Notes under the pieces: generated by a model | The model's database searches: none | What the model was told of the DNA's origin: nothing | The model's input: the letters and a program-made list of their open reading frames with translations, nothing else | Made by a program: the position numbers and the translations under genes | Part shown: positions 1-10,360 of the stretch, piece by piece | How the letters are laid out: each line of letters opens with the position of its first letter | How positions within the stretch are numbered: the first letter of the stretch is position 1 | DNA from: Fibrobacter sp. UBA1313 | GTDB taxonomy: Bacteria > Fibrobacterota > Fibrobacteria > Fibrobacterales > Fibrobacteraceae | Assembly (NCBI GenBank): GCA_002307115.1 | Contig: DBTP01000108.1 | Location: 1-10,360 of the forward strand | Reading direction: 5' to 3' | Length of the DNA: 10,360 nt

Positions 1-1
1 T

Positions 2-91
2 AAGGTTGATACTGCGAAGACCGCCACCGTGAAGCCTGCTACTCCAGTAGCCAAGACTGACACGACGAAAACTGCTCCGGTTAAGAAATAA
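2..91 (+). CDS. 3' end (partial) of an upstream gene; Lys/Thr/Ala/Pro-rich basic C-terminal tail (...KTATVKPATPVAKTDTTKTAPVKK*)
   Basis: Frame 2 is open from the window edge to TAA at 89-91. The low-complexity basic tail resembles C-terminal extensions of histone-like or nucleic-acid-binding proteins. A hairpin terminator follows. Confidence 0.3.
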   Translation, partial: KVDTAKTATVKPATPVAKTDTTKTAPVKK

Positions 92-117
92 TTTCGCAAA
101 TCCTTTGAATCTTAAAG

Positions 118-152
118 AAAAGCAGAGTGATCCCTCTGCTTTTCTTATATTT
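118..152 (+). terminator. Rho-independent terminator: perfect 10-bp stem AAAAGCAGAG / CTCTGCTTTT, 6-nt loop, then CTTATATTT
   Basis: Inverted repeat read directly from the sequence (118-127 / 134-143), followed by a T-rich tract. The T-tract runs into the TATATT element upstream of argA. Confidence 0.55.
146..151 (+). promoter_or_regulatory. -10-like hexamer TATATT at -12..-7 relative to the argA ATG (geometry for a leaderless or very short leader transcript)
   Basis: TATATT ends 6 nt before the ATG at 158. No Shine-Dalgarno motif. The same arrangement recurs at three other operon-first genes in the window. Confidence 0.3.
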
Positions 153-157
153 AAAGC

Positions 158-1510
158 ATGGAAACTATTACGGATTTTAATGATCAAAAACTGGAAGTTG
201 CCAGTTTTATTCGGGAAGTGTTCAGTTACATTAACCGGTTTAAAGGTCAGTTGTTTGTCCTTAAAATAGAAGACAGCCTGATGGATCATCCGTTGTTTCC
301 TGTTTTGATGCGGGATATTACGCTTTTGCATAAGGCGGGCGTAAAGTTTTTAATCGTACCGGGCACTCGGAAAAGTATTGACAAACAGTTGGTTGCTTGG
401 GAAATAAAGTCTCAGTTCCAGGAAGGGATTCGGCTGACCAGCGAAGAGGCGCTGCCTCTGATTGAACAGGCTTCTTTGGGCGTTGCGCAACGGATTATGA
501 GTCACTTGACGGCAAGTGGTTGCCATGGTATCCAAGGCAACTGGGTCATGGCGCGGAGCATTGGAATCATCAATGGTGTTGATTATATGCGGACGGGAAA
601 AATTGAACGCATTCAAAAAGATATTTTGGAACATTTGCTTGCAGAAGATTTTATTCCGATTCTTCCGCCGATTGGTTGGAATAAATTAGGCCATGCTTAC
701 AATATTTCGAGCACGGAACTCGCTACAGAACTTTGCAAGTATCTTTCTGTCGGAAAATTGTTCTTTATTGGAAGTGAAAATGGGATTCAGGCCAATGGTT
801 TAAAAACAGGGCCTAATACCAAATATCTTGAATCCACGGACAGCGGTGTTATTTCGGCGCTGGACATCGATCAAGCTCAAGAAATTTTGGATCTCAATCC
901 CAAAACGCTTAATTATGCGCAAGTGGATTATTTGATTAATGCCATTCGTGGCTGTAAAGCAGGGGCTAATCGGGTACATCTGGTCAGTGGTGAAATTCAG
1001 GGAAGTGTACTTCAGGAAGTTTTCTCCAGTCAGGGCGATGGCACCATGGTGTACGCTAACCAGTATTCCAGTATTCGGCCCGCAGCGATTGACGACATTC
1101 CCGATATTTTGCGGATTATGCAGGATTATATCGCCAAGGGATTTTTGATCCCCCGGACTCAGGAATCCATTTCGGAGAAGTTGCCGGATTATGTGGTCTA
1201 CTCTATTGATAATGCGATTCATGGATGTGGTGCCCTGCACGCCTTTGAAGAGAATATGGCGGAACTTGCCGCGATAGCGGTGGCTGTAAATTATCGGAAA
1301 TCGGGTGTGGGTGAAGCGATTGTGAGACATTTGATTTCGACAGCGCGGATGCGGGGTTATAAGAAGGTTTTTCTTTTAACGACGCAGGCATTGGATTGGT
1401 TCTACCCGTTTGGTTTTTGTGATGGAACCGTTGATGATTTACCGCCGTCTAAGAAAGCCACATATAATACCGAAAGAAATTCTCGGATCTTGTTGCTTTC
1501 GCTGGAGTAA
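158..1510 (+). CDS. argA: Amino-acid N-acetyltransferase (N-acetylglutamate synthase): N-terminal amino-acid-kinase fold plus C-terminal GNAT domain
   Basis: 450 aa, similar to ArgA (E. coli ArgA is 443 aa by recollection). N-terminal match: ...[40 protein letters not shown]... parallels ArgA ...[39 protein letters not shown].... C-terminal match: [13 protein letters not shown]...[19 protein letters not shown] parallels ArgA KLFVLTTRSIHWF...LPESKKQLYNYQRKSKVLM. Confidence 0.85.
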
Positions 1511-1512
1511 AA

Positions 1513-2076
1513 ATGATGGATTTGGCAAAGATGGAAGATGGCTTTCGGTTGATTCTTGAAGGCATGGGTGAGGATGTTCATCGCGAAGGCTTGATTGATA
1601 CGCCACGTCGCGTGGCAAAAATGTATCAGGAATTGCTGGTCGGATTAACCGATGGCGTCAATGAAGATGATCTTTTGAGTACACAGTTTACTGAAGCTTA
1701 CGATGAGATGATTCTTTTGAAGGATATCCCTTTCGTGAGTATGTGTGAACATCATTTTTTGCCTTTTATCGGAAAAGCACATGTGGCGTATATTCCGAAT
1801 GATCGTATTGTGGGCCTTTCGAAATTGGCGCGTACGGTGGATTATTATGCGAAGCGCCCTCAGGTGCAGGAACGTATGACGCGGCAGATTGCAGAACTGA
1901 TCCAGAAACAATTGAATCCGAAAGGGGTTGCGGTTGTGGTGGAAGCGACTCATAGTTGCATGACGGTTCGTGGAGTCAAGAAGCAGGGTTCCGTGATGTT
2001 TACGAGTCAACTTTTGGGGCTTTTTAAACGCAGCGAAAAAACGCGTGCAGAATTTATGGCGCTGATTCACGGATAA
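1513..2076 (+). CDS. folE: GTP cyclohydrolase I
   Basis: 187 aa carrying the FolE hallmark motifs: [16 protein letters not shown], the CEHHFLPF zinc-binding region, and [15 protein letters not shown]. The start lies 2 nt after the argA stop, preceded by GGAG (SD-like). Confidence 0.9.
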
Positions 2077-2144
2077 ATTATTAGTTCACCTTCATTTGAT
2101 GCTTTTATATATCTTTCTCAAGGGTTTCTTTTGCGAGGATTTAT

Positions 2145-3227
2145 ATGAGCTTATTGGATAAAATTAAGGGTGAATTTATTGATATCGTCGAACATTTAGA
2201 AGATGGCGGCGATACTTTGGTTTGGCGCTTTCCCCGCTACCAAAATGAAATTAAAAATGGGGCTCGATTGGTTGTCCGTGAAGGACAAATAGCAGTCCTT
2301 GTGAACGAAGGACAGTTGGCCGATATTTTCCATCCGGGAACTTATTCCTTAACCACTCAAAACCTACCGATTCTCTCCACACTCAAGGGCTGGAAATTTG
2401 GTTTTGATAGTCCATTTAAAGTCGAAGTTTATTTTGTAAGTAGTCGCCGATTTACAGATCAGAAATGGGGGACTCGCAATCCGGTGATGACGCGCGATGC
2501 TCAATTCGGGATGGTGCGTCTCCGCGCCTATGGATCTTATGTGCTTCAAGTGGCTGATGTGCATCAATTGATGTCTCAGATTGTGGGCACTCAAGCGCAG
2601 TTTGATGTGGATGAAATTACGGAACAAGTGCGCAATCTTGTGGTTTCTCGTTTTGGTGATATTATCGGGGATGCAAAAATTCCCGTTCTGGATTTGGCCC
2701 CTCATTACGATGAACTGGGACAATTAGTGGAAAAGAGAGTCCAAAAGGAAATTGCAGAATACGGTTTGAAGTGCTTCCAATTGCTGGTGGAAAATATTTC
2801 TGTCCCTGAAGAAGTGGAACGGAGCATGGATAAGCGTGCCAGTATGAGCGTTGTCGGTGAATCTGATTACACGCGCTATCAGATGGCGACTGCGACTGAA
2901 GTGGCGGCAGGGAACCCGGGAGGTGTCGCTGCGGGGGGGATGGGACTCGGTATGGGTTTTGGAATGGCGCAGCAAATGGTCAACCCCGCTCAGAATCCGC
3001 CGTCGCTCCCTAGTGGCGTGAATGAGGCGATTTGGTGGATTGCTCTGGAGGGTGTGAAGAACGGTCCCCACACGCTCGCTGCGCTTTCTCTGCTCAGTGC
3101 TTCCGGGAAGTTGAATCCAGAAACACTGGTGTGGAAACAAGGTATGGCGAATTGGATCCCGGCGCGTGAAGTGATTGAATTACGGTCTGTGTTCCCGATG
3201 GAACCCCCTCCGCTTCCGAAGGTATAA
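2145..3227 (+). CDS. SPFH/band-7 family protein of the COG4260 / Band_7_1 type (B. subtilis YdjI-like) with a Gly/Met-rich linker and a C-terminal GYF-like (DUF4339-type) domain
   Basis: 360 aa. N-terminus MSLLDKIKGEFIDIVEHLEDGGDTLVWRFPRYQNEIKNGARLVVREGQIAVLVNEGQLADIF...FTDQKWGTRNPVMTRD...LRAYGSYV is characteristic of the soluble SPFH/Band_7_1 family. The C-terminal ~50 aa AIWWIALEGVKNGPHTLAALSLLSASGKLNPETLVWKQGMANWIPAREV fit the GYF/DUF4339 pattern. GAGGA sits 5 nt upstream of the ATG. Confidence 0.8.
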   Translation: MSLLDKIKGEFIDIVEHLEDGGDTLVWRFPRYQNEIKNGARLVVREGQIAVLVNEGQLADIFHPGTYSLTTQNLPILSTLKGWKFGFDSPFKVEVYFVSSRRFTDQKWGTRNPVMTRDAQFGMVRLRAYGSYVLQVADVHQLMSQIVGTQAQFDVDEITEQVRNLVVSRFGDIIGDAKIPVLDLAPHYDELGQLVEKRVQKEIAEYGLKCFQLLVENISVPEEVERSMDKRASMSVVGESDYTRYQMATATEVAAGNPGGVAAGGMGLGMGFGMAQQMVNPAQNPPSLPSGVNEAIWWIALEGVKNGPHTLAALSLLSASGKLNPETLVWKQGMANWIPAREVIELRSVFPMEPPPLPKV

Positions 3228-3229
3228 TT

Positions 3230-3865
3230 ATGCCTATTTGCGTTCATTGTGGGGCTCCTTTGCGCGAGGGGCGTCCTGTTTGTGATTACTGTAAAGCGAC
3301 AAACGACGTGGATTTGTCGGGGCGCCATTATTTTACTACGCATCTTCCAGAGAAAGCACGCACCTGTCCACAATGCCATTCTGAAATGGAAGTGGTGGAT
3401 ATCGGCGTGCCTGGGAAACCGTTTTACTTAGATCGCTGTTCAACGTGTTTGGGAATTTTCTTTGATACGGGCGAGTTAGATGTTCTGGTGCACGAAACGA
3501 TTCAGGGCGTGGCGCATATCAATAATGTAAGGCTCTCGGCCTTGCGCACGGCGGCTCCAGAATCTTCAGAGATCGTTCGGTATCGTCCGTGCCCCGAATG
3601 CGGTAAACTGATGAACCGAGAAAATTACGGAACCTATTCGGGAATCATTTTGGATCGGTGTCGCGATCATGGTGTGTTTTTGGATGCAGGGGAACTGTAT
3701 CGAATTTTTCTTTGGGTTCGCGCTGGGGGAAGTTTGTTGAAACCCCCGCCAGAACCAGAACGCACAAAGCAGCCGCTTTCGCCGATGGAAATAGAAGAGG
3801 AAAATTCTACTTCGGTTTCTTTGATGGATGTGGTGATGGGAGTCTTCAAATTTTTGGGCGGTTGA
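3230..3865 (+). CDS. Multi-zinc-ribbon protein: an N-terminal CxxC...CxxC ribbon plus two tandem TFIIB-type ribbon repeats (YdjG-like)
   Basis: 211 aa. C4/C7...C18/C21. Then CPQCHSEM...LDRCSTCLGIFFDTGEL (aa 46-83), repeated as CPECGKLM...LDRCRDHGVFLDAGEL (aa 121-156). The Ser/Glu-rich C-terminus ends in a hydrophobic tail (VVMGVFKFLGG). The start is 2 nt after the SPFH gene stop (taattATG). Confidence 0.75.
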   Translation: MPICVHCGAPLREGRPVCDYCKATNDVDLSGRHYFTTHLPEKARTCPQCHSEMEVVDIGVPGKPFYLDRCSTCLGIFFDTGELDVLVHETIQGVAHINNVRLSALRTAAPESSEIVRYRPCPECGKLMNRENYGTYSGIILDRCRDHGVFLDAGELYRIFLWVRAGGSLLKPPPEPERTKQPLSPMEIEEENSTSVSLMDVVMGVFKFLGG

Positions 3866-3872
3866 AGTCCGT

Positions 3873-4958
3873 TTATTCCGTGGGGATTCCAAATCGTTTG
3901 AGATGGCAATAGGCTATTTCGCCAGTTTTCTCATCGCGAAGATGCAAACTCCCGCCTTCGCAGTAGCGCCAGTATTTGCAAGTGGCGCAGTCGCCTTTTT
4001 TGGTCCAAGAACGATCTCGCATCACTTGAAAACGATTGTTCCAGACGTCCATAAAATCATCGCGGTAAATGTTCCCTTGAATGTAATCTCCGCGCAAAGA
4101 GGGACAGGCCGAGATGGAGCCATCGGCGAGTACGGAACCGACATTGATTCCGGCGCGGCAGAAGAAAGGATTACTGCGCACTTGATTTTCATAGTCTCCG
4201 AGGAATCCTTCACAGCCGTAGTCGGCCCGGATTTTCCCCTGCAGGCGCGTTTCGCGGATAAAATCGAAAACGCGTTTAAATTCCAAATCACTCAATTTGA
4301 AAATGGGGTTTTCCTTGGCGCGGCCTTTGGGAAAAACCGTCGCGATCCGCCAGCGTTTGAGCTTTAGGTCGATAAGCATGTCCCGGATTTCGGGGAGCTC
4401 CGGCAGGTTTTCTTTGTTGACGCAGGTGACTACATCAAAGAGGAGCCCAGGCGTATGAGAGGCCCAGCGGATAGTATCGACCGCTTTTTCAAAAGAATGT
4501 TCGCGGCCACGGAAATGATCGTGAGAACGATGCAGACCATCAAGACTCACCGTCATGGAACGGAGCCCAGCCGTCAGTAAATTTTTAAACCGTGGCAACG
4601 TCATAGCAAATCCGTTGGTGACAAAGCCCCAGGGGAAACCGCGATCCATAAACGCTTTGCCTGCTTCCTCCAAATCCTTGCGCATCAGAGGTTCACCGCC
4701 GGTGACGACAATCAGGGTTCGCGATGGATTAACGTGTGGGCGAACGTTGTCGAGCACTTTTAAGAAGTCAGCGAGAGGCATATCGGGGTCGGCTTCGCAA
4801 CGACAATCACTGCCGCAGTGTAGACAATTCAGATTGCAGCGAAGCGTACATTCCCAAAAGAAATACGAAAGCGTATGGCTTTTCGCAAGGGAATGACGAT
4901 AAAAACGATGGACTTCAAGCGCGGCTTGCTTCTTGAAAGGAAGGACGTTCTGACTCAT
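3873..4958 (-). CDS. Radical SAM enzyme with a C-terminal SPASM/twitch auxiliary Fe-S domain (probable protein/peptide-modifying maturase)
   Basis: 361 aa. CxxxCxxC radical-SAM cluster motif (C-NLN-C-LH-C followed by GSDC). GGE-like SAM motif VTGGEPLM. The C-terminal Cys array CRAG...SAC...CATCKYWRYCEGG...YC is typical of SPASM domains. The N-terminal stretch before the cluster is short (about 45 aa), so there is no RRE-type leader-recognition domain. Confidence 0.85.
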   Translation of the reverse strand: MSQNVLPFKKQAALEVHRFYRHSLAKSHTLSYFFWECTLRCNLNCLHCGSDCRCEADPDMPLADFLKVLDNVRPHVNPSRTLIVVTGGEPLMRKDLEEAGKAFMDRGFPWGFVTNGFAMTLPRFKNLLTAGLRSMTVSLDGLHRSHDHFRGREHSFEKAVDTIRWASHTPGLLFDVVTCVNKENLPELPEIRDMLIDLKLKRWRIATVFPKGRAKENPIFKLSDLEFKRVFDFIRETRLQGKIRADYGCEGFLGDYENQVRSNPFFCRAGINVGSVLADGSISACPSLRGDYIQGNIYRDDFMDVWNNRFQVMRDRSWTKKGDCATCKYWRYCEGGSLHLRDEKTGEIAYCHLKRFGIPTE

Positions 4959-5998
4959 TATTTTTCTTCAGAGGTTTCGGAAGAGGAAGACTCTGTGGCA
5001 TCCGGGCAACGGTAGCATCCATCCCCTTCAACATAGATCAGAGAACTTGTGGATTCGTTAGGATTGATCGGGTATGAAATTCCATAAAGAGGAGCAAATT
5101 CGGTTAATACACAATTTGTTTTGTTCGAAATAGAACCTTCGCTCAGCGCGGAAGCCAGTTGGGCTTCCGTAATTTCCAAAGAGCAATCATCGTAGGAGGT
5201 GCGGCTCGAAGAAGATTTTGGAGTACTAGAAGATGAACTTGAAGAAACGCTGGAGGAGGATTGCGCTACCGATGATGAGGATTCGTCACCCGGGCAACGA
5301 TAGCATCCCACGCCTTCCTGATAGATAAGAGCTGGACCGGAGTTCACACTGGACGCATCGGAAGAATAAGGAACGCCATAGTCTGTGGCGACTTCCCCTA
5401 AACTGCAAAGTGCTTTGTCATAAATGGAGCCCTCACTCAGGGCTGCCTCTAAGGACGCTTCCGTAATCTCAAGGCTACAACCTTCAACAGAAGTGCTACT
5501 GGATGACGATGCCTGTTCACTGGAAGATGAATTCGTGGCAACGCTGGAAGAAGACGATGCCGAAGAGGAGGAGATTTCGTCATTCGGACAACGATAACAA
5601 CCCACACCATCTTCATAAATAAGCGTTGTGGAGGCGTTCACTTTGGCGATGGAATCGAACATCGCAGGCGAACCGTAAAGGGCAATAATGTTCCCTAAAG
5701 CACAGGTTGTCTTGTCCGTGATGTAACCATTGTCGAGAGCGGTTTGCAACTGCGCTTCCGTATATTCCAGAGAGCAAAGATCAAAAGTACTGGAGCTAGA
5801 AGAGGATGATTCGTTTGTCGCTGTGCTGGAGGATGTTTCTGTAGAAGAGGAGGATGGATCTCCACAGACATCGGAAGGACACCCGTACAAAGTGGCACTA
5901 TTGCTGGTCGATTCATCACACCCGGCCCAAAAGAATGCACACAGGGAAAGCAGTACTTTTTCCCACTTGGAACGAGATTTATTCAGAATGCGTTTCAT
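4958..5998 (-). CDS. Secreted, probably lipidated, Ser-rich protein with three tandem ~99-aa repeats, each holding a ~65-aa 4-Cys domain (C-x23-C-x34/35-C-x2-C) plus a poly-Ser linker
   Basis: 346 aa. Signal peptide MKRILNKSRSKWEKVLLSLCAFFWAG|C has a lipobox-like FWAGC. Repeats begin at C75, C174 and C272. Repeat consensus: CSLEITEAqLxxALseGsIxdKtxCxLgE...YG.pY...LIY.EGvGCYRCPxDE. The linkers are poly-Ser. The stop overlaps the rSAM start as TAATG (4956-4960). Confidence 0.8.
   Translation of the reverse strand: MKRILNKSRSKWEKVLLSLCAFFWAGCDESTSNSATLYGCPSDVCGDPSSSSTETSSSTATNESSSSSSSTFDLCSLEYTEAQLQTALDNGYITDKTTCALGNIIALYGSPAMFDSIAKVNASTTLIYEDGVGCYRCPNDEISSSSASSSSSVATNSSSSEQASSSSSTSVEGCSLEITEASLEAALSEGSIYDKALCSLGEVATDYGVPYSSDASSVNSGPALIYQEGVGCYRCPGDESSSSVAQSSSSVSSSSSSSTPKSSSSRTSYDDCSLEITEAQLASALSEGSISNKTNCVLTEFAPLYGISYPINPNESTSSLIYVEGDGCYRCPDATESSSSETSEEK
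4994..5782 (-). repeat. Three diverged tandem coding repeats of ~297 bp (units about 5486-5782, 5189-5485 and 4994-5188) inside the lipoprotein gene
   Basis: The periodicity is visible at DNA level (catccgggcaacggtagcatcc / cacccgggcaacgatagcatcc / cattcggacaacgataacaaccc, about 290 bp apart) and at protein level (Cys174 vs Cys75 = 99 aa; Cys272 vs Cys174 = 98 aa). Diverged and in-frame, so not a CRISPR array. Confidence 0.75.
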
Positions 5999-6005
5999 GA
6001 TAGGA

Positions 6006-6011
6006 AATATA
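6006..6011 (-). promoter_or_regulatory. -10-like TATATT at -13..-8 relative to the lipoprotein ATG (minus strand: ...ttgatttatatttcctatcATG), no SD
   Basis: Read from the reverse complement of 5999-6020. Same element and spacing as upstream of argA, the GIY-YIG gene and the membrane-protein gene. Confidence 0.3.
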
Positions 6012-6082
6012 AATCAAGAAATAATGGTGTAATTCGGTTTTTAATACCTTTCGATGTTGGTTTCAAAGATACAGATAAACTA

Positions 6083-6406
6083 TCACGCATTTTTGCTGCT
6101 TTTGGCTAAGAAGCCGAGTACAATGAAGGAAATTACAATGGTTAGGATTAAATGAATGTCGGTCAGATTCGTTAAAAATTGACGGAGAAATCGTACGGCC
6201 TGGGAAGAAATGAATCCATAGCCGGCGCCGCACAAGATTACAAAAAATACAAATCGTCCAAGAAACGGAAGCTTTTGGGTCAATTTGCGCGCATATTGGT
6301 TGATGGTGCCACCGTAAATCGTGAGAATTGTGGAGATGAGACCCACGGAAATGGAGACTAAATGCAAGCGTAAAAAATCAGCAAAGTCACGGATGTAATT
6401 TTCCAT
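6083..6406 (-). CDS. Small integral membrane protein, about 3 predicted TM helices (hypothetical; possibly DUF3392-like)
   Basis: 107 aa with three hydrophobic stretches (LHLVSISVGLISTILTIYGG, FVFFVILCGAGYGFISS, IHLILTIVISFIVLGFL). It sits directly upstream (84 bp) and on the same strand as the lipoprotein-rSAM pair. TATATT lies at -14..-9 of its ATG, with a perfect TATAAT about 20 nt further upstream. Confidence 0.55.
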   Translation of the reverse strand: MENYIRDFADFLRLHLVSISVGLISTILTIYGGTINQYARKLTQKLPFLGRFVFFVILCGAGYGFISSQAVRFLRQFLTNLTDIHLILTIVISFIVLGFLAKSSKNA

Positions 6407-6414
6407 AGGGGAAA

Positions 6415-6420
6415 AATATA
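6415..6420 (-). promoter_or_regulatory. -10-like TATATT at -14..-9 of the membrane-protein ATG (minus strand: ...catataatcgcaacagaaaatatatttttcccctATG)
   Basis: Read from the reverse complement of 6407-6450. A canonical TATAAT also lies about 20 nt further upstream. No SD. Confidence 0.3.
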
Positions 6421-6643
6421 TTTTCTGTTGCGATTATATGAACAGGGGCATGATTAATTCTGCGACTGGCACGCGACTTTTCTGGAACGAGAACCAAGTG
6501 TGTCTATAACTTAGGGGCGAATCCTTGCATCACGAGCGAGAGTTCTAGGCGGAAGGTTCTGTGGTTGATGATTCGAATGGACTACTGCTTCCTCTACTAT
6601 TGATGAAGTTCTTTTTTTTAGCAGGGGTGGCGGCAAATATCTT

Positions 6644-8800
6644 TTACGCTGGTTTTGCTACAAGGGTGATTACGGTGTCCCCTTTTGTTTTGTACGCGAA
6701 GCCTTCGCCCTCGTCATAGCGATATTCTTGTACAACCGTTTTCTTAAATCCCGGTTTAATGTAAAGGGGCAATTGGGCGCGTGAAAGATCTAGGTCCGCT
6801 GTGCTCGTGGCACAGTTCTTTTTGAACTGGGGAACAAGGCTGCCGTTCCTTACAAATACAGGGAATCCGCTGGGTTTCAGCTTCCAATCGAAGGCTTTTC
6901 CTCCTGCGTACCATTTCTCATCGGCGAGGCAAAACCAGTCGCCTTTCGGTAACTGGACTTCGCGGGATTGTGTCTTCGGTTCGAGAATGGGGGCCACTAA
7001 AAGATTATCACCGATCAAAAATTCATCTTCAAAATGAGATGGAGCTATTGTCGCCGCTGCTTTGCCGAGGTAGAAAAGGGGACGCATGACGGGGGCACCT
7101 GTGCGCTCGTGCTCCATAAAGGTTTCGTAAAGGTAGGGGAGCATCCGGTAGCGGAATTGGATGCACTCGCGAATGCGGGCGAGTGCTTTTTTGCTGAACT
7201 GCCATGGTTCCTGTTCTTTGGCATCTTTTGCACTATGAATCCGGAAAAATGGGAAAAGACACGCCGCTTCTACCCAGCGCACCAGGAGTTCTTCCGTCAC
7301 GTCGTCCCCGAATCCACCGACATCCGCGCCTACAAAAGGAACTCCGCTCATGGAAAGCCCAAGAGCCATGGGAATGCTTGCCTTGAGGTGACGCCAATGG
7401 CTGAAATTATCGCCGAGCCAGAGGGCCGCATACTGGCCGATTCCCGTGCTTCCGCTTCTGGAAAGCAAAAAGGGCCGCGTGTCGGGACGGCTTTCGAGAA
7501 GCCCCTTCCGTGTCGCTTTTGCCATCCCTGTCGCATACTGGTTATGATAAGTTTCATGAGAGGCTTTTCCATGATTGAAAAGCATTTCCTCTTGCGTCAC
7601 GGACCCTGTGGAAGGGTCATTCATATCGAGCCAGAAACCCGAAAATCCTTTTTTGGAAAAGGCGCAGACCTGATCTTTCCACCAATTTTTTCCTTTGTCT
7701 GTACTGAAATCGGGGAACAGCGTCGCCCCGGGCCATACAAAGCCACGGTAAAGATCGCCGTTGGAATTTTTGCAAAAGGCGTTTTGTGCTACGCCGCTTT
7801 GTCTCACAGAATAGCCTTTCTCATCGCGGACACCCGGATCCAGAATGGTGACCACATGCCGCCCTTTTTTGAGGAGCTTCGCCATCGTTGTCTCTGGATT
7901 TTTAAACGTTTTCGGATTCGTTGTGAAAACTTTGTAGCAATCCATAGAGTCAATGTCGAGCCAGAGCCCATCGCAGGGAATCCCCGCTTTTGTCATCTCA
8001 AAGTCCAAACGCTCCAAGTCTTTCGTGCCCGAATATCCCCAGCGGCATTGATGATATCCGAGGCTCCAGAGCGGAGGCCGGGGCGTGGTGCCCACAAGCC
8101 TTCCGTAGCGCCTCAAAACACTCGCCACATCTTGGCCGGTGATCAAGAAAATTTCCGCCGGGCCTTGAGTAGAACCCCAATAGAAAGACGATCCTTCCAC
8201 TTTCTCCTGACTCGGGTGCAGACGCATATCCGGGTTCAGCGAAAAAAATACGGCGCGAGGATTGTGAACCAGAATGCCGAGAGCTTCATGGCCGCGTTTC
8301 AAAAGGAGAAACGGAATGTTCGCGTAAAAAGGATCGGGGTTACCGTCGCGGCACGCGAAAACGCCGTGTGAACCCCACGCATCCACATTCCACATCTGTG
8401 TGCGCATACCTGTCTTTTCGAGAGATCCTGTTTTGGCGCCGAGGCCGTAGAACTCATTCTTTTGTTCTGGGGTGAAACGCATGACCCAGCTATTTTGCGC
8501 CGTGCCAAAAAATCCTTCTTTCGCACTTTCCAAAAGGCACGTCCCTTGGGGAGAAAAAACACGCAATCGTCCCGCTTCAAAACGCACATTTCCGATGGTA
8601 TTCTCGGACGGAAAATAAGGCGTCAGGACTGCTTCATCGGGAGGCAAGTTCGATTCACCGGGAAGCGTTTCCTCAGAATCGTGGCGGATGCGCAAACGCC
8701 AGATGCCATTGCCAAAGTCCTTGAGTTCCGTTGTGAAGGGGAATGTTCCCTGTGGTGGGAACTTAAAATTCACAGGGTGAGGAATCTTTGAGAAATCCAT
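6644..8800 (-). CDS. Glycoside hydrolase family 31 enzyme (alpha-glucosidase / alpha-xylosidase type)
   Basis: 718 aa containing the GH31 catalytic-nucleophile signature GFWLDMNDPS, plus surrounding conserved blocks (DGLWLDIDSMD, WPGATLFPDF, GDNFSHWRHL). AAGAAGG (SD-like) lies upstream of the ATG. Confidence 0.9.
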   Translation of the reverse strand: MDFSKIPHPVNFKFPPQGTFPFTTELKDFGNGIWRLRIRHDSEETLPGESNLPPDEAVLTPYFPSENTIGNVRFEAGRLRVFSPQGTCLLESAKEGFFGTAQNSWVMRFTPEQKNEFYGLGAKTGSLEKTGMRTQMWNVDAWGSHGVFACRDGNPDPFYANIPFLLLKRGHEALGILVHNPRAVFFSLNPDMRLHPSQEKVEGSSFYWGSTQGPAEIFLITGQDVASVLRRYGRLVGTTPRPPLWSLGYHQCRWGYSGTKDLERLDFEMTKAGIPCDGLWLDIDSMDCYKVFTTNPKTFKNPETTMAKLLKKGRHVVTILDPGVRDEKGYSVRQSGVAQNAFCKNSNGDLYRGFVWPGATLFPDFSTDKGKNWWKDQVCAFSKKGFSGFWLDMNDPSTGSVTQEEMLFNHGKASHETYHNQYATGMAKATRKGLLESRPDTRPFLLSRSGSTGIGQYAALWLGDNFSHWRHLKASIPMALGLSMSGVPFVGADVGGFGDDVTEELLVRWVEAACLFPFFRIHSAKDAKEQEPWQFSKKALARIRECIQFRYRMLPYLYETFMEHERTGAPVMRPLFYLGKAAATIAPSHFEDEFLIGDNLLVAPILEPKTQSREVQLPKGDWFCLADEKWYAGGKAFDWKLKPSGFPVFVRNGSLVPQFKKNCATSTADLDLSRAQLPLYIKPGFKKTVVQEYRYDEGEGFAYKTKGDTVITLVAKPA

Positions 8801-8811
8801 GAGAGGCCTTC

Positions 8812-9111
8812 TTATGCAGATTTTTTTTGAGTCTTTGCTTTTGGAATAAAACAGGGGAGTTCCCCTTCTTTTATACCGATCAACATTTCTTTTTCTTCTT
8901 TGGTGCGCGATTTAATCAGAGCTTCCAAACGAAGTGCTTCGGATTTGGTTTCAACTTCAAAAAATTTCAGAATTTTTTCTGGGGGAAAAGCGCGGGTAAA
9001 ATTGGCCCCCTTGCCGCTCAGATGTTTTTCAAAGCGCGCCTGCACATCCGTTGCGTATCCCGTATAAATGCGATTTCCGGCACAGCGAAGCATATAGACA
9101 AAGTGGGGCAT
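8812..9111 (-). CDS. GIY-YIG nuclease-superfamily small protein (YhbQ / UPF0213-like)
   Basis: 99 aa. N-terminal FVYMLRCAGNRIYTGYATD matches the GIY-YIG motif, with a conserved E further downstream. TATATT lies at exactly -12..-7 of the ATG. The stop is 11 nt before the GH31 start. Confidence 0.75.
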   Translation of the reverse strand: MPHFVYMLRCAGNRIYTGYATDVQARFEKHLSGKGANFTRAFPPEKILKFFEVETKSEALRLEALIKSRTKEEKEMLIGIKEGELPCFIPKAKTQKKSA

Positions 9112-9124
9112 AGTCGGAATATAA

Positions 9125-9155
9125 GAAAAAAGCCCCCGGAATGGTTCCGGAGGCT
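9125..9155 (-). terminator. Rho-independent terminator of rpsA (minus-strand RNA: GCCUCCGGAA-CCA-UUCCGGGGGC with one G-U pair, followed by UUUUUU)
   Basis: Inverted repeat 9131-9141 / 9145-9155, with an A-run at 9126-9130 on the plus strand (U-run on the minus transcript). It sits immediately after the rpsA stop (9182) and immediately before the GIY-YIG start. Confidence 0.65.
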
Positions 9156-9181
9156 TTCTTATACATTCAAAGTCAGAAAAA

Positions 9182-10360
9182 TTATTCTTCTGTCTTCACT
9201 TCTTCTGCAACTTCTGGAGCTTCTGTAGCTTCAGTGGTTTCTGTCTTTTCTGCTTTCTTCTTAGGAGCTTTCTTCTTAGGAGCTGGAGCAACGGCTTCAC
9301 CGATGGTCGTTCCATTTTCGCCTGGCTTATGAGAATTCATCCAGGTTTGCAGTTCCGCAGATTCGCGGTTCTTGAAGTAGTCTACCACAGAGAGATAAAG
9401 CTTGCGGTTGTTCTGATCGATTTCGGTAACGATCGCCGGGAGCTCGTCGCCAACCTTGAACGCATCGGCCGGAACCTTGATGTATTCAGCGGTGAGCTTG
9501 GAGACAGGTACGAAACCTTCCAAACCATCAGCGAGTTCCACAACAACGCCGCGATCGAGCATACGGACAATCTTGCCCTTCACTTCGGCATCGACAGGGA
9601 AGTTGGTTTCCACAGCATCCCAAGGATCTTCTTCAAGGTGCTTCATGGAAAGAGAAATACGACGCTTCTCACGATCAACCGCGAGCACCACGCATTCCAC
9701 TTTGTCGCCCTTCTTGACGAGTTCGCTCGGATGGGTAATCTTCTTAGTCCAGGACATATCGGATACATGGATCAAACCGTCCACACCTTCCTTGATTTCG
9801 ACGAAGGCGCCGAAAGAAGCGAGGTTGCGGATTTCGCCCACGACGCGTGCGCCCGGAGGAAGTTCGGATTCGATGGATTCCCAAGGATCGGCTTCGAGTT
9901 GCTTGAGGCCCAAGGAAATGCGTTCGGCATCTTCTTCCACTTTGAGCACCACGGCTTCCACTTCCTGACCTGGAACGAGGATTTTGGACGGATGCTTCAC
10001 GTGCTGGGTCCAAGACATTTCGGATACATGGATGAGGCCTTCCACACCGCTGTCGAGTTCAATGAACGCGCCGTAATCGGTGATGGAAACCACTTTACCC
10101 TTAACGACCATGCCTTCTGGGTAACGGGCTGCAACGTCTTTCCACGGATGTGGTTTAAGCTGCTTCATGCCCAAAGAAATGCGTTCCTTCTTGTCGTTGA
10201 AATCGAGTACCATGACTTCGACTTCCTGACCGAGGGAAACCATTTCGGACGGGTGATTGATGCGCTTGTAGGACATATCGGTAATGTGGAGAAGACCATC
10301 CACGCCGCCGAGATCGATAAAGGCGCCAAAGTCCGTGATATTCTTGACAATACCCTTGCG
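9182..10360 (-). CDS. rpsA: 30S ribosomal protein S1 (C-terminal portion; the gene continues beyond the window end)
   Basis: Repeated S1 domains of the form G..V.G.V......GAFVEL..GVEGLIHVS.MSW. Strong similarity to E. coli S1 throughout. The frame is open to the window edge at 10360. Lys/Glu-rich C-terminal tail. Confidence 0.9.
   Translation of the reverse strand, partial: RKGIVKNITDFGAFIDLGGVDGLLHITDMSYKRINHPSEMVSLGQEVEVMVLDFNDKKERISLGMKQLKPHPWKDVAARYPEGMVVKGKVVSITDYGAFIELDSGVEGLIHVSEMSWTQHVKHPSKILVPGQEVEAVVLKVEEDAERISLGLKQLEADPWESIESELPPGARVVGEIRNLASFGAFVEIKEGVDGLIHVSDMSWTKKITHPSELVKKGDKVECVVLAVDREKRRISLSMKHLEEDPWDAVETNFPVDAEVKGKIVRMLDRGVVVELADGLEGFVPVSKLTAEYIKVPADAFKVGDELPAIVTEIDQNNRKLYLSVVDYFKNRESAELQTWMNSHKPGENGTTIGEAVAPAPKKKAPKKKAEKTETTEATEAPEVAEEVKTEE

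Follow-up and report, generated by a model that had tools for sequence, protein, structure and literature searches.

The window, that is the whole stretch of 10,360 nt that was analysed (Fibrobacter sp. UBA1313, contig DBTP01000108.1), contains on its forward strand, to which all coordinates below refer, two adjacent genes assigned by ORF and Pfam analysis: a gene for a 360 aa SPFH protein with a GYF domain (SPFH-GYF, 2145–3227) and a gene for a 211 aa protein with three zinc ribbons (3230–3865). The identical gene pair was present on three independent metagenome contigs. These were short, the longest measuring 13,981 bp; contigs of the source organism are in JGI 3300075153, SRR5325159 and JGI 3300001213. 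Both start codons agree with alignments of orthologues, M1 being invariant in the SPFH alignment (A1) and C4, C7, C18 and C21 being conserved in the zinc-ribbon alignment (A2). The junction reads gtaTAAttATG (TAA tt ATG, 3225–3232), leaving 2 nt between stop and start, and the Shine–Dalgarno-like GAAGG of the zinc-ribbon gene falls within the 3′ end of the SPFH gene. This layout is compatible with translational coupling, as claimed in the original prediction, but the tight spacing on which that claim was based is not conserved: among orthologous pairs the gap ranged from 1 to 203 nt, with 1–13 nt in Fibrobacterota-type loci and in locus L172 and 30–203 nt in Desulfobacterota-type loci. Between folE and the SPFH gene lies an AT-rich region of 68 nt (2077–2144, from the sequence read), and a GAGGA Shine–Dalgarno-like motif is found 8–12 nt upstream of the SPFH-gene ATG. 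The region is the likely candidate site of a promoter of the pair's own; a scan for the sigma-70 consensus found no site in 2077–2144 and nothing convincing upstream of the pair. Terminator-like sites barely exceeded the expectation from shuffled sequence and were too few to interpret.

Both HMM families originally proposed were recovered. For the 360 aa protein, Pfam returned Band_7_1 (PF13421) at residues 26–235 (2220–2849; E = 7.8e-98, 326.7 bits vs. a cutoff of 24, profile positions 1–210 of 211) and the peptide-binding domain GYF_2 (PF14237) at residues 297–346 (3033–3182; E = 1.4e-17), giving the order Band_7_1 core, Gly/Ala/Met-rich low-complexity linker, GYF_2 and a PPPLPKV end. The predicted fold of the core matches that of ring- and cage-forming SPFH proteins: with the AF2 model (mean pLDDT 73.8), Foldseek retrieved stomatin, HflK/C, prohibitin, erlin, flotillin and QmcA at probability 1.00 and E values down to 3.4e-9. 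In the same model, long helices follow the SPFH domain at residues 155–255. The linker, NPGGVAAGGMGLGMGFGMAQQMVNPAQNPPSLP (residues 256–293, 2910–3023), is hydrophobic, rich in G, A and M, and was modelled with pLDDT <50; its core GMGLGMGFGMAQQM and a downstream PPPLPG motif are kept across the SPFH-GYF family (A1 consensus), and related G/A/M-rich segments also occur in SHOCT-, HTH_17- and poly-Pro-tailed Band_7_1 relatives. The low-complexity region described for B. subtilis SamI/YdjI is the counterpart of this linker. At the C-terminus, a PPPLP motif (residues 354–358, 3204–3218), with which the A1 family consensus likewise ends, is a candidate proline-rich ligand of the GYF domain, either within the chain or between subunits.

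The closest solved relative of the GYF_2 domain was the GYF domain of M. xanthus GltJ (PDB 7z3c, E = 5.9e-7), and the NCBIfam model of GltJ was matched in part by residues 294–354 (29.6 bits vs. a cutoff of 450). No transmembrane (TM) segment was found in the 360 aa protein (maximum 19-residue Kyte–Doolittle mean 0.98). A C-terminal zinc finger or zinc ribbon (ZnR) of the YdjI/SamI kind was likewise not found, the tail being GYF_2 and devoid of a cysteine cluster; the protein was therefore classed as a Band_7_1 member and not as a YdjI orthologue in architecture. The GYF domain, which the SPFH protein was said to have gained, is indeed there, but the architecture is old and very common and does not amount to a local gain: a multi-phylum set of 7,960 homologues with Band_7_1 and GYF_2 was counted at E ≤ 1e-10, and 'SPFH/Band 7+GYF' was already on record in 2007 (PMC2034487). 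A literature search on PF13421, Band_7_1, COG4260 and PF13453 returned essentially no dedicated work.

The 211 aa protein matched Zn_ribbon_TFIIB (PF13453) in two stretches (E = 2.7e-13, 49.5 bits vs. a cutoff of 22). Beyond these two units a third, N-terminal CxxC...CxxC ribbon was recognised at residues 4–21, which makes three ribbons in all. The N-terminal ribbon, ZnR0 (3239–3292; ligands C4, C7, C18 and C21), carries the motif CxxCGAPL...CxYCxxxNDxDL, conserved in A2. ZnR1 (3362–3493; Pfam residues 45–87, pLDDT 84–90) has the ligands C46, C49, C70 and C73 and also includes a GIFFDTGELD helix, while ZnR2 (3581–3721; pLDDT 78–93), with C121, C124, C144 and H147, shows the strongest conservation of any block in the family (YxxCPxCxKLMNRxNxGxxSGVxxDxCxxHGxxLDxGEL); the ligands of ZnR1 and ZnR2 are invariant in A2 (29 sequences). 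A variable, charged and disordered linker follows (residues 165–196, 3722–3817; alignment and pLDDT 39–52) and leads to a C-terminal amphipathic helix, SLMDVVMGVFKFL (residues 197–209, 3818–3856), which was found in nearly all orthologues, with a hydrophobic moment within the top 0–9% of each protein's 11-residue windows. The AF2 model (mean pLDDT 71.2) predicts a helix at residues 199–209. The segment is a candidate for membrane targeting or docking, and it could dock onto a protein rather than bind the membrane. A TM segment was not detected (maximum 19-residue Kyte–Doolittle mean 1.16).

The partner family comprises 1,020 clusters at 50% identity (E ≤ 1e-30). Foldseek of the whole 211 aa model against the PDB gave no significant match, including none to DNA-binding proteins, which is expected for a flexible, multi-domain model. 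In a PDB sequence search, ZnR1 showed weak similarity to 8yoz only (E = 0.25), an entry for which the literature search found no paper, and the GltJ ribbon was absent among the PDB matches to the ribbons of the window. A KPPPEP stretch of the partner was considered as a general proline-rich ligand of the SPFH GYF domain and was rejected, as the partner also pairs with GYF-less SPFH proteins and the stretch is not conserved in orthologues, so that it lends no support to docking of the GYF domain on the partner.

That the two genes stay together in related genomes was borne out by a neighbourhood survey, in which the pair was kept amid unrelated flanks (L003, L025, L010, L016, L039, L053, L057, L058, L172 and L174) and in both SPFH clades that have the partner, i.e. 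in 3/3 members of the Fibrobacterota-type clade (one from a separate look-up) and in 6/6 informative members of the Desulfobacterota-type clade. Two of the loci that keep the pair, L039 and L057, are MAGs of Geobacter. Across the SPFH-GYF genes of the 80 sampled species, the window-type partner directly followed in only 7 and was missing in the other 73. With the zinc-ribbon protein as the only query, 80 metagenome loci were retrieved, of which 43 had an adjacent Band_7_1 gene, located upstream on the same strand in 15, divergent in 22 and downstream in 6; a stricter count gave about 18 of 33. Overall, half to four-fifths of the partner's relatives adjoin a Band_7_1 gene, with gene orders of three kinds, and the adjacency far exceeds chance. 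The Band_7_1 proteins next to the partner end in GYF_2, SHOCT, HTH_17 or poly-Pro tails, and because these tails vary, the link is to the Band_7_1 core. SHOCT- or HTH_17-tailed pairs include L119 and L138. Between 10 and 15 informative zinc-ribbon loci, including a coherent subgroup (L096-L109), were without an SPFH gene at a distance of up to 5 kb; neither gene is obligatorily partnered by the other.

Only these two genes are conserved in the module. The flanking genes are of housekeeping type and vary by locus (argA-like, folE, leuS-type tRNA synthetase, purine salvage), and the argA-like gene and folE found upstream in the window were not conserved beside the pair in L003, L172 and L174. 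A DUF3392 gene, which adjoins the pair in L003 and lies close to it in the window, was considered as a third component, but phmmer found none in the other loci, so it was taken as local synteny.

A second kind of zinc-ribbon partner was encountered more often. In 39 of 81 loci, SPFH-GYF is followed by a protein of about 370 aa with zinc ribbons and a TM helix (cluster 0), which is about 5 times more frequent in the sampled genomes than the window-type partner (39 loci vs. 8). Its SPFH-GYF protein is the same as that of the window (47–57% identity), and the partner gene is likewise the next one downstream, in the same orientation. The profiles of the window-type partner and cluster 0 were aligned by hhalign over residues 2–108 with 94.4% probability (E = 8.8e-8), covering a homologous N-terminal ribbon (CxxCGAxL...CxYCG) and the CPxC knuckle that follows it. 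Beyond this the two differ: cluster 0 has a large conserved globular domain, which the 211 aa protein lacks, and a strong C-terminal TM helix (Kyte–Doolittle 2.0–3.6 in most members vs. 1.16 in the window protein). An HMM of cluster 0 downstream of residue 115, i.e. of globular domain and TM helix, gave no match in the window at E ≤ 1.

Cluster 0 is probably the true YdjG-type partner, matched to YdjG by published architecture; a search with its profile yielded more than 5,400 matches, mostly labelled 'hypothetical', with no YdjG label among the best 120. The description of the window's partner as 'YdjG-like' was not upheld. B. subtilis YdjG, for which the Pfam match was TF_Zn_Ribbon, combines a pair of ZnRs with a YpeB/NTF2-like domain and a TM segment (PMC11237479), whereas the 211 aa protein has neither of the last two, its length leaving no room for a YpeB/NTF2-like globular domain, and its likeness to the YdjG-type partner, cluster 0, is limited to the N-terminal ribbons. 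A role of the window-type partner as a plain substitute for the TM-anchored, YdjG-type partner was also considered; it is weakened by the co-occurrence of both partners in three independent contexts (L084-87, L112 and L131), according to which the window-type partner is not simply a replacement membrane anchor.

We read the pair, with somewhat better than even confidence, as a self-contained, PspA-independent module made of a Band_7_1 SPFH scaffold and a dedicated soluble zinc-ribbon partner, the latter being best read as an adaptor or regulator of the scaffold. By analogy with SamI/YdjI and other SPFH proteins, the SPFH protein would oligomerise beneath the cytoplasmic membrane. The zinc-ribbon protein would bind the Band_7_1 core and not the GYF tail, presumably mainly through the N-terminal ribbon that is also present in the YdjG-type partner. 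The amphipathic helix at the C-terminus of the 211 aa protein may tether or target the complex to the membrane, or else dock on the SPFH ring, while the GYF domain may recruit a proline-rich client or cross-link subunits via the family's own PPPLP motifs. The most likely physiological role, judged from the way SamI restrains its membrane partners SamG and SamH, would be membrane organisation or envelope-stress sensing. Of the envelope-stress scaffold put forward originally, the membrane-scaffold role of envelope-stress type stands as the most reasonable reading; its designation as a minimal version without pspA does not.

It is possible, although we regard it as unlikely, that the zinc-ribbon protein is instead a nucleic-acid-binding regulator, which the SPFH oligomer would hold at the membrane and free upon membrane stress, following the logic of PspA–PspF or of anti-sigma factors. 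The name of PF13453 ('Transcription factor zinc-finger') and the JGI label of relatives ('Zn-finger nucleic acid-binding protein') point that way, but names are not experimental evidence, and the literature search found no DNA-binding PF13453 protein. Also in favour is the genomic arrangement, the divergent one being the commonest (22 loci) and every SPFH tail examined there being a DNA-binding HTH_17; moreover, loss of SamI in B. subtilis causes a global transcriptional change through unrestrained SamGH signalling (bioRxiv 2026.02.06.704340). Against this, the characterised ribbons that are GYF-associated (GltJ) or structurally similar (ZitP) bind proteins (PMC11135422), the fold search of the 211 aa model had no significant match to DNA-binding proteins, and the conserved amphipathic helix with its disordered linker suits a tether better than a transcription factor.

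The pair could also be a reduced Psp-type module that serves a PspA/IM30, and perhaps a YdjH-like protein too, encoded elsewhere in the genome, with tethering to the membrane as by YdjGHI; we give this little credence. It draws on the requirement of YdjI for PspA foci in B. subtilis (PMC8581546) and on the Band_7_1 core common to both. The original prediction was right that the window has neither pspA nor ydjH: its proteins gave no match to PspA_IM30 (PF04012), nor to DUF4178 or TPM, the domains assigned to YdjH in that prediction and by Ravi et al., respectively, and the orthologous contexts that carried Pfam labels showed no gene of the latter two kinds either. With E. coli PspA as query, phmmer detected nothing PspA-like at E ≤ 10 among the ORFs of the window and of 90 related loci (91 sequences, 1.17 Mb); no such ORF lay within about ±8 kb of any of the 80 SPFH-GYF loci or in any other fetched locus. 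Absence of pspA is accordingly the rule in the SPFH-GYF subfamily and marks no reduction specific to the locus of the window, which removes the ground for calling the pair a 'minimal version'. The coupling to PspA has been described as Firmicutes-specific (PMC11237479), SPFH tail and partner architecture are both unlike those of YdjI and YdjG, and the developmental phenotype of SamI does not require PspA even in B. subtilis (bioRxiv 2026.02.06.704340).

An accessory function, which the original prediction raised from the occurrence of similar pairs in stress and defence islands, is very improbable, be it in defence against phages or as part of a mobile element: some SPFH/Band-7 proteins do figure in conflict systems (cited in PMC11237479), and tblastn against phages gave six weak Band_7_1-like matches in unannotated 'Bacteriophage sp.' gut fragments, but neither protein matched any PADLOC family, no meaningful PHROG match and, by tblastn against plasmids, no plasmid match for the partner were obtained, the housekeeping neighbours differ among loci, and the ORFs of the window include no integrase, transposase or tRNA boundary. 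Equally little weight is given to a fortuitous adjacency of two independently working proteins, which would suit the many SPFH-GYF genes without partner and the partner genes without SPFH neighbour; the pairing is found again in different phyla, with three gene orders and unrelated flanks, and is invariant in the two SPFH clades having the partner, and these neighbourhood statistics effectively refute it.

Bacterial SPFH proteins are abundant and poorly understood, and YdjI/SamI of B. subtilis, the one Band_7_1 protein that has been studied, is usually read through its link to PspA. The locus alone reveals no new kind of system. Together with its relatives it shows that pspA is usually not encoded with the Band_7_1 core and that two or more distinct families of zinc-ribbon partners, with a common N-terminal ribbon, go with this core, one of them soluble with an amphipathic helix at its end. 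What is conserved at the centre of these modules may be the binding of the ribbon to the SPFH core, with PspA perhaps a lineage-specific addition. Going further, and rather speculatively, the three-ribbon protein might be a soluble partner that Band_7_1 proteins of many phyla have in common, whatever their tails, and that has so far gone unrecognised, and it might form with the SPFH protein a sensor of membrane damage or lipid packing, in which the helix would detect the state of the membrane and nucleate or release the SPFH cage. If true, this would be an envelope-maintenance system without PspA/ESCRT-III.

Among known systems, E. coli PspABC(F) has in common with the self-contained SPFH/zinc-ribbon module only the presumed theme of inner-membrane stress; no component is shared, and homologues of PspA, PspB, PspC and PspF were not found in the window. 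HflK/C–FtsH and QmcA–YbbJ (SPFH–NfeD) are built on the same SPFH fold and likewise place the gene of an SPFH cage beside that of a dedicated partner. HflK/C and QmcA are, however, membrane-anchored via an N-terminal TM segment or hairpin, whereas the SPFH protein of the window has no such anchor, and the partners NfeD and FtsH are unrelated to zinc ribbons.

The N-terminal ZnR–linker–GYF switch of M. xanthus GltJ offers an example of a GYF_2-type GYF domain that is functionally coupled to a zinc ribbon. Both are protein-binding modules in GltJ, the GYF domain binding a proline-rich sequence, and about 44% of bacterial GYF proteins also contain a ZnR (PMC11135422). In GltJ, a single membrane protein of the gliding machinery carries the two; in the window, they are found on two separate soluble proteins, and, unlike in GltJ, GYF-less SPFH proteins are also among the partners of the window-type ribbon protein.

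The B. subtilis operon PspA–YdjG–YdjH–YdjI (renamed PspA–SamGHI) likewise encodes a zinc-ribbon protein. Compared by published descriptions, the pair of the window has no pspA and no ydjH-type gene, and its gene order is reversed, as originally noted. The SPFH tail is GYF_2 instead of the zinc finger of YdjI, and the partner is soluble, with three ribbons and an amphipathic helix, instead of the YdjG combination of two ribbons, YpeB/NTF2-like domain and TM segment. The pair is only loosely related to the B. subtilis system. In the latter, the anchorless YdjI/SamI reaches the membrane only with the ZnR-containing membrane protein YdjG/SamG and with YdjH/SamH (PMC8581546; bioRxiv 2026.02.06.704340), and the SPFH oligomer acts with, or restrains, its ribbon-bearing membrane partner; the same logic likely applies to the pair of the window.

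The two genes lie on the forward strand exactly where the original prediction had placed them. The SPFH gene (2145-3227, +) encodes a 360-aa protein, which matched Band_7_1 (PF13421) over the whole profile (E 7.8e-98), is a bona fide member of that family, and carries a C-terminal GYF_2 domain at residues 297-346 (PF14237, E 1.4e-17); it is termed SPFH-GYF below, together with homologues of like architecture. The zinc-ribbon gene (3230-3865, +) encodes a 211-aa protein, the window-type partner, with two matches to Zn_ribbon_TFIIB (PF13453, E 2.7e-13) and an additional N-terminal CxxC...CxxC ribbon. The predicted 2-nt spacing between stop and start codon was read as TAA-tt-ATG. Three independent contigs from metagenomes, of up to 13,981 bp, carry the identical pair of genes, and the closest named relatives among the matches listed were Fibrobacter and Fibrobacteres MAGs, which makes an origin within the Fibrobacterota probable. 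The remaining genes of the window encode an argA-like N-acetylglutamate synthase, FolE, a TIGR04133 radical-SAM/SPASM enzyme, a Ser-rich lipoprotein, a DUF3392 protein, a GH31 glycosidase, a GIY-YIG protein and a partial RpsA; no PspA, DUF4178 or TPM protein was found among them in domain searches, as expected from the predicted lack of pspA and ydjH in the window. An ORF of 445 aa at 7034-8371 (+), which overlaps the GH31 glycosidase gene (6644-8800, -) in antisense orientation, can almost certainly be dismissed as a shadow ORF.

Alignment of orthologues of the 211-aa protein revealed a fixed architecture, starting with ZnR0 (ligands C4, C7, C18 and C21; motif CxxCGAPL...CxYCxxxNDxDL), followed by the PF13453 unit ZnR1 (C46, C49, C70 and C73) with a GxFFDxGELE helix, a helical linker, and the second PF13453 unit ZnR2 (C121, C124, C144 and H147), which is the most conserved block. 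A K/E-rich, variable and disordered linker then leads to a C-terminal helix of approximately 13 residues, which was also helical in the AF2 model. This amphipathic helix is conserved; in nearly all orthologues its hydrophobic moment ranks within the top 0-9% of windows, and its end (...GVFKFLGG) presumably resembles the MinD membrane-targeting sequence, which we regard as a lead. No TM segment was found in the protein by hydropathy scan, and the KPPPEP stretch of the window protein was not conserved in the orthologue alignment. An exhaustive profile search yielded 1,020 clusters (50% identity) at E ≤ 1e-30 and 6,775 at E ≤ 1e-10; the family is therefore sizeable and far smaller than SPFH-GYF. 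PDB sequence and fold searches as well as a literature search returned no member of it.

For SPFH-GYF, 7,960 of 8,000 scored candidates matched at E ≤ 1e-10. All of the best 120 listed matches contained both Band_7_1 and GYF_2, and they were distributed over Fibrobacterota, Bacteroidota, Planctomycetota, Gemmatimonadota, Myxococcota, Gammaproteobacteria, Actinomycetota and other phyla. As "SPFH/Band 7+GYF" was already included in a 2007 list of GYF architectures (PMC2034487), the assumed gain of a GYF-like domain has to be abandoned; the architecture is no local innovation. In the AF2 model (mean pLDDT 73.8), long helices accompany the SPFH core. Its Foldseek matches at probability 1.00 include human stomatin, HflK/C, prohibitin, erlin, flotillin and QmcA, which are all ring- or cage-forming. 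C-terminal to the core lie, in this order, a disordered segment rich in Gly, Ala and Met (NPGG..GMGLGMGFGMAQQM) that is conserved family-wide, a PPPLPG-type motif, the GYF domain and a terminal PPPLP; no TM segment was found by hydropathy scan. Among solved structures, the GYF domain is closest to the one in M. xanthus GltJ (7z3c, E 5.9e-7), in which a non-canonical surface binds a proline-rich sequence (PMC11135422).

Neighbourhoods were compared from both sides of the pair. Of 80 loci collected from metagenomes with the zinc-ribbon alignment as query, 43 had a Band_7_1 gene adjoining the zinc-ribbon gene. It was divergent in 22 of them and on the same strand in the others, upstream in 15, like in the window, and downstream in 6. 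Ten informative loci had no adjacent Band_7_1 gene and 27 were too short to judge; since short contigs could score only as positives, the 43/80 are biased towards positives, and about 18/33 remained when only loci with 1.3 kb or more of sequence upstream were counted. Of these 43 SPFH neighbours, only 5 carried GYF, and the non-GYF neighbours examined ended in SHOCT, HTH_17 or poly-Pro tails, so the conserved link is the Band_7_1 core and not GYF. Adjacency to Band_7_1 thus recurs whatever the gene order and tail domain. A zinc-ribbon subgroup (L096-L109), coherent and in heterogeneous contexts, had no SPFH gene within 5 kb, and more distant relatives (27-31% identity) were likewise unlinked. 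The tails (SHOCT in L111, L119 and L120; HTH_17 in L084, L138, L143 and L169; poly-proline in L116 and L125; GYF_2) are interchangeable, all following a common Gly/Ala/Met-rich segment, and HTH_17 occurred in all divergently arranged loci examined.

Among loci of 80 species retrieved with the SPFH-GYF alignment, the window-type partner was directly downstream on the same strand in 7, from a Fibrobacteres MAG, Geobacter (2), Desulfuromonadales, Desulforapulum and delta- or unclassified proteobacterial MAGs (2); it was also found in a Fibrobacter MAG (L003), with further pairs in L172 and L174. Intergenic gaps were 1-13 nt in Fibrobacterota-type loci and L172, versus 30-203 nt in Desulfobacterota-type loci. 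In a neighbour-joining tree, partner-bearing SPFH proteins formed two separate clades, with the partner in every informative member of each (3/3 and 6/6), which bears out the predicted conservation in related genomes. Because the flanks are unrelated between loci, the two genes are the sole conserved unit. In 39 of 81 SPFH-GYF loci, the downstream gene belonged instead to cluster 0, a ZnR-TM family of ~370 aa. About 34 loci had neither partner type; some of these SPFH genes are truly solo, whereas others lie on high-GC contigs that are short or poorly called. Among the loci retrieved with the zinc-ribbon alignment, both partner types accompany one SPFH gene in L084-87, L112 and L131.

In gammaproteobacterial loci, XpaC-like (PF10112) and TelA toxic-anion-resistance (PF05816) genes are located upstream of the SPFH gene. 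This arrangement was observed in 12-16 loci (e.g. L011, L028, L036, L045, L056 and L071, at about 5900-8000), about half of them with a cluster 0 gene following SPFH-GYF, and looks like a larger conserved membrane-stress operon, of which no description was found in the literature. Downstream of the pair in the window, the TIGR04133 "rSAM_w_lipo" gene (3873-4958, -; 558 bits against a cutoff of 425) shares base 4958 with the gene directly upstream of it (4958-5998, -), which encodes the predicted Ser-rich lipoprotein of 346 aa. The latter had no Pfam or NCBIfam match and contains three diverged ~95-aa repeats (CSLExTEAxL...GxGCYRCP) separated by poly-Ser runs, with no tandem repeat detectable at the DNA level; the radical-SAM enzyme may have these Cys-rich repeats as its substrate or partner. 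The DUF3392 membrane-protein gene (6083-6406, -) is about 2.2 kb further from the zinc-ribbon gene than in L003, where it is convergent and immediately past it (9748-10071, -), and hence, compared with L003, the radical-SAM/lipoprotein pair appears to have been inserted between the two. No other locus examined had DUF3392 beside the SPFH/zinc-ribbon pair.

The pair is best described as a module of an SPFH scaffold and a zinc-ribbon partner, a widespread pairing of which the window holds an ordinary chromosomal instance and for which no description was found in the literature. The SPFH protein would oligomerise beneath the membrane and the ribbon protein would bind its conserved core, most plausibly via ZnR0, which both partner families share. 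The amphipathic helix may target the complex to the membrane or dock on the SPFH ring, and GYF may recruit a client rich in proline or else the PPPLP motifs of the family itself. As proposed for SamGHI (the renamed B. subtilis YdjG, YdjH and YdjI), in which the SPFH protein restrains ribbon-bearing membrane partners (PMC8581546; bioRxiv 2026.02.06.704340), the module might organise the inner membrane or sense its state. The main alternative is signalling, with the ribbon protein as a putative nucleic-acid-binding regulator sequestered by the SPFH oligomer, at which the HTH_17-tailed SPFH partners and the names of the zinc-ribbon family hint. A "minimal" module deprived of pspA is not indicated: neither the window nor 90 related loci (1.17 Mb) yielded a phmmer match to E. 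coli PspA at E ≤ 10, so the absence is normal for this subfamily and the locus is no Psp system. The suggested role in stress or defence islands found no backing, with no PADLOC match, no PHROGs match of substance, no plasmid match for the zinc-ribbon partner, and only six weak phage matches for the SPFH protein, all in unannotated phage-like fragments.

With regard to known systems, cluster 0 is the commonest partner of SPFH-GYF (L005-L083; e.g. L005 3102-4208), and in the Bacteroidales locus L048 two such genes follow in tandem (9102-10232 and 10219-11331). Its more than 5,400, mostly unannotated homologues comprise two N-terminal ribbons, a large conserved globular domain (WFAPN, PYWT.D, RW.PVSG, EPWDL, DIGGD and NGRTGEV.GERP) without a Pfam model, and a strong C-terminal TM helix. 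This architecture fits the published description of YdjG, with two ZnRs, a YpeB/NTF2-like domain and a TM segment (PMC11237479), and some members matched PF08271 (TF_Zn_Ribbon), the family cited for YdjG; cluster 0 is thus probably the YdjG/SamG family. The window partner shares the N-terminal ribbons with cluster 0 (hhalign 94.4%, E 8.8e-8, window residues 2-108), whereas no counterpart of the globular domain or TM helix was found in the window. It therefore lacks two of the three YdjG-defining features and is a PF13453 protein, YdjG-like no further than these ribbons. Likewise, "YdjI-like" holds for Band_7_1 membership and not for architecture, since the SPFH protein ends in GYF instead of the Zn finger of YdjI and is no YdjI orthologue in this respect. 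Coupling to pspA is typical of Firmicutes (Ravi et al., PMC11237479), and in B. subtilis itself the developmental phenotype of SamI is independent of PspA (bioRxiv 2026.02.06.704340). The general inference, which deserves testing, is that these modules are conserved at heart in the coupling of ribbon and SPFH core, with PspA as a Firmicute addition.

Follow-up and report, generated by a model that had tools for sequence, protein, structure and literature searches.

The gene pair found in the window (the whole 10,360-nucleotide stretch of Fibrobacter DNA analysed) is the Fibrobacterota version of an already catalogued radical SAM (rSAM)/lipoprotein system, whose enzyme probably modifies the lipoprotein before export at X-Tyr-Gly (YG) sites, most likely by splicease-type excision of tyramine with the signal peptide acting as leader (probability around 0.55). 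By sequence comparison, the conserved feature of the lipoprotein partners is the X-Y-G motif, not the cysteines, and we infer from this pattern both the site of modification and the splicing chemistry. On the same comparison, the Cys repeats of the window lipoprotein are a lineage-specific cargo domain and not a conserved target.

Both genes lie on the minus strand: the partner lipoprotein gene (4958..5998, an ORF of 346 aa) is followed by the rSAM/SPASM gene (3873..4958, 361 aa). The plus-strand CATTA at 4956-4960 reads TAATG on the coding strand (4956..4960, minus), base 4958 being common to the TAA stop of the lipoprotein gene and the ATG start of the rSAM gene, which confirms the one-base overlap of the coupled pair described in the initial annotation. 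The same TAATG/TGATG overlap occurs in loci L001, L003, L008, L021, L054 and L056. From the 79 homologous loci fetched, 77 had an upstream ORF; it was a lipoprotein gene directly upstream of the rSAM gene and on the same strand in 72/77, and the two genes overlapped or were at most 30 nt apart in 48 of these 72. The paired loci span Fibrobacterota, Bacteroidales and Neomarinimicrobiota, and the maintenance of order and strand supports the functional link proposed for the two proteins. No conserved third component was found among the neighbours of the related loci, and the neighbours present in the window (ArgA-like, FolE, SPFH+GYF, Zn-ribbon, DUF3392, GH31, GIY-YIG and S1) were common only to the near-identical L001.

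The enzyme carries the Pfam domains Radical_SAM (residues 37-194) and SPASM (residues 267-328). The CxxxCxxC motif binding the SAM-associated [4Fe-4S] cluster is present, as first described, in the form CNLNCLHC (residues 41-48; 4815..4838, minus strand), and its cysteines (C41, C45, C48) are invariant in the alignment of the enzyme family. The SPASM auxiliary-cluster region (C249 to C351; 3906..4214, minus strand) includes C249, C267-x12-G-x4-C285, C324-x2-C327-x5-C333 and C351; Ser337 occupies the fourth-Cys place of the canonical CX2CX5CX3C, and the array previously considered full has seven Cys, with a Ser at the canonical eighth position. The other invariant columns of the family are C249, C267, C285, C324, C327, C333, G335, H339 and C351. 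There is no N-terminal RRE, as was correctly noted: the roughly 35 residues ahead of the CxxxCxxC motif leave no room for one. The nearest solved folds to the AF2 model of the enzyme (pLDDT >90, pTM 0.80) were SuiB, SkfB, BlsE and PqqE (Foldseek E=1e-15 to 1e-12, TM 0.5-0.6; phmmer E=1e-14 to 1e-6; identity 16-25%), and EpeE was also among the structural neighbours. SuiB, SkfB, PqqE and BlsE share their overall fold with the window enzyme, but YG motifs are not their substrates, and SuiB has an N-terminal RRE that is absent here.

The HMMER family search suggested in the initial annotation assigned the enzyme to NCBIfam TIGR04133 ('rSAM_w_lipo') with 558.2 bits, residues 8-356 aligning with positions 1-349 of the 350-position profile; membership is defined by a curated cutoff of 425 bits and a full-length alignment, and the enzyme is a member by this definition. 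The public names found in its own 90%-identity cluster (NCBI/JGI: 'TIGR04133 family radical SAM/SPASM protein', 'radical SAM enzyme (rSAM/lipoprotein system)') agree, so that a system initially presented as undescribed corresponds to a curated NCBIfam/TIGRFAM family. TIGR04133 is widespread (at least 592 matches in species-representative genomes, many of them rumen/gut Fibrobacter and Bacteroidales) and forms with TIGR04134 an NCBIfam/TIGRFAM hypothetical-equivalog pair. The best NCBIfam match after TIGR04133 was TIGR04103, 'nif11-class peptide radical SAM maturase 3' (E=5.6e-41, full length), which we take to be the PlpX family (presumably also the 'IPR026482' of a review); scoring 140.5 bits, far short of the TIGR04103 cutoff of 725, the enzyme lies well outside that family. 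Other SPASM families scored little below it (GDL-motif maturase, 131 bits; TIGR04053, 127 bits; NirJ2, 122 bits), the StsB and PapB families reached only 55-60 bits, and neither anSME nor QhpD was within the best 25 NCBIfam families for the enzyme. When 20 distant homologues were scanned, TIGR04133 was the best family for all 20, below its cutoff in 17, and no PlpX-like representative was found among them.

The lipoprotein begins with a putative SPase II signal peptide (5918..5998, minus strand), its lipobox (FWAG preceding C27) being read from the sequence as MKRILNKSRSKWEKVLLSLCAFFWAG followed by C27. Basic residues (K2, R3, K7, R9, K11, K14) precede the hydrophobic LLSLCAFFW and the AG before C27; the Trp at lipobox position -3 is atypical, yet conserved in the Fibrobacter partners, and AF2 predicts a helix at residues 11-25. 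The n-region K7-S-R-S-K-W-E-K14, a candidate leader for the rSAM enzyme, aligns with (F)YKHWKKIxLxL..FFWxGC of the Fibrobacter partners and KTYGKIL..TGC of the Bacteroidales partners, the n-region being conserved across phyla. The protein has Cys at positions 20, 27, 40 and 45, plus 12 in three repeats: repeat 1 (residues 75-138; 5585..5776, minus strand; C-x23-C-x34-C-x2-C), repeat 2 (residues 174-236; 5291..5479, minus strand; C-x23-C-x33-C-x2-C) and repeat 3 (residues 272-332; 5003..5185, minus strand; C-x23-C-x31-C-x2-C). The three-repeat, 12-Cys architecture initially described therefore stands, and its C-x35-C spacing is corrected to C-x23-C-x31..34-C-x2-C. The repeats are 52-59% identical to each other and are joined by linkers rich in Ser, a residue that makes up 27% of the mature part. 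TRF detected no tandem repeats in the DNA of the lipoprotein gene, indicating that the protein repeats are old. Neither Pfam nor NCBIfam gave a match for the lipoprotein, even at E=10, and TIGR04134 (cutoff 39.8 bits) likewise matched neither the whole protein nor single repeats at E=10; the Bacteroidales partners score 89-108 bits on TIGR04134. The window pair shares with TIGR04133/TIGR04134 the tight lipoprotein-then-rSAM order, the conserved n-region and a YG soon past the lipobox, and differs in its unmatched partner, whose mature part consists of three 4-Cys domains on Ser-rich linkers. The search for homologues of the lipoprotein gave only 19, of which 9 carry the 4-Cys domain, a domain without family match seen only in the clade of the window protein.

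The initial annotation proposed that the rSAM enzyme installs thioether or other crosslinks in each 4-Cys repeat before export; Cys-derived thioethers of this kind would be QhpD-, sacti- or ranthipeptide-like, and the regular spacing of the twelve Cys, with acidic residues beside them, does suggest such a target. The Ser337 substitution points in the same direction; by analogy with CteB-type enzymes, it could leave an auxiliary cluster with a free site for a substrate Cys. Cys are also frequent near YG in the Fibrobacterota partners, and P0146, a peripheral relative of the enzyme (41% identity, 457 bits), has small peptides rich in Cys and Asp as its neighbours. The comparison of loci makes this explanation very unlikely. 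The initial annotation asked whether the rSAM subfamily always sits beside 4-Cys-repeat proteins; tblastn of each repeat matched L001 and L002 alone, 2/79 loci. By the refutation criterion set in that annotation, the link between enzyme and repeat thioethers is refuted, because the homologous rSAMs mostly lack a 4-Cys neighbour. The lipobox is followed by 0-1 Cys in the Bacteroidales partners and by none in the Neomarinimicrobiota partner of 75 aa (their enzymes being 58-64% identical to the window enzyme). The smallest partners, L075 (75 aa, 3 YG) and L088 (76 aa, 2 YG), have no extra Cys, and the enzymes of these low-Cys partners (42-64% identical) keep the same invariant residues. Disulfides are a simpler account of paired Cys in an exported domain. 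The system lacks QhpC-, sulfatase- or RRE-type features: no qhp genes were found near the window gene pair, a search of the lipoprotein for the sulfatase motif [CS]xPxR was empty, in accordance with the first reading, and the Cys of the partners are not conserved across the homologous systems, as the crosslink donors of a QhpD-, sacti- or ranthipeptide-type maturase would be. anSME and QhpD are SPASM enzymes that modify whole signal-peptide proteins before translocation; the window pair resembles them in its RRE-less rSAM/SPASM logic and signal-peptide-bearing candidate substrate, and differs in that its partner has no C/S-x-P-x-R and the Cys of the partners are not conserved. Given the Cys near YG, a variant chemistry involving Cys may exist in Fibrobacterota.

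The mature parts of the partners are unrelated, and only the signal-peptide pattern and YG are common to them. The window lipoprotein has four X-Y-G motifs (Y38, Y108, Y207, Y305), which were overlooked in the initial annotation: site 1, L37-Y-G-C-P41 (5876..5890, minus strand), is 11 residues past the lipobox Cys; site 2, L107-Y-G-S-P111 (5666-5680, minus strand), is in repeat 1; site 3, D206-Y-G-V-P210 (5369-5383, minus strand), in repeat 2; and site 4, L304-Y-G-I-S308 (5075-5089, minus strand), in repeat 3. The repeat Tyr is exactly 9 residues past Cys2 in all three repeats, and Y207, G208, V209 and P210 are invariant across the lipoprotein homologues. At least one YG was present in 74/74 tabulated partner sequences (73 loci plus the window), the first one 6-14 residues past the lipobox Cys in 47 of them. 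YG was the most enriched dipeptide of the Fibrobacterota partners (163 observed versus 31 expected, z=25) and was also enriched in the Bacteroidales partners (30 observed versus 8.8 expected, z=7.9), counts that come from related sequences, so that the z-scores overstate independence. In 153 Fibrobacterota partner-like genes, 147 of them with YG and 6 without, P(G|Y) was 0.26, compared to 0.07 in 227 control ORFs of the same loci, and the observed/expected ratio of YG was 4.9-5.1 in the Fibrobacterota partners against 0.97 in the controls. The motif context across the partners is [IAV][AV][PA][LKE]-Y-G-[VCI][PV]; after the Tyr, position +2 is mostly V, C, I or T (beta-branched or Cys) and position +3 is Pro. 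A lipoprotein-like peptide without YG adjoins another peripheral relative of the enzyme, P0203. With a mean pLDDT of 50.7, the AF2 model of the isolated lipoprotein is informative only in that the cores of the repeats are ordered and the YG loops flexible; in repeat 1, the Cys1 strand and helix and the CxxC hairpin reach pLDDT 67-79 and the YG loop (residues 103-119) is below 50. As low-confidence loops, the YG segments would be accessible. In an AF2 single-chain fusion of partner residues 1-72 with the rSAM enzyme, the signal helix reached pLDDT of about 70 and the YG segment 25-29, with no confident YG pose.

By this comparison, the likely target of the enzyme is the short Tyr-Gly motif together with the signal peptide, not the Cys repeats. 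In the mechanism that we propose, the cytoplasmic rSAM/SPASM enzyme would work on the lipoprotein precursor ahead of Sec export, the pre-export logic of the initial annotation being the most sensible one and fitting the cross-phyla conservation of the n-region. The conserved n-/h-region of the signal peptide would be the recognition ('leader') element, and the X-Tyr-Gly motifs would be modified: four in the window protein, of which the first lies shortly past the lipobox Cys and the others in the flexible loops of the three repeats. The modification would most likely be of the splicease type, a tyramine equivalent being excised at each site (-135.07 Da), and the 12 repeat Cys would most simply be structural, forming disulfides in a small exported domain, and not a target of the enzyme.

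Spliceases belong to the rSAM/SPASM enzymes and cut tyramine out at XYG; the binary ones have no RRE/Y protein and make use of a leader helix (PMC11414181, PMC9811515, PMC10849128). They were found with Nif11-type precursors (PMC10849128), and structure predictions of known spliceases put the XYG site in the active site (PMC11414181). The YG context of the window family resembles the verified splice tags PIRP-LYG-LPI and VAA-(M/G)YG-VVFP (PMC10533398). The window system shares with the spliceotide systems PlpX(Y), PcpX, RhaX, RcsX and RasX the rSAM+SPASM enzyme with adjacent precursor(s), the presence of one or more X-Y-G sites flanked by Pro and hydrophobic residues, the occurrence of several precursor genes whose products are conserved at the N-terminus and otherwise variable and, with the binary type, the lack of a separate RRE/Y protein. 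In the Fibrobacter loci, up to 8 tandem lipoprotein genes surround one rSAM gene, their products agreeing in the signal peptide and being hypervariable in the mature part; tandem partners with a shared signal peptide, variable mature parts and one rSAM enzyme constitute an architecture typical of RiPP systems. The differences are the leader, here a Sec/lipoprotein signal peptide and not one of the Nif11/NHLP type; the size and destination of the TIGR04133-type candidate substrates, which are exported lipoproteins of 75-450 aa; and the position of the enzyme outside TIGR04103. The spliceotide hallmark is the loss of C8H9NO (-135.07 Da) at YG, leaving an alpha-ketoamide, which would be expected of the window system too.

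The same conservation of YG and signal peptide would apply if the enzyme modified the YG/N-terminal region by another chemistry, the candidates being a Tyr-to-residue+2 C-C cyclophane (triceptide-like), an epimerisation of the residue after the Gly and a crosslink that joins Tyr to the region near the lipobox. The V/C/I/T at +2 and the Pro at +3 suit a three-residue aromatic-x-residue crosslink, and the solved neighbours SuiB, SkfB, PqqE and EpeE are crosslinking or epimerising peptide maturases. This alternative is nevertheless unlikely, as the invariant Gly right after the Tyr is a specific splice-site hallmark and, of the named families, Nif11-class maturase 3 is nearer than those of the cyclophane or epimerase enzymes. 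It is highly improbable that the enzyme acts on a small molecule or cofactor (AhbD/NirJ/BlsE-like), the lipoprotein being a co-expressed binding or export partner: the next-best matches do include BlsE and the families NirJ2, AhbD and AhbC, and the peripheral relative P0144, a family-level member (447 bits), has no lipoprotein partner, but the mature domains of the partners are unrelated between lineages, so that they cannot have a ligand-binding function in common; the short peptide motif and the signal peptide are conserved, as a peptide-modifying enzyme would constrain them, and the tandem variable partners per enzyme fit a precursor/maturase relation.

The comparison narrows an 'rSAM next to lipoprotein' to four named candidate Tyr-Gly sites and the n-region of the signal peptide. 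If tyramine splicing is true, the editing of the backbone to beta-amino acids/ketoamides would no longer be confined to small RiPPs but include exported lipoproteins, with the signal peptide doubling as the maturase leader. A more tentative proposal, which we consider somewhat unlikely, is that the lipoprotein is a cell-surface, three-headed ketoamide protease inhibitor (plus one N-terminal site) whose signal peptide doubles as a RiPP leader; the loop of each disulfide-stabilised 4-Cys domain would then present alpha-keto-beta-Leu/-Asp after excision of tyramine from X-Y-G. Were this so, the hypervariable YG-lipoprotein arrays of Fibrobacter would be a diversifying repertoire of inhibitors or adhesins, and the backbone of an exported, lipid-anchored bacterial protein would be spliced.

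No report was found in the literature on TIGR04133/TIGR04134, nor any paper linking spliceases with lipoproteins; one occurrence of the name TIGR04134 is a misprint for a T9SS domain. YG-rich ORFs beside SPASM rSAMs were reportedly mined by Scott et al. 2022 (Chem 8:2659), whose 939 predicted systems may already include the TIGR04133 type. The promoter/terminator scan around the operon gave counts no higher than those of shuffled sequences, its sole promoter candidate being a weak -35/-10-like site immediately upstream of the lipoprotein start.

The lipoprotein gene (4958..5998, minus strand, 346 aa) lies upstream of the radical SAM/SPASM gene (3873..4958, minus strand, 361 aa), and the two open reading frames overlap as the initial annotation described: the plus-strand CATTA at 4956-4960 is TAATG on the coding strand, base 4958 being common to the stop and start codons. 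Profile searches of the enzyme against the NCBIfam and Pfam SPASM families placed it in NCBIfam family TIGR04133 ('rSAM_w_lipo') at 558.2 bits, with a curated cutoff of 425; its own 90%-identity cluster bears matching names at NCBI ('TIGR04133 family radical SAM/SPASM protein') and JGI ('radical SAM enzyme (rSAM/lipoprotein system)'), so the claim of an undescribed system did not hold. The same library contains a companion model, TIGR04134 ('radical SAM-associated putative lipoprotein'), which scores the Bacteroidales partners (the lipoproteins paired with the enzyme) at 89-108 bits; whereas the window enzyme is a TIGR04133 member, its partner falls outside TIGR04134, neither the lipoprotein nor its repeats giving a match even at E=10. 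The literature searched yielded no paper on TIGR04133 or TIGR04134. The lipoprotein-radical SAM association is already known; the system is a catalogued one with a lineage-specific cargo domain, and the real value of the analysis is a sharpened, directly testable hypothesis, not a new category.

The next-best NCBIfam family was TIGR04103 ('nif11-class peptide radical SAM maturase 3'; E=5.6e-41, full length), which we take to be the family of PlpX. The score was far under the cutoff of that family (725) and slightly above those for other SPASM families (GDL-motif maturase, 131; TIGR04053, 127; NirJ2, 122); by HMM, the enzyme falls outside the PlpX family. IPR026482 is given in PMC11002830.

The enzyme carries the annotated CxxxCxxC cluster motif (CNLNCLHC, residues 41-48) in a Pfam Radical_SAM domain (37-194), together with a SPASM domain (267-328). 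With only about 35 residues ahead of the cluster motif, the enzyme lacks an N-terminal RRE domain, as initially stated. The SPASM cysteines are C249, C267-x12-G-x4-C285, C324-x2-C327-x5-C333 and C351; the array is present, but not full as had been described, Ser337 standing where the canonical CX2CX5CX3C has its fourth Cys (window 3906-3950 = residues 333-351). Judged from this substitution, coordination of one auxiliary cluster may involve a non-Cys ligand or leave a site open. G335 and H339 were invariant in the 16 family members compared; R341 is also invariant in the family. The solved structural neighbours (SuiB, SkfB, BlsE and PqqE, 16-25% identity) are generic peptide maturases, and we know of no splicease structure with which to compare the enzyme.

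The lipoprotein begins with MKRILNKSRSKWEKVLLSLCAFFWAG|C27 (basic n-region, hydrophobic helix, lipobox-like end), and the remainder is 27% Ser. The three annotated 4-Cys repeats are present (residues 75-138, 174-236 and 272-332; 52-59% mutually identical), with a spacing of C-x23-C-x31..34-C-x2-C instead of the x35 first given before CxxC; a check of the lipoprotein sequence for a sulfatase-type motif found none, in agreement with the initial reading. There are four YG sites (X-Tyr-Gly), TLYGCP after the lipobox, then ALYGSP, TDYGVP and PLYGIS, invariant among the homologues of this lipoprotein, and the Tyr lies exactly 9 residues past Cys2 in every repeat. AF2 modelled the repeat cores (Cys1 strand + helix, CxxC hairpin) at pLDDT 67-79; the YG segments were below 50 and are therefore read as loops.

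The initial annotation proposed that the enzyme crosslinks each 4-Cys repeat before export. At least 592 places in species-representative genomes encode relatives, and 79 loci were fetched. Of the 77 loci with an upstream ORF, 72 had a lipoprotein gene as the immediate upstream neighbour on the enzyme's strand, and in 48 of these 72 the two genes overlap or are within 30 nt of each other; none of the other window neighbours was conserved with the pair. In the fetched loci, the 4-Cys domain was confined to L001, the nearly identical locus of Fibrobacteres MAG CG2_30_45_31 (three copies; enzyme 97%), and L002 (one copy), so the enzyme mostly occurs without the repeat as neighbour, the outcome which the annotation itself had named as refuting its proposal. 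The lipobox is followed by 0-1 Cys in Bacteroidales partners (150-170 aa) and by none in the Neomarinimicrobiota partner (75 aa, MKKLYKFWDLLLLSALGLLGSGCILNPPPAEYGPEPLYGTVEPLYGVSS...) and in that of a 42%-identical enzyme (76 aa, ...LMGCGGFSAKYGPPTSTKYGPP...). Except for this last enzyme, those of these systems have 58-78% identity to that of the window and share its invariant residues. Since similar enzymes are mostly paired with partners devoid of the 4-Cys domain, crosslinking of this domain cannot be their conserved job. The 12 repeat Cys probably form disulfides, as expected from general knowledge of exported proteins.

When partners were anchored on the lipobox Cys, two shared features emerged; beyond these, the mature parts could not be aligned between lineages. 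The first feature is a signal peptide with a conserved n-region, which is unusual among signal peptides: (F)YKHWKKIALALTxFFWxGC in Fibrobacter, KTYGKILTLFFSLVGMLTGC in Bacteroidales and KSRSKWEKVLLSLCAFFWAGC in the window. The second is YG, present at least once in all 74 partner sequences tabulated and 6-14 residues past the lipobox Cys in 47 of them. YG was the most over-represented dipeptide in mature Fibrobacterota partners (163 observed vs 31 expected from composition, z=25), and Bacteroidales partners had 30 vs 8.8 expected (z=7.9), z-scores which overstate independence because the sequences are related. This signal peptide is encoded by 153 genes of the Fibrobacterota loci, each on the same strand as the enzyme and up to 8 per locus in tandem; 147 have YG, and P(G|Y) was 0.26 in them vs 0.07 in 227 other ORFs of the same loci. 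P0132, a protein picked up solely through its similar N-terminus, is likewise encoded 6 nt upstream of such an enzyme gene. The ~200-aa homologues of the window lipoprotein (P0125-P0129) have a single 4-Cys domain with internal ALYGSP; in place of the N-terminal LYGCP they carry ...VAPLYGVPMDD at the C-terminus, separate from any Cys domain, so that YG motifs and the Cys domain move independently of each other.

Tyramine spliceases recognise X-Y-G (PMC11414181, PMC9811515, PMC10849128) and were discovered on Nif11-type precursors (PMC10849128). The verified splice tags PIRP-LYG-LPI and VAA-(M/G)YG-VVFP (PMC10533398) resemble the YG context of the partners, [IAV][AV][PA][LKE]-Y-G-[VCI][PV]. Binary splicease systems use a helix of the precursor leader, with no separate RRE/Y protein (PMC11414181); by analogy, the conserved signal-peptide helix could play this part here. 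A single enzyme with many tandem precursors, common in their N-terminal region and variable in the rest, is the classic RiPP layout. Motif, architecture and enzyme class of the window pair resemble those of spliceotide systems. The enzyme would bind the pre-lipoprotein in the cytoplasm via the signal peptide and splice its YG sites, and the product would then be exported and lipidated. Alongside the observed family membership, pairing, conserved signal peptide and YG enrichment, we put the probability that YG is the site of modification at about 0.7, and consider the chances even that the modification is tyramine excision. Cys is frequent near YG in Fibrobacterota partners (positions -3, +2 and +7), where the chemistry may have a Cys-involving twist. 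The resemblance to anSME and QhpD noted initially extends to the logic, in which a SPASM enzyme devoid of an RRE acts on a protein with a signal peptide ahead of its export, but their defining features are all absent from the window system. Scott et al. (Chem 2022), as presented in PMC10533398 and PMC10849128, mined YG-rich ORFs next to SPASM radical SAM genes and predicted 939 systems in 189 genera; the lipoprotein type is quite possibly already listed there.

In an AF2 model of partner residues 1-72 fused to the enzyme, the enzyme part was very confident (pTM 0.80), the signal helix rose modestly relative to the lipoprotein model (pLDDT 53 to 70) and the YG segment was not confidently placed (pLDDT 25-29). 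A search of 1.8 billion cluster representatives revealed a broad halo of ~360-aa relatives (30-45% identity); TIGR04133 was the best family for all 20 scanned, 17 below its cutoff. Among divergent relatives, P0144 is without partner, P0203 adjoins a lipoprotein-like 69-aa peptide without YG, and P0173, P0155 and P0259 have unrelated neighbours. P0146 (457 bits, above the cutoff; 41% identity) has no flanking lipoprotein; beside it are several Cys/Asp-rich peptides of 37-79 aa (L086 887-1443, L087 1209-1498) with CDxDC-type repeats, up to 17 Cys and a common N-terminal 'VSELIFL', with a second SPASM radical SAM enzyme alongside; its sequence context looks like a different, RiPP-like cluster.

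Fibrobacter loci contain 5-8 tandem lipoprotein genes on the enzyme's strand, upstream and downstream of it, with near-identical signal peptides (MFYKHWKKIALALTxFFWxxC or MNIRKHWKK...) and hypervariable Ser-rich mature parts; they are a multi-precursor gene family, possibly a diversifying one. Arrays occur in L026, L028 and L029, and also in L005, L013, L014, L016, L018, L031, L033, L048 and L060. Two TIGR04133 copies only a few kb apart, both accompanied by lipoprotein genes of their own, seem present in L029 (motifs near 5084 and 10023), L048 (4316-5341 and about 5588) and L060, and two separate loci per genome were found in RUG14562 (L033/L051), RUG10152 (L030/L059) and UBA4309 (L032/L062). 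In a Fibrobacteraceae MAG (L027, 4876-5001), the upstream partner is a 41-aa remnant (signal peptide and lipobox, no YG) overlapping the enzyme start, and an unrelated 512-aa lipoprotein follows the enzyme. A Paludibacter MAG (L079, 4339-4536) has a second small lipoprotein ORF (66 aa, MKKLILKFYDKLIIGLLFSSFFLASCKDPNPPVPEYGIIPMY..., two YG) just upstream of a TIGR04134-type partner.

The window lipoprotein (4958-5998) is only ~80% identical to that of L001 (2159-3196), compared with 97% for the enzyme and 89-99% for flanking genes; evolution of the partner is much more rapid than that of most genes around it. The exception is a 107-aa DUF3392 membrane protein (75% identity; 6083-6406), whose gene immediately precedes that of the lipoprotein; it is kept only in L001 and so does not belong to the system. 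The plus strand encodes, 2 nt apart, an SPFH/Band-7 protein with a C-terminal GYF_2 domain (2145-3227) and then a multi-zinc-ribbon protein (3230-3865); the stop of the zinc-ribbon gene is 7 nt away from that of the convergent enzyme gene. A 99-aa stand-alone GIY-YIG protein (8812-9111) is encoded between a GH31 glucosidase gene and rpsA.

What the first reader, a model, noticed from the sequence alone, without database searches (positions are those of the whole stretch)
4994..5782. Novel-looking ~65-aa 4-Cys domain repeated three times, separated by poly-Ser linkers
Each repeat has an invariant Cys quartet (C75/C99/C134/C137, C174/C198/C232/C235, C272/C296/C328/C331). It also conserves CSLE(I/Y)TEAxL...AL..G.I..K..C.LGE...YG.PY...LIY.EG.GCYRCP. 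A degenerate half-copy (LYGCPSDVCGDP) follows the signal peptide. The DNA repeats are about 297 bp and diverged, so the duplication is old and selection has maintained the copies. The linkers are almost pure Ser (for example SSSSASSSSSVATNSSSSEQASSSSS), typical of extended, possibly glycosylated, cell-surface stalks. I do not recognise the domain as any named family. The C-terminal CYRCP with flanking D/E might be a modification or metal-binding site.
Basis: seen in the sequence. Interest (0 to 1): 0.7.

Follow-up and report, generated by a model that had tools for sequence, protein, structure and literature searches.

The report
Lipoprotein repeats carrying radical-SAM target motifs
The three-fold repeated 4-cysteine domain is real and has no known relatives, but its telling feature is an invariant Tyr-Gly site in each repeat, which marks this lipoprotein as the probable substrate of the radical SAM enzyme encoded next to it, most likely a backbone-editing "tyramine splicease".

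Summary
ORF 4958-5998 (-) encodes a 346-aa lipoprotein with three diverged ~68-aa repeats, each with four invariant Cys, joined by near-pure Ser linkers. The domain matches no Pfam, NCBIfam or PDB fold. An exhaustive HMM search of 1.84 billion proteins finds it only in one Fibrobacteraceae lineage, with 1, 2 or 3 copies.

The interpretation needs changing. The gene overlaps by 1 nt (TAATG) with a TIGR04133 "rSAM/lipoprotein system" radical SAM/SPASM gene. In 80 loci from several phyla this enzyme follows one or more otherwise unrelated lipoprotein genes. These share only a lipobox and x-Y-G-x-P sites: YG occurs 286 times against 65 expected, and YGxP is 22-fold enriched. CxxC is not shared; Bacteroidales partners have no Cys beyond the lipobox.

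XYG is the published target of tyramine spliceases. The nearest enzyme families, TIGR04103 and TIGR03913, also have XYG partners.

Best reading: an orphan, probably disulfide-stabilised domain displaying splice sites on a Ser-rich stalk. The chemistry is inferred, not shown, and may already be published in a paper I could not read.

The parts
4958..5998 (-). Lipoprotein gene, 346 aa, the probable substrate. Layout: signal peptide, N-terminal YG site, then 3 x (Ser linker + 4-Cys domain), then an acidic Ser-rich tail.
   Evidence: Orthologues P0002-P0004 and syntenic loci L083-L085.
5918..5998 (-). Lipoprotein signal peptide MKRILNKSRSKWEKVLLSLCAFFWAG|C27 (lipobox). It belongs to the unusually conserved signal-peptide type of Fibrobacter partner lipoproteins. 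A possible second role as a leader-like recognition helix is inference only.
   Evidence: It is 46% identical on average to 82 other partner signal peptides. Across the family, the last 20 signal-peptide residues are 58.7% identical pairwise, against 15% and 12% for mature residues +1..20 and +21..40.
5864..5890 (-). N-terminal site L37-Y38-G39-C-P-S-D-V-C45, 11 residues after the lipobox Cys. It is a predicted XYG modification site followed by a Cys pair.
   Evidence: Similar LYGCPxDxC motifs occur at +10..+12 in many Fibrobacter partners without the 4-Cys domain.
5576..5785 (-). Repeat 1 of the 4-Cys domain (aa 72-141; C75, C99, C134, C137).
   Evidence: AF2 model pLDDT 67.8, with a strand-helix-loop-hairpin topology.
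5666..5680 (-). Repeat 1 YG site L107-Y108-G109-S-P, between C2 and C3.
   Evidence: Y and G are invariant in all 12 repeats.
5282..5491 (-). Repeat 2 of the 4-Cys domain (aa 170-239; C174, C198, C232, C235).
   Evidence: AF2 model pLDDT 65.7. Residues 33-51, which include YGVP, have pLDDT below 50.
5369..5383 (-). Repeat 2 YG site D206-Y207-G208-V-P.
   Evidence: Note that a DYG site was not spliced by RcsX in RcsA (PMC11626197).
4991..5197 (-). Repeat 3 of the 4-Cys domain (aa 268-336; C272, C296, C328, C331).
5075..5089 (-). Repeat 3 YG site L304-Y305-G306-I-S. The Pro at +2 is replaced by Ser.
5786..5863 (-). Ser/Thr-rich linker 1 (GDPSSSSTETSSSTATNESSSSSSST).
5492..5575 (-). Ser-rich linker 2.
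5198..5281 (-). Ser-rich linker 3.
3873..4958 (-). Radical SAM/SPASM enzyme, TIGR04133 family, 361 aa, no signal peptide. Its ATG overlaps the lipoprotein TAA (TAATG). It is the predicted modifying enzyme.
   Evidence: TIGR04133 scores 558 bits against a cutoff of 425. Pfam Radical_SAM and SPASM both hit. Overlap shown.
4815..4838 (-). rSAM cluster motif C41-N-L-N-C45-L-H-C48.
   Evidence: These Cys are invariant in alignment A1.
3906..4160 (-). SPASM region of the rSAM (C267, C285, C324, C327, C333, C351). It contains the ACPSL motif shared with splicease-type enzymes.

Best explanation
The 346-aa protein is a cell-envelope lipoprotein and the dedicated substrate of the translationally coupled TIGR04133 radical SAM/SPASM enzyme. 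The 4-Cys repeat is a lineage-specific scaffold that is probably disulfide-stabilised. Each copy presents one invariant x-Tyr-Gly site in a flexible loop between Cys2 and Cys3, and a fourth site lies 11 residues after the lipidated Cys.

Proposed sequence of events:
1. In the cytoplasm the rSAM acts on the unfolded pre-lipoprotein at the XYG sites. The unusually conserved signal peptide may help recognition.
2. The most likely chemistry is that of tyramine spliceases (spliceotide 'X proteins'). [quoted passage not shown]
3. The protein is exported by Sec and lipidated at Cys27, and its 14 mature Cys pair into disulfides.
4. The Ser-rich linkers hold three ketoamide-bearing loops away from the membrane. 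There the electrophilic ketoamides could inhibit Ser/Cys proteases, as free spliceotides do.

What is shown: the anatomy, the gene coupling, the family-wide YG enrichment, and the relatedness of the enzyme to splicease-type families.

What is inferred: that YG is the site acted on, the splicing chemistry, the disulfides, surface exposure and protease inhibition.
For: Gene coupling
- The lipoprotein stop and rSAM start overlap by 1 nt.
- The same arrangement occurs in orthologues.

Enzyme identity
- The rSAM scores 558 bits against TIGR04133 'rSAM_w_lipo'.

Partner proteins
- In 80 genome loci the TIGR04133 gene is preceded by one to six lipoprotein genes.
- The Bacteroidales partners tested match TIGR04134. 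The Fibrobacter/Fibrobacteres partners tested and the window protein do not. The only common features are a lipobox and YG sites.

YG enrichment
- YG dipeptide: 200 observed against 44 expected in Fibrobacter-type partners, and 86 against 21 in the others. The reverse dipeptide GY occurs only 25 and 5 times.
- 122 of 129 partners have at least one YG.
- YGxP occurs at 5.4 per 1000 aa against 0.25 in background ORFs.
- The site consensus is [V/C/A][P/A][L/E/M/D/K]-Y-G-[V/C/A/T]-P.
- The first site is usually +6..+12 after the lipobox Cys.
- Some partners are little more than tandem 13-aa KYG(V/A/I)P units (L064, L077, L081).
- Y38/G39 are invariant in all 12 copies of the 4-Cys repeat and lie at or in the low-confidence loop of both AF2 models.

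Link to spliceases
- Published spliceases excise tyramine at XYG (PMC11414181, PMC10533398, PMC11626197).
- A Nostoc Nif11 precursor next to a TIGR04103 enzyme and a small downstream ORF in the Y-protein position ends in ...SIALYGLPPELF. This is the same x-L-Y-G-x-P as the window's IALYGSP and ATLYGCP.
- PlpX is described as IPR026482, acting on Nif11-type RiPPs (PMC11002830, PMC10849128).
- TIGR04103 and TIGR03913 are the best non-self NCBIfam hits of the window enzyme, at 140 and 131 bits over the full length.
- TIGR03913 partners (DUF1842/1843) carry AAMYGVAIQ, MPMYGVGLQ and TPYGVAIH.
- In an NJ tree, TIGR04133 groups with TIGR04103, TIGR03913 and relatives against NirJ, TIGR04347, TIGR04053 and MftC in 96.5% of 200 bootstraps.
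- Shared motifs are xxG(F/Y)xGxYE and (G/A)CPS(L/I).

Disulfides
- Mature Cys counts in Fibrobacter-type partners are even in 68 cases and odd in 17 (p=2e-8). The window protein has 14.
- Characterised spliceotide cores RcsA and RasA also carry a disulfide.
Against: - No chemistry was or could be tested here.
- The window enzyme is only about 29% identical to the TIGR04103 and TIGR03913 members and scores far below their cutoffs (140 against 725; 131 against 592).
- In reciprocal HMM scans TIGR04133 ranks only 3rd-4th for splicease-type proteins, about level with AhbD and TIGR04053. The tree used only four outgroups.
- TIGR04133 lacks the fourth Cys of the SPASM CX2CX5CX3C motif that the splicease-type proteins keep. 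A different reaction at Tyr-Gly is therefore possible.
- The identification TIGR04103 = IPR026482 = PlpX family rests on matching names and my memory. It was not checked against the PlpX sequence.
- Repeat 2 has DYG, a site type that RcsX left unmodified in RcsA. Repeat 3 lacks the Pro.
- Protease inhibition and surface exposure are extrapolations.
Confidence: 0.5

Rival explanations
1. The rSAM acts on the same x-Y-G-x-P sites but does different chemistry. Candidates are a short Tyr-centred C-C or C-O crosslink (as in three-residue cyclophanes or tryglysin W-G-K), epimerisation, or beta-hydroxylation. The 4-Cys domain would still be the display scaffold.
For: - The YG enrichment identifies a site, not a reaction.
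- The enzyme is only about 29% identical to splicease-type proteins.
- It lacks one SPASM Cys that those proteins keep.
- Reciprocal HMM ranks are not exclusive.
- Other SPASM maturases (WgkB, DynA, PapB, StsB) also give weak hits.
Against: - The two nearest families both pair with XYG substrates, and at least the Nif11/TIGR04103 type is the published splicease architecture.
- The flanking consensus (A/P)-L-Y-G-x-P resembles known splice sites.
- The residue after Gly is too variable (V/C/A/P/I/T) for a side-chain-specific crosslink partner.
Confidence: 0.25
2. The repeats are an ordinary structural or adhesive Cys-rich module. Only the N-terminal LYGCP site (if any) is modified, and the internal YG is conserved for folding reasons.
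For: - Y and G are often conserved in turns.
- Repeat 3 lacks the +2 Pro, and repeat 2 has an acidic X residue.
- The N-terminal site alone is what most Fibrobacter paralogues share in position.
Against: - Many partners with unrelated mature regions carry several YG sites far from the N-terminus, such as ALYGAP, ALYGVP and KYGVP repeats.
- In the one-repeat relative the domain keeps ALYGSP and IYGSP, and a further PLYGVP is appended at the C-terminus.
- The YG lies at or in the low-confidence loop in both models, not in the core strands.
Confidence: 0.15
3. One reading: the Cys quartet, and CYRCP in particular, is the rSAM target (thioether or sactionine-type link) or a metal-binding site.
For: - Four invariant Cys per repeat, including a CxxC.
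- Many SPASM enzymes make Cys-derived thioethers (established knowledge).
- Weak NCBIfam hits to sacti/ranthipeptide maturases.
Against: - TIGR04133 enzymes are 51-68% identical across phyla, yet most Bacteroidales and Fibrobacteres-type partners have no Cys after the lipobox. Cys therefore cannot be the family's substrate atom.
- CxxC is not conserved among Fibrobacter partners.
- Cys counts are overwhelmingly even (68:17), as expected for disulfides in exported proteins.
- The protein is exported through a lipoprotein signal peptide, where Cys4 metal sites are unusual (inference).
Confidence: 0.07

Closest known systems
rSAM/lipoprotein system, TIGR04133 (rSAM_w_lipo) + TIGR04134 (lipo_with_rSAM), NCBIfam 'hypothetical equivalogs'
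   Same: - The window enzyme is a full-length TIGR04133 member (558 bits).
- It is preceded by a lipoprotein gene, as in Bacteroidales, Treponema and Parabacteroides. RefSeq annotates the Treponema and Parabacteroides pairs as 'radical SAM-associated putative lipoprotein' + 'TIGR04133 family radical SAM/SPASM protein'.
   Different: - The window lipoprotein does not match TIGR04134 at all (no hit at E<=10).
- Its mature part is a different, Cys-rich, triplicated domain on Ser linkers. TIGR04134 proteins resemble a CarboxypepD_reg-like beta-domain and usually have no extra Cys.
- No function is attached to either family name.
Spliceotides: tyramine spliceases (PlpX/PcpX/RhaX/RcsX/RasX) and their XYG precursors (Morinaka 2018; Scott 2022; PMC11414181, PMC10533398, PMC11626197)
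   Same: - An rSAM/SPASM enzyme sits next to a substrate with one or more XYG sites. X is often Leu or Met, frequently followed by x-Pro.
- It is a binary enzyme-substrate layout without a Y protein, like the non-cyanobacterial types.
- There are Cys pairs around the site.
- The nearest curated enzyme families are splicease-type.
   Different: - The substrate is a 346-aa lipoprotein with a Sec/lipobox signal peptide instead of a Nif11/NHLP-type leader.
- The sites sit inside folded repeat domains.
- The enzyme is a separate family (about 29% identity; 140 bits against the 725-bit cutoff for TIGR04103).
- It lacks one SPASM Cys.
- Splicing has not been demonstrated for this family in any paper I could read.
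GDL-motif peptide system, TIGR03913 rSAM with DUF1842/DUF1843 proteins
   Same: - It is the second-closest enzyme family (131 bits).
- Its substrates are proteins, not short peptides, and carry MYGV/PYGV sites.
   Different: - The substrates are cytoplasmic-looking proteins, without a signal peptide or Cys-rich domains.
- The enzyme has an extra C-terminal extension (491 aa).
Other rSAM/SPASM enzymes that modify exported proteins before export (anSME on sulfatases, QhpD on QhpC; established knowledge)
   Same: A cytoplasmic SPASM enzyme acts on a protein that is then exported.
   Different: Target residues and motifs differ (Cys/Ser-x-P-x-R; Cys-Asp/Glu thioethers). There is no close sequence relationship: the anSME family is absent from the top 25 hits.

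Membership tests
TIGR04133 rSAM/SPASM (the neighbouring enzyme) | Whole-protein HMM score above the curated cutoff (425 bits) | tested here: met
   558.2 bits, profile positions 1-349 of 350.
TIGR04133 rSAM/SPASM (the neighbouring enzyme) | CxxxCxxC radical SAM motif and a SPASM Cys-rich C-terminal domain | tested here: met
   C41/C45/C48. Pfam SPASM covers residues 267-328. C249, C267, C285, C324, C327, C333 and C351 are invariant.
TIGR04133 rSAM/SPASM (the neighbouring enzyme) | Encoded next to a lipoprotein gene | tested here: met
   1-nt overlap with the lipoprotein ORF. A lipoprotein-like ORF lies upstream in most of the 80 loci.
TIGR04134 radical SAM-associated putative lipoprotein | HMM score of at least 39.8 bits | tested here: not met
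   No hit for the whole protein or any single repeat at E<=10. Positive controls from Bacteroidales score 62-101 bits.
TIGR04134 radical SAM-associated putative lipoprotein | Lipoprotein signal peptide, and a position directly upstream of TIGR04133 | tested here: met
   Lipobox FWAG|C27 and gene overlap.
Spliceotide precursor ('A protein') | One or more XYG sites next to a splicease-type rSAM | tested here: met
   LYG(38), LYG(108), DYG(207), LYG(305). YG is invariant in the repeats. Enrichment is family-wide.
Spliceotide precursor ('A protein') | [quoted passage not shown] | not testable with these tools
   Requires co-expression and MS.
Spliceotide precursor ('A protein') | Nif11/NHLP-type or other RiPP leader peptide | tested here: not met
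   The N-terminus is a lipoprotein signal peptide, and no Pfam or NCBIfam leader family hits. The signal peptide is, however, unusually conserved.
Tyramine splicease, TIGR04103 (nif11-class peptide rSAM maturase 3; PlpX reported as IPR026482) | HMM score of at least 725 bits | tested here: not met
   140.5 bits. It is a sister family, not a member.
Tyramine splicease, TIGR04103 (nif11-class peptide rSAM maturase 3; PlpX reported as IPR026482) | Phylogenetic grouping with validated spliceases | tested here: inconclusive
   The NJ tree groups TIGR04133 with TIGR04103 and TIGR03913 at 96.5% bootstrap against 4 outgroups. No experimentally validated splicease sequence was available, and the reciprocal HMM ranks are not exclusive.
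Sactipeptide/ranthipeptide-type Cys-crosslinked substrate | Donor Cys conserved in the substrates of the enzyme family | tested here: not met
   Most Bacteroidales and Fibrobacteres-type partners have 0 Cys after the lipobox.
Any known disulfide-rich adhesin domain or carbohydrate-binding module | Significant sequence or fold match | tested here: not met
   - Pfam and NCBIfam: none.
- Exhaustive HMM: own clade only.
- The models are of modest confidence, so a fold match could have been missed.

The most novel reading that the evidence does not exclude
TIGR04133 is a tyramine splicease whose natural substrates are whole lipoproteins. Fibrobacter and its relatives, Bacteroidales, Treponema and others would then decorate their envelope with membrane-anchored proteins carrying alpha-ketoamide warheads. 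In this window, three of these sit in disulfide-locked loops on Ser-rich stalks, plus one next to the lipid anchor, forming a tethered multi-headed protease inhibitor. The conserved lipoprotein signal peptide would double as the leader recognised by the enzyme. If this has not been described, it gives a long-orphan and very widespread rSAM system both a function and a new biological role for ribosomal beta-amino acids.
Probability: 0.3. Interest if true: 0.8.

Novelty: new variant of a known kind. Interest (0 to 1): 0.6.

Why it matters
The TIGR04133/TIGR04134 pair has been a curated but functionless "rSAM/lipoprotein system". It has thousands of members in gut, rumen and sediment bacteria: about 7,900 protein clusters scored E<=1e-40.

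The window supplies an informative variant. Its mature part is unrelated to TIGR04134, yet it keeps the lipobox and the x-Y-G-x-P sites, which points to what the enzyme recognises. If the chemistry is tyramine splicing, ketoamide beta-residues would not be confined to small secreted RiPPs. They would be built into envelope lipoproteins of major fibre-degrading and gut anaerobes.

This is directly testable by looking for -135.06 Da per site. It would suggest a surface defence against proteases and new splice-tag scaffolds for protein engineering.

The 4-Cys domain itself is an orphan fold candidate that varies in copy number (1, 2 or 3) between close relatives.

Tried and rejected
- Pfam and NCBIfam scans of the whole protein, the single repeats and the N-terminus gave nothing. 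The only matches were noise: c-di-GMP motif at E=0.024 and cyclodeaminase at E=0.09.
- The exhaustive HMM hit P0126 (2149 aa, 11 stretches) was rejected. It matches only profile positions 11-27 to a repeated 'AQISSALSDGSITSS' and has no Cys pattern.
- Literature searches for TIGR04133/TIGR04134 gave one unrelated paper.
- Combinations of rSAM, SPASM, lipoprotein, Fibrobacter and Bacteroid, and 'splicease' with 'lipoprotein', returned nothing relevant.
- Scott et al. 2022 (Chem 8:2659) is not held. I therefore could not check whether this family is among their 939 predicted systems.
- No splicease sequences were found in the supplements that are held.
- Linkage of the flanking genes (DUF3392, zinc-ribbon, SPFH, GH31, FolE) to the system was rejected. 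They are conserved only in close orthologues, not across the 80 loci.
- Promoter and terminator scans were no better than shuffled sequence.
- Cys pairing could not be read from the models, because no coordinates are exposed.
Full report
**Observation.**
ORF 4958-5998 on the minus strand encodes 346 aa. The Cys positions are exactly those reported. Also present are C20, the lipobox Cys27 (FWAG|C), C40 and C45. Coordinates 4994-5782 correspond to aa 73-335.

I aligned the three window repeats with nine repeats from relatives. Twenty columns are invariant: the four Cys, the L-E..E..L..A...G.I..K core, L55, Y57, G62, R65, P67, and also Y38-G39.

The repeats are 46-53% identical. Between repeats dS is saturated and dN is about 0.44. 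Against an orthologue, the domains have dN/dS of about 0.17. The DNA period is 288-297 bp. Ser makes up 88 of 346 residues.

**How unusual the domain is.**
There is no Pfam or NCBIfam match, even at E<=10 and for single repeats. A word-indexed search of 5.8 billion proteins found four proteins:
- the window protein itself;
- two three-repeat orthologues;
- a two-repeat form whose second repeat has an R2 body and an R3 tail, which suggests unequal crossing-over.

An exhaustive profile search of 1.84 billion cluster representatives added only P0125. This one-repeat protein is closely similar to the one in MAG locus L003 (Fibrobacteraceae). One spurious hit was also returned.

**Context.**
The lipoprotein's TAA overlaps the ATG of the next gene (TAATG). 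That gene encodes a 361-aa radical SAM/SPASM protein scoring 558 bits against TIGR04133 'rSAM_w_lipo', whose cutoff is 425. Orthologous contigs keep this overlap. The other neighbours are conserved only among close relatives.

TIGR04133 is very common and highly conserved. The best 120 hits listed are 58-97% identical, and members from other phyla in the alignment are 51-68% identical.

**What the partners share.**
I fetched 80 genome loci encoding TIGR04133. They come from Fibrobacter, other Fibrobacterota, Bacteroidales, Neomarinimicrobiota, Hydrogenedentota and others. Treponema and Parabacteroides examples came from the plasmid collection. I then read the upstream ORFs.

In most loci there is at least one lipoprotein gene upstream. 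Fibrobacter loci carry arrays of up to six. The mature regions are unrelated to each other:
- The Bacteroidales partners tested match TIGR04134 (62-101 bits) and weakly resemble CarboxypepD_reg.
- The Fibrobacter/Fibrobacteres partners tested and the window protein match nothing.

The common features are a lipobox and Tyr-Gly sites:
- YG occurs 200 times against 44 expected in Fibrobacter-type partners, and 86 against 21 in the rest.
- The reversed dipeptide GY occurs only 25 and 5 times.
- 122 of 129 partners have at least one YG.
- YGxP is 22-fold enriched over background ORFs.
- The site consensus is [V/C/A][P/A][L/E/M/D/K]-Y-G-[V/C/A/T]-P.
- The first site usually lies 6-12 residues after the lipidated Cys.
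- Some partners (L064, L077, L081) are essentially tandem 13-residue KYG(V/A/I)P units.

By contrast, most Bacteroidales partners have no Cys beyond the lipobox. The CxxC of the window domain therefore cannot be what this enzyme family recognises.

In the window protein the sites are LYGCP (aa 37-41, 11 residues after Cys27), LYGSP (107-111), DYGVP (206-210) and LYGIS (304-308). It recurs as LYGCPDDIC or LYGCPPDIC in paralogues that lack the 4-Cys domain.

**Link to known chemistry.**
XYG is the defining target of tyramine spliceases. These rSAM/SPASM enzymes excise a tyramine equivalent (-135.06 Da) from Tyr. [quoted passage not shown] PlpX is described as a member of IPR026482 acting on Nif11-type precursors.

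The best non-self NCBIfam hits of the window enzyme are TIGR04103 'nif11-class peptide radical SAM maturase 3' (140 bits) and TIGR03913 'GDL motif peptide-associated' maturase (131 bits). Both align over the full length.

I retrieved examples of both families from the plasmid collection:
- A Nostoc locus has a Nif11 precursor ending ...SIALYGLPPELF, a TIGR04103 enzyme (853 bits) and a 71-aa ORF in the Y-protein position.
- A Burkholderia TIGR03913 locus has DUF1842/1843 proteins with AAMYGVAIQ, MPMYGVGLQ and TPYGVAIH.

So both nearest families pair with XYG substrates, and the flanks resemble the window's IALYGSP and ATLYGCP.

A 15-sequence NJ tree groups TIGR04133 with these families against NirJ, TIGR04347, TIGR04053 and MftC in 96.5% of 200 bootstraps. 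Shared motifs include xxG(F/Y)xGxYE and (G/A)CPS(L/I).

The link has limits:
- Identity is only about 29%.
- Reciprocal HMM ranks are not exclusive.
- TIGR04133 lacks the fourth Cys of CX2CX5CX3C.
- I had no validated splicease sequence.
- Equating TIGR04103 with IPR026482 rests on names and memory.

**Mechanism proposed.**
Inferred steps are marked.
1. The cytoplasmic rSAM, which has no signal peptide, modifies the unfolded pre-lipoprotein at XYG sites. The modification is most likely tyramine excision (inferred).
2. The signal peptide may act as the recognition helix. In Fibrobacter-type partners its last 20 residues are 58.7% identical pairwise, against 12-15% for the adjacent mature sequence. 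Binary spliceases are reported to need a leader helix. This role is inferred.
3. Sec export and lipidation at Cys27 follow (established pathway; applied here by inference).
4. The 14 mature Cys form disulfides. This is inferred from the 68:17 excess of even Cys counts, p=2e-8. Spliceotide cores also carry a disulfide.
5. The Ser-rich linkers space three loops bearing ketoamides. These could inhibit Ser/Cys proteases, as free spliceotides do (inferred).

**Rivals.**
- The enzyme may perform different chemistry at the same YG sites.
- The repeats may be merely structural, with only the N-terminal site modified.

**Novelty.**
The rSAM/lipoprotein pairing is already curated as TIGR04133/04134, and tyramine splicing is published. 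A 2022 survey reportedly screened rSAM-SPASM neighbourhoods for YG-rich ORFs. It predicted 939 systems in 189 genera. I could not read it, and no held paper connects spliceases with lipoproteins.

The system-level idea may therefore already be known. What is new here is a partner type outside TIGR04134, with an orphan triplicated 4-Cys domain that embeds the site. I rate it a new variant of a known kind, interest 0.6.

Noticed in passing
L013 1134-3928; also L005, L009, L015, L018, L020, L031, L034, L043, L044: Fibrobacter loci carry tandem arrays of 2-6 lipoprotein genes upstream of one TIGR04133 gene. The signal peptides are near-identical (consensus FYKHWKKIALALTAFFWA[G/S]C), but the mature regions are hypervariable and Cys-rich. 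The pattern looks like a diversifying paralogue family behind a constant 'leader'.
   Followed up: partly
L089 2607-2996 (Treponema saccharophilum); L055 2540-, L061 2141-: In some partners the YG follows the lipobox Cys directly (..LTSC|YGMPEN, ..FAAC|YGTVEG). The X of the XYG site would then be the lipidated Cys itself, which raises the question of how modification and lipidation would coexist.
   Followed up: no
L077 3711-4004; L064 3546-3986; L081 3504-3995: Fibrobacteres/Fibrobacteria MAG partners are short, Cys-free lipoproteins made of tandem ~13-aa units, each with [K/R]YG[V/A/I/T]P (for example KDSVAAKYGVITPP x3).
   Followed up: partly
L058 3605-3835, L062 1864-2100, L069 3679-3909, L073 3746-3976, L082 3751-3981: Bacteroidales loci often have a second, 76-78-aa lipoprotein ending in ..AMYGVRPT(E/Q).. 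between the TIGR04134-type gene and the rSAM. It is a minimal one-site partner.
   Followed up: no
window 3873-4958 (-), rSAM aa 324-337: TIGR04133 has C324-x2-C327-x5-C333 but Ser/Gly where the fourth Cys of the SPASM CX2CX5CX3C motif sits in the TIGR04103 and TIGR03913 proteins. It has an extra invariant Cys249 upstream (YGCEGF). The ligation of one auxiliary cluster may therefore differ.
   Followed up: partly
P0004 / L085 1450-2193: A close orthologue has two repeats instead of three. Its second repeat has an R2-type body and the R3-type tail (CYRCPDATESSSSETSEEK), consistent with unequal recombination between repeats. The more distant relative P0125/L003 has one repeat plus a C-terminal PLYGVPMDD site.
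   Followed up: partly
window 5915-5917 onward (aa 28-30, DES after Cys27): Acidic residues directly follow the lipobox Cys (C-D-E-S). Many Fibrobacter partners have C-D-D-S or C-E-D-E. This resembles the Bacteroidetes lipoprotein surface-export signal as I recall it, and was not tested here.
   Followed up: no
window 6083-6406 (-): A DUF3392 membrane protein (107 aa) lies 84 bp upstream on the same strand. It is conserved in the close orthologous contigs but not in the other TIGR04133 loci, so it is probably not part of the system.
   Followed up: yes
window 2145-3227 (+) and 3230-3865 (+): An SPFH/Band-7 protein with a C-terminal GYF_2 domain is followed 3 bp later by a multi-zinc-ribbon protein. 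The pair is convergent with the rSAM gene and conserved in the orthologous contigs.
   Followed up: no
L088 2998-4152 (Agathobacter rectalis): An rSAM/SPASM protein scores best against TIGR04103, TIGR03913 and TIGR04133 (235, 225 and 185 bits), all below cutoff. It sits next to an MFS transporter, and no YG-containing neighbour is annotated. It may be a further uncharacterised branch of this clade.
   Followed up: no
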